This document shows positions 1-40,876 of a stretch of 40,876 nt of DNA, piece by piece. The position numbers were made by a program, and so were the translations under genes. Numbering within the stretch: position 1 is the first letter of the stretch; every line of letters starts with the position of its first letter. The notes under the pieces were generated by a model. The model ran no database searches. It saw only the letters and a program-made list of their open reading frames with translations, and was not told where the DNA came from. The DNA comes from a virus. The stretch lies in the UHGV virus genome UHGV-0428632, one strand, 5' to 3'.

Positions 1-114
1 GCTCCGTTGTCGAGTGCGAATGACTGGCAGTATTCAGAGGCGAGATTTATTTGACCGGCGTGAGCGAATGAGATGAATGCGTGTCTTGCCTTCCATGCTT
101 TGATGGCGCATGTA

Positions 115-528
115 TCAGGCGTTATTGGTCCGCCATGATAGTGAATCATTGGCCCTCACCTCTCTCAATCTCTGGTTGATATGCGCCTCAAGTTCACCAT
201 CGGTTGTTTTGTCATGCTTAAGAAACCATCTGTCAGCTGAGAATTTCCCTCTTTTACGCTCGTGGATTAAATTTCCAATATCACGGATTGTTTCTGGAAC
301 GCCCTGCATAACAGCGGCAGGAATAAACATGAACACGATGATTAAGACCTTCATCCATGCAGAACAGAAATACTGAGCCTCGAATATCTGCGTTTCCGGG
401 TGAAAGTAATATTCAATCTTTGCCCCAAAACGCTGCTTTCGGTTAGGCAACATTTTGTTGTGTTTAATCCTGCTCACGGGAATTCTTACGAAGCCCTTCT
501 CACACAAATTTTCATATTGGTAAGTCAC
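115..528 (-). CDS. Hypothetical protein with one central hydrophobic (TM-like) segment, in the accessory slot between the helicase and the nin genes
   Basis: 137-aa ORF. ATGA start/stop overlap with the upstream gene at 525-528. Hydrophobic stretch AWMKVLIIVFMFIPAAVMQGV. No family recognised. Confidence 0.4.
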   Translation of the reverse strand: MTYQYENLCEKGFVRIPVSRIKHNKMLPNRKQRFGAKIEYYFHPETQIFEAQYFCSAWMKVLIIVFMFIPAAVMQGVPETIRDIGNLIHERKRGKFSADRWFLKHDKTTDGELEAHINQRLREVRANDSLSWRTNNA

Positions 529-974
529 GCTCTCACCTCTCTTAATGCCTTGTTGAATAAATCAGTTAACGGATTAGCGCAGCCAAAGTTAAACACCGGC
601 TTCTTGCTGTATACCCATGCGTTCTTGTGGCACCAGTCACGATGCAGCTCACCGTTTTCATGAAGGTGCTTAAGCATCTTCGTAACGAGGCGCTTGTCGA
701 TTCCGGTTGCGGTTGATATCTCAACGGCCATCCCTGTTTCGTGCTCATCCAGATAGCGCATGACGGCTTCCGTGCGCTCATGATGCAGCGAAGCTAACCG
801 GTAGTACTTCACGCTCTTACTGATGCGCTCAATCTCAATCTGACCGTCTGCGATGAGGTCACGCAGTAGCAGGTTGATATGTGATTTCTGGCATCCGAGG
901 AGTTTTGCGAATTGTGGTGCTGAGGTGGGAATGTTTGTTTCAAGGTGGTTGAGTATTTTGTCTCGTGTGTTCAT
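525..974 (-). CDS. Hypothetical DNA-binding protein (two winged-helix-like halves)
   Basis: 149-aa ORF in the PR operon downstream of the helicase. Two repeats of an HTH-like motif (…FAKLLGCQKSHINLLLRDLIADGQIE… and …VEISTATGIDKRLVTKMLKHLHENGEL…). Confidence 0.45.
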   Translation of the reverse strand: MNTRDKILNHLETNIPTSAPQFAKLLGCQKSHINLLLRDLIADGQIEIERISKSVKYYRLASLHHERTEAVMRYLDEHETGMAVEISTATGIDKRLVTKMLKHLHENGELHRDWCHKNAWVYSKKPVFNFGCANPLTDLFNKALREVRA

Positions 975-992
975 TGCTTCCCCCGCAATGTT

Positions 993-1259
993 TTAAAGTG
1001 TTATTCCTGCGTGATGGCTGGCCTCTTTGATAAAGCGGCGCAAGATGTCTCTATCAACCCACTGCTTTTCAGTAAGGTGGAAAATCCAACTGACAATCTG
1101 CTCACCTGTCTTGCATGAGCTCAAGGCGATTTCATAGTCTCCGTCGATGTAGTCTCCGGGAATATGGAAAACGATATGAGTGTCATCTACGGTAACGATG
1201 CGAGAGAGCTCTTCTTCTCTGCGAATGTATTCCTGTGCGTCAATTTTCTTTAATGTCAT
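993..1259 (-). CDS. Hypothetical protein (start taken at the internal MTLKK, overlapping the helicase stop)
   Basis: The ORF-track entry 993..1340 overlaps the helicase. The internal ATG at 1259 gives an 88-aa product abutting the helicase stop. Confidence 0.45.
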
Positions 1260-2626
1260 ACCGGTGCTCCTTTTGCGTACCTTCTGCCTTGCGCTGGCTT
1301 GCTGTCTGTAGAAGCTTTGCGCGCCTCTTCCTGGTCGCAATCATGAAAATGTCCGTTAATGAATCGTTGGTATACTGTTCCAAGCGATCCAAACCTGTTT
1401 TTGGTAACGATTATTTCTGCAAACGGTGCTGCGGGGGAGTTCTCATCATACACCGCTTCACGGTAAAGCATGATGATGGAGTCAGCATCCTGCTCAATGC
1501 TTCCTGAGTCGCGGAGATCTGAGTTATTTGGACGCTTGTTAGGACGGTCCTCAACCTTTCTCGACAACTGGCTAAGAGAAATAACCGTTGTGCGAAGCTC
1601 TTTAGCCATTGCCTTGAGGCTTCCTGAGATATGAGCAATAGCAAGGTCATTTCGCTCTGATTTTGGCTTGTCAATTAGACCGAGGTAATCGACCATGATG
1701 AGAGATAGGTCTGGGTGCTCCTGTTTTTGACGCTCTGCAACACTGCGAATTTGTTCTACCGTGAGCTTAGAAGCATCTACCAGCCAAACGTCCAACTCTT
1801 TGAGCGTACATATTCCATTCGCGATACGCGCCCATCCTTCATCGTCCAACTTGGCTGGATTTCGAAGAACGTTTACTGACATATTCCCACTACCGGCAAT
1901 GCTCCTCTCCGCTATCTGCGTCTTACTCATCTCCATTGAGAAAATCAGCACGCCACGCTTTCGATTTGTACCTGGTATCTCTTTAGAAGCTACTCCCTCG
2001 GCTATCTTGAGAGAGATTTCCGTCTTTCCGCACCCGGGACGAGCTGCGATGATCACGAGGTCTTCTGGGTTCATTCCGCCAGTAATTGCATCGAGCTCAG
2101 CAATTCCAGTTTTAAGCGTGTCGGATTCCTCTCCATTGCGTAGTCGCTTGTCCAGAATGTCCGTGTACTCAGTGAGAACTTCCTTCAAATGGACAGGTTT
2201 AACTTCCCCTCTAGGTTTACGAATAAGTGATAACTTTGTCGTTAACTCGTCTATGGCTGCCGCCGATGTGTCACGCGTTCCGTTGCTGATAACACCTCGC
2301 ACATCGTCAATAAGCTTGAGTACCATTCGGCGCTCATGCATATCAGCTACCATTCCTGCATAACCCTTCAGGTTTGCTGTGCTAGGGCAGTTTTTGGCAG
2401 CCTCCATCACATCGGCAAAATGTTCATCACCGCACTCCTCTGCGACCATGAGGCCGTCGATCATGTTTCTTGTGCGAGCATGTTTGCGGATGACAGAGAA
2501 GACTTTCTGATACAGCGGAATGGCAAAAGATTCTGGCTCAAGCATTTCCAGCACATCGTTTGCAGATGGCGTTAACCCTCCCAGGAGTAATCCGCCGATA
2601 ACGCTGGCCTCGATATCCTGTCTCAT
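1256..2626 (-). CDS. Replicative DNA helicase, DnaB family (P22 gene 12 / lambda P functional equivalent)
   Basis: 456 aa. DnaB N-terminal domain, Walker A motif [13 protein letters not shown], and RecA-like C-terminal motifs. Sits downstream of the O-like initiator. Confidence 0.9.
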
Positions 2627-3429
2627 AGTGTTCCCTCACGAATTGCGGTTAATACTTTCGGTTGCAGCAGGTAATCAAACGTCGCCACCCAGCCACGGTA
2701 GTTATCGCCGAAATGGAATGGCCTTGCAGCGGACATGAACGCTTTCACGTATGCCCGGTAGCCGTCGATGTTTTTGGTAGCGAGAGAGTTAATCAGCTTC
2801 TTGAGTTTTCGCTGACGCTCTGCGTTGGCCTCTACAGCGTGAGGTAATCTGTCACCCACGATTTCGTTGTAGGCTTCGAGATACTCGTTGTAGTTGATGC
2901 GAACGGCCTTTCGCTTTTCAGGTTTAGAAACCTCATCGCATCCCCCTTTAGGGGGTAAGGGGGTATTTGTATTTATTGTCTTTTGAATATTGTCTTTTGT
3001 GTTTAGCTGAGTTGGCTTATACCCATTAGCTGACTTGGCTAATGTTTTATTAGCCGCCTTAGCTAAAGTTAAGCTGTCTTGGCTAATCCACTCTGAGACC
3101 ACCTTGTTAACGCCAATTCTCACGCCGTCTGCAATGAGAAACTTGCGTTCAATCAGCTGACGTTTAGCGGCGCAGATATGCGTGTGATGAATACCGGTCA
3201 TTGCTGCTATCTGCGTGTTTGTGAGCCTGTCCATTGGCTTATTGAATCCGTATGTCTTGCGCATGATAGCGAGCATTACCTTCAACTGCCGGGCGGTTAA
3301 ATCAGCCATCAGTAAGCTGTCTGTAAGCTCGTTAGCAACGCGCATGAAGCCATCTTCGGTATCTGCCACGCGATGCTCCACAACCTCAAGGTGAGGCTTT
3401 ATAGGTGTTACGGTTGCGAGATTACTCAT
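2623..3429 (-). CDS. O: Replication initiation protein, lambda O-like (P22 gene 18-like)
   Basis: 268 aa. O-type N-terminal region (…[36 protein letters not shown]…). Iteron array lies inside the gene. Position is cII -> O -> helicase. Confidence 0.85.
2941..3092. repeat. Putative ori. Four ~20-bp iterons (AGCTGAnTTGGCTAA-like, about 3003-3090), an adjacent AT-rich tract (2965-3003) and a CCCCCTTTAGGGGG palindrome (2942-2955), all inside the O-like gene
   Basis: Direct repeats: ttagctgagttggcttatacc / cattagctgacttggctaatg / ttattagccgccttagctaaag / ttaagctgtcttggctaatcc. Layout matches lambda ori inside O. Confidence 0.7.
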
Positions 3430-3568
3430 GACCTTTCTCCTTCTGCATCAGCTTCACTTTCTCCAACTCAGCCCGAAATCGACCAGGCTGCTTGAAGCTG
3501 GACAGGAAGCGATCACGTAGTATGTTTTTGTGCATTTTGTCCTGGTAAGGACTGAGTGGTTTTGCCAT
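3422..3568 (-). CDS. Small basic ORF (48 aa) between cII and O
   Basis: Strong RBS AGGAGtaattATG on the minus strand. Tail of the longer out-of-frame ORF 3422..3781. Could be spurious. Confidence 0.3.
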
Positions 3569-3602
3569 AATTACTCCTGTTACTTGGCGTAACACAGTGT
3601 GC

Positions 3603-3881
3603 TTAAGCGTCCAGACTGCTACCAACAGCTGGACGTTTTTCTTTTGTGAGAATCGACGCAACTTGCTGAGCAAGTCTCGCCATCTCATCATCAACAACTC
3701 CCCATTCAAGCACTGCCAGAAGCATTGAGAACTTGGGAATCCAGTCTCGCTTCCACCGGCTAATCTGCGCTTTATCGACACCTACAGCTGCTGCTGTTTT
3801 CTCTGTGCCAATCAGGGCGATCTTATTGAGCAAGGCGCTTTCAATGCGCATTGCCTCGTTGCGTTTGTTTGCGTGTTCCAT
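3603..3881 (-). CDS. cII: Transcriptional activator CII
   Basis: 92 aa, near-colinear with lambda CII (…[58 protein letters not shown]…). Confidence 0.9.
3607..3646 (+). terminator. Plus-strand intrinsic terminator overlapping the 3' end of cII (oop-RNA-like antisense terminator)
   Basis: CGTCCAG-14nt-CTGGACG followed by TTTTTCTTTTGT on the plus strand, i.e. antisense to the cII stop region. A possible -10 CATAAT lies at about 3566-3571. Confidence 0.5.
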
Positions 3882-3913
3882 GTGTGAATATATTCCTTAG
3901 TTAATAAGTAAAT

Positions 3914-3974
3914 ACGCATCTGTTGATGCGTTGGTTTCCCTGGTATTCCGAGGGAGGCTGATTATTAAAGAGCG
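3914..3974 (-). promoter_or_regulatory. nutR-like region plus tR1-like hairpin between cro and cII
   Basis: On the minus strand: boxA CGCTCTTTAATAA (plus 3961-3974), then hairpin CCCUcgGAAUACcAGGG (plus 3937-3955), then hairpin ACGCAUC-AACA-GAUGCGU followed by a U-rich tract (plus 3914-3931). Confidence 0.4.
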
Positions 3975-3981
3975 GTACTGC

Positions 3982-4197
3982 TTATGCTGCTTTTTTGCGT
4001 GGTGGGAAAAGAGAATCCAAGTTCGTCTTTCCACCAAGCTTATTCAGTGCCTTAACCAGGCTTCGGCATGACTCTAAATCTGGAGCCCGGATACCGGCCT
4101 CATAGTTGGCTAAGCGAGACTGATTCCAGCCACACGCGCAAGCCAGCGCAGATTGAGTGATGCCAAGTTTTTTCCGTTCATTGGCAATGTTGTTCAT
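3982..4197 (-). CDS. cro: Cro-like HTH repressor
   Basis: 71 aa from MNNIANERKKLGITQSALACACGWNQSRLANYE (XRE-type HTH). RBS AAGGAAAACC upstream. First gene of the PR operon, divergent from cI. Confidence 0.75.
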   Translation of the reverse strand: MNNIANERKKLGITQSALACACGWNQSRLANYEAGIRAPDLESCRSLVKALNKLGGKTNLDSLFPPRKKAA

Positions 4198-4301
4198 GGT
4201 TTTCCTTAAAAGCTGGGTCACTCAACAAACATTAAACACAATTTGTGATTATCAGTCAACACAAATCGTGTAAAGCCACACAACACGGAACGTGATATAA
4301 A
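4198..4301. promoter_or_regulatory. OR operator trio with divergent PR (minus) and PRM (plus) promoters
   Basis: Three ~14-bp near-palindromes: ACACAAtTTGTGAT (4236-4249), ACACAAATCGTGT (4258-4270), ACACGgaaCGTGAT (4279-4292). PR: TTGACT-17-TTTAAT on the minus strand. PRM -10 GATATAAA sits immediately before the cI ATG. Confidence 0.7.
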
Positions 4302-4943
4302 ATGCGCATGAAAAGAACAGAAACTATCGCCGCGCGAATAAAGAGATTGCGAGAGATAAAAGGCCTTTCTCAGAAGGCTTTAGCGGAGCTTTGCGGCTGG
4401 GCTTCACAATCTCGGATCGGAAATTATGAATCAGGCACCAGAAGCGTTAGTGTTGAAGACGCGGAAGTAATCGCAAAGGCATTAGGAGTTGCCACAGCTG
4501 AGCTGCTTTTTGGCGACGACTATCAGGGACAATACAAACCAGGGGTAAAGTTCCCGTTGATTAGCTGGGTTAGCGCAGGTGCCTGGTGCGAGGCCGTGGA
4601 ACCATATAACGCACAAACAGTCGATGAGTGGTATGAATCAGACTGCCACGTTGTTGGAGACGCATTTTGGCTAAGGGTTCAGGGTGATTCTATGACTGCG
4701 CCAACAGGCTTAAGCGTTCCAGAGGGCATGTTGGTTCTATTCGACACAGGAAAAGAGGCTGTAAATGGCAGCCTTGTAATAGCCAAACTTACCGATGCCA
4801 ACGAAGCTACATTCAAAAAATTGATAATCGATGGTGGAAACAAGTATCTCAAAGGCCTCAACCCCGCCTATCCGCTGATTCCTGTAGATGGTAATTGCAA
4901 AATCATTGGTGTAGCAGTACAGATGATGATGCGTTTCTCCTGA
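4302..4943 (+). CDS. cI: CI-type prophage repressor with C-terminal S24 (LexA-like) autocleavage domain
   Basis: 213 aa. N-terminal HTH (LSQKALAELCGWASQSRIGNYESG). C-terminal GDSM Ser motif and conserved Lys (FKKL). Divergent from cro. Confidence 0.9.
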   Translation: MRMKRTETIAARIKRLREIKGLSQKALAELCGWASQSRIGNYESGTRSVSVEDAEVIAKALGVATAELLFGDDYQGQYKPGVKFPLISWVSAGAWCEAVEPYNAQTVDEWYESDCHVVGDAFWLRVQGDSMTAPTGLSVPEGMLVLFDTGKEAVNGSLVIAKLTDANEATFKKLIIDGGNKYLKGLNPAYPLIPVDGNCKIIGVAVQMMMRFS

Positions 4944-4967
4944 TATAACATCGCGTTAAAGAATCCA

Positions 4968-4991
4968 AACCCGCTTCGGCGGGTTTTTTAT
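4968..4991 (+). terminator. Intrinsic terminator after cI
   Basis: CCCGC-ttcg-GCGGG followed by TTTTTTATT. Confidence 0.7.
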
Positions 4992-5035
4992 TGCCCGCAA
5001 AAAATAAATTCCCTTAGAAATCAATGCAAACACGG

Positions 5036-5104
5036 TTTGTGATAAATATAATCACATTTCGTGTTGACACCACAAACACAATCTGTGATTATCTAGCCAT
5101 CAGC
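5036..5104 (+). promoter_or_regulatory. OL operator trio and PL promoter
   Basis: ACACGGTTTGTGAT (5040-5053), ATCACATTTCGTGTT (5062-5076), ACACAATCTGTGAT (5087-5100), same consensus as OR. PL: TTGACA (5073-5078)-17-GATTAT (5096-5101). Confidence 0.65.
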
Positions 5105-5138
5105 AGGACGCTGAACACGAACAAGGAACTGAGTTCGG

Positions 5139-5190
5139 GCTCTTTAAAAATTCAATCCTGTGAATACACAGGCCGAAGTGAATGCTTCGG
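5139..5190 (+). promoter_or_regulatory. nutL-like site (boxA plus boxB hairpin plus second hairpin)
   Basis: boxA GCTCTTTAAAAA (5139-5150). Hairpin CCUGUG-AAUA-CACAGG (5157-5172) whose loop shares GAAUAC with the nutR candidate. Second hairpin CCGAAG-UGAAUG-CUUCGG (5173-5190). Confidence 0.45.
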
Positions 5191-5358
5191 GGTGTGGTGA
5201 AGGGTTCATGGACGGGAATATGTCGCACGTAAAGCGGCGAGGCCTGCGGAACTTATGCCGAATTGAAGTAGGCCGAAGCGGGTCGAAATGGGTCTCCCAC
5301 CTACCACACCACCAAAGCATTTATCTCGCATCAGCGGGTAACGAGAGAGGGTAAGGCG

Positions 5359-5589
5359 ATGGCAATAGATGCGACGTTAAAAGTTAAGCAAATTAACTCT
5401 ATTAACCCATACGGCGACGGATGGAATAGGTATATGGAAATCGATATCGGCAGTATCGAGTTAGTTGAATGTGTTAAGCCGGAAGAAATTATTTCTGAGT
5501 ACACGGCAGCATCACTTCTTGATGCAATGGATGAATCTGATGTGGTTCGATGGCTTGAAAACGAAGGTTACACAGTAACAAACGATTAA
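5359..5589 (+). CDS. Small acidic hypothetical protein (76 aa), first ORF of the PL operon
   Basis: RBS AGGGTAAGG. Strongly acidic composition. Preceded by a ~250-nt structured leader and followed by a terminator. Confidence 0.5.
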   Translation: MAIDATLKVKQINSINPYGDGWNRYMEIDIGSIELVECVKPEEIISEYTAASLLDAMDESDVVRWLENEGYTVTND

Positions 5590-5612
5590 CCCGCTCCGGC
5601 GGGTTTTTATCG
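5588..5612 (+). terminator. Intrinsic terminator, near-identical copy of the cI terminator
   Basis: CCCGC-tccg-GCGGG followed by TTTTTAT. A 28-bp imperfect direct repeat of 4966-4993. Confidence 0.6.
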
Positions 5613-5881
5613 GCCATGCACAGGGCGAAGTAAGTGCTTCGGGATTGGATGAACGCCTGCGCCAACAGGCTCAAGTACGGGAAATAGCTACCTGGGCAAC
5701 ACAGGCTGCCGTAGCGAAATCGAATAACCGTAAAGGTTAACGGCAAGACCCGTTTGATGCTGGTGAATTGACACCCTACCCCGATATCGGGATGTCGTGA
5801 AACTTAGGCTGGTTTGAGTCCAGTTAAGCAGGAGAAAGGCACCTGCCATCCAATCACCAAAGCATTCACTGAGGAATACCC

Positions 5882-6136
5882 ATGAACAGAAATCAACGCC
5901 GTATGGCTGCATACAACGCCATGAAAGCAACTCAGAAGTTAGAAGCTAAAGCCTACTGTAAAAAGATTGACCGTGCATTTTCACGGCTGTCTGAAGGCTG
6001 TAGTGAGCGTGTAACACGTGCCGTTTCGCATGCTGTTGTGCGTCAGAAGGAAGTTGAAGGTGGCGGAGTCTGCTTGCCAGATGTGGCGCTTTTTGCAGCT
6101 GGTCATCGTAAATCTAATAACGTAACTGCTCGCTGA
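5882..6136 (+). CDS. N: N-like transcription antitermination protein (lambda N / P22 gp24-like, by recollection)
   Basis: 84 aa. N-terminal Arg-containing motif MNRNQRRMAAYNAMKATQK (ARM-like). C-terminal …RQKEVEGGGVCLPDVALFAAGHRKSNNVTAR resembles N-family C-termini as I recall them. Second gene downstream of PL/nutL. Confidence 0.55.
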   Translation: MNRNQRRMAAYNAMKATQKLEAKAYCKKIDRAFSRLSEGCSERVTRAVSHAVVRQKEVEGGGVCLPDVALFAAGHRKSNNVTAR

Positions 6137-6166
6137 TTCTTTTGGCAGCAAGCCACAGAGGTGAAT

Positions 6167-6436
6167 ATGAAACATACGCCAGGCCCATGGTATTGGGACT
6201 CTGAAGGGTTGGGTAGCAAGGATGTATTGGTGTTCGGTAAAGGCTACCCGTTTGAAATGACCAGTGAAGCTAATAAGCGGCTGATAGCAGCAGCTCCTGA
6301 TTTGCTCGAAGCTCTGCAACTTGCTTTTGCTGATATGAGTGGAGGTATGAAATCTTGCGGACATAACGGCTACACATGCACGTGCTCGTATGAAAAGGCT
6401 AAAGCAGCCATCAGCAAGGCTCTGGGGGAGGAGTGA
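6167..6436 (+). CDS. Hypothetical protein
   Basis: RBS GAGGTG-5nt-ATG. 89 aa from MKHTPGPWYW. Confidence 0.5.
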   Translation: MKHTPGPWYWDSEGLGSKDVLVFGKGYPFEMTSEANKRLIAAAPDLLEALQLAFADMSGGMKSCGHNGYTCTCSYEKAKAAISKALGEE

Positions 6437-6438
6437 TG

Positions 6439-6561
6439 GAATTAAATAAAGAGCAAGCGGCAGAAGTTATCAAGCTTATCGAGCAAGCGTTTCTTGATGG
6501 GTTTGATGATGAGATTTTGGTTGAACTTCACGAAAAACTAACTGAGTTTGTTAGCGAATAA
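6439..6561 (+). CDS. Small hypothetical protein (40 aa), translationally coupled
   Basis: Overlap gagTGATGg with the upstream stop. RBS GGGGAGGAG. MELNKEQAAEVIKLIEQAFLDGFDDEILVELHEKLTEFVSE. Confidence 0.35.
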   Translation, partial: ELNKEQAAEVIKLIEQAFLDGFDDEILVELHEKLTEFVSE

Positions 6562-6670
6562 GCACCTAATGCGGATTCACCGATTCCGCATTGTGAGCCA
6601 ATCCGCGCTCGCATCATCTAAAGGAGACGATAGATGATGTTCTGATTAAATACCCCTTGTTGTCATCTTG

Positions 6671-6700
6671 GCCTCTTGGTGAGGCCATTTTTTTTACTGT
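6671..6700 (+). terminator. tL-like intrinsic terminator
   Basis: GGCCTC-ttggt-GAGGCC followed by ATTTTTTTT. Preceded by two strong hairpins (6572-6596 and 6626-6652). Confidence 0.7.
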
Positions 6701-6760
6701 ATATCAGTGCGCTCAACGAACGCAGCGCTATGCAATCACACACAACATAAGGAACTACCC

Positions 6761-6931
6761 ATGCAGACATTAAATCTCGCTGGGGCTATCCCGATGGGTA
6801 GCTTCGACGCAATCACGTCCATTCAACACTCACGCCGCAATATCCTGACTGGTGCAGACTTCAAGCAGCCTCGCGTTAAGAGCTTGCTGGAGCGTCTGGT
6901 TGAGTTTCTGAATCAGAAGGTGCAGCCGTGA
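6761..6931 (+). CDS. cIII: CIII-like protein (putative FtsH inhibitor)
   Basis: 56 aa from MQTLNLAG. RBS AAGGAA. The motif …SLLERLVEFLNQ… resembles the central cIII helix (lambda SLLERITRKLRDGWKRLIDILNQ). Its position after tL and before exo matches. Confidence 0.5.
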   Translation: MQTLNLAGAIPMGSFDAITSIQHSRRNILTGADFKQPRVKSLLERLVEFLNQKVQP

Positions 6932-7015
6932 CAGGTGCAGAGCAGAGATGGAGTGACGAGGAGTTATATCAGCTCCTTAAAGATGTATTTCCGGTTCCGC
7001 GTGAGGAGAATAACC

Positions 7016-7324
7016 ATGCGCCTGACGATGACAGACAAAGCAGAGATTAAGCAAATCATCGCGAGCTTTAGCGACGATGACAATGCAGCGATTGATAAGC
7101 AGGTTGAGATGCTGTGCGCGAATATGCGGCCGGTACTCAACATGCTGGAAGCGCATAAACCTGACGATTTCACGAAAGATGCGGTCGAGTGGCTTGGTGA
7201 AGAGGACTGCAACTATCAGGAATTCGCCGGAGAAGTTATGTGGGACATATTCAGGCCGCGCGTCGAAGTGGAGTATGCAATGTCCATCTTTATGCGCCGC
7301 CATGTATTCGAGGACGCAGCATGA
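7016..7324 (+). CDS. Hypothetical acidic protein upstream of the exonuclease
   Basis: RBS GAGGAG-7nt-ATG. 102 aa. ATGA overlap with exo. Confidence 0.5.
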
Positions 7325-8142
7325 AACCTGGCGTCTACTACGGAATGTCGAACGAGGCCTATCACGCTGACGAGGCTATAGGCTCAACGACAGTCAAGGC
7401 AATCAGCGTCAGTCCTGCCAATCACTTCTTCAACAAATTTACCGGAAGCAAGTCTGCGCACATTGGAAGTGCTATTCATGCGGCGCTGCTTGAGCCTGAT
7501 GTTTATCAGTTCCGGTATGCAAAGCGCGAAGAAATAACATCTAGAGCCAGCAAGGAATACAAGGAAGTCACTAAGCAGTTTCCTGCAGAGTTTATTCTGG
7601 TTGGCGGCGAGGTAGATACGGTACAGCGGATGTATGAATCGTCTCGGATGAACGATGACTTCATGGATTACATGAACACCAAGGGAAGCTCTGAAGTGTC
7701 CATGTTTGCTGAATGTCCAGAAACGGGCTTGATGCTTAAATGCCGCTTCGACAGGCTATCGGACACTCTCGCCTACCCTCTCGACGTTAAGAGTTGCAGA
7801 GACGCTTCTGAGCGCGGATTCAGCAATGCTTTCGGTCAGTACAAATACCACATTCAAGCAGCTTTCTATCTCTACGTTCTCAAACTGGCAACTGGTATCG
7901 AATATAACCAGTTTGCCTTTTTCGCTATCGAGAACTCACCGCCATATCGCAACTGCATGTACTACATCGGCGAGGAATCGCTGGAGCTTGGATATCGCGA
8001 GATGTACGCAGCTTTAGACAAGCTCGTGGCATGCAAAGCAAACGAATCACTGAAGTACGAAGGAATTGTACTTCCATCCAACGAAATTAACGTTCCGGCC
8101 TATTTGCTGGATAACGAATACGATGACGAGGTAATTCTCTAA
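7321..8142 (+). CDS. Phage exonuclease, RecE-family PD-(D/E)XK (exodeoxyribonuclease VIII-like / DUF3799-type)
   Basis: 273 aa. N-terminal [27 protein letters not shown]… signature of this family. D…PLDVKS…(E/Q)xK-like core. Confidence 0.7.
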
Positions 8143-8711
8143 TGGACCTTTCACGCACAATCATTCCAAAGTCCGATCAGCTCAACTTTGAGGATGTTCA
8201 GAGTCAGAGTATCACGGCGGTTATCAAATCTGTTCGCGCAGGAAATTCAGAGCAGCCAGTGTTCATTGACCTTGAAGGTTACGATGGACGTCCCTACAAG
8301 CCATCTAAATCGATGCGTCGGGTGTTAATAGGCGGTTGGGGTGCAGATGGTCACTCATGGGTTGGGCGCTCTCTAACGCTCGTCGGTGACGCTTCTGTGC
8401 GGTTTGGTGGGGTTGCTGTAGGTGGTATCAAAATTCATGCAATGAGTGACGTTGAGGCTGATTTCTCAATGATGCTGTCAGTGTCGCGCGGAAAGCGACA
8501 GGAGCATCGTGTTCGCAGACTTGAGATTAAGCAACAAGCTACACCTGAAACAGCGCTGAAGTGGTTCTCTGATAACGCGTTAACCATGGATGCAACAAAG
8601 CTTGAGGTTGCATACAAACGCACGAAAGGCGTTATCGGAAGTAACGATGAGCTTCTCGCTCAGCTCAATGAAATTCATAACCTACGCAAGGCAGACTTGG
8701 AGAAAGAATAA
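8142..8711 (+). CDS. Hypothetical protein translationally coupled to the exonuclease (candidate recombination partner)
   Basis: 189 aa. Start overlaps the exo stop. No Walker motif and no family recognised. Confidence 0.5.
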   Translation: MDLSRTIIPKSDQLNFEDVQSQSITAVIKSVRAGNSEQPVFIDLEGYDGRPYKPSKSMRRVLIGGWGADGHSWVGRSLTLVGDASVRFGGVAVGGIKIHAMSDVEADFSMMLSVSRGKRQEHRVRRLEIKQQATPETALKWFSDNALTMDATKLEVAYKRTKGVIGSNDELLAQLNEIHNLRKADLEKE

Positions 8712-8989
8712 TGACATACCTCCTGTGGGAATCATGGGAGGAGGACTTCTTGCGCGAAGTTGCTACCACCATGGAACCAAAGCTAATAGCCGAAAAGCTT
8801 GAGCGCTCTGAAATGTCTGTATGGAGCAAGGCTGGAAGATTAGGCATCAAGTTAATCTCCAGCCAGGACAAGCCATGGAGCAAAAAGGAATTAGCTCTCT
8901 TTTCATCGCACTCTCCAAACGAAATAGCAGAAGTCACCTCCCGTTCAATCTATTCAGTCAGAGCAAAATTATCGAGGCTGCCATCATGA
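8711..8989 (+). CDS. Hypothetical protein
   Basis: 92 aa. ATGA overlap with the upstream gene. Confidence 0.5.
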   Translation: MTYLLWESWEEDFLREVATTMEPKLIAEKLERSEMSVWSKAGRLGIKLISSQDKPWSKKELALFSSHSPNEIAEVTSRSIYSVRAKLSRLPS

Positions 8990-9159
8990 TTGGAAATTAT
9001 TACGACCCTTTCATCACGCCCAACGAGTTAATCGCAGGACACCGCATCAAACCCATCAACGATATCCCACGCGAAGAAATGCTGAAGAAGAACTCATTCC
9101 CGAGCGTAAACGAGAACAAATTCCTGACGGCGTGGTTGAAGCAGAGGGCGAAGAAATGA
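8986..9159 (+). CDS. Hypothetical small protein
   Basis: 57 aa from MIGNYYDPF. ATGA coupling at both ends. Confidence 0.4.
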   Translation: MIGNYYDPFITPNELIAGHRIKPINDIPREEMLKKNSFPSVNENKFLTAWLKQRAKK

Positions 9160-9557
9160 GCGTGAATCGTTATGAATTTGAAGATTATGGCACCAATGAA
9201 CCTGATGGCCGCTACGTGACTTACGAAGACTACGCAGCACTTGATGCCAGATGCGCGGCGCTGGCTGCGGAGAATGCGGGGCTGAAAAAATCAGAGCCAG
9301 CACCATTCAGCAAGCTGATGATGGAGGCGCTTGATGTTTATCAGGCGGGCGCTGATGAAGTGCCGGAGCTGGCAATGCTGAGTGCGTATAAAAAGCTGCG
9401 AGATGGGCTAAAAACTCCGGCGACCGACGCTTTCCTGGCTGAAGTGCGGGCGCAGGGGGTGGAGATGCTGCGTAAACATCCAGCGATAAAACTTTGCTCT
9501 TTAACTCACGTATGTGATGAGTTCGCCGCCCAGCTTCGCAAAGGAGTGCAGTCATGA
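9156..9557 (+). CDS. Hypothetical protein (ea-region)
   Basis: 133 aa from MSVNRYEFEDYG. Coupled starts and stops. Confidence 0.5.
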   Translation: MSVNRYEFEDYGTNEPDGRYVTYEDYAALDARCAALAAENAGLKKSEPAPFSKLMMEALDVYQAGADEVPELAMLSAYKKLRDGLKTPATDAFLAEVRAQGVEMLRKHPAIKLCSLTHVCDEFAAQLRKGVQS

Positions 9558-9751
9558 GCGACACGATCAAAGTGCTGAATTATGACCCTGCCGACCCGGA
9601 TAAAATGCGTCTGCCACAGGGTTCTAACTGCGGTAACTGCCATCACATCCGTCGCTGTAAAGCTATGTTCGGCCACACGGAAACGGATAGATATTGCGAC
9701 TGGTCACCATCGCGTTTCATCCCGGTACGGACAGAAGGAGCCGCCCAATGA
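9554..9751 (+). CDS. Hypothetical Cys-rich small protein
   Basis: 65 aa. C-x2-C…C-x5-C pattern (NCGNCHHIRRC…YCDW). Confidence 0.5.
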   Translation: MSDTIKVLNYDPADPDKMRLPQGSNCGNCHHIRRCKAMFGHTETDRYCDWSPSRFIPVRTEGAAQ

Positions 9752-10068
9752 GTAACATCGACAAACGCGCGTTAAGGGAGGCTGCGGAAAAGGCTCAAAC
9801 TGCAAGGGCCAGGCTTGAATCTATTCCGGATGAAGATGTCGTTTTATTCGAAGAGAATGACATCAAAAGTGATGTTTTCGTATGCAACAAATTCATCGTT
9901 ACAGCTAACCCCGCCACCGTGCTGGCGCTGCTGGATGAGCTGGAAGCCGCAGAGAAGCGGATTGCTGATTACCAAGAGCTCATTAATGGCTTGGTTGGTG
10001 TCTCATCTTCCATTCTGCGCGAAGTCGAGCGCATCAATAACGCCGCCGCAGCCGGTAAAGGAGAGTGA
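9748..10068 (+). CDS. Ead/Ea22-like hypothetical protein
   Basis: 106 aa from MSNIDKRALREAAEKA…VCNKFIVTANPATVLALLDELEAAE. Typical enterobacterial prophage ea-region family, by recollection. Confidence 0.5.
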   Translation: MSNIDKRALREAAEKAQTARARLESIPDEDVVLFEENDIKSDVFVCNKFIVTANPATVLALLDELEAAEKRIADYQELINGLVGVSSSILREVERINNAAAAGKGE

Positions 10069-10069
10069 C

Positions 10070-10423
10070 ATGGCTTTTGTATCGATCGTAACTGGTGGCA
10101 GAGGTCGCAAGCGTGACACTGCTGGTATCTCTGTTAAATATTCAAAGTCAGGCTCTGTTCAGTGCTATGTCGGCGTGGATATCCGGGAGAACAATCGATT
10201 TATTTTTGTTGAGATTGATGAGGATACCAGGCAGATCAGAGTAAAACCAACTCCCGATGAGAAGGGGGCAAAAATGTCGGGTGTAAGTGGGGGAACTTTC
10301 TCAGTAACTAAGAAGTTAGGAGATGCGGTTATACCTTCAGGACTCGGAAAAACATTCATCGAGCTGGAAAGGAGCGCTGATGGTTGGTGGTACGGGAATT
10401 ATCAGGAAGGAGAGGCATCATGA
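10070..10423 (+). CDS. Hypothetical protein
   Basis: RBS AAGGAG. 117 aa from MAFVSIVTGG. Confidence 0.5.
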   Translation: MAFVSIVTGGRGRKRDTAGISVKYSKSGSVQCYVGVDIRENNRFIFVEIDEDTRQIRVKPTPDEKGAKMSGVSGGTFSVTKKLGDAVIPSGLGKTFIELERSADGWWYGNYQEGEAS

Positions 10424-11049
10424 GCACTATTACCAAAGAATGGCTGCATCAAACTATCGCTGAATATGAAGCCAATCGTGATGAATTACCATTTGGACTG
10501 GATACCAACAGTGCCATTGAACTTCAGGCGTTCAAGTTGGCGCTGGCATCGCTCGAAGCGGAGCCTGTTAGCGAGTTCTATCACGAGGCTCGTTGGGGAT
10601 GGTATGAAATATCAGAAGGTGACAAAGTTCCTGAGCGGGCGCGTATCCCACTGTATAGAGTCGCGCCAGCGCCGGTATCTGTGCCTGAATGGACAAACGA
10701 GCAGTGCCTGGAGTTCCTGTCGATCGCTTTCCGGCATGCGGAAATTAAAGGCGACCTTGAGTTTGATGATATCCGCCTGGGTGTGAAGATGGTCAATGGT
10801 AGCCGCGCCGCCGTGCTTCAGGGAGCTGATGGCAGCTATCCGGTGATTCCGGATGGTTGGGTGGCTTGCAGTGAGCGGATGCCGGAAGAAAGTGGTCGAT
10901 ACTGGTGCTATGTCGAAGAGCAGAATGACCTGGGAAAATCACACTACCAGTGGAACTGCTCATGGAATGGCGATAGGTGGTGGGTTGAAAGCGAAAATGG
11001 GGGTCGCGTAACCCACTGGCAACCTCTCCCATCACCTCCACAGAAATAA
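10420..11049 (+). CDS. Hypothetical protein with C-terminal DUF551-like domain
   Basis: 209 aa. C-terminal …WVACSERMPEE…RYW…RVTHWQPLP motif. A paralogous domain occurs in 35653..35937. Confidence 0.55.
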   Translation: MSTITKEWLHQTIAEYEANRDELPFGLDTNSAIELQAFKLALASLEAEPVSEFYHEARWGWYEISEGDKVPERARIPLYRVAPAPVSVPEWTNEQCLEFLSIAFRHAEIKGDLEFDDIRLGVKMVNGSRAAVLQGADGSYPVIPDGWVACSERMPEESGRYWCYVEEQNDLGKSHYQWNCSWNGDRWWVESENGGRVTHWQPLPSPPQK

Positions 11050-11090
11050 CAAACCAGCATCCAGCGGGTTTTTCTTTATCCGGAGTCACC

Positions 11091-11210
11091 ATGCACGCTA
11101 ATCCAATTATCTGGCTCATAGTCGGAATTATGGCTCTGAGCGCTATCTCTTCACTCATTCACATGTCAGAGGGCTTGTTATGGCTAAATTTGCTGTGGGC
11201 GCAATCGTAA
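11091..11210 (+). CDS. Possible small hydrophobic membrane peptide (39 aa)
   Basis: RBS GGAG-5nt-ATG. MHANPIIWLIVGIMALSAISSLIH…. Overlaps the next ORF out of frame. Confidence 0.25.
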   Translation: MHANPIIWLIVGIMALSAISSLIHMSEGLLWLNLLWAQS

Positions 11211-11380
11211 AGCACAAGTCAGGCGATATCAAAGGAGTGGTTGATGGCGTTACGGAGCAGGAAAGCCGGCCTACATGGTATCGCGTTTTGTGGGACTCCG
11301 GTGATTACAGTTCTCACGCAGAACACGAACTACGCGCGGCTACTGTTGATGAGCCTCGCGTGTATAAGAAATTAGCGTAA
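11180..11380 (+). CDS. Hypothetical small protein
   Basis: 66 aa. RBS AGAGGG-6nt-ATG. Confidence 0.4.
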   Translation: MAKFAVGAIVKHKSGDIKGVVDGVTEQESRPTWYRVLWDSGDYSSHAEHELRAATVDEPRVYKKLA

Positions 11381-11390
11381 GGAGATGGAT

Positions 11391-11563
11391 GTGAGCTTTG
11401 AGATTCCAGAATGTGAAGACCTTGAGTGGCAGCGAGAGATGCTTAGGCAGTTAAACGACAGGTTAATCACCTTGCGAGATGGATTCGAGGAAATGAAGCA
11501 GGATGCATTAGATGAAGCGATCAGCATTGTGGATGCGCTACAGGAATATTCAGGTTACTAGAC
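11391..11563 (+). CDS. Hypothetical small acidic protein
   Basis: 57 aa. RBS AAGGAG. Followed by a terminator. Confidence 0.35.
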
Positions 11564-11564
11564 C

Positions 11565-11590
11565 GCAGCAATGGCGGTTTTTTATTGGAG
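11565..11590 (+). terminator. Intrinsic terminator
   Basis: ACCGC-agcaatg-GCGGT followed by TTTTTTATT. Confidence 0.55.
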
Positions 11591-11597
11591 ATAGATA

Positions 11598-11951
11598 ATG
11601 AGCTATTGCCGATTCAGCTGCGACAACTGGCGCAGCGATGTTTATTGCTACGAGTCTGAGCAAGGTTATGTCACTCACGTAGCCTGCTCTCGTGTTGTAG
11701 GTGACGTTCCGCCAATCCCCTTCTTCTTTGATGTGCCTCAGAAAGAATTCTTTGAGGCAGTCCGAGCACAAAATGAATTCATCGACTCAGCAGAACGCGA
11801 GCCAATTGGGCTGAAGCACGACGGCGCGATGTTCATAGACCGCAGTCCGGACGAAATGATAGACCGATTGCTGTCTTTATCCCGGGAGGGGTATTTCGTG
11901 CCGGTGAGCGCCATTGAGGCTTTATCAGAAGAGATAAGAGAAAACGCATGA
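11598..11951 (+). CDS. Hypothetical protein
   Basis: 117 aa. RBS GGAG. Confidence 0.5.
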   Translation: MSYCRFSCDNWRSDVYCYESEQGYVTHVACSRVVGDVPPIPFFFDVPQKEFFEAVRAQNEFIDSAEREPIGLKHDGAMFIDRSPDEMIDRLLSLSREGYFVPVSAIEALSEEIRENA

Positions 11952-12238
11952 TGGAATCACACAGCCTCACACTCGATGAGGCCTGTGCACTCAATCCCCT
12001 TCCCTGTTCAATTCCCAATCCGGAGATGAAACCTATGCGCGAACTTCGCGACGACTCACTCATTGACATGAAATTCATTATGGAGGATTCTGGATTTTCA
12101 GATCGCTACTTCTACAAGCACATCCAGAAGGGCGACTTCCCTCCACCTATCAAATATGGCCGCTCCTCTAAATGGCTGTATGGTGATTATCAAGCCTGGA
12201 AACGCAGCTTCATCCCTGACCTTAAAAAAGCATCATGA
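11948..12238 (+). CDS. xis: AlpA-family excisionase / transcriptional regulator (Xis)
   Basis: C-terminal …MKFIMEDSGFSDRYFYKHIQKGDFPPPIKYGRSSKWLYGDYQAWK… is an AlpA/Xis-type HTH. Lies immediately upstream of int. The true start may be internal. Confidence 0.65.
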   Translation: MMESHSLTLDEACALNPLPCSIPNPEMKPMRELRDDSLIDMKFIMEDSGFSDRYFYKHIQKGDFPPPIKYGRSSKWLYGDYQAWKRSFIPDLKKAS

Positions 12239-12246
12239 CCACGCTT

Positions 12247-12505
12247 TGCGGGCATAATTGCGGGCATAATATTTTCCACTTCTGCATTTCATTATAAATC
12301 CCATGCACTTAGACGCTTTATGTGATGTCTGCAGGGGACACCATTTTTAACAGAACCCACCTCTCCGCTTCAGAACCAAACGCCCATCACACCTTAATCA
12401 TTAGATATTCATACACAACCGAAGCGAACCAAAGCGAATTGACTACAGCAAACTATTGCGGGCATATTGTGGGCACACTTCAAAATGACCACGGATTTAT
12501 GCCCA
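12247..12505. repeat. Direct and inverted repeats of TGCGGGCATAAT upstream of int (candidate Xis/AlpA or Int-arm binding sites)
   Basis: Tandem TGCGGGCATAAT x2 (12247-12270). TGCGGGCATATT followed by GTGGGCACACTT (12457-12480). Inverted ATGCCCACA (12497-12505) abuts the int start. Confidence 0.5.
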
Positions 12506-12506
12506 C

Positions 12507-13676
12507 ATGCTTACGGTAAAGCAAATCGACGCAGCCAAACCTGCGGAAAAGTCATATCGCCTCGCAGATGCCGGAGGGCTTTTCCTGTTTGTTCCGCCAT
12601 CAGGTAAAAAGGTTTGGCGTATGCGTTACCGGTTCGACGGGAAAGAAAAGACGCTTGTCATTGGACCCTACCCAGAAATCTCATTAACCGAAGCCAGAGC
12701 AAAACAGTCCGAAGCGAAAATGAAGCTTCTGGCAGGTGTCGACCCGGCAGAGCAGAAACAGGCCATAAAGAAGAAAGAGAAAGAAGAAGCGGCTGATTCG
12801 TTCGGCGATATCTTCCGTGAGTGGCATGCTCACAAATCAAAGGTATGGTCTAAAGGATATGCTGACGAGATGATGAGCATGTTCACAGACGATATCTTGC
12901 CTGTCATTGGTCATCTTAAAATGGAAGACGTTGAGCCTATGGTGCTGCTGAAGGTCATCAGATTATTCGAGGACAGGGGCGCAATGGAACGTGCTGATAA
13001 GGCGAGGAGAAGGTGTGGTGAGGTATTCAGTTATGCGATCATAACCGGCAGGGCTAGATATAACCCCTCCAGAGACCTAGCAGGAGCGATGAAAGGATAC
13101 AGGAAGCAGAACTATCCTTTCCTTCCTATGCACCGCATACACGAATTCCAGCGTGCTTTAAACGCATATGGCGGTTGGATTGTATCGAAGATAGCAGCGC
13201 AGATTCTTCACTATACCGCTATGCGAACAGTGGAATTGCGCTCGCTGGTATGGACGGGAATTGATTACGAAACCAGGTTAATCAGTGTTGACCCTGCTGT
13301 CATGAAAGGCAGGAAGCTTCATGTAGTTCCAATGTCAGACCAGGTTATCGAACTATTCAAGTTCCTGCAACAAATTACCGGGCAGTATGAGCTGTGCTTC
13401 CCGGGTAGAACCGACAGGAAGAAGCCTATCAGTGAGAACGCTGTACTCGGTGTGATACGCAGCATTGGCTACGAAGGACAGACGAGCGGGCATGGTATGC
13501 GACATCAGTTCAGTACCGTACTCAACGAAAAGCACTGGAACAAAGACGCGATAGAGATGCAACTGGCGCACGTTAGCGGCGGTACTCGCTCAGTGTACAA
13601 CCACGCTGAATACCTCGATACACGTCGTGAAATGATGCAGTGGTGGGCAGACTGGCTAGACGAGAAGGTGGCATAA
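12507..13676 (+). CDS. int: Tyrosine integrase (P4-type, with N-terminal arm-binding DUF4102 domain)
   Basis: 389 aa. N-terminal …YRLADAGGLFLFVPPSGKKVWRMRYRF… Catalytic C-terminus with R…HGMRHQFST…H…Y (NHAEYLD). Confidence 0.9.
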   Translation: MLTVKQIDAAKPAEKSYRLADAGGLFLFVPPSGKKVWRMRYRFDGKEKTLVIGPYPEISLTEARAKQSEAKMKLLAGVDPAEQKQAIKKKEKEEAADSFGDIFREWHAHKSKVWSKGYADEMMSMFTDDILPVIGHLKMEDVEPMVLLKVIRLFEDRGAMERADKARRRCGEVFSYAIITGRARYNPSRDLAGAMKGYRKQNYPFLPMHRIHEFQRALNAYGGWIVSKIAAQILHYTAMRTVELRSLVWTGIDYETRLISVDPAVMKGRKLHVVPMSDQVIELFKFLQQITGQYELCFPGRTDRKKPISENAVLGVIRSIGYEGQTSGHGMRHQFSTVLNEKHWNKDAIEMQLAHVSGGTRSVYNHAEYLDTRREMMQWWADWLDEKVA

Positions 13677-13682
13677 CGCCAC

Positions 13683-14072
13683 CTACATCACCGGACAATC
13701 ATCAAACTCGCCCGTTCTCATATCGTTTATGCTGTAGGTGATCACCCCAAACACTGGCCGCGAAGAATCACTGGTTTCATCCTTCGATGGCAGAGCCTCT
13801 CTCCTTCCTGTTTCCGGGTTCTCCAGATAAGGCTGTGGATGAGTCCTGTAACGTCTGATTTTAAATTCCCCATCGATTGCACACACAAGTAGTGAGCCGT
13901 CTTTCGGCGTCAATGATGAGTCCACGATAAGCATCGCTCCTTTCAGTATCCCTGCACGAAGGTATGTCGTACCGGCTACCATCATGTACGTAGCAGAAGG
14001 GTGGGCAATAAATCTCTGGTCAAGTGATATGCGTTCTTCAACGTAGTCTGCTGCTGGCGACGGGAATCCCAT
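13683..14072 (-). CDS. UmuD'-like (HumD-like) SOS mutagenesis accessory protein: pre-truncated and Ser/Lys dyad-substituted
   Basis: 129 aa. Begins MGFPSPAADYVEERI…, exactly at the UmuD Cys24/Gly25 cleavage junction. Colinear with UmuD through …VDGEF…VFGV…. Ser60 -> Thr (AGTTY in place of SGDSM) and Lys97 -> Arg. RBS GGAGGTG. Confidence 0.75.
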   Translation of the reverse strand: MGFPSPAADYVEERISLDQRFIAHPSATYMMVAGTTYLRAGILKGAMLIVDSSLTPKDGSLLVCAIDGEFKIRRYRTHPQPYLENPETGRREALPSKDETSDSSRPVFGVITYSINDMRTGEFDDCPVM

Positions 14073-14089
14073 AATGCACCTCCGATAGT

Positions 14090-14109
14090 TACTGTATATG
14101 CATACAGTA
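14090..14109. promoter_or_regulatory. LexA (SOS) box upstream of the umuD'-like gene
   Basis: TACTGTATATGCATACAGTA is a perfect CTGT-N8-ACAG palindrome. It lies 18-37 bp upstream of the ATG at 14072. Confidence 0.75.
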
Positions 14110-14185
14110 TTATCGATCGGCGGTATCGATCAATAGCGTTTGTAGTGCTACACTTCAGACCTTTCCGAATTCACTGATTTCTATA

Positions 14186-14548
14186 ATGTTAAAGTTATTC
14201 GCCAGGTACACATCAATAGGTGTTATTAACACGCTCATTCACTGGGTTGTGTTCGCTATTTGCATCTATGTATTCCACACGGGTCAGGCTCTTGGCAACT
14301 TTGCCGGGTTCGTTGTGGCTGTATCGTTCAGCTTCTTCGCCAATGCCAGATTCACGTTTAAGGCCTCTACTACCACGCTTCGCTACATGCTATACGTGGG
14401 ATTCATGGGAACGCTTAGCGCTGCTGTTGGTTGGTGTGCTGACAAATCAGGCCTTGCGCCTGTCATCACGTTAATCGTGTTCTCCGCCATCAGTCTGGTG
14501 TGCGGTTTTATCTATTCAAAGTTCATTGTCTTTAGGGATGCGAAATGA
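14186..14548 (+). CDS. gtrA: GtrA, bactoprenol-linked glucose translocase (flippase)
   Basis: 120 aa, 4-TM. Near-identical in pattern to Shigella/Salmonella phage GtrA ([21 protein letters not shown]…[10 protein letters not shown]). Confidence 0.85.
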
Positions 14549-15462
14549 AAATTTCTCTTGTCGTTCCGGTATTTAATGAAGAGGAAGCAATTCCAATCTT
14601 CTATAAAACCGTGCGGGAATTTGAGGGTTTGCTGCAGCATGAAGTCGAGATAGTATTCATCAATGACGGCAGCAAAGATGCAACAGAGTCAATTATTAAT
14701 GCGCTGGCGGTTGCCGACCCGCTTGTGGTTCCGCTGTCATTCACTCGTAACTTCGGGAAAGAGCCCGCTCTGTTTGCCGGACTTGACCACGCCACTGGTG
14801 ATGCGGTTATTCCTATAGACGTTGATCTGCAGGACCCGATTGAAGTCATTCCGCATCTGATTGAGAAGTGGCAGGACGGCGCAGACATGGTTCTGGCTAA
14901 GCGTTCTGATCGCTCTACTGATGGAAGGCTCAAGCGTAAGACCGCTGAGTGGTTCTATAAGCTACACAACAAAATCAGTAACCCTAAAATTGAGGAAAAC
15001 GTTGGCGACTTCCGCCTTATGTCCCGCGAGGTGGTAGAAAACATTAAGCTCATGCCAGAGCGCAACCTGTTCATGAAGGGCGTCCTGAGCTGGGTTGGCG
15101 GCCGTACAGATGTCGTTGAATATTCCCGCGCAGAACGCGTTGCAGGAAGCACAAAATTCAACGGATGGAAGCTATGGAACCTGGCGCTAGAGGGTATCAC
15201 CAGCTTCTCTACATTCCCGCTGCGCATGTGGACCTATATAGGCCTGTTCGTAGCAGGTGCAGCTTTCCTGTACGGAGCCTGGATGATATTCGACACGCTT
15301 GTTTTCGGAAACGCTGTTCGTGGTTATCCATCTTTGCTGGTGTCAATACTTTTCTTGGGCGGCATTCAATTGATTGGTATTGGGGTACTTGGTGAGTATA
15401 CAGGAAGGATATACGTTGAAGTTAAGCAGAGGCCTAGATACGTTCTGAAGGGAAAACAATGA
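14545..15462 (+). CDS. gtrB: GtrB, bactoprenol glucosyltransferase (GT2 family)
   Basis: 305 aa. …[12 protein letters not shown]…INDGSKD… DxD region and C-terminal TM helices. ATGA overlap with gtrA. Confidence 0.9.
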
Positions 15463-16949
15463 ATACAAACCACTTGAAAGTTGCATTGCTTTGCATTAGT
15501 TGCTTGCTTTGCGTAGCTGTGTCCACTTATTATTTCAACCTCCGTGGTGGATTACATCTAGATGAATCTCTATCGCTAATATTATCATCATATAGCGACT
15601 ATGGATGGACTAAAGTTTTCACCAACGAAAGTTTAACTGGATCTCAGCTAAGACAGCTCGTTTGGTTCGGAGATACATCAATAAGTGGAACAGCTAACGC
15701 CATATTTAATCTGTGGATTGATAATAGAGATTCACCGCATAGCAACCTTTATTATTCAGCTTTGAGATTGTGGTTTGTTGGGTTTGATGTAAATCAAGAA
15801 CCATATAACTTTATGTGGAGAGCGTTTTATTTAAACCTGCTAATAGCAGTAGGTTGCTGCTACCTATTATTCAATGTTACATTCAAGCTTTTTAAAAATG
15901 CGATTTTATCATCCATTTTAGTCGTGCTTGCAATTTGTAATGATGTCTCTGTATCTAACGTAATATACATACGACCATACTTACTGCAGACACTTTTGAT
16001 CTTTGCATACATTTATTCAACGGTATCTATACTGCAAGATTTCAGAATCAAAAAAACAGTAACTTTTAAATATGCCTTGTCGACATCATTAGCCTTGCTA
16101 AGCGGTTACTTTGCAATAATTTTCGTTGCAATGCTTGGTTCTTTTTATTTAGCAATTGCATTCCATAACTTCAATAAAAAAGATGTTCTTAAGTTCTGTT
16201 ACTCATACCTACCATTCACTGCGGTTTTGTCGTTTTTAATATACCCTCCATATTTCTTTGTTTTTGGAAATAGACAAGAGGAGGCAGTAAGCAAGCTTGG
16301 CTCTGTGTGGGAAAATATTATTTCCGCAGCAAATAGTGTTGATATATGGAGGAACGCTTTTGCATTTCCTGTGGCATCTTCAATGGCATCAATCGCATTG
16401 GCTGTATTTTATTACTTTAAAGTTAGAGATGGTGAAATAAAACTAAGAATATCAATACAGTTATCTCTGCTGGTTACCGCTATTCTATGGCTGTTGCTGG
16501 TAGAATTTTTCGCTCCATACAAAACCGCTAGGTACGTATATCCAGTCATTCCATTACTTTCAATCTCTTTAGGCATTATTTGGCAGGTTATATCAACTTA
16601 CTCCAATAAGATTGGATTGGCATACATTTTCCTGATATCGACAGCTTGCCTTAACACGTCTTTTACTGGAAAAAATGTCGAGTACCTTTATCCGGATAGA
16701 GAATATGATTGCTCAAGATTCCACAACGAGAAAGTTGCCGTTGTGACGTCACAACCATGGGCGCTGGCAGTTTCAACGGAGTGCTTTGATTCTACAACTA
16801 GATATTCCTTATTTAAATCAATGGAATATGTCGACTATGGAAAGTTTGATTTCATCATCTCTGAAATTGATCTACCAGACAATAAGGATGTAAAGTTGGT
16901 GTCAAACAGGGTGATGTACGCCTACAAAATGTATAAAGTTATAAAATAG
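15459..16949 (+). CDS. gtrC: GtrC-type serotype-specific O-antigen glucosyltransferase (polytopic membrane protein)
   Basis: 496 aa, many TM segments. Very AT-rich compared with the rest of the genome. Third gene of the gtr cassette, coupled to gtrB. Confidence 0.7.
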
Positions 16950-16950
16950 T

Positions 16951-16975
16951 AAAGGCGGCATTTGCCGCCTTTTTA
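16951..16975. terminator. Bidirectional intrinsic terminator between the convergent gtrC and tailspike genes
   Basis: AAAGGCGGCA-ttt-GCCGCCTTTTT. Confidence 0.75.
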
Positions 16976-18694
16976 CTAAATTATTGTAACTGAAACATCT
17001 GTAGAATCGAAAATCGTTGTACCTCCCCCTTGATATGCATTGATAAGGATCTGGTTTGCTGATGATCCACCACCATCAGCATATCTTGAGTACCCATTAA
17101 ATACAGTTGTATTTATGGTAAGAGCCTGTGTGCTGCTAACCCCAAGCATATTTGGAAACACTAGAATGAAACTACCTGTTCCTTGTTTATTAAGAGTAAC
17201 AGGCACTGATGATGTGATTACTGAGCCAGTTGCCATGTTAAATCTAACAGTTGCACGAGCAGAACCTGGGCCTCTATAATTGTATGAAGAGGTGAAAGCA
17301 GAGGCTGCGTCTGCATTGCTTACTGTATTATCAAACCATTTAACAACATTAGTGGCTGGAACTTTTATAGCAGCAGCACCGGCGACTGATTTGTCAATAA
17401 GAGGATAATTGGACTGTTGTTCAAAATCGCAATTGTTAATTACTAACCTACCTACGTTTGCGCTGCTGTATGCTAATGTCGCGCCATCCGTTCCCTGACT
17501 GCGATAGAATTTGCATTTGCTAATAGAGGCGCTTGAGGGGCAATTGGTGATTTTGATAACGCCGTCTGTACCATTGCAGCTTTCTATCCAACATCTTTCG
17601 ATATTTATCAAATTCATTCCATCTAAACTTATACACTGGCCTGCCTGCTCGAAGTCGCAATCCTCTATGCTAAGGCCGGTACCACCATAGAAATTTATAT
17701 GAGTAACTGCTGGCAGACCTTTGTAAAAATAGCATTTTCTTATTCTATTAAAGTTAGGATTATTTGGCTCTCCATCAGTTTTTCTAGATCTTATGCTGCT
17801 TAAGTTGCCTGATGCCGCACCAGTTGTTCCTAGGTATCCAAAAGTACAGTTAAAAACATCAAGAAATATAGTATTAGCGTCAATTCCAAATGACAACTCC
17901 CAGTAAAAGTGACAATCCCTAACCGAGAGCCTTGGAACATATCGGTAATAGCCAGAGCCGCCAGCAGAAGGGGTTTCTACTCCTATAGCTGTGCAGCCAA
18001 CTCCAGCAAAATGAAGTCCGGTTATAATCGTTCCAGTAACCACCCCGTTATACTGAGGAAGTCTGAAGATTGTTATTCCGGATGCGCCGCGAACAATACT
18101 GTTGTTTCCGGTGATCGTAAAATCACGCGGCGTGACAATCATGCTTCCAACATAGGTTGTAGAATCTTTAGGGAACTTGATATCAGGAGTAGAAGCAAAT
18201 GCATCCCTGATAGCCTGAGCGTCATCGGTTACACCATCACACTTTGCACCCCATCCGCGGACGTCACCCTCGTCTCGCCATCTCTGTCTATTTGCCTCAG
18301 GAAACACTGAAGGTACAAGCTGATATCCATCTGGACCGGCTAGCTCTTGCCTTAATTGGTCTGGGTCATACTTCAGTACGTCAGGATAGTAAAACTGTAA
18401 CGAACCATAGGCATCATAAACAGCCATAGAATGACCCTGTACGGTTACAAACTTTGCAATATTACCGTTATAAACAGGGTAGCCACCGGCATTTATGATA
18501 ACCGGCTGCGCCACAGGAATATGATCACCATCCTCATTTTCAAGATATACCTGAATTTGATTCGATGGGATGGTAGGGTCAGTATCAATCTGACCAATAT
18601 AGATTTTACCGTATGCCACGGCTTTAAAAGAGCGAGCCATTGTAAAAAGTTGGCTCGGCATCGATACGACAACATTGGCAGTGATATCTGACAT
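16976..18694 (-). CDS. gp9: Tailspike protein: P22 gp9-like head-binding N-terminus fused to a different beta-helix receptor-binding domain
   Basis: 572 aa. First ~115 aa ([11 protein letters not shown]…[17 protein letters not shown]…[13 protein letters not shown]…VLKYDPDQ) match the P22 tailspike head-binding domain. The remainder is unrelated to P22 and has pectate-lyase-like beta-helix character (repeated NxxG/Cxx motifs). Confidence 0.85.
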
Positions 18695-18849
18695 TTACTG
18701 TGCTCCGGGCGCAGCAAAACCGCACAAGCTAAAACTTGCGCAGCGTTGCGTTAAGGTCGGTTATAATTGGTTAAAAGAGTGGAGGATTTATGGAACGAGA
18801 CTGGTTGAACTTTGCTTTCTTAATTTTCGGCATCTGTGTTGGTGTTGCC

Positions 18850-20829
18850 CTATTCGCTTAATGCTTCAGATTTCGCACCCTGAGCGAATGAGTTAATTAC
18901 TCGCTCAACATCAGATAACGCTTTCTCAAAGGCTGTAGAGCCTCGTGGAGTGTTTGCCAGGCGAAGCATTGCATTTCGTACAGGCTCGCTTTCATACATC
19001 CTTGCCAGCAATCCATATCCGCCGCCAGCCCCTATCAACGCCGGATTTGTTACAGTTCCGATTCCCATGATGAATGGGATAGCCTGTTGGCCTGTAGGTG
19101 TAGTAACACCTGCCTGCCCTGCCCTCTTCGTTGATTCCAGATAGTTCTTCAGCCCTTTCAGATATGCGGCATCACGACCTTTGAACGCGATTCCCGTCTG
19201 GTTAGACATCAGGTTAACTTGTCGCAGAAACTGGTCAGGAGAGCCGCCTGATTTTTCCATGGCTTTGCCAATGATTCCGTTACGCATCTGCGCGCGCCCA
19301 ATCTGACCTACAGAGTTATAAAGATTCTGCACTTCAGACTTGTTCTTGCTGAAAAGCATGTTGTTAACTACCTCAGGCGTTAGATCGCCTTTCATCAGAA
19401 CGTTCTTCAGGCGCGTATTCTGGAGTTTGCTGGCCTCATCTGCGTATACAGCGTTAGCCTGTTTGTAACGGCGCAGGGTGTCGTTACCAAGATTCTGACC
19501 TATCGAGCTATCAATATCTCCTGTCATGGCTCTATAGACTCGCTGTATAGCCGCATCTGAGCGGTTTGGCATAACTACTCGCTCACCTTTCACATCCTGC
19601 CTGAACTGGCTGCGGAGATTGCTCAGTTGTTGCAAATCAACGTTACCTCCAGCAAGCTCATCACGATACGCCTGGAGCTTACTGATGGTGTCGTTATCGG
19701 CAACCTTGCCTAGTTTCTGGAGGCTGGATATCTCATCATCAATTTGCTGCAGAGCTCGCGTTGGTTGGATGTTTACGCCAGTCATTGCATTTTGCACCTG
19801 CTCAAGACGATTACCCGCGGCTTGCTTAATGCCTGCAGTTTTTGATTTCAGGCTGCCTATAACAATTGACGGGTCATACTCACCAAACCGAGAAGCATAT
19901 TCATTCACCAACTGGCTTCGCGCTTCCTGCTGATTGGCTCGCATAGTGCTTGTACCAGCGAATGGGATGTTTTCAGCCGTAGTTTGCGCCATTCTTCCAA
20001 CGCGGGAATTTGGCTGCAGGACATCAGTTGTGTGTAGCGGAACGTCAGCAGAATTGGCGAATCGGATCGCCTGCTGCGCTTCTGGCGAGATTGCGCCTTT
20101 TACACCACGATAGGCAGCGCCAGCAACGCGCCCAAGTTGATTGATAGCGCCACCCAATACAACACCTGTTCCAAGTTCTGTAGCTAGAGCTTCGGGGTTG
20201 TTCTGCTCACTATTTGCAGCCATTGACCCTACTGCGTTTTCTGCCAGAAGGCGTGATGCTCCCTGCGCGACTCGTCCGGCAATGGTTGGGGCTTGTGCCG
20301 CAATACGCTCAGCACCTACAGGTGTAAGATACGGAAGTGCCTCTGCGAAGATTTTCCCTTCTGTCGTCTGTGGCGTTAGCGCCCCTTGCTGAAGGCCTAA
20401 ATCCTGTGCCAGTCCTTCAGTTGTTACGCGTGGCGCTGGTTGGTATGTCCCATCACCTAGTCCCAGTTTATTGCCTGCCCATGCCCCTGCGCTTGCGACT
20501 GCATCTGCCATAGATGCTGGGATGTTCGCCACATTTACGCCAGCCTGAAGTAGACCCCTCCCCGTTTCTGCTGCCGCATTCCCAAGGTCAGACAGGAATC
20601 CTCCCTGTTCTTGTGGCTGCGCTTCTTGCCGAGGCTGTTGCTGTGCCCGAGTATCTGCTGAAGGCACTGGATATGCAGCATAGAAAGCCTGTTTAGCCTG
20701 CTCTGCGTTGCTGCCAGCCTGGGGAGCAACTACCTCGTTGAAGTATTGCTCCTGCGCCTGTGCTTTCTGCTCCGGTGCCAATGCCTGATACTGCTGAGAG
20801 GCAATAACGTCTTTCCATGCCTTAGCCAT
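18850..20829 (-). CDS. gp16: Ejection (E) protein, P22 gp16-like
   Basis: 659 aa. Last gene of the gp7/gp20/gp16 block by position. Low-complexity Q/A-rich N-terminus. Confidence 0.7.
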   Translation of the reverse strand: MAKAWKDVIASQQYQALAPEQKAQAQEQYFNEVVAPQAGSNAEQAKQAFYAAYPVPSADTRAQQQPRQEAQPQEQGGFLSDLGNAAAETGRGLLQAGVNVANIPASMADAVASAGAWAGNKLGLGDGTYQPAPRVTTEGLAQDLGLQQGALTPQTTEGKIFAEALPYLTPVGAERIAAQAPTIAGRVAQGASRLLAENAVGSMAANSEQNNPEALATELGTGVVLGGAINQLGRVAGAAYRGVKGAISPEAQQAIRFANSADVPLHTTDVLQPNSRVGRMAQTTAENIPFAGTSTMRANQQEARSQLVNEYASRFGEYDPSIVIGSLKSKTAGIKQAAGNRLEQVQNAMTGVNIQPTRALQQIDDEISSLQKLGKVADNDTISKLQAYRDELAGGNVDLQQLSNLRSQFRQDVKGERVVMPNRSDAAIQRVYRAMTGDIDSSIGQNLGNDTLRRYKQANAVYADEASKLQNTRLKNVLMKGDLTPEVVNNMLFSKNKSEVQNLYNSVGQIGRAQMRNGIIGKAMEKSGGSPDQFLRQVNLMSNQTGIAFKGRDAAYLKGLKNYLESTKRAGQAGVTTPTGQQAIPFIMGIGTVTNPALIGAGGGYGLLARMYESEPVRNAMLRLANTPRGSTAFEKALSDVERVINSFAQGAKSEALSE

Positions 20830-22229
20830 TAGTCACCCCATAGTGAAGAGAAGCCTGCGCTTTGCTGTGTTTGCCGTGATGGTTGTGTTTGTTGGGCTGG
20901 TTGTGAGGGTTGGCGCTGACCACCGCCTACGTTCACACTGTACTGCTGGTTGTACTGGTCGGTGTATTGCTGGATATCTCTAAGAGATTGCTGCATTGCA
21001 TCGGGGCTGGAGTAATCAACCTGTGGCATTCCCTGAAAGTACATTTTCGCTTCTGCTACGGTGTTGATGCCTGACGCACCCATATCCCTCGCTGCAGCAA
21101 TGCCCTGGTTCTGCATCTTTCCCTGAATGCGTTTGGTGGCATTAAACAACTGACGCTGCTCACCACCACCCAGACGACTGCGTACTTCAGCATCCCATGA
21201 CGGAGAACCGTTACCCCCAGTTACGCCGGTCATGAAGTTCAGCTTGTCAGTTGGCGCCTCAAGGATAGCGTTCAGGTCTTTAGCCATTGCGTAATTCTGA
21301 GCAGACGCAGCAGAAGTAGCAGGGGCCGCAATAGCGCTTGCAGGAACCCTGACCATGTTCCCGTTGTCATCCATGCCTTCATAAAATGCGTTAGCACCTG
21401 CGCCATGCAGTTTCCCGCCGACATTCACAGTACGACCATCTGACAGTTGCACGACTCGCTTGCCATCGCCACCAATGGTCTTAGCATTTGCTCTTTGGTT
21501 TGCCATGTCCTGACCACGGCGGGCTGTTGCTGCTGAGATATCCTGGCCTCGTGCGGTGATGTCCTGCCCTCGGGCAGTAAGTGACTCTCCAGCCTGATTG
21601 CTGCGGATTGTTTCGTTGAGCTTGTCACGGTTAAGAGCCTGACCGACAATCTTGTCCTGAGCATTGAAGTAATCAACCGGACCAAGCGCGGCCATGCCGA
21701 GGTGGTCGACAAACTCTCCGAATTGCTGCGGGTTCTGCTGGTATGTCTGCGCAACATCAGAAGGATTAAGTCCGACGCGCTGAAGCTCTCCAGCGTTATT
21801 CTTTAGCCATGAACTCATTGCTTCCGGTGAGGTTGCAGCCAGGCGAGCGCCAGCAGCAAGATTTCCAACTGCATTGCGCTGGTCTTCGTCAATAAAGCCC
21901 ATCCCCTTGCGCACGGCATCAATCTGATCAGGGAATTGCGTAGCCAGTTGACGTAAGGCGCTTCGGTCACCAGATGCGTATGCGTTTGCGTAGGCCTGCT
22001 GGAAAGCTTGCTGGCGTTCTGCTTGCTGAGACTGCTGATATGCCTGAGCAACCCCAGTCAATCCCTGCAGCGCCTGCAGGCCGATGTTGTTTGCGCCTGA
22101 ACGCTGAAGCTCGTTGTTTTGCTGAATCAAGCCGAGAGTTGCATTAACATCATTTACGCCTGGCGCGTTGGAGTTAACACCTCCGATTCCAGCGAGCAAT
22201 CCGCCATTATTTCCTTGCCATGTAGCCAT
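20829..22229 (-). CDS. gp20: Ejection protein, P22 gp20-like
   Basis: 466 aa. Position and size match P22 gp20 (~470 aa). Confidence 0.7.
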
Positions 22230-22238
22230 GATTACCTC

Positions 22239-22919
22239 TTAGAACAGAGAGCCAAGCAGACCCAAACCCCCGCCTACAGCCGCACCAATACCTGTGCCAA
22301 CTCCAGGAATAATACTTCCCAGTGCAGCACCTGATGCAGCACCACTCAACCCGCCACCAAGAGCAGACTGGAAACCAGATGGTCGGTTAGCATTAGCAGC
22401 AGCGAGAGCAGCTTGTTGTTGGTACAGAGAACCCATGTTATTTGCGTATGTCTGTCCTGCGTTAGCCTGACCCTGAAGCGCTCCTAAGCCGATGTTTGCA
22501 AGGTTCTGCGCGCTCTGCATCTGACCTGATAGCCAGTTTTGCCCTAATGTAGGAGCTATTGTTGCCAGTTGATTGCTGGTTGCTGTAGAACCAAGTCCGC
22601 CAGTCGCCTCTGCGCCTGCAAGCATTTGATAGCGAGCCTGGTCAGCAAGTCCTTTGTACTGAGATGATTTGTAGTAGTCATTGAGCGCTGAGTTTTGGCC
22701 CTGAAGGGTGGACAATCCCTGCAGTTGTGATACGTACTGCTGCGCCAGTGGCGTAAAAGGCGCAAGGTTGTTCATGATGGTGTTCCACTGGTCACGCTGG
22801 AGCTGAGTTGACTGCTTCAGCGCATCAGCTTGCGCTCCTGCCCCTCCATCACCTCCCTTCCCGCCTTTCAGGCACAGGCGATTCTCGAGATGCTTACTCG
22901 CTAATTGGAAAATGAGCAT
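22239..22919 (-). CDS. gp7: Ejection protein, P22 gp7-like
   Basis: 226 aa. Gly/Ala/Gln-rich with hydrophobic C-terminus. Position after gp14. Confidence 0.7.
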   Translation of the reverse strand: MLIFQLASKHLENRLCLKGGKGGDGGAGAQADALKQSTQLQRDQWNTIMNNLAPFTPLAQQYVSQLQGLSTLQGQNSALNDYYKSSQYKGLADQARYQMLAGAEATGGLGSTATSNQLATIAPTLGQNWLSGQMQSAQNLANIGLGALQGQANAGQTYANNMGSLYQQQAALAAANANRPSGFQSALGGGLSGAASGAALGSIIPGVGTGIGAAVGGGLGLLGSLF

Positions 22920-22927
22920 GTTGTTAC

Positions 22928-23386
22928 CTATTTAGAATGACGGGAGAGGAAATCCTGAATTTCTTCGCGGGTTGCAGAGTAGAAGGTGACGTCATCGACG
23001 CCTTTAAAGTATTTACGGATAGTGCCGACTCGCTTAAGTCCAATTGAGGAGCAGTACATCTGACCGTGACGGAATTTACGGGCGGCATACGACATCACGC
23101 AGGCGAATCTTGTATTGGCAAGTAGGTATCGCCAGAACGCCATTGCAATATCGAAGCTGAATCCGCGAGCCTCTGGAAGATACATAGCGTGAGTGTCGAA
23201 AGTTAACGGTTGGGTCTCGTGGTAGCAGACAATACCGCCAAACCGACCGTGAACATGCACCTCAAAGTATTTGCACTCTGGCCGGTAGTCGTAACCATCA
23301 CCGTTGTTGCTACCAGCAATGATTTCGGGATGATTTCCGACCGTCTCAATGAGGTCGATGTTTCGAGTGGGGGTGAATGTAATCAT
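22928..23386 (-). CDS. gp14: P22 gp14-like head-completion/ejection-associated protein
   Basis: 152 aa from MITFTPTRNI. Start overlaps the gp26 stop. Synteny only. Confidence 0.55.
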   Translation of the reverse strand: MITFTPTRNIDLIETVGNHPEIIAGSNNGDGYDYRPECKYFEVHVHGRFGGIVCYHETQPLTFDTHAMYLPEARGFSFDIAMAFWRYLLANTRFACVMSYAARKFRHGQMYCSSIGLKRVGTIRKYFKGVDDVTFYSATREEIQDFLSRHSK

Positions 23387-24108
23387 GCGTTTATCAACCC
23401 GTGTCCGGATGTTGCTCCTACTGCAGTTTGCATCGCTACAGCCCACTGTCTTATTTGCTGCAAACCTGTAGCTATAGCCTGAACCTCTGCCTGCGTGTAC
23501 GCGGCGCTAACGGTGTACGTAGTGCTGCCGTTTATCCCGGCTTTAGATGCGGTGCCGGTTGATGCCGTCCAGCCAGTATTCCTTGCGCCAACAACCTTCG
23601 TGCCGCCTACAGAGTAGGACGTGGTTACGTTAAGAGGTGAGGCAAGTGATTGCGATGCAACTGCCGATTTTGAGACGTAATCACCCTGCAAGATGGAGAT
23701 ATTCTCCTCCGCAGTTGTCACGCGGGTAGTCAATGACGATACGTTTGTTTGCAGCGTTGATACGTCAGCCTGAAGCGTTGTGATATTGCCTTCGGCTGTC
23801 GTCACCCGTACTGATAATGCTGAAATTGCGGAAGTGTTACCGGTGATGCGGATTTCGTGGTCGTCTACTTCAACGCGTAATGCTGATATCCTGCTCTCAT
23901 GGTCTTCAAGGATTACATCTTGCTGTTCGTTCTTGACAGTCGCCTCGTAAGCAAGTTCACCGGCATTGTTAGCAGCATTTGCAATGCTAAGCATGTCGGT
24001 GTTCTGCTGGATGATATAGAGGCGGTATGGTTGACTGAAAGTGTTAGGGAGTATTGTTGAGTCAACGCGACGAGATTGGACGTTGACCGGCTGAGGCGCA
24101 TCTGCCAT
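23383..24108 (-). CDS. gp26: Tail needle (P22 gp26-like)
   Basis: 241 aa from MADAPQPVNV…. Trimeric coiled-coil heptads (…HESRISALRVEVDDHEIRITGNTSAISALSVRVTTAEGNITTLQADVSTLQ…) are colinear with P22 gp26. Confidence 0.8.
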   Translation of the reverse strand: MADAPQPVNVQSRRVDSTILPNTFSQPYRLYIIQQNTDMLSIANAANNAGELAYEATVKNEQQDVILEDHESRISALRVEVDDHEIRITGNTSAISALSVRVTTAEGNITTLQADVSTLQTNVSSLTTRVTTAEENISILQGDYVSKSAVASQSLASPLNVTTSYSVGGTKVVGARNTGWTASTGTASKAGINGSTTYTVSAAYTQAEVQAIATGLQQIRQWAVAMQTAVGATSGHGLINA

Positions 24109-25529
24109 CACTCTATCCTTACCTGGCACCCGCTAAGCGTAACAGGTGATGAGGTGATAATTCGTATCTTGAATCCGATGTTCTTTCGGATGCGACCAAG
24201 GCGTTTCCAGATAGCCCTCTGGTCATATCTGAAAGGGGCATTCCATGGAATCATCTGTTCACGACCGTAGTTAATCCCATCCGTAGTTGCCGAGATAAAC
24301 ATGCGCTCTGCGAACTGTGATACACCTGTACTGGATTCAAGCTCAAAGTCGAATACTCTGGCGTTATCTGCCTTAAACAGCGGCGTATAGAGCAAATGCT
24401 CCTGCTGCTCGGCGTACTGGCTTGAAATAGTCTTATCCATCACTCCTAGCTGGCCTGTTAACTTGTCACCGCAGGTGATCGCGTTGCCTTCATACACAAG
24501 GTCTACAGCACGATAAACATCATCGTTGAATCCGGTTTTGAGAATTGCCCACTGTGCACCTCCCTGGTTAACTGCGCCGTCATAAACCATCACATGACGA
24601 GAAAGGTGGATAATCAATAGTTCATGAGCTTCGAAGCGTGCTGTTTCCATGTATGCGGAAGCAAGTTCATCAGCAGTGTAGCTCTGAAGAATCTTCTCTA
24701 CAGTAGATGTTGCAATCTGCTGAACAGCGCCAGAGTTAATCAGGTATACCGATGGAGCACCAGTTGCCGGGTGGCTGATGATTGCATGGGTGTCGGCGTA
24801 TTTTGTTTTGCAGTATGTGCCGGCAATACCCTTCTGAACCATCATTGAAGGTTGTGACTGATATACTGCCACGCCGACCGCAGATGCATTTCCCGTCAGG
24901 TTGAAATACTCAATGGTTGATGTACCAAAGCAGACAACGAAATCACGCCAGTTATCGATGCCGATGATTCCATCCGGCTGGCTCTCTGCGCGATATTCAG
25001 CGGCGTAGCGGTCTGGCTTAGACTCATCTTCAAGGTCAGTAATGAAGAATGAGTCAGTGCCGTCTTTGCTCCAAATATAACGAGAGCGGTTCCGGCACAT
25101 GCCCCGCAAACTGCCGAGCTCATACTGGACATATCCGGTGGATGCATCCCAGTTACTCAAGGTCTTTGTTGTTCCGTCATAGCGAAACAGCGTCATCGTT
25201 CCATTTGCACCAATGGCCTGACTGTTATAGCTGCAAGCCATGCTTACCCTTGCGCTGCCTGCTACATCACCAATTGATAAGCCTGACTTATACAGTTCGG
25301 TTCCACATACGCGATACACCGCATTCTCATGCGTGTTATACATCGCGCCCCGGCTGACTCCAGCTACATCCTGTATTTTCTTAATTCCGGGGAACGAGCG
25401 CATGTAACCGTTAGAGTTGAGCACCTCCTTCGGCGTTGCCAGCATGTTCACTGGAAGGAAATCAACGTAATCGGCATTGGTGAAGTCTTTGCCGACTCCT
25501 TTCATCAATGGAAGCTGCTGAACTGGCAT
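24108..25529 (-). CDS. gp10: Tail hub protein (P22 gp10-like)
   Basis: 473 aa (P22 gp10 is 472 aa). Synteny between gp4 and gp26. Confidence 0.8.
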   Translation of the reverse strand: MPVQQLPLMKGVGKDFTNADYVDFLPVNMLATPKEVLNSNGYMRSFPGIKKIQDVAGVSRGAMYNTHENAVYRVCGTELYKSGLSIGDVAGSARVSMACSYNSQAIGANGTMTLFRYDGTTKTLSNWDASTGYVQYELGSLRGMCRNRSRYIWSKDGTDSFFITDLEDESKPDRYAAEYRAESQPDGIIGIDNWRDFVVCFGTSTIEYFNLTGNASAVGVAVYQSQPSMMVQKGIAGTYCKTKYADTHAIISHPATGAPSVYLINSGAVQQIATSTVEKILQSYTADELASAYMETARFEAHELLIIHLSRHVMVYDGAVNQGGAQWAILKTGFNDDVYRAVDLVYEGNAITCGDKLTGQLGVMDKTISSQYAEQQEHLLYTPLFKADNARVFDFELESSTGVSQFAERMFISATTDGINYGREQMIPWNAPFRYDQRAIWKRLGRIRKNIGFKIRIITSSPVTLSGCQVRIE

Positions 25530-26015
25530 TATTCGCTCCCGTTATCGCATGGACTCTTGCGCCGGTAGAAGTTCCAGCCGTTATAAGTGGCAAGCCTGTT
25601 TCCACTGCCAACAGGCATACGGTTTGGATAACCGGACTTACATTTGGCGCTGCTTGCTCGTGACATAGCGGAAAGCTTAATGAGCCGCTCTTTGCCATAT
25701 TTCGCAGTGGTGATTATTTTTGCTGTTGGCTCTACCGCGTAGTCAGGCGCAATTCTCAGGGCCAGGTTATGGAATACTGCACTGAGCTTCCCTGTCGTGA
25801 GCCCATGGGCGTCGCCTGGGTCTGGGGCTACATCATCAGCAGAGAAGATGTAACCAGCATCGATTCCCGGCGTATCATCGCTACCTTCAAACCACTCAGC
25901 CATCATCATTTCGAGGTCGTTAACCCCATCTTCCATGGACTGAGGCTCGACATCGGTTAGCGTGGCATTTGAGGCGACGCCCAACTTACGTAACGCAGCG
26001 AGAACGAGATCGCCT

Positions 26016-26032
<17 letters not shown>
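25529..26032 (-). CDS. gp4: Head-to-tail adaptor (P22 gp4-like)
   Basis: 167 aa. …[43 protein letters not shown]… closely matches P22 gp4. Confidence 0.8.
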
Positions 26033-26264
<232 letters not shown>

Positions 26265-26305
26265 TGCTTTTCTCCAAGGAAGAAAGGGGCCGAAGCCCCT
26301 TTTGA

Positions 26306-27595
26306 TTACGCCTGGTCTGCCAGGCCCACACCGATTGACTCTGGGCGGGTGGCGTTCACGCCATACCACACCGCGATACGGCACAGACCTGAGAGCGTGT
26401 TGATATCACCCTGGGTCGCGAAGATGCCATGCAGGCCAACCTCTGGGATTTCAAACGCTTTTGATTTCATGCCAGCAAACAGTTCGTGATTAGCCGGAAT
26501 TGGCTGGCTCACGATACGTATTGAGTCATCTGCCCAGAAAACGTTGGTGCGCGTAGTGGTGGTATTGAGCACGTTTACAGCCATGCTGTTTGCCAAGGAG
26601 GTGTTTACGTTGGCGTATGCACGTTGCTCTGGTGACAGTGCGGTGTCGTCCAGTGCGATCGGCTTGGGGGTGATTTCGATGTGAGTTCCATCGATAACGC
26701 GAACCACGGAGAAGGTAGCGTCATGGGTCAGTACGTTCTTAGCCATCTGAGACAGGAACTTAACGCCAGTGAAGCTAATCTTGTCGCCACGTTTCAGGCC
26801 GGTAGTTGCAGACAGCGTTACTGTCGCCAGACGGTTATCCACGTTGCGTTTGTTACCGTCAGCATCCAAATCCCACGCTACAGGCTGGAATTTCTGTGCG
26901 CCGCTAACAGTCAGGCCTGTTGCAGTTGAGGCATTCAGCACTGGAAGTTTAGGAGAGCGAAGAACGTCATCAAAACCAGCAACCTGACGCTGGATAGTGC
27001 CGTTTTTGTACGCTTCCTCAGGGATACGGCCAAACATGTCGCGGTTAATCAGGTCGTGACCTGCCGCCTTATAATCTTTCGGGTTGAAGAAATAAGACAA
27101 GCCAGAGTCGCGATTCAGTTCGCGGGAAAACATGATTTCTTCAGCGTCAGCTACGAAGTCCCATCCACTACCTGCAGCGGTTCCAATCGGGTCATCACTG
27201 GTAACAATCAGAGAACCCATTTCAGCAGCCAGGTTGGCGACTTTTACTTCGGCGTTGCTTGCCAGTTTTTTGGCTGCAGCGCGGATACGATGACGATACG
27301 CAGTTTCATCGCGCAGATCGTCAGCACGTAACTGGAAGAAGTCGTTGTCAGGTTCGCCCAGGCTGACTGGAACGTTTAGCTCCAGAATGCCTGTTGATTT
27401 TCCAGTCAGGTCCCAGCCTTCCTGAGTTGGTGATTCCTGCTCAACAGGCATCCAGATGGTATTGCTGGAGCGCTGCATCTCACTGGCTGGGGGTGTATAT
27501 TTCCCCGCCTTCTGAGCCATTGGTGTCATGCTGGTAATGGTGTCGATGATTTCATCCACTGCCAGTGTAACGATTTGACCTTCGTTAAGAGCCAT
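26306..27595 (-). CDS. gp5: Major capsid (coat) protein, P22 gp5-like (HK97 fold)
   Basis: 429 aa (P22 coat is 430 aa). Synteny scaffold -> coat. Hairpin after the stop (26281-26305). Confidence 0.9.
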
Positions 27596-28509
27596 TATCG
27601 GATTCCTTGTAATTGTTTCTTAATCTTGCGGTAGGTCTCTACGTCACCCTTGCTTGATGCTTCATCCATCTTCTTCTTGAGTGCAGCTACGTTTGCAGCC
27701 ACAACTTCACCGGAGATTGGTTCATCTACAGGGGGAGCGCTTGAGACCTGCTTACCGCGAGGTTTGAGAGTTAAACGTTCTGAGAGTCGAGTGAGTTCAA
27801 TCAGCGCTTGCTGCTGGTTCATCTGGAGGATTTGACGCGTTTTCTCTGGGTTAGACCCCAGGTGGTACATCAGTGCGGCGGATTTCTCCGGGAACAACAC
27901 CATCAGGTCTGAAACGATTTGCGGTGGTACGAGTTGTGCAAATGCTTCTTCTTTGTCCTGATAATCTGGGATGTTGAGCTTTTCCGCTGCGTCGTAGTGT
28001 TTACGAGCGGCCTCGACATATTGCGCTGATTGCTGGGTGTACTCCTGAGTCTTGCGGCCTTGCTCTGCCACTGCATTACTGCGAGCATCGAGTGACTTCT
28101 GATTCCACTCGGCGAGGTCACGGTTGAATGCAGCCGTCGCCAGTGCGCTGTCGTAGTTGTATTTAACGAGAGCGTCATCTGACAAATAATCATTTGGATC
28201 TGGCTGCTTCGGTAACTCAGGATTAACCCGGATGTGCTCCGGCAACTCACCACGCTTCACCTGCTCCATCTTTTGTTCAAGCTCGCGCTGACGCTTACGC
28301 TCAAGACGTTTAGCTGCGAAGTGTGCGTTTGTTGCCGGGTCTTGTTTTGGTTTTGCCTCATCGTCTTTCAGGATGATCTCAAAGCCTTCATCATGCCCTG
28401 CGTTGTCATTGGCATTATCGACAACTGAGCCATCAGCAGATGCCGCTGCTTGATTGCCGGACGTGTTTAAGCCTTCAGTTTCCTGAATTTCGGTGGTTTC
28501 TGGGTACAT
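27595..28509 (-). CDS. gp8: Scaffolding protein, P22 gp8-like
   Basis: 304 aa. Charged, alpha-helical, with basic C-terminal helix-turn-helix region. Confidence 0.85.
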
Positions 28510-28520
28510 ATAACTCTCTC

Positions 28521-30692
28521 TTATTGAGGAATCTCGGCTGCTCTGCCGGAAGGTGAATTTGTTCTCTGCGGTTGCAGGAGGTTGGCGATGTCCATGCGCT
28601 GTGAGTGCTGCTGGCTATCGCCTTTCAGAAGTAGTTCTGCGTTGGCTCGTGCATCGTCACTGTTTTGCTGCTGGTAATTTTGCATGAGTTTGAGGAACTC
28701 CCGGAAAGCAGACTGCTTATCCAGGTCCATATTGTTGAATATCTCTGCGACCTTAGCCGCGTTGAGCTGGTTCTGGCCTTCAGCTTTCGCTGCATCAACC
28801 TGAATCTGCATTTGCTGGTTCTGAGCCTTAATAAGCTCGGCCTGTCCTTGTAACAGAACACCTTGCGCCTGAGTTTGTTCGGGTGAAGGCTCTTTAGGTT
28901 GCTGCTGTGCCTGCTGCACCATCTGAATTTCTTCAGGTGTCTCAGGTTTCTTCAGTCCCATCATGACAAGCTGCTTATTAGCGTACTCACGCATCATCTC
29001 AACGCCTTTGCCGTCGAGTAATGTGAAGTATTGAAGCAGCAACATCTGCCATTCAGGTGTGCCAGGAGGAACTTTAGCGAGCAATTCCTGAATCTCTGCT
29101 CGGTTCTGCTCCTTCATGCTCTGGAATGATGGGCCAGTGTCCGTGTAACACTCATAGCGACCGCGAATGTCGTTAAGCGTTACCACCGTACCAGTCTGGT
29201 AATCGACGGCCTGAGTAAGTAACTGAACCTGTTTCTCAGTGCCATCCTCAAGTGTCATCATCACCTGACGAGGAACGTCATAGATGTCATTCACCATTGA
29301 CTGGTAAATCTCACCATCACGACGCATCGCCGTAGCGAGGTTGTCCTGAAATACGAATGTCTCCAGGTCTGCTCGCATGTTTAGCTGATTGACGGTATCG
29401 AACGCTACTTGACCGTTTGCCGCATCTGCATCAACACCCATTGTTGCGACCTGGCTAACTGAGTTAGTCGCCGCCTCAAGCATGTATGCGTTAGCTTGAG
29501 GAACCTCTGGGTTTTCCATGTACGAGATAGGTTGCACAGGAAGGTCGCCATTGTTCTCGTCGGTGCGGTTGAGCAGATAGTACGGATAGTCATCATTACC
29601 GCCGTACATGTACTCATAGCCTTCAATCTGCTCAGGCCAGAAGATAGGTTTCTTCTTCGGTGTACGAGCAACGATATCGGCGTTGAAAGACATGATCATG
29701 TTGCGCAGACGCTGACCATCTTTAGTCAGCCTGACCACACCTTCATAAACCTCTTTGTCGCCAGCAAATGACCACTCCCCAAATACCGGCACGATAGGGA
29801 TATGCTCACCTGCGATAGGCTCACGGTTTTTCAGGATAGAGGTGCAGGTGATGATTGATTTGTAGACGCGACGGCGCTTAACTTTCTTCTCGGCTACCTT
29901 GACCATGCCTTTATCAGCAAGCTCATCGATGACGTCTTTAATGTCGCGCTGGAAGTAGCTTACCGGCTCACCTGTCAGTGGGTCCTGATAAATGAATACA
30001 GTCTCTTTCTTCTCTTCAACCTCGTAATATTCACCAACATACACAACATCGCTGGTCAGCCACGGGAACAGCCAGTTCATGCCCGGATTCTGGAATGACG
30101 GGATTTCTTCTTCATCAAATCCGTTCTTCTCAGCGAATGCTTTCCATCCGTCACGGCTCATAGCATTAATGACTGTGCAATGCATTGCATCGCTCTTGTC
30201 CATCTGCTTACTGTTGCTGTCCCATACTACGTGAGTGCATGCCTCATGAATGGGAACGCGGCGGATAACCTGATTATTGCTGGTTGGGTCCTGATCTTCA
30301 TATTCTGTAATTAAGCGCCATGCACCGACACCTGCCTCAATCTGCTCACGAACAGCAATATTCACAGATATCTTCGCGGTGTTATGACGCATGTCGGTGC
30401 GGTACATGCCCATCAGCACATCAGCACTGTTAGGGTCTGCGCCATCCTTTGGCCTGAATAGTACGTCGATAGGGTTGCGGCGCATCTCGGCAACGAGTTT
30501 ACGCACAACTGGGCGCACTACATCAAACTGACCACGGTATTGCAGGGTTGTGTATTCTGATAACCAGTCATCCCACTGCGACACCCGGCTAAAGTACAGG
30601 TCGTTTGTCGCTTCGGTTCTGGCTTCGTCGCTCGCCATCCAGTCTGCGTCGAATTTACACAGGATGGAATTGAGTCGTTCATTGTCGGCCAT
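28521..30692 (-). CDS. gp1: Portal protein, P22 gp1-like
   Basis: 723 aa, colinear and highly similar to the P22 portal ([59 protein letters not shown]…). Confidence 0.95.
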
Positions 30693-32191
30693 TATCTTCT
30701 CCGTGCGACTGGTTTAATTGGGGCCGGTATTTTCTTTTCTCTTGGCGTTTTAATGTCACGCATCATCTTCGCGAATCGGCGCATCATGTAGCCATATCGA
30801 ACAGCAGAAAGAACGTCATCGTTCAGTTTGACGATCTTGCCGTTTTCATCTCGGTGATAGAGACGGAACTCTTCAAAGAATGGTTCGCAGGTGTTGAAGA
30901 CCTTAAATCGACCATCAAGCATCAGGTCTCTAAGCTCGTTGATTCCTGGCTCTACAGCATTACCACCATCAGGCCATGTTGCGTGGTCTGACAGCATCAT
31001 GAATCCAGCATCTGCATATTGTTGCTTGAGCTGCTCGCCTCCACCCTTTTCGTGCTGATGTCCATCATGAGGCCATGCAGTAGGAACTTTGTTTGCCCAC
31101 GGCTTTACCGCTCCCCATGCCTGAACTGCAGTTTGCTCTTTCTTTTTCCATGTTCTGGCTAAATAAAAGGTATCTGCGTCTTTATCCCACCACAGCTGTA
31201 TCTGTGCCTGCGGGTGGTCCCAACCAAAGTCCATCGCGTTAATAACGTAGAAGTGATCTGGGCACTCAAATGGCTGGCACTTAATGGTCTCTTCCGGTAT
31301 CTGGAAGATTCGACCACTTCCCATGGTTGGAATACCACGAGCGCGAGCTTCACGTTCATGCTCTGGGTATGATGCGACGATCTGCTCTTTCTGTTCGTCG
31401 CTGTAGTGGTCAGCGTCAAAGATTGTCATAGTGACAACCTTCTGCGCCTTGCTCGGGTTTTTAAGGAATTTGGTAACGACGTCCGACATGCCCATCAGTG
31501 GGGTAAATGTCAGCATTGAGAACTGGCCGTATTTGTTGGTACGGGTTAGGCCTTCACCGTAGATGCTGTAAGGTGGTTCTTCATCGAACCAAACACCGTG
31601 AATTGTGTCACCCTGCCAGCGCGCGCGTCCTTGTGAGTACGGCTTGAAGTAGCAGATTGATATGCCGTCTTCTACACCATCAGCGTTGTGGTGCTTAACC
31701 AGAAGGTGATCGACGAGGTTCGGGAAGAATGGAGACTTCTTCCAACTGATGATGTCCTCTTTCGGGATTGACCCGTAGCCAGGCTCGTCATTCTCTTCGA
31801 TACGACCGCAAAGGATGCGCTGTGTCGTCTTCGTTACGGTTTCGTTAGTCTCGCCACCTACCCAGAACACTACAGGCTCATAGAAGCGTTTTCCGCCCCA
31901 AGTTTCGCCGTATGCGCCATCACTCGGATAACCTTTTGTTCCGGGATAACGCCCGGTGAGATGGAAGGCCACCTCTGCGCCGCCAGTGTATGATTTACCC
32001 AACTGGTTACCAGCCATGAAGCAACGTTCTGGATAATCAGAACCAGCCTCAATGAATTCACGTTGCTTGCCATAAGGTGAGAACTCATACAGCAGGTGCG
32101 TTTCCCGGTACCGCTCCTCTTCCTCCAGAAGCTCAAGCAATTCGATTTGCTCGTCTTCCGTCAGGTCATCAAGTATCGCTGCGTTTTCCAC
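30692..32191 (-). CDS. gp2: Terminase large subunit, P22 gp2-like
   Basis: 499 aa, the same length as P22 gp2. ATPase and nuclease domains. Confidence 0.95.
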
Positions 32192-32657
32192 GACTGAGTA
32201 ACTCCTGAATACGAGAGCGCCGCTTATCGCGATCTCCCTTGTCAGGTGTCACGTCTTCAACTTGCGACTGCTCTTTGAGGCCCAGGTCACGGGCGATGAT
32301 GTTGGCGTTAAGAAGGTCTGCTGCTGCGCCGGAAAACTTCTGGTCGTAGATGATTTGCTCTGCTCGCGTAACGACCTCAGATAAATCTTCTCGCAGTCGA
32401 TACGTGCGCCATGTTTCAAGCGTCACATCGAGAAAAAGAGTTAATCCTGTAATGGTCATAGCTCGCATCTTGGCGATAGGCTCTTGCGTTACTTCACCCT
32501 GATACGAGAATGCTTTCATCTCCCAGAGCGGATGATCTTCCACCCATTGGAAGTATTCGCAGCAGGCAGCCCACAGCACCTCAGGTGATTCGAACTTTGG
32601 GCTGCGCCCATGACTACTGCGGGCCTCCCAGAATCGGTTACCCTTTGGTGCTGCCAT
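32169..32657 (-). CDS. Terminase small subunit (putative)
   Basis: 162 aa from [22 protein letters not shown]-7nt-ATG. Immediately upstream of, and overlapping, terL. Confidence 0.6.
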
Positions 32658-32712
32658 ATCTATTTCCTCGTTAATCATTATCAAGCCCACCCGAAGATGA
32701 GCTTTGTAATGT

Positions 32713-33324
32713 TTACGCTGTTACGCCTGATGCTTTCACTGCTGCCAGCAATGCGTTGTATTTGGCTGACAGTGTTGCAATGTCATTCTTCAGTGCAGTG
32801 ATAGATGCGTTGGTAGATGTCAGTGACGCAGCGGTAGTATCGGTAGTCGCTGCTGTAGCAGCTGGCACCGCTGGTACAGTGTTACCGCCTGAAGTACCAC
32901 CGGATGAGTCTGTGATGGCTGTGATTGCCGCCTGCTGGAGCACACCACCGCGTTCTGTAGTCGTTGGCACCTTGTTGCCGGCCATCGCTGTAGTTGCAGT
33001 GGTTCCGATGGTTGGTGCAAATGTTGACGGTTTGCCTGTTACTGAACCCCACGCGATAGGAGTGCTTGTTGCAGTGTACTGAGCTTCGAACGTTGTTTTG
33101 CTCATGTACAGCAGTTCGCCGTACTGACTCTGGAATACGTAACCACCAACAACAGGCTTGAAGGTGGACATGAAGAGCGCAGACAGATACTGGTCTGGGT
33201 ATGGTCCGTCAAATTCTGCTAATGCTGAGCCGTCCACAGCCTGTGTCAGGGTCTTAATCGGTAAGCCACGAACAAATGCGCCACTGGCATCTGAGTATGT
33301 AGGCCATGGTTGGGTGATCATCAT
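32713..33324 (-). CDS. P22 Orf201-like hypothetical protein with Thr/Ala-rich low-complexity tract and C-terminal coiled coil
   Basis: 203 aa. Sits between the lysis genes and terS, as orf201 does in P22 (by recollection). Confidence 0.5.
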
Positions 33325-33464
33325 TTAGCTCCTTTCTTGGGTTTCTTTTTGCCAGCCTTGTTCATGGCAATTGCGATAGCCTGGTCTTTAGGTTTGCCGG
33401 CTTTCATCTCGGTAGCGATGTTCTCGCTGATAACCTTCTTAGACTTACCTTTCTTCAGTGGCAT
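33321..33464 (-). CDS. Possible small Lys-rich protein (47 aa)
   Basis: [47 protein letters not shown]. Start 1 nt after the upstream stop. ATGA overlap with the downstream gene. Confidence 0.3.
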
Positions 33465-33465
33465 G

Positions 33466-33708
33466 TCAGACTCCAGTAATGAACAGGTCGAGAACTTCTT
33501 TGGCTTCACGAATCGCCTTTTCAGTTTTAGCTAGCGCAGTAGGCTCATTGGCTGTCTTGGCATATGCATCTTTGAAAAGCTCAAAGTTCAGCTCGTTGCC
33601 GGATATAAACTCAATGGCCTTTTCGGTAGCGGCTGAGTCATTCATCACCAGGCGGTAAACTTCGAGCTTCAGTTTCTGTGCATCTGTCATTTGGGTAATG
33701 TCTGCCAT
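33466..33708 (-). CDS. P22 Orf80-like hypothetical protein
   Basis: 80 aa. Positional homologue of P22 orf80. Confidence 0.45.
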
Positions 33709-33748
33709 TGTTGGCTCCGTTTATCCGTTGTAGAGGATATTGAATGCT

Positions 33749-33952
33749 TTATCCCTTGGCGGGGATAAACGATAGAATCAGGATGATTGATGAGGCTGCC
33801 AGTGTGATGACAGATGCGAGTGCAAACACGTAATGCACGAAGGTGATTAATCTGTCTTTGGCTGAGCGTTTTGGTAGCGGATGATTCAGTAGATCATCGC
33901 GGATACGTGACATCCCGTATAGCAGCGTTATTTCACGCTCTCGTTTTCGCAT
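33749..33952 (-). CDS. Possible small membrane protein
   Basis: Hydrophobic C-terminal segment VFALASVITLAASSIILILSF. Weak start evidence. Confidence 0.3.
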   Translation of the reverse strand: MRKREREITLLYGMSRIRDDLLNHPLPKRSAKDRLITFVHYVFALASVITLAASSIILILSFIPAKG

Positions 33953-34161
33953 AATGAATCCCACTTGTCGTTGTGGGCGTTGATCGCCTTCACTGTCCTT
34001 GCATCCATCAATTCAGGGTCTTTTCCGTGAGTGATAATAGGTCCGAATGCTGTGCAGGCTGAATCAACGTTGATGTACTTAATCGTTGGAGTGGTACTTT
34101 GATTTCCGCATGCGGTCACGAGCAGCGTCATCAGAAAGAGACTGATTCGTTTGATCTGCAT
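33928..34161 (-). CDS. Outer-membrane spanin (Rz1-like lipoprotein), overlapping the i-spanin gene in the +1 frame
   Basis: 77 aa from MQIKRISLFLMTLLVTAC. Lipobox LVTAC. Confidence 0.55.
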   Translation of the reverse strand: MQIKRISLFLMTLLVTACGNQSTTPTIKYINVDSACTAFGPIITHGKDPELMDARTVKAINAHNDKWDSLCENESVK

Positions 34162-34366
34162 CTTTGGAAACCTTAATGATTGAGGCTTGCTTATCACTGG
34201 CGGCTTGAGACTGCTTAACAGACTGGTTAGCTGATTCAACATCAGCCTTTGCCTTGGCCTCTGTTGTGCCTTTGCTCTTTCCAGTGAACCACGCAGCCAG
34301 AACAGCAACGATAATTCCGACAATGCCAAAGATGTATTGCCAGCCCGAGGCGATGAGGTTGGTCAT
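34079..34366 (-). CDS. Inner-membrane spanin (Rz-like)
   Basis: 95 aa. N-terminal TM (IFGIVGIIVAVLAAWF) followed by a charged, coiled periplasmic segment. Contains the overlapping o-spanin start. Confidence 0.55.
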   Translation of the reverse strand: MTNLIASGWQYIFGIVGIIVAVLAAWFTGKSKGTTEAKAKADVESANQSVKQSQAASDKQASIIKVSKDADQTNQSLSDDAARDRMRKSKYHSND

Positions 34367-34593
34367 TTTCCATCCCCTTTATCCTTTGGTGGCTTCTGTA
34401 AGGTCATCCTGGATAGAACTCCTACTACCATCAGGACAATCGCACCAACTCGCATCCAGCTTGAGGGGATTTCAGCTTTCCATTCTGGTGGTAGCTCAAA
34501 CCAGATAGTCGGCAGAGCACCAAGCGCCAGAATCACCTTTGTTGAATTCCATCTCCACCAGTGACGCCAGTCATCAACAAGTCGAAGTTTCAT
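34363..34593 (-). CDS. Two-TM membrane protein wedged between endolysin and spanins (possible second holin or antiholin-like protein)
   Basis: 76 aa. ATGA coupling to the endolysin stop and to the Rz start. Confidence 0.45.
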   Translation of the reverse strand: MKLRLVDDWRHWWRWNSTKVILALGALPTIWFELPPEWKAEIPSSWMRVGAIVLMVVGVLSRMTLQKPPKDKGDGK

Positions 34594-35057
34594 AGCAGCC
34601 CCGCATATGCAGTCATATCACCAGAGCGCATCACCTCAGCATGACGTTTAGCGCGATTGGGTGTTTGCTTTGCCCACAGGCTTGATAGCATTCCGTTGGC
34701 TGCGCCTGCAAAGTTTCCTGCCGCTACCATTGCGAGCGTATTTTTGAATCCTGCCAGTCCGTTAACACCCATCTGGTAGGCCATGCTTATCAGGATGTCT
34801 CTGCGTGCCGGGTTACAGGATTTCATTGCAGCAACAATGGAGGGATTGGAGTTCATCTTGCTGATCGTGGTTTTGACGAATGACTCAAGCCATGCGTCGC
34901 CGACATCTCGCGGAACGGTGAAAGTGTAATTGCTTAACGAAGCGCCCTTAGGGCCAATCTTGATACCGCAAGCCACTGTCGGATAGCCTTCGGTATCAAT
35001 GTAAGGTTTCTCACTATAACCCTCTTCGTAGTTAAGCAGGGGGATTATTTGACTCAT
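34590..35057 (-). CDS. Endolysin, T4-lysozyme-type muramidase (GH24)
   Basis: 155 aa from MSQIIPLLNYEEGYSEKPYIDTEGYPT (E11-x8-D-x5-T catalytic triad spacing). RBS GGAGA-8nt-ATG. Confidence 0.8.
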   Translation of the reverse strand: MSQIIPLLNYEEGYSEKPYIDTEGYPTVACGIKIGPKGASLSNYTFTVPRDVGDAWLESFVKTTISKMNSNPSIVAAMKSCNPARRDILISMAYQMGVNGLAGFKNTLAMVAAGNFAGAANGMLSSLWAKQTPNRAKRHAEVMRSGDMTAYAGLL

Positions 35058-35268
35058 TGCGCCGGTCTCCGAACTGCATCCGTAGCGCGTTTTCTTCTCG
35101 GCGATCTCGTTTTCGCTGGTAATGGAGATTAATGGCGAAAGTAAAGACTGCCAGAACGAAACCGCCGAGAGCCAGCCATTCATTTAATGACATACTCCCC
35201 GCCAGAAAGGTTGCCCCAGATGTGGTGTAAGCAGCGGCAGTAGTTACTTTGTCTGCCATATTTTTCAT
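35032..35268 (-). CDS. Class II holin (phage 21 S-like topology)
   Basis: 78 aa. Two TM segments and a charged C-terminus (…HYQRKRDRREENALR) like S21. The stop overlaps the endolysin start by about 25 nt. Confidence 0.65.
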   Translation of the reverse strand: MKNMADKVTTAAAYTTSGATFLAGSMSLNEWLALGGFVLAVFTFAINLHYQRKRDRREENALRMQFGDRRNESNNPPA

Positions 35269-35609
35269 TCCAACCTCCAGAACATCAGGAGGATTTGTTC
35301 GTAATTAAGAAAAGGTTGATGTATTTGAGAACAAATCCAGGATACATTTTCGGTGTCGTGGTTTGTTCGTGAGTAAACGCATGAGCAAATCAGGCAAGAG
35401 GCTGTTAGCGCAGTCTCTTGCCACCCATCTTCACGAAGCCCGCCATTGAGCGGGTTTTCTTTTGTGTAAAACGTCCTACCCCGTCGCCACGAATGTGCAA
35501 GGGTATCTGGATGTGTTCTGGTGATTGGTGATAGGACGCTTTCAGAAAGGTCGTGCTGAGTGCGCCTTTCGACGCAATCGAACGCAGCATGTACGCATGG
35601 TACATCCGC

Positions 35610-35636
35610 AAATAAAAAAGGCCGCCTTAGCGACCT
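35610..35636 (-). terminator. Intrinsic terminator after the DUF551 gene
   Basis: Minus strand AGGTCGC-taag-GCGGCCT followed by TTTTTTATTT. Confidence 0.45.
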
Positions 35637-35652
35637 CTTGTTTTATTCAGAT

Positions 35653-35937
35653 TTAATCATCAGGGTAAATCAGCGGCATCCAGTGAGTGACCTTGGTAGC
35701 CCCAGAGTCGATAAATGCTTGCGTCCTTTGCCAATAACCGCCCATACATGCCAGCCTGAACACATCTCCAGAATCACTAAGCGCTATAACATCTTTCGAC
35801 CACTTGCCATCCAGATTCTCTGGAGTGCGCTCTTCAACGCTTATCCAGTCACTCATAACAACCTCGTCTAGTTGCTCGTCAATGTTCGCTATGGCAGGCA
35901 GTGACGATACTGCTTTTCGACTGGCCGGTCTAGCCAT
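35653..35937 (-). CDS. DUF551-domain protein
   Basis: 94 aa. …WISVEERTPE…VTHWMPL… matches the C-terminus of 10420..11049. Confidence 0.55.
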   Translation of the reverse strand: MARPASRKAVSSLPAIANIDEQLDEVVMSDWISVEERTPENLDGKWSKDVIALSDSGDVFRLACMGGYWQRTQAFIDSGATKVTHWMPLIYPDD

Positions 35938-35942
35938 AGCTT

Positions 35943-35979
35943 AAACGCAAAAAGCCCCAAGGCGTGAACCTAAGGGCTT
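35943..35979 (-). terminator. tR'-like intrinsic terminator downstream of Q (end of a putative short late leader RNA)
   Basis: Minus strand AAGCCC-16nt-GGGCTT followed by TTTTGCGTTT. Lies within the Q-to-late-genes intergenic region. Confidence 0.5.
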
Positions 35980-36078
35980 ATTTGTTTGGCTGCTCTGTTC
36001 GCTTTTGCTCCGAGCATACACAAAATGTACTACTTCCATTTCGCGTTAGCAAGTTATTTAGGACAAATCACCTAAATA

Positions 36079-36690
36079 TTATGCCACCTGTGGAAATTCC
36101 TTCTCAATTTCGCGCCTCATCGCATAAAAGATTTCCGAATCGAGAACATTTTCGCACCAGACAACCCTTCGCCTGCATGACTGGATATCCATTCCGGTGA
36201 CTGCATTAATCAGCCTGGCGATATCTTGCGTGCAATTGCGATTGCAATATCGCTTAATAGCTACATCGCGGACGGGGCTTTCACGGTGAAACGTCTTGAC
36301 CATCACACGTTCAACGAAAGCAGCATCATCGGATTCTTTGGCGAGAGCGATGATGTTGCTTAACGATGATTGAGGGATGACCAGTTCGCGAGCTTTCTTA
36401 TAGAGTGCATCTCCACGCAGTCCATCTTCTTCGTACAGGCGCATGACGACAGACTCAATCTGCTTAGCTTTGTCATCACTCCACTGGCTACGAATCATCA
36501 GGCGACCGATAACGTTGATTGCACCACCAGGGGAATCATCACCGGCGTTAACCTTGCCCCATACCTGCAGCATGTAGTGAACCCATGCTTTCTGGCGAGG
36601 GTTGATGGTTTTCTTTGGGTGCTTCCATACGCGGCGGAAATGAGCATCGTCGATGAAGTTGACCATGCCGAATATCGGTGTGTGTTTCAT
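36079..36690 (-). CDS. Late-gene antiterminator Q-like protein (assigned by position)
   Basis: 203 aa. Last gene of the PR/nin operon, followed by 140 bp of noncoding sequence with a terminator, then late genes. No sequence-level recognition. Confidence 0.45.
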   Translation of the reverse strand: MKHTPIFGMVNFIDDAHFRRVWKHPKKTINPRQKAWVHYMLQVWGKVNAGDDSPGGAINVIGRLMIRSQWSDDKAKQIESVVMRLYEEDGLRGDALYKKARELVIPQSSLSNIIALAKESDDAAFVERVMVKTFHRESPVRDVAIKRYCNRNCTQDIARLINAVTGMDIQSCRRRVVWCENVLDSEIFYAMRREIEKEFPQVA

Positions 36691-37052
36691 GGTTGAACTA
36701 CCTCTGGATATTTCTCAAACCAGAACACAATTGGCTCGGGCTTCATCTCAACTAGACCCATGCGAACCAGCGCTTTTCCCTTACCTGAACACAGGAACTC
36801 TCTGCGACCATCGTCGATAATGCGTCGGTAATCTTCCAGGCTGTTACAGTGCTTATGCAGGTTGCATGGGTGACAGGCTGGAACAAGATTTGCAATATCA
36901 TCTCGATCATGGTGAAGCATCTGTCCATCAAAACGAATCACTGGTTTAACGTGGTCGGCGTGCCATTTATCGCCAAGTTCGCAGCCACAGTAAGCGCAGC
37001 GGCCTCCGAACTTCATGCGTAATTCTGCACGCTGCTGTTTGCTAAGTTTCAT
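36687..37052 (-). CDS. HNH endonuclease-family protein
   Basis: 121 aa. C-x2-C…HADHVKP…C-x2-C-N spacing (CAYCG…WHADHV…ACHPCN). Confidence 0.6.
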   Translation of the reverse strand: MKLSKQQRAELRMKFGGRCAYCGCELGDKWHADHVKPVIRFDGQMLHHDRDDIANLVPACHPCNLHKHCNSLEDYRRIIDDGRREFLCSGKGKALVRMGLVEMKPEPIVFWFEKYPEVVQP

Positions 37053-37231
37053 GCTGCGTCACCTCCGGTTGGCTTATTCGTACCCAGCCGGTTACGCACT
37101 TCCCGCAGCTGCTCGCGCACATACTCAAGACTGCGCTCAAGCTCCTGTTCTTTGCCAATCAGCACATGCTCGGCATGCATATCTCGCTGACGCTGCCATT
37201 TGACTTGCTGGATGTTAGTTACTGAGCACAT
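37049..37231 (-). CDS. Hypothetical small coiled-coil protein
   Basis: 60 aa. Overlapping stop/start with its neighbours. Confidence 0.35.
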   Translation of the reverse strand: MCSVTNIQQVKWQRQRDMHAEHVLIGKEQELERSLEYVREQLREVRNRLGTNKPTGGDAA

Positions 37232-37416
37232 GTTTTACCTCGACCGCCTTGATGAACCATGAGAACGCCGTTAACGATGGCGTGGTGTTGAGCTTTGGTG
37301 TCTCGTGAATATCTGAGGATGGTGTTTCTACTGCATGCTAATTGCCTCGCTGCTTCTGACTGATTCCCGCGTACTTCTACGAGAATGTCAGGGATGGTTT
37401 TGATAGAGGGTGTCAT
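37219..37416 (-). CDS. ninH: NinH-like protein
   Basis: 65 aa from MTPSIKTIPDILVEVRGNQSEAARQLACSRNTILRY…HAIVNGVLMVHQG, resembling lambda NinH. Confidence 0.65.
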   Translation of the reverse strand: MTPSIKTIPDILVEVRGNQSEAARQLACSRNTILRYSRDTKAQHHAIVNGVLMVHQGGRGKTCAQ

Positions 37417-37808
37417 GCGGCCTCCAGTAGTTCGGTAATCATTGGCAAGCTCCCGCACGTCTCAGTAACTACCAGCACAAGCATTCCGCCTTTAATCGCC
37501 TGACAGCGCTTGATGCGCATATCGTCTATCTGGCCGTCATCCAGCCAGAAGCCCGCACTTGTGAGTGCGTCAAAAACGGCTTTGGGCAGATTGTCCAAAT
37601 CTCGTTTGCGGTTATCAGGAGGTGCTGCGTGGATGGTGATTCTGATGCGAGGTGTGATTTTGATGTCTAACTGTTGTTGCTGGATTATTTCTATTACTTC
37701 TTTTCGGTATCTCTTTCCCCAATCGCTGATGTAGTGGATACCTCGTGAGTGTCGCCAGTACCGGTTATTGGATGGCGGCCAGGGTAGCTGTAACAGGTAT
37801 CTATTCAT
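37413..37808 (-). CDS. rusA: Holliday-junction resolvase RusA
   Basis: 131 aa. LPWPPSNNRYWRH… and …RDLDNLPKAVFDALT… are RusA signature motifs. Confidence 0.9.
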   Translation of the reverse strand: MNRYLLQLPWPPSNNRYWRHSRGIHYISDWGKRYRKEVIEIIQQQQLDIKITPRIRITIHAAPPDNRKRDLDNLPKAVFDALTSAGFWLDDGQIDDMRIKRCQAIKGGMLVLVVTETCGSLPMITELLEAA

Positions 37809-38086
37809 CTGACCGATAACCTCCCTCCGTTCGCCAGCTGCTTAAGCGTAAGGACAATGGCTCTATCCATCTCTGCCCTGCGCTCTTCCCTGTTCATATC
37901 CTTGCCGTTATCTATGCGCGTATGGCATTGCTCGCATAGCGCAGCTGTCAGGCAGTCATCTACCTTCATCCCTATTCCCTTCCCTTCGTTACGGTGTGCT
38001 GCCTGAACTCCATAGCGACCACACAGAACGCAGCAATCTATCTCCCTGACTGCCTGAAGCCATTTATTGCTCCGGTATATTGCCAT
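37805..38086 (-). CDS. YbcO-like (DUF1364) putative nuclease
   Basis: 93 aa from MAIYRSNKWLQAVREIDCCVLCG…HR…CEQCH. Cys/His-rich. Confidence 0.45.
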   Translation of the reverse strand: MAIYRSNKWLQAVREIDCCVLCGRYGVQAAHRNEGKGIGMKVDDCLTAALCEQCHTRIDNGKDMNREERRAEMDRAIVLTLKQLANGGRLSVR

Positions 38087-38246
38087 CTGAGATATCTCCG
38101 TTCGGATCACGATAAATTAGCCATTCATCCACGCACTCTGAACACGCGTATGTTTCCTCTGGCATAAGCTCCTTCGTGCAGCCTGCGCACAACGTTCGAC
38201 GTATGCTCTGCCTCTCGTAGGATTGGGCTTCTGATTGGCTAAGCAT
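38064..38246 (-). CDS. ninF: NinF-like zinc-ribbon protein
   Basis: 60 aa. …ERQSIRRTLCAGCTKEL…CSEC… resembles lambda NinF (…ERALTCANCGQKL…CEHC…). Confidence 0.6.
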   Translation of the reverse strand: MLSQSEAQSYERQSIRRTLCAGCTKELMPEETYACSECVDEWLIYRDPNGDISDGNIPEQ

Positions 38247-38610
38247 GTTTGGCGTCCTGCATCATGAGGAAGACAATCATTGCAGCGCGTAGTGGGTTTC
38301 CGTGGTAGAACTCCACGCTCTCATGTCCGTACTGAATAAACTGAGCCTCGCAAGCCATTCCTTCAGCACCAAATCTGATGTTTATTTTGTTGTCGACAAT
38401 AATCGGCCATGCGTCTGCTGCGTTGTTGCAGTAGTCCAGAGTGATCCAACCAATATCTCCATCAGGTATTTTTATTGCGCTACCAATATCTGCAGACAAA
38501 TAACAATCACATGCTGTTCTATCATCGCCGTGCAATCCATCAATAGCGCGGGCCACTAGGCGATTAATTTCAAAATCTGATAACTGTGAATAGTCCATGT
38601 TTAGCTCCAC
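38239..38610 (-). CDS. Hypothetical nin-region protein (NinX-like?)
   Basis: 123 aa. Overlapping stop/start coupling. Confidence 0.45.
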   Translation of the reverse strand: MELNMDYSQLSDFEINRLVARAIDGLHGDDRTACDCYLSADIGSAIKIPDGDIGWITLDYCNNAADAWPIIVDNKINIRFGAEGMACEAQFIQYGHESVEFYHGNPLRAAMIVFLMMQDAKHA

Positions 38611-38801
38611 ATTCTCTGTTGATACTGACTTCTACCTTTTGGCTCGCTGGCGTATTCTGGAAGCAAGGCGGATACCACCCATAATCGAGGGTCAGCGCTT
38701 AGCGTTCGTTGAGTTTTTACGTTGCGGGATTGGTAGGCAGTGATTAACTGAGTTGCTTCTTCGTTGGTAAGGTCGTGATGGTAAAACCATGTCATCTTCA
38801 T
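38601..38801 (-). CDS. Hypothetical small protein
   Basis: 66 aa from MKMTWFYHHDL. Start abuts the ninB stop. Confidence 0.4.
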   Translation of the reverse strand: MKMTWFYHHDLTNEEATQLITAYQSRNVKTQRTLSADPRLWVVSALLPEYASEPKGRSQYQQRMWS

Positions 38802-38802
38802 A

Positions 38803-39240
38803 TCATGCCGCATCTCCGAATCTGGCCTTCCACTCAAGCGCTAATCTGGCTTCATCAGACCACTTAACGTTCTTCTCGGCTCCGAATGCCTGAATAAGCT
38901 CCAGAAGCTCTCCGAACTCACTGACGCGCATCTTGCTGGTTGACTGGCCTATCACCACGAATCCGTTTCCTGCGAGGTTAGGCACAACGTCCTGCTGCTT
39001 TAACGCCGCGGTGAAGATGCACTTCCAGCTTTCAGCGTCCAGCCATCGACCATGCCAGTTAACCTGCAAAGAGATATCGCGCAAAGTGGCCCACAAACGT
39101 TTGTTCTGGACTGCTGAGCGAGTTCTTTCTGAGATGGTCACAATAATTGGCTTGTCGTAGGAGGGTAAAACTTGCTGTATGGCTTGAATGGCGTTCTGCT
39201 GATGAATGGGGCTTCTTAGTTCAAACGTTAGTTTCCTCAT
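38803..39240 (-). CDS. ninB: NinB (Orf) recombination mediator
   Basis: 145 aa, colinear with lambda Orf (MKKLTFEIRSPAHQQNAI…WHGRWLDAESWKCVFTAALKQQDVVPNLAGNGFVVIGQSTS.MRV.EF.ELLELIQAFG…KWSDEARLALEWKAR.GD). Confidence 0.9.
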   Translation of the reverse strand: MRKLTFELRSPIHQQNAIQAIQQVLPSYDKPIIVTISERTRSAVQNKRLWATLRDISLQVNWHGRWLDAESWKCIFTAALKQQDVVPNLAGNGFVVIGQSTSKMRVSEFGELLELIQAFGAEKNVKWSDEARLALEWKARFGDAA

Positions 39241-39475
39241 GGACTTCTCTCATGCTCAGAAGGACGTAGCCAGGTAGATATGAACCGACATCAGCAACGT
39301 GAATAACCTCACGCTCGCATGCGTCGCCCGTGTATTCACCATTCCATTCATACAGCACCAGAACGTCACCGACCTGATAACTGCGATCGTTCTTGCGAAG
39401 CTCTGCCAGCTTCACGCCGTCGAGCACAGGAATGAAATGCTCGGGAAGAATTTTAAGTTCGTGCCTCATACTCAC
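39221..39475 (-). CDS. Hypothetical protein (ASCH/DUF3850-like small barrel?)
   Basis: 84 aa. Confidence 0.45.
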   Translation of the reverse strand: MSMRHELKILPEHFIPVLDGVKLAELRKNDRSYQVGDVLVLYEWNGEYTGDACEREVIHVADVGSYLPGYVLLSMREVHEETNV

Positions 39476-39750
39476 TCCTTCACTTTGATTCCAGCGGCGC
39501 GGATGGCCTTGGCTACAGCGTCAATCCCTCCGTTAAATACAGATTGATGAGGTGCGTGCTCTGCCTTTTTCATCGGCAACTCAATCTCGATAGCTTCGCG
39601 AGATGCCTGCCATGCTTCATACATGAAGGCGGTTAAGATGCGAAGATATTCACCACTTCTCATTACGATATCGTCATGCTCTGCTTCAGGCCTGCTAAGC
39701 AACCATTCATGAAACTGCTCTCTTGATTCGTCCATATTCCTATCCATCAC
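39472..39750 (-). CDS. Hypothetical protein
   Basis: 92 aa. ATGA coupling. Confidence 0.45.
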   Translation of the reverse strand: MMDRNMDESREQFHEWLLSRPEAEHDDIVMRSGEYLRILTAFMYEAWQASREAIEIELPMKKAEHAPHQSVFNGGIDAVAKAIRAAGIKVKE

Positions 39751-40025
39751 TCGTCATCTATGAGTTTTTCGCCGCACTCGCAGCAGAATTTATCCCAGGT
39801 AGCAGCCTTACGGTGCTGACATTTGCCTTCCGGCCACATACAGATAGAGCAGTAGCGACCATCACCTGCGTATAGCGTGCCACCGTCATGCTTGCAGTAG
39901 GACTGGAATCTATCTTGGAGCGATTTGAAATCGTGATATTTAACGTATGAATCAGAGATGTCATCGCCTTTGGTATTAAGCCAGGCATTATTGCAATTCA
40001 CTGAGTATGTTTTTACTTCCATCAT
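39747..40025 (-). CDS. Hypothetical Cys-rich (zinc-binding?) protein
   Basis: 92 aa. C-x-C…C-x2-C…C-x2-C pattern. Confidence 0.45.
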   Translation of the reverse strand: MMEVKTYSVNCNNAWLNTKGDDISDSYVKYHDFKSLQDRFQSYCKHDGGTLYAGDGRYCSICMWPEGKCQHRKAATWDKFCCECGEKLIDDE

Positions 40026-40034
40026 TCCTCTCCA

Positions 40035-40244
40035 TCACCAAATAGTTCTGCTTGTTTTGAGTAAGTGCCACACCGCTTTGCCGCGCGGGAATATCTTGTC
40101 GATATTCTTCTGCATGTTCTTTGCCATTACTTTGCGATAGTCATTGCGATAGGATTTGTTGCGGATGACCTTTGCCATCTTGTAGTGACGCCTGAACCGC
40201 TCTTTTGTCCATTCGTCGTAAAGAATGCCAATCGTTGTCATCAT
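40035..40244 (-). CDS. Hypothetical small basic protein (NinE-like?)
   Basis: 69 aa, basic. Confidence 0.4.
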   Translation of the reverse strand: MMTTIGILYDEWTKERFRRHYKMAKVIRNKSYRNDYRKVMAKNMQKNIDKIFPRGKAVWHLLKTSRTIW

Positions 40245-40269
40245 TCCTCTCCATCAGCGTGCTGGGGTG

Positions 40270-40876
40270 TTATACCGCCAGTTGTAATTGCATATCGAAC
40301 CGGTCTTTCTTCTCGCAATAAGCAAGTGAACCGGGTGAATTGTGCGACTCAATGCGTTCTACCATAAGAGTTGCTCTTGTCTCCTTCGATGCCGGCGCAT
40401 ATGCTCCTGACCAGGCCTTATCAATCCCTATGTTCCTCGCAACATTTGTGCTGTCAGCGCTAGCGAGCGGTAGCTTTGTGAATATCAGCGGGTTGAGCAT
40501 CCTGAGTCCATGCAACTTGGTAATTGGCTGCCCGTACTCATCTACAACGTGACGTATAAGGTCTTTCATCCTCGCCACTGCAAGGTTTGGACGCTTAACG
40601 TCATAGTCACCACAAGAACCTATTGCAACGCGGGGATACTCATTGCATAGCCTTATGAACCGCTCGTCGCTCTCATTCATGTGCCAGACTGGAACGCCAA
40701 AAAACTCTCCGTGTGGCCACTCATCAAGGAGCGCTTCGTTTTCCTCCTCTCCTCCGTCAATGACGTCTGGAATTATTGCGAAATCGAAACCTGGATGATT
40801 TTTCCACCTTGCTACAAATTCGTAGTAATCACTCCAGTCGATTTTGTTTCTTCCAGCTGCCTTCCATGCAGTGAAA
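40270..40876 (-). CDS. Hypothetical nin-region protein, 5' end beyond the window. The frame continues through the junction into 1..149 if the sequence is circular, giving a protein of about 251 aa starting MIHYHGGPITPDT…
   Basis: Open frame from 40876 down to 40270 with no start inside the window. The same frame read across 40876->1 stays open to a Met at 147-149, which is preceded by a stop at 156-158. Confidence 0.55.
   Translation of the reverse strand, partial: FTAWKAAGRNKIDWSDYYEFVARWKNHPGFDFAIIPDVIDGGEEENEALLDEWPHGEFFGVPVWHMNESDERFIRLCNEYPRVAIGSCGDYDVKRPNLAVARMKDLIRHVVDEYGQPITKLHGLRMLNPLIFTKLPLASADSTNVARNIGIDKAWSGAYAPASKETRATLMVERIESHNSPGSLAYCEKKDRFDMQLQLAV

Follow-up and report, generated by a model that had tools for sequence, protein, structure and literature searches.

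A probable recombinational mosaic at the head of the PL operon of a P22-like phage, with a small acidic gene and a terminator ahead of N

The window (the whole 40,876-nucleotide stretch analysed here, UHGV-0428632) comes from a P22-like lambdoid phage in which N is the second gene of the PL operon and has an intrinsic-terminator-like hairpin before it, as the initial annotation had noticed. The head of this operon is probably a recombinational mosaic, formed by insertion of a cassette carrying a small acidic gene, ORF76, and of a leader body of the 933W/phi80 type between nutL and the N leader. The host unit before the insertion would have been the canonical series of PL, nutL, leader and N. 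The cassette, which is of a widespread PL-operon type, would consist of a conserved translation-initiation region, a variable gene (ORF76) and an intrinsic terminator starting at the stop codon. The operon is thus an unusual mosaic of known parts and not a new RNA device.

Layout and block structure of the PL operon

The features of the region are as follows.

3937..3974, minus strand: nutR, downstream of cro; boxA CGCUCUUUAA (3974-3965), boxB UCCCUCGG-AAUA-CCAGGGA (3955-3937)
4302..4943, plus strand: cI-type repressor with HTH and S24 peptidase domains (Pfam Peptidase_S24 5.2e-25, HTH_3 2.3e-13)
4967..4993, plus strand: cI (immunity) terminator, CCCGC-UUCG-GCGGG then U6 (terminator scan)
5027..5092, plus strand: OL operators and PL promoter (promoter scan, operator repeats, lambda PL sequence)
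5139..5147, plus strand: nutL boxA GCTCTTTAA (exact match)
5157..5172, plus strand: candidate nutL boxB hairpin CCUGUG-AAUA-CACAGG (fold)
5173..5190, plus strand: small leader hairpin 1, CCGAAG-UGAAUG-CUUCGG (fold)
5180..5199, plus strand: leader 1 long-range helix, 5′ arm (minimum-free-energy fold, covariation)
5191..5318, plus strand: leader 1 interior, 933W/phi80 type (97% to L040, 96% to 933W and E. coli KCJ3K291, 91% to phi80)
5302..5322, plus strand: leader 1 long-range helix, 3′ arm UACCACACCACCAAAGCAUUU (fold, covariation)
5319..5358, plus strand: translation-initiation region of the cassette, ending in CGCATCAGCGGGTAACGAGAGAGGGTAAGGCG and followed by ATG (conserved across loci)
5359..5589, plus strand: ORF76, small acidic early protein of family phrog_14049 (PHROG 2.3e-31)
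5588..5610, plus strand: cassette terminator AA-CCCGC-UCCG-GCGGG-UUUUUAU (fold, -16.6 kcal/mol in context)
5616..5629, plus strand: right-hand recombination join with 14 nt of microhomology, ATRCAYAGGSMGA (window against L005 and L026)
5626..5641, plus strand: small leader hairpin 2, CGAAG-UAAGUG-CUUCG (fold)
5629..5651, plus strand: leader 2 long-range helix, 5′ arm (fold, covariation)
5847..5870, plus strand: leader 2 long-range helix, 3′ arm CAUCCAAUCACCAAAGCAUUCACU, followed by the ribosome-binding site GAGGA (fold, covariation)
5882..6136, plus strand: N antiterminator (Pfam N_peptide PF25694 4.9e-18; phrog_271)
6669..6695, plus strand: tL1-like terminator, 3′ of N and two small ORFs and 5′ of cIII (terminator scan)

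The repeats, PL, boxA, the 76-aa ORF and the N gene all lie where the initial annotation had put them. The cI terminator is found 26 nt downstream of the cI stop codon, and an identical terminator follows cI in ten other loci (L003, L028-L031, L034, L035, L038, L040, L047). PL reads TTGACA-17-GATTAT at 5064-5092 (-35 at 5064-5069, -10 at 5087-5092; promoter scan), with a predicted transcript start near 5099, ATCAGCAGG, the same as in lambda. Outside nutL, boxA recurs exactly in nutR (3965-3973, minus strand) and at 9496-9504, and nowhere else.

As expected of a lambdoid N/nut system, nutL lies just 3′ of PL and a matching nutR lies 3′ of cro; the two boxB hairpins have a common G-AAUA-C apex. 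Wherever N shares the N-terminal arginine-rich motif of the window (L024-L027, L049, L050), an identical boxB precedes it, and boxB and this motif vary together in L028 and L029. N carries the arginine-rich motif at its N terminus and a conserved C-terminal region, and its gene is 90% identical in nucleotides to that of L024-L026. Further downstream, cIII (6761-6931) matches phrog_550 at 1.5e-10. No sigma-70-like promoter was detected between ORF76 and N (5590-5880); the promoter scan covers sigma-70 consensus sites only, and a weak N promoter may lie inside leader 2.

The mosaic is evident from the nearest relatives of successive blocks. The nutL block (5099-5190) is 99% identical to L024 and L027, phages of the same N type, while the leader 1 interior (5191-5318) is 96-97% identical to L040, 933W and L003. 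The ORF76 cassette (5319-5615) is 96-97% identical to L009, L014, L015 and 14 more ORF76 loci, Enterobacter prophages. Leader 2 (5628-5871) is 93% identical to L070, where it is an ordinary N leader, and the final 27 nt 5′ of the N start codon are identical to L024-L027. In canonical relatives that share this N and nutL there is just one leader and no ORF76. These differing affinities bear out the earlier suggestion that an insertion put a structured leader and an acidic ORF upstream of N.

At the right-hand join, the cassette flank shares its microhomology with the 3′ half of boxB. The junction pattern is absent from the viral and metagenome contigs searched, so that the arrangement is so far unique to the window, and no E. 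coli complete genome contains more than 32% of the region. The junction may formally also stem from an assembly chimera.

ORF76 and the terminator before N

ORF76 is a 76-aa protein with a pI of 4.05 and a net charge of about -11 (D+E 16 against K+R 5). It is conserved as a gene: the cassette is present in 17 other loci, homologues of the protein are 82-97% identical, and the remote family comprises proteins of 70-80 aa. The translation-initiation region precedes ORF76 in these 17 loci, N in phi80, and unrelated ORFs in L073, L074 and L080.

Nothing supports a DNA-mimic role of the Ocr/ArdA type, which the initial annotation had raised. Pfam contains no family matching ORF76 at E<=1, and none matching 21 family members at E<=0.1; PADLOC gave no match and neither did PDB sequences. 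Foldseek against PDB and BFVD returned no hit at E<=0.001, a search that is uninformative because the AlphaFold2 model (21 sequences) is of low confidence, with a pLDDT of 69 and a pTM of 0.34. The acidity of ORF76 and its promoter-proximal place are features not specific to DNA mimics.

Other candidate relationships were discarded. The shared initiation region raised the possibility of a phi80-N-like antiterminator; ORF76 has no similarity to phi80 N and is acidic, not basic. A HMMER match of the family to P0018, a 1279-aa eukaryotic sushi-repeat protein, is spurious, as is the sole match in a scan of genome contigs, which spans 13 residues. Searches of the INPHARED phage collection gave no matches for ORF76 (tblastn) or leader 2 (blastn), and the exact ORF76 and N protein sequences were not found in database records.

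The stem of the cassette terminator begins at the ORF76 stop codon and comprises five G-C and two A-U pairs. The terminator is present at all ORF76 loci, there with a U6 run, and is kept with its flank in every cassette; here the U-run has five bases. Stem and U-run are strictly conserved across more than 25 loci. The terminator scan missed 5588-5610 on the plus strand, as the T-run there lacks one base that the relatives have. Where a terminator lies within a few bp of a stop codon, the translating ribosome represses it almost completely, and a spacing above 30 bp is needed for full efficiency (PMC4824070). The ORF76 stop codon touches the stem, and the 5588-5610 terminator is therefore probably leaky; its shortened U-run points the same way.

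A leaky terminator setting the N dose, one of the roles first proposed, survives as the best functional reading, with terminator strength, readthrough and RNase III cleavage all predicted from the sequence. ORF76 would then be the promoter-proximal, immediate-early product, made without N, and N mRNA would come solely from transcripts that pass 5588-5610. Ribosomes completing ORF76 would occlude the terminator's 5′ arm and so weaken termination during ORF76 translation. N loading at nutL would suppress the same terminator, creating a transcriptional positive feedback on N, and an RNase III cut in leader 2 would part the N ribosome-binding site from the upstream RNA.

It is unlikely that the hairpin after ORF76 has no regulatory role, causing little or no termination and mainly protecting mRNA 3′ ends while ORF76 and N are co-transcribed. 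Such an element would suit a stem touched by the stop codon, where ribosomes repress termination (PMC4824070), a U-run of just five bases and the lack of a plus-strand call; the strict conservation of the -16.6 kcal/mol stem and the U-run across more than 25 loci argues against it, as does the fact that the same sequence type works as the cI terminator.

A further-reaching version of the leaky terminator, in which the stop-abutting hairpin is a translation- and N-gated checkpoint and ORF76 (phrog_14049) a new immediate-early effector, is doubtful. N may then be transcribed only during ORF76 translation or once N is present, and the effector may serve in anti-defence or act on host transcription.

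At 11 of the 17 ORF76 loci no recognisable N is found within 3 kb, and there must therefore be other means of passing the terminator there. In these N-less Enterobacter prophages the N leader has been kept and ORF76 takes the place of N behind it; as an effector of the kind just described, ORF76 might even be required for transcription past the terminator that follows it.

The timing and dose of N set the speed of lambdoid commitment to delayed-early expression. A terminator-bounded gene between nutL and N would convert N from a constitutive immediate-early product into a readthrough-dependent one, with N itself raising readthrough, and this could sharpen or delay the early switch. The small acidic family phrog_14049 is repeatedly the most promoter-proximal gene, which makes it a reasonable candidate for functional screening.

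Repeats, leaders and the long-range helix

The repeats that first drew attention to the region exceed chance. The terminator repeat AACCCGCTTCGGCGGGTTTTT (4968-4988 against 5588-5608) is identical at 20 of 21 bases, its flanks GGTTTTTTATTGCCC and GGGTTTTTATCGGCC are 80% identical, and the hairpin motif ATACACAGGCCGAAGTGAATGCTTCGGGGTGTGGTGAA (5164-5201 against 5616-5653) agrees at 30 of 38 positions; CACCAAAGCATT occurs in two exact copies (5310-5321 and 5855-5866). In first-order Markov shuffles of 4900-6200 (n=200) the best 38-mer reached at most 27/38 and the best 21-mer at most 18/21. The CACAGG that opens the hairpin motif belongs to nutL, being the 3′ arm of its boxB hairpin (5157-5172), and the second copy retains only this 3′ half of boxB. 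No boxA is found in 5590-5880 and no complete boxB upstream of hairpin 2; only the first of the two leader copies has a nut site.

Folding and covariance analysis of both leaders, as the initial annotation had proposed, recovered a long-range helix in each. The stem that it had described in leader 1 exists, with CCACACC at 5304-5310 instead of 5297-5303, and is longer than was stated: the folds give about 20 bp and take in the 3′ arm of the small hairpin. In both leaders the helix is the minimum-free-energy fold (z-scores -2.25 and -2.84) and closes the leader at about 20 bp, ending in CCAAAGC just 5′ of the ribosome-binding site. The covariation comparison took in 45 distinct lambdoid leaders, with segments chosen by best duplex energy between two short anchor motifs, a choice that favours pairing somewhat. 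In this set the helix is paired in 88.9% of cells against 35-47% for slid partners; 15 of 22 helix pairs show compensatory double changes, and the covariation score is 0.50 against 0.06-0.13.

The same anatomy is directly visible in lambda, 933W, phi80, KCJ3K291 and HL15. Hairpin 1 has counterparts in 933W (CCAAAG-UGAA-CUUUGG) and in lambda (CAAAGC-AGAA-GGCUUUG). Leader 1 is homologous to the characterised N leaders of 933W and phi80 and leader 2 to the N leader of L070, and the arm motifs are common to lambda. On these grounds, leaders 1 and 2 each represent a copy of the ordinary lambda-type N leader. In lambda, about 200 nt of RNA, highly structured, separate nutL from the N gene downstream, and N together with Nus factors holds back its own translation (PMC5725501). 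Synthesis of lambda N is activated by RNase III (Kameyama 1991, as cited in PMC9032294); according to secondary sources the lambda leader helix is the RNase III target that tunes N translation, a role known for lambda only (PMC5725501, PMC9032294).

The similarity of the repeats could also reflect an in-situ tandem duplication of cI terminator, OL, PL, nutL and leader, with OL, PL and boxA then lost from the second copy and ORF76 captured in between, much as the initial annotation had envisaged for the terminator and hairpin module. This course of events is quite improbable. The close match of the two terminators and their similar flanks and that of the hairpin motif speak for it, L035 has a cI-like terminator fused straight to the 3′ part of a nut region, and the cassette terminators of L053 and L055 have the ATTGCCT flank of the L028 cI terminator, which suggests a relationship at some depth between the two classes of terminator. 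Against it, the second terminator and its flank ATCGGCCATAC belong to the cassette in 17 other loci, with another or no adjacent immunity region, and the cI terminator is seen in other phages alongside several types of cI immunity region. Between the two leader interiors (5200-5300 and 5655-5845) there is no similarity, and their nearest relatives differ; the second hairpin copy is identical to the single copy of L026 and does not derive from the first.

That the leaders form a put-like processive antitermination RNA or another new riboregulator, by which polymerase passes the terminator without N, is very unlikely: both leaders are long, conserved and structured, and N-less Enterobacter prophages keep the same leader before ORF76 and its terminator and must therefore have some N-independent way past it, but in lambda, 933W and phi80, whose antitermination needs N, this leader stands before N itself, the phage carries a complete N/nutL/nutR set, the conserved element is a single long dsRNA helix closing the leader, which suits an RNase III substrate and not a pair of promoter-proximal stem-loops, leader 2 comes 3′ of the terminator and is unable to act on it, and the Rfam check gave only weak, terminator-driven matches (Trp_leader, rsmX, isrK and RyhB at E<=10 over 3500-7500, far under gathering scores).

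The comparison has wider implications. Covariation shows that the lambda N-leader helix has been conserved among widely differing lambdoid phages, and it persists before a non-N gene in prophages without a recognisable N nearby. Its conserved arms, together with the terminator flanks, would act as recombination joints for early-gene exchange.

Comparison with known systems

The order of elements is the same as in lambda: boxA, boxB, small hairpin, long-range helix, ribosome-binding site and gene. The lambda helix pairs GGGGUGUG... with ...CACACCACCAAAGC as here, and lambda also shares the PL transcript start, the N-terminal arginine-rich motif in N and a matching nutR after cro. In contrast to lambda, the gene driven by leader 1 is ORF76 rather than N, nutL and N are separated by a terminator and a second, nut-less leader, and the distance from nutL to the N start codon is about 740 nt instead of about 200 nt. 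The N leaders of 933W/H-19B and phi80 resemble the leader 1 interior (96% for 933W, 91% for phi80), and the initiation region before N in phi80 is the one before ORF76 here; in these phages, unlike in the window, N follows the leader directly.

The Enterobacter cassettes (L005, L008-L023) are 96-97% identical in initiation region, ORF76, stop-abutting terminator and ATCGGCCAT flank. In 11 of the 17, ORF76 follows an N-type leader and there is no recognisable N in the vicinity; L019 and L022 do carry N, situated 5′ of ORF76. The window alone has N downstream of the cassette behind a second leader. Two IMG/VR contigs, L035 and L037, have a comparable series of PL, nutL, leader, gene(s), CCCGCUUCGGCGGG-type terminator, partial nut, hairpin, leader and N. 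They differ in that the first gene is N (933W type), followed by an 83-aa ORF, and that the second module keeps boxB and lacks boxA.

The put RNA of HK022, a phage that has no functional N, consists of two promoter-proximal stem-loops acting on RNA polymerase independently of N, whereas the window has a single long-range helix, encodes N with its cognate nut sites and has no Rfam match. ORF76 is closest in kind to lambdoid morons, small accessory ORFs that end in an intrinsic terminator and are variably present at conserved module junctions: it has its own terminator, and its cassette occurs in 17 loci and is missing from phages of the same N type. Unlike morons, it has no sigma-70-like site upstream besides PL, and it would be expressed from PL through a borrowed N leader.

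The PL head and its repeated elements

The window is a P22-like temperate podovirus whose structural genes are ~76% identical to those of the Salmonella phages g341c and ST64T. All elements listed in the initial annotation are found in it, and the early-left genes and signals are arranged as follows.

Features of the immunity region and PL operon head
3955-3937 (-), nutR boxB hairpin, after boxA
3965-3973 (-), nutR boxA, exact GCTCTTTAA, downstream of cro
3982-4221 (-), cro, immunity region
4302-4943 (+), cI-type repressor, HTH plus S24 peptidase
4967-4993, cI terminator, 3′ of cI
5064-5092, PL, TTGACA-17-GATTAT, with three operator repeats
5139-5147, nutL boxA, exact GCTCTTTAA, downstream of PL
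5157-5172, nutL boxB hairpin CCUGUG-AAUA-CACAGG, after boxA
5359-5589, ORF76, the strongly acidic 76-aa ORF (pI 4.05)
5882-6136, N antiterminator (PF25694 match at 4.9e-18)
within 6161-6561, 91-aa ORF (phrog_1273), between N and a tL1-like terminator
within 6161-6561, very acidic 42-aa ORF (pI 4.17, phrog_11224), between N and the same terminator

Transcription from PL is expected to begin near 5099 with ATCAGCAGG, as it does in lambda. The hairpins behind both boxA copies share a G-AAUA-C apex. Phages that share the arginine-rich motif at the N terminus of N (MNRNQRRMAAYNAMK) have an identical nutL; in two comparison loci (L028, L029) N carries a variant of this motif and boxB is different (CCUCAGAAUCUGAGG). 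A further exact boxA-like match (TGCTCTTTAAC), the third, stands at 9495-9505 (+), ~4.4 kb along the PL operon; the weak hairpin behind it is unlike boxB, and the match may be due to chance.

The repeated terminator matches at 20 of 21 bases (4968-4988 versus 5588-5608) and the 38-nt hairpin motif at 30 of 38 (copy 1, 5164-5201; copy 2, 5616-5653), values never reached in 200 Markov shuffles of the region (best 18/21 and 27/38). The same end motif, CACCAAAGCATT, closes both leaders exactly (5310-5321 and 5855-5866). The proposed long-range stem is present with CCACACC at 5304-5310 rather than 5297-5303, the sole coordinate corrected. The 38-nt motif opens with CACAGG, the 3′ arm of boxB. Only this half of boxB, and no boxA, remains in copy 2, which is not a nut site.

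Anatomy of the two leaders

Structured RNA precedes both ORF76 (leader 1) and N (leader 2). When the equivalent region is compared in lambda, 933W, phi80 and two E. coli prophages, these and the window share one anatomy 3′ of boxB. A small hairpin comes first (lambda CAAAGC-AGAA-GGCUUUG; 933W CCAAAG-UGAA-CUUUGG; window CCGAAG-UGAAUG-CUUCGG), and a G-rich run then pairs with a C-rich run across an interior that varies from 60 to 220 nt; the C-rich run terminates in ACCAAAGC, immediately 5′ of the ribosome-binding site. The minimum-free-energy structures of both window leaders use this helix, which there reaches ~20 bp and absorbs the 3′ arm of the small hairpin; the folding z-scores are -2.25 and -2.84. 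In 45 distinct leaders from N-linked IMG/VR loci, ORF76-linked loci and reference phages, the helix is 88.9% paired versus 35-47% with partners slid 1-3 columns, both-sided changes occur in 15 of 22 pairs, and the covariation score is 0.50 versus 0.06-0.13; because the arms were picked as the duplex of best energy lying between two short anchor motifs, these values are biased somewhat towards pairing.

The structured leaders are the known lambda N leader. As summarized in one paper (PMC5725501, citing Wilson 1997 and 2002), lambda nutL lies ~200 nt upstream of N, with highly structured RNA between. The same summary has N translation repressed by N and Nus factors bound at nutL, with RNase III modulating the repression (also Kameyama 1991, as cited in PMC9032294). 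The suggestion of a new cis-acting or processive antitermination RNA is rejected because both leaders correspond to this known element and no Rfam family matches either.

The ORF76 cassette and its mosaic setting

ORF76 is a real, conserved gene, with homologues at 82-97% identity in Enterobacter. Longer database versions are over-extended starts reaching into non-conserved leader sequence. Exhaustive HMMER searching adds some 30 remote members, 70-80 aa in length, that share a conserved motif at the C-terminal end, EY..LLD.IGE.DVI.WLE..GYTV; those with readable context lie in lambdoid prophage early-left operons or other phage early regions. In some family proteins of ~100 aa (P0023, P0027, P0036, P0039) the C-terminal EY..LLD..G...VI.WLE..GY motif is duplicated internally. 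The family is phrog_14049, annotated without function, and ORF76 has no Pfam, PADLOC or PDB-sequence match. Its AlphaFold2 model (a beta-hairpin and three helices) is of low confidence (pLDDT 69, pTM 0.34), and fold searches with it return nothing significant. The idea of a DNA mimic drew on acidity and position only; nothing supports it.

ORF76 travels with its flanks as a cassette (5319-5615), found in 17 further loci, each an Enterobacter prophage or an IMG/VR contig.

Parts of the cassette
5′ of ORF76, translation-initiation region, ..CGCATCAGCGGGTAACGACAGAGGGTAAGGCG then ATG
directly after the ORF76 stop codon, terminator, CCCGCTCCGGCGGGTTTTTT
3′ of the terminator, right flank, ATCGG(C/G)CATAC..

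The cassette site is a generic exchangeable slot of PL operons, since other loci carry unrelated small ORFs between this initiation region and a terminator of the same type (L053 3636-3935, L055, L056, L073, L074, L080), there downstream of N and upstream of cIII. In these loci and the window the conserved initiation region CGGGTAACGACAGAGGGTAAGGCGATG is followed by a variable small ORF, whose stop codon sits 0-1 nt before the terminator CCCGCTNCGGCGGGTTTTT; CATACCTCAG and a hairpin with covarying arms complete the slot. The stop-codon contact suggests that slot terminators are translation-sensitive. In the window (6696-6760) and L073, L074 and L080, a hairpin and ..TATGCAATCACAC.. after a tL1-type terminator form a conserved cIII leader, which the right flank of the ORF76 cassette resembles in other loci.

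The nearest relative differs from block to block.

Nearest relatives of successive blocks
5099-5190, nutL plus hairpin, 99% to L024 and L027
5191-5318, leader 1 interior, 96-97% to L040, 933W and E. coli KCJ3K291; 91% to phi80
5319-5615, ORF76 cassette, 96-97% to ORF76 loci
5628-5871, leader 2, 93% to L070, there the ordinary single N leader
5882-6136, N, 90% to L024-L026

In relatives sharing this N, PL, nutL, hairpin, leader and N follow one another canonically and ORF76 is absent; the single hairpin and stem of L026 (CCGAAGTAAGTGCTTCGGGATTGGATGAA) equal window copy 2 except for the first base. The right-hand join falls within a 14-nt microhomology (cassette flank CCATACATAGGCAGA, boxB 3′ half GAATACACAGGCCGA, window CCATGCACAGGGCGA) and the left-hand joins in conserved helix arms. 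Of the insertion or duplication originally envisaged, the insertion stands. Local duplication is rejected because the leader interiors have no mutual similarity and both terminators belong to one widespread type: at least 10 other loci, with differing types of cI immunity region, carry the cI terminator. An ATTGCCT flank is common to some cassette copies and cI terminators.

Predicted readthrough to N and comparison with known heads

No promoter-like site was seen in a sigma-70 scan between 5590 and 5880, so N would be transcribed from PL through 5588-5610. The cassette terminator hairpin is G+C-rich, strictly conserved and stable (-16.6 kcal/mol in context). Its stem starts at the ORF76 stop (TAA 5587-5589, CCCGC 5590-5594), in contrast to the cI stop codon, 26 nt from its terminator stem, and the window U-run is one base shorter than that of relatives; both features should weaken termination. 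In E. coli, placing the terminator tR2 a few bp from a translated stop codon represses it almost completely, and more than 30 bp of separation is needed for the full efficiency of ~0.9 (PMC4824070). Given this precedent and the stop-adjacent, shortened terminator, ORF76 would be made from every PL transcript, and a fraction of ribosome-coupled polymerases would pass the terminator and allow N to be made. N could then load at nutL, ~440 nt upstream, and suppress the terminator. The leaky terminator ahead of N, as first proposed, is plausible. Leader 2 as an element acting on this terminator is rejected, as it lies downstream of it. RNase III processing of the leader 2 helix beside the N ribosome-binding site would still be possible, and nutL-tethered translational repression, if operating here, would hit ORF76 rather than N.

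In 11 of the 17 cassette loci ORF76 lies directly behind an N-type leader with no recognizable N within 3 kb, so there the terminator must be passable without N; these loci also show that the leader works with a first gene other than N. Enterobacter prophages with ORF76 in N's place (L005 3690-4400, L008-L015, L020, L023) retain a phi80-like nutL region and the covarying N-type leader, again with no recognizable N within 3 kb.

The exact junction was not found in IMG/VR or the JGI metagenome collection, the exact ORF76 and N proteins have no record, and the arrangement is missing from E. coli genomes and deposited phages alike; the window is the only case found with the ORF76 cassette ahead of N. 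Insertions between the N leader and N recur in other loci, as ORFs of 66, 50 and 39 aa (L047 2733-2933, L048 2755-2907, L059 2792-2911), a 10-aa ORF (L033, around 2820) and HNH-type ORFs (L044, L063, L069). This interval looks like an insertion hot spot, and the window adds a new form to a class of mosaic that recurs. Two loci, L035 (680-1890) and L037, have tandem N genes within one PL operon, an arrangement that no complete E. coli genome shows: a 933W-type N, an 83-aa ORF, a terminator (AACCCGCTTCGGCGGGTTTTTTATTGTCC, of the CCCGCTTCGGCGGG type), boxB without boxA, a hairpin, a leader and an HL15-type N. Their second leader keeps boxB, whereas window copy 2 has its 3′ half only.

What the window carries is the familiar lambdoid PL/N regulatory head in a new form. 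In lambda nutL lies close to N; here it lies farther upstream, ahead of a terminator whose suppression by N would constitute a positive feedback without counterpart in canonical phages.

What the first reader, a model, noticed from the sequence alone, without database searches (positions are those of the whole stretch)
13677..14185. SOS-controlled, pre-cleaved UmuD'-mimic with a disabled Ser/Lys dyad, inserted at the int/gtr junction
The 129-aa ORF at 13683..14072 starts MGFPSPAADYVEERI…, precisely at the residue that becomes the N-terminus of UmuD' after RecA-mediated autocleavage (Cys24/Gly25 in E. coli UmuD). The N-terminal arm and cleavage site are therefore absent, and the protein is born 'activated'. 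The catalytic Ser (SGDSM) reads AGTTY, and Lys97 is Arg (FKIRRY against FTVKKL). Self-cleavage is thus both unnecessary and probably impossible, while the dimerisation and C-terminal beta regions (VDGEF, VFGVI) are kept. A perfect LexA box TACTGTATATGCATACAGTA overlaps its promoter, and no umuC/dinB partner is nearby. This resembles P1 HumD (a LexA-regulated UmuD' homologue). Here it sits as a moron where P22-like phages carry attP, between int and gtrA. A phage-supplied UmuD' could commandeer host UmuC into Pol V during the same SOS response that induces the prophage, or could modulate RecA/DinB.
Basis: partly seen in the sequence, partly recalled or inferred. Interest (0 to 1): 0.7.

Follow-up and report, generated by a model that had tools for sequence, protein, structure and literature searches.

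The report
Phage HumD gene under LexA control
This is an ordinary member of the known HumD family: a phage gene for a ready-made, uncut-able copy of the bacterial mutagenesis protein UmuD', switched on by DNA damage. The same gene is found at this position in many related prophages.

Summary
A 129-aa ORF lies at 13683..14072 on the minus strand and starts at the UmuD Gly25 equivalent. No in-frame upstream start is possible. It has Thr at the Ser60 position and Arg at the Lys97 position. A LexA box (14090..14109, 18 of 20 matches to consensus) ends 17 nt before the ATG. No umuC is in the window.

It is not new. It matches the NCBIfam equivalog NF051876 'HumD family translesion DNA polymerase' end to end (208.7 bits, cut-off 120). 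It is 65% identical to P1 HumD and 86% to the phage HK639 protein annotated 'UmuD'.

Of 128 relatives aligned, 125 start with Met at the column of UmuD Cys24, immediately before the conserved Gly25. Thr at position 60 is the family norm (117 of 128). Position 97 varies (K 65, M 53, R 7). The LexA box is present in 55 of 59 homologous loci I checked, usually at the same 17-nt spacing.

The int, humD, gtrA layout recurs in E. coli argW prophages, an Enterobacter phage and, as a pseudogene, Salmonella phage BTP1.

One correction: in this phage attP lies upstream of int (about 12329..12350), not between int and gtrA.

Most likely function, by homology with P1 HumD: an SOS-induced UmuD' surrogate for host UmuC.

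The parts
13683..14072 (-). humD-family gene, 129 aa. It is UmuD'-sized with no N-terminal arm or cleavage site. Thr36 sits at the Ser60 position and Arg73 at the Lys97 position.
   Evidence: ORF list. NCBIfam NF051876, 208.7 bits, profile positions 1-129 of 129. Pfam PF00717. PHROG 811 'UmuD-like'. PDB UmuD', E 5.6e-22. dN/dS of 0.035-0.15 against homologues.
14077..14083 (-). Shine-Dalgarno sequence GGAGGTG, 4 nt before the ATG.
   Evidence: Sequence. GGAGGTG recurs at the same place in most of the homologous upstream regions listed. Coordinates.
14090..14109 (.). LexA (SOS) box TACTGTATATGCATACAGTA. It ends 17 nt before the humD ATG.
   Evidence: 18 of 20 matches to consensus, 0 of 100 shuffles. 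A CTGT-N8-ACAG box is present in 55 of 59 homologous loci, 43 of them at exactly 17 nt from the ATG. LexA sites are annotated at the equivalent place in P1 and phiKO2.
14106..14111 (-). Candidate -10 hexamer AATACT, 16 nt after the -35, overlapping the LexA box by 4 nt. The better-looking GATAAT at 14109..14114 is only 13 nt from the -35. Inferred, not mapped.
   Evidence: The generic consensus scan found no promoter at its threshold.
14128..14133 (-). Candidate -35 hexamer TTGATC.
   Evidence: TTGAY lies 23-24 nt before the LexA 20-mer in 42 of 51 distinct homologous upstream regions. These include regions whose other upstream sequence differs.
12507..13676 (+). Context: P4/IntS-type tyrosine integrase. 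It is convergent with humD, and the two stop codons are 6 nt apart.
   Evidence: Pfam Arm-DNA-bind_3, Phage_int_M and Phage_integrase. Integrase genes (annotated 'tyrosine-type recombinase/integrase' and 'prophage integrase IntS') sit next to argW in the E. coli prophages.
12329..12350 (+). Context: probable attP core, identical at 20 of 22 positions to the 3' end of tRNA-Arg argW. It ends 164 nt upstream of int.
   Evidence: blastn of the E. coli HL15 argW-int region against the window. Sequence. The tRNA-to-int distance is the same in L004.
14186..16949 (+). Context: gtrA, gtrB and gtrC O-antigen modification operon, divergent from humD across a 113-nt intergenic region.
   Evidence: ORFs. 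Pfam GtrA_DPMS_TM. P22 gtrA/gtrB similarity. The same divergent pairing occurs in 10 of 51 viral loci.

Best explanation
The ORF is a HumD-family gene, that is, a phage-borne, orphan, UmuD'-sized homologue of the Pol V accessory subunit.

Shown here:
- It belongs to the curated HumD family and is made without the N-terminal arm and cleavage site.
- It lacks the Ser/Lys dyad.
- It is under strong purifying selection.
- It carries a conserved near-consensus LexA box over its probable -10 and start region, 17 nt before the ATG.

Inferred mechanism. In the lysogen, host LexA keeps the gene off. DNA damage activates RecA*, LexA cleaves itself, and humD is transcribed together with host umuDC. The protein needs no slow RecA*-mediated processing, so it can dimerise at once and load onto host UmuC. 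That gives a Pol V-like translesion polymerase (HumD2-UmuC) earlier than the host's own UmuD' would appear. This helps a damaged host or phage genome to be replicated while the prophage is being induced. The function is taken from P1 HumD, which complements UmuD' (P1 record note; PMC7092418; McLenigan et al. 1999, title seen, content from my own knowledge).

The Thr and Arg substitutions should not impair this role. The dyad is needed only for self-cleavage, which is irrelevant to a protein born cleaved (established knowledge of UmuD').

The gene and its LexA-controlled promoter behave as a self-contained cassette at the int/att end of temperate phages.
For: Family and fold:
- NCBIfam HumD equivalog, 208.7 bits against a cut-off of 120, full length.
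- 65% identity to P1 and P7 HumD, 86% to the HK639 protein annotated 'UmuD', and 64% to the phiKO2 UmuD-like protein.
- UmuD' structures, E about 1e-22.
- 22 of the first 28 residues are identical to UmuD' residues 25-52.

Family-wide features:
- 125 of 128 relatives have Met at the Cys24 column and 126 have Gly at the Gly25 column.
- LexA box at 18 of 20, with 0 of 100 shuffles matching.
- The box is conserved in 55 of 59 loci, with a modal distance of 17 nt.
- HK140, one of the four loci without a box directly upstream, has one ahead of a two-gene operon that includes humD.
- A TTGAY -35 lies at a fixed distance in 42 of 51 distinct upstream regions.

Selection and partners:
- dN/dS of 0.035-0.15.
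- No umuC in the window, as for P1.

Prior knowledge:
- RefSeq annotates the same gene between int and gtrA at argW as 'HumD family translesion DNA polymerase'.
Against: - No experiment exists on this protein or on any Thr/Arg variant.
- Function is transferred from P1 HumD at 65% identity, and P1 HumD keeps Ser and Lys.
- As I recall it, P1 complementation needed high copy number.
- The host and its umuC are not in the window, so the partner is assumed.
- The family has an insertion and a conserved C-terminal extension (NDxRxGEFDDCPVM) that UmuD' lacks. Its role is unknown and could point to another partner.
- The promoter is inferred, and the consensus scan found none.
- The structure model was unusable (pLDDT 42.7).
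Confidence: 0.78

Rival explanations
1. The protein is a HumD-family member by descent, but it works mainly as a modulator of RecA* and the SOS response rather than as a Pol V subunit. It might bind RecA filaments, host UmuD or DinB, and so tune repressor cleavage, recombination or the UmuD checkpoint during prophage induction.
For: - In phiKO2 and HK140 the humD gene shares one LexA box with a divergent dinI, a known RecA-filament modulator.
- No cognate umuC travels with it in any phage examined.
- The family has its own conserved C-terminal tail, absent from UmuD.
- P1 HumD binds RecA filaments in vitro (my recollection of McLenigan 1999).
Against: - The only experimental data for the family, on P1 HumD, show UmuD'-type complementation (note).
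- The UmuD' N-terminal segment is almost unchanged, with 22 of 28 residues identical. That fits retained UmuD' partnerships.
- The two roles are not mutually exclusive.
Confidence: 0.15
2. The ORF is a decaying remnant, either a 5'-truncated umuD or the C-terminal fragment of an S24 repressor, and has no function of its own.
For: - It lacks the N-terminus and the catalytic dyad.
- Degraded copies do exist elsewhere. BTP1 has a broken copy. Fragments covering aa 46-128 occur in Stx2 phages, Sf101 and mEp234.
- Some sources name relatives 'LexA family transcriptional regulator'.
Against: - dN/dS of 0.035-0.15 with dS above 1.
- The length is nearly constant across the family: most of the 120 relatives listed are 129 aa, and most full-length copies in the viral loci span the same 129 codons.
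- The start codon, Shine-Dalgarno sequence and LexA box are conserved at fixed spacing.
- The HumD model scores 208.7 bits, against 34.3 for LexA (cut-off 110.95) and 90.4 for UmuD (cut-off 110).
- There is no DNA-binding domain.
Confidence: 0.03

Closest known systems
Bacteriophage P1 / P7 HumD (NCBIfam NF051876, HumD family translesion DNA polymerase)
   Same: - Both are 129 aa and 65% identical.
- Both start MGFPSPAADYVE at the UmuD Gly25 equivalent.
- Both end in the family tail GEFDDCPV(M/I).
- Both are orphans with no umuC.
- Both have a LexA box 17-19 nt before the ATG.
- Both are carried by a temperate phage.

   Different: - P1 HumD keeps Ser and Lys at the dyad positions, whereas this protein has Thr and Arg.
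- P1 is a plasmid prophage, and its humD is divergent from lxr and next to phd-doc.
- Here the gene lies between a convergent integrase and a divergent gtrABC operon in a P22-like integrating phage.
E. coli UmuD' (processed Pol V accessory subunit; PDB 1umu, 1i4v, 1ay9)
   Same: - Same S24 fold by sequence (E about 1e-22).
- 43.5% identity over 115 aligned residues, with 22 of 28 identical in the N-terminal segment.
- Same size as the cleaved form.
- LexA-regulated.

   Different: - UmuD' is made by RecA*-stimulated self-cleavage of UmuD at Cys24/Gly25, using Ser60 and Lys97, and is encoded in an operon with umuC.
- This protein is translated directly in the short form and lacks both catalytic residues.
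- It scores below the UmuD model cut-off (90.4 against 110).
- It has an internal insertion and a C-terminal extension of about 10 aa, and has no umuC.

HumD/UmuD-like genes of lambdoid and linear-plasmid phages (HK639 'UmuD', HK140 gp28, phiKO2 gp23, N15 gp26) and of E. coli argW prophages
   Same: - 64-86% identity.
- LexA box upstream.
- Placed at the att/int end of the genome as an accessory cassette.
- E. coli HL15 has the same argW, int, then convergent humD order, followed by other genes. E. coli XJ34 and Enterobacter phage vB_Ecl_MII_001 have the full int, then convergent humD, then divergent gtrA order.

   Different: - Neighbours differ: a tail-fibre gene or dinI instead of gtrA.
- HK140 has humD as the second gene of a LexA-controlled operon.
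- The residue at position 97 differs (K, M or L).

Membership tests
HumD family (NCBIfam NF051876) | Full-length match to the curated equivalog profile above its cut-off | tested here: met
   208.7 bits against a cut-off of 120, residues 1-129 on profile positions 1-129.
HumD family (NCBIfam NF051876) | Translated directly in UmuD' form: it starts at the Gly25 equivalent, with no N-terminal arm and no Cys/Ala-Gly cleavage site | tested here: met
   Met1-Gly2 aligns with Cys24-Gly25. There is no in-frame start upstream. 125 of 128 relatives are the same.
HumD family (NCBIfam NF051876) | Orphan gene on a phage or mobile element, with no cognate umuC | tested here: met
   The backbone is a P22-like phage. 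None of the 14 ORFs of 250 aa or more is a Y-family polymerase.
HumD family (NCBIfam NF051876) | LexA operator upstream (SOS control) | tested here: met
   The sequence element is present and conserved, and equivalent sites are annotated in P1 and phiKO2. Actual LexA binding cannot be tested with these tools.
HumD family (NCBIfam NF051876) | Functionally replaces UmuD': dimerises, binds UmuC and RecA*, and restores SOS mutagenesis | not testable with these tools
   Known only for P1 HumD (note; PMC7092418). The AlphaFold model was too poor to use.
UmuD proper (NCBIfam NF007621, autoproteolytic subunit of Pol V) | Profile score above the cut-off | tested here: not met
   90.4 bits against a cut-off of 110.
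UmuD proper (NCBIfam NF007621, autoproteolytic subunit of Pol V) | Ser60/Lys97 catalytic dyad and a cleavable N-terminal arm | tested here: not met
   Thr and Arg sit at the two columns, and the arm is absent.
UmuD proper (NCBIfam NF007621, autoproteolytic subunit of Pol V) | Operon with umuC | tested here: not met
   The flanking genes are int (convergent) and gtrA (divergent).
LexA / phage CI-type S24 repressors | N-terminal DNA-binding domain plus a catalytic S24 domain, with a profile match | tested here: not met
   TIGR00498 scores 34.3 bits against a cut-off of 110.95. Only the C-terminal domain aligns (residues 3-82 to profile positions 90-170), and there is no room for a helix-turn-helix domain.

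The most novel reading that the evidence does not exclude
The HumD family as a whole may have become a pseudo-protease. The Lys97 column reads K, M, R, L or S, and Thr is nearly fixed at the Ser60 position. The family also has a conserved tail of its own (GEFDDCPVM), and in some phages the gene is paired with dinI. All this could reflect a phage-specific job other than Pol V assembly. One example would be tuning RecA* activity, and thus the timing of prophage induction, or blocking a host response. In that case the 'UmuD' surrogate' activity seen for over-expressed P1 HumD would be a side effect.
Probability: 0.12. Interest if true: 0.5.

Novelty: new member of a known kind. Interest (0 to 1): 0.15.

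Why it matters
It matters little as a discovery. Current pipelines would label this gene 'HumD family translesion DNA polymerase', and the idea of a pre-activated, LexA-controlled phage UmuD' dates from work on P1 in 1999.

Three small points add something:
- The LexA box, the -35 hexamer and the 17-nt spacing to the ATG are conserved across dozens of otherwise mosaic phages, so the gene moves as a self-contained SOS cassette.
- Once self-cleavage became unnecessary, the catalytic Lys became freely replaceable while Thr was fixed at the Ser position. This is a tidy natural experiment showing that the dyad is dispensable for whatever HumD does.
- In this phage lineage the int, humD and gtr genes form a block next to argW that is shared between podovirus-type and myovirus-type prophages.

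Prophage-supplied UmuD' surrogates could raise SOS mutagenesis in lysogens of Enterobacter, E. coli and Salmonella. That is relevant to the evolution of antibiotic resistance, but it remains untested.

Tried and rejected
- AlphaFold2 on a 42-sequence alignment gave mean pLDDT 42.7 and pTM 0.22. All sequences were at least 66% identical, so the alignment was too shallow. I ran no fold search and draw no structural claim from the model.
- The generic sigma-70 and terminator scan found nothing around the gene. The promoter is therefore inferred from conservation only.
- The primary HumD paper (McLenigan 1999; PMC94175, PubMed id 10559166) is not held. I saw only its title and secondary statements.
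- An exact-sequence look-up of the window protein found no record. The nearest relative, P0001 (98%), lies in a different, myovirus-type prophage at argW.
- I rejected a hidden N-terminal extension.
- I rejected a repressor fragment.
- I rejected a pseudogene.
- I rejected attP lying between int and gtrA in this phage.
- I rejected LexA control of gtrA through the same box. The box lies at least 77 nt upstream of the gtrA ATG, on the far side of the humD -35, which is a poor position for repression. This is inference only.

Full report
**1. What is in the sequence**

The ORF is real and lies on the minus strand at 13683..14072. It encodes 129 aa, MGFPSPAADYVEERISLDQRF...GEFDDCPVM. A strong Shine-Dalgarno sequence (GGAGGTG, 14083..14077) lies 4 nt before the ATG.

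Reading upstream in frame gives a stop 20 codons before the ATG, with no ATG, GTG or TTG between them. An N-terminal arm therefore cannot be restored.

The 20-mer TACTGTATATGCATACAGTA at 14090..14109 matches the gammaproteobacterial LexA consensus TACTGTATATATATACAGTA at 18 of 20 positions. No match with 3 or fewer mismatches appeared in 100 dinucleotide-preserving shuffles of the window. The bare CTGT-N8-ACAG core would not be significant alone, since 47 of 100 shuffles had one. The box is the only one in the window.

The gene is flanked by a convergent integrase (12507..13676, with stop codons 6 nt apart) and a divergent gtrA-gtrB-gtrC operon (14186..16949). The window as a whole is a P22-like phage genome. 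Its morphogenesis genes are about 77% identical to those of ST64T, g341c and phage L.

**2. What the protein is**

| Search | Result |
|---|---|
| Pfam | Peptidase_S24 (PF00717) |
| PHROGs | phrog_811 'UmuD-like', E 4e-47 |
| NCBIfam NF051876, HumD family (equivalog) | 208.7 bits, cut-off 120, residues 1-129 on profile 1-129 |
| NCBIfam NF007621, UmuD | 90.4 bits, below cut-off 110 |
| NCBIfam TIGR00498, LexA | 34.3 bits, below cut-off 110.95 |
| PDB sequences | UmuD' 1umu, 1i4v, 1ay9 and UmuD K97A 8gmt_B, E about 1e-22 |

Against solved structures, Gly2 aligns with Gly25 of UmuD. GTTY aligns with GDSM, so Ser60 is Thr. KIRRY aligns with TVKKL, so Lys97 is Arg. The K97A chain marks that same column independently.

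By tblastn, the protein is 86% identical to the phage HK639 protein annotated 'UmuD' and 69% to HK140 gp28. It is 65% identical to P1 and P7 HumD and 64% to the phiKO2 UmuD-like protein. In the large protein collection, many of the named relatives among the closest 120 are called 'HumD family translesion DNA polymerase'. They come mostly from Enterobacter, and also from Lelliottia, Citrobacter, E. coli and Salmonella.

**3.

I aligned 128 relatives with E. coli UmuD.

| UmuD column | Residues found in 128 HumD relatives |
|---|---|
| Cys24 | Met in 125 |
| Gly25 | Gly in 126 |
| Ser60 | Thr 117, Ser 8, Ala 2, Met 1 |
| Lys97 | Lys 65, Met 53, Arg 7, Leu 2, Ser 1 |

- Only 6 of the 128 keep both Ser and Lys. 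P1 HumD is one of them.
- The neighbouring residues of that strand (E69, F70, R74, Y75, R76 in window numbering) are 98% conserved.
- So the catalytic Lys has become freely replaceable, while Thr is nearly fixed at the Ser position.
- This is what one expects once self-cleavage is no longer needed.
- The sample consists of the 120 closest hits plus phage sequences, so the proportions are not unbiased.
- The family also shares an internal insertion and a conserved C-terminal extension (NDxRxGEFDDCPVM) that UmuD lacks.

The gene is under strong purifying selection. dN/dS is 0.035-0.15 against 11 homologues with dS above 1 (two further pairs, including P1, gave no value because dS was saturated). 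It is not a remnant.

**4. Regulation**

I examined the upstream regions of 59 homologous loci: 51 IMG/VR viral contigs, 5 phages and 3 prophages or related elements.

- 55 carry CTGT-N8-ACAG before the ATG, and 43 of those end exactly 17 nt from the ATG, as here.
- P1 has an annotated LexA site 19 nt before humD, and phiKO2 has an annotated site shared with a divergent dinI.
- HK140, one of the four loci without a box directly upstream, has humD as the second gene of an operon. That operon's upstream region, shared with dinI, holds the box.
- L025 and L057 carry a damaged box. L019 has a HK140-like upstream sequence, and I did not search further upstream in it.
- In 42 of 51 distinct upstream sequences, a TTGAY hexamer lies 23-24 nt before the 20-mer. 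This holds even where the rest of the upstream sequence differs.
- In the window this hexamer is TTGATC at 14133..14128. With a 16-nt spacer the -10 would be AATACT (14111..14106), overlapping the box.
- A better-looking GATAAT (14114..14109) abuts the box but is only 13 nt from the -35.

Either way, LexA bound to the box would cover the -10 and start region. The promoter is inferred. The generic scan found none at its threshold, which fits a weak promoter.

**5. Position in the genome**

That is true of canonical P22-like phages. In BTP1, the same gtrA-to-LexA-box intergenic region is followed by a broken humD copy (MEFPSP..., frame interrupted), and the D23580 locus tags jump between that copy and int.

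This phage, however, has a P4/IntS-type integrase. In E. coli HL15 the order is tRNA-Arg (argW), int, then a convergent humD, followed by other genes. In E. coli XJ34 the order is argW, int, humD, then gtrA/gtrB.

The 3' end of argW matches window 12329..12350 at 20 of 22 positions. Its last base lies 164 nt before the int ATG, the same distance as in HL15. So attP lies upstream of int, and int, humD and gtr stay together in the prophage.

The same layout occurs elsewhere:
- Enterobacter phage vB_Ecl_MII_001 has it.
- Ten of 51 viral loci have gtrA/gtrB divergent from humD.
- Two viral loci have the same integrase (97% identity) convergent with humD.
- The closest protein (98% identical) lies in a myovirus-type prophage at argW, with the same kind of integrase and a gtrB-type Glycos_transf_2 gene.

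Elsewhere the cassette follows tail-fibre genes next to att/int, as in HK639 and HK140. It is therefore a mobile accessory cassette of temperate enterobacterial phages.

**6. How it most likely works**

Shown here are family membership, the born-short form, the loss of the dyad, the conserved LexA operator, purifying selection and the absence of umuC.

Inferred is the following sequence. LexA represses the gene in the lysogen. DNA damage removes LexA. The protein is then made in a form that needs no RecA*-mediated processing, dimerises, and joins host UmuC to give a Pol V-like translesion polymerase.

The basis for this is P1 HumD. The P1 record notes that it 'functionally complements E. coli UmuD''. 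[quoted passage not shown] The primary paper (McLenigan et al. 1999) could not be read here. From my own knowledge, it reports dimerisation and binding to UmuC and RecA filaments, and complementation mainly at high copy number.

The Thr and Arg substitutions should be neutral for this role, because the dyad serves only self-cleavage (established knowledge of UmuD).

The main rival is that the family chiefly modulates RecA* and the SOS response. The pairing with dinI and the family-specific tail suggest this. I give it about 0.15. The two roles are not exclusive.

**7. Comparison and novelty**

The gene passes every testable defining feature of the HumD family. It fails those of UmuD proper and of LexA/CI-type repressors (see the membership table).

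It is a new member of a known kind, 98% identical to the nearest recorded sequence. RefSeq already annotates the same arrangement. Interest is low.

Noticed in passing
window 12329-12350 (and 12439-12468): The probable attP core is identical at 20 of 22 positions to the 3' end of tRNA-Arg argW. It ends 164 nt upstream of int, the same distance as in an E. coli argW prophage. A promoter-like site (TTGACT-18-CATATT) lies between it and int.
   Followed up: partly
L008 (Salmonella phage BTP1) 2380-2906: BTP1 carries the same gtrA-proximal intergenic region, with TTGATC and an intact LexA box (TACTGTATTAATATACAGTA). Its humD copy is broken: it begins MEFPSP, the frame is interrupted, and only an 86-aa internal ORF remains. 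The record annotates a hypothetical protein on the opposite strand there.
   Followed up: partly
phage records (Stx2 phages 1717, 2851, WGPS6/8; Sf101; mEp234; E212): Fragments matching only residues 46-128 of HumD lie near the ends of several Stx2-converting prophage records. Similar fragments occur in Sf101 and mEp234 and are mostly unannotated. They may be remnants left at att/int mosaic joints.
   Followed up: no
window 13683-13730 (residues 116-129) and homologues: The HumD family has a conserved C-terminal extension, NDxRxGEFDDCPVM, that UmuD lacks. There is also an insertion around residues 85-105. The function is unknown.
   Followed up: no
window about 13751-13755: E. coli prophage matches that cover int stop about 70 nt inside the 3' end of humD. 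Other matches start at 13544, 13596 or 13687 and run into gtrA. This points to mosaic recombination joints in or next to the conserved humD 3' end.
   Followed up: no
L001 (HK140) 2410-3390; L007 (phiKO2) 2181-2884: In HK140, humD is the second gene after a 79-aa ORF of unknown function, and a single LexA box (2721-2736) is shared with a divergent dinI. phiKO2 also pairs dinI and the UmuD-like gene around shared LexA sites.
   Followed up: partly
window 13677-13682 and 12200-14300: The int and humD stop codons are 6 nt apart and convergent, and no terminator-like structure was found on either strand. SOS-induced humD transcripts could therefore run antisense into int. This is speculation and was not examined further.
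   Followed up: no
window 14110-14185: The 113-nt humD-gtrA intergenic region is conserved as a unit in BTP1, the Enterobacter phage and several viral contigs. It holds two GATC sites, one inside the putative -35. gtrA has no obvious Shine-Dalgarno sequence, and a TATAAT overlaps its ATG. gtr operons of P22-like phages are known for Dam/OxyR phase variation (from my own knowledge).
   Followed up: no
window 15459-16949 and 18850-20829: The gtrC-position ORF (496 aa) and a 659-aa ORF next to the injection-protein gene have no Pfam match at E <= 0.001.
   Followed up: no
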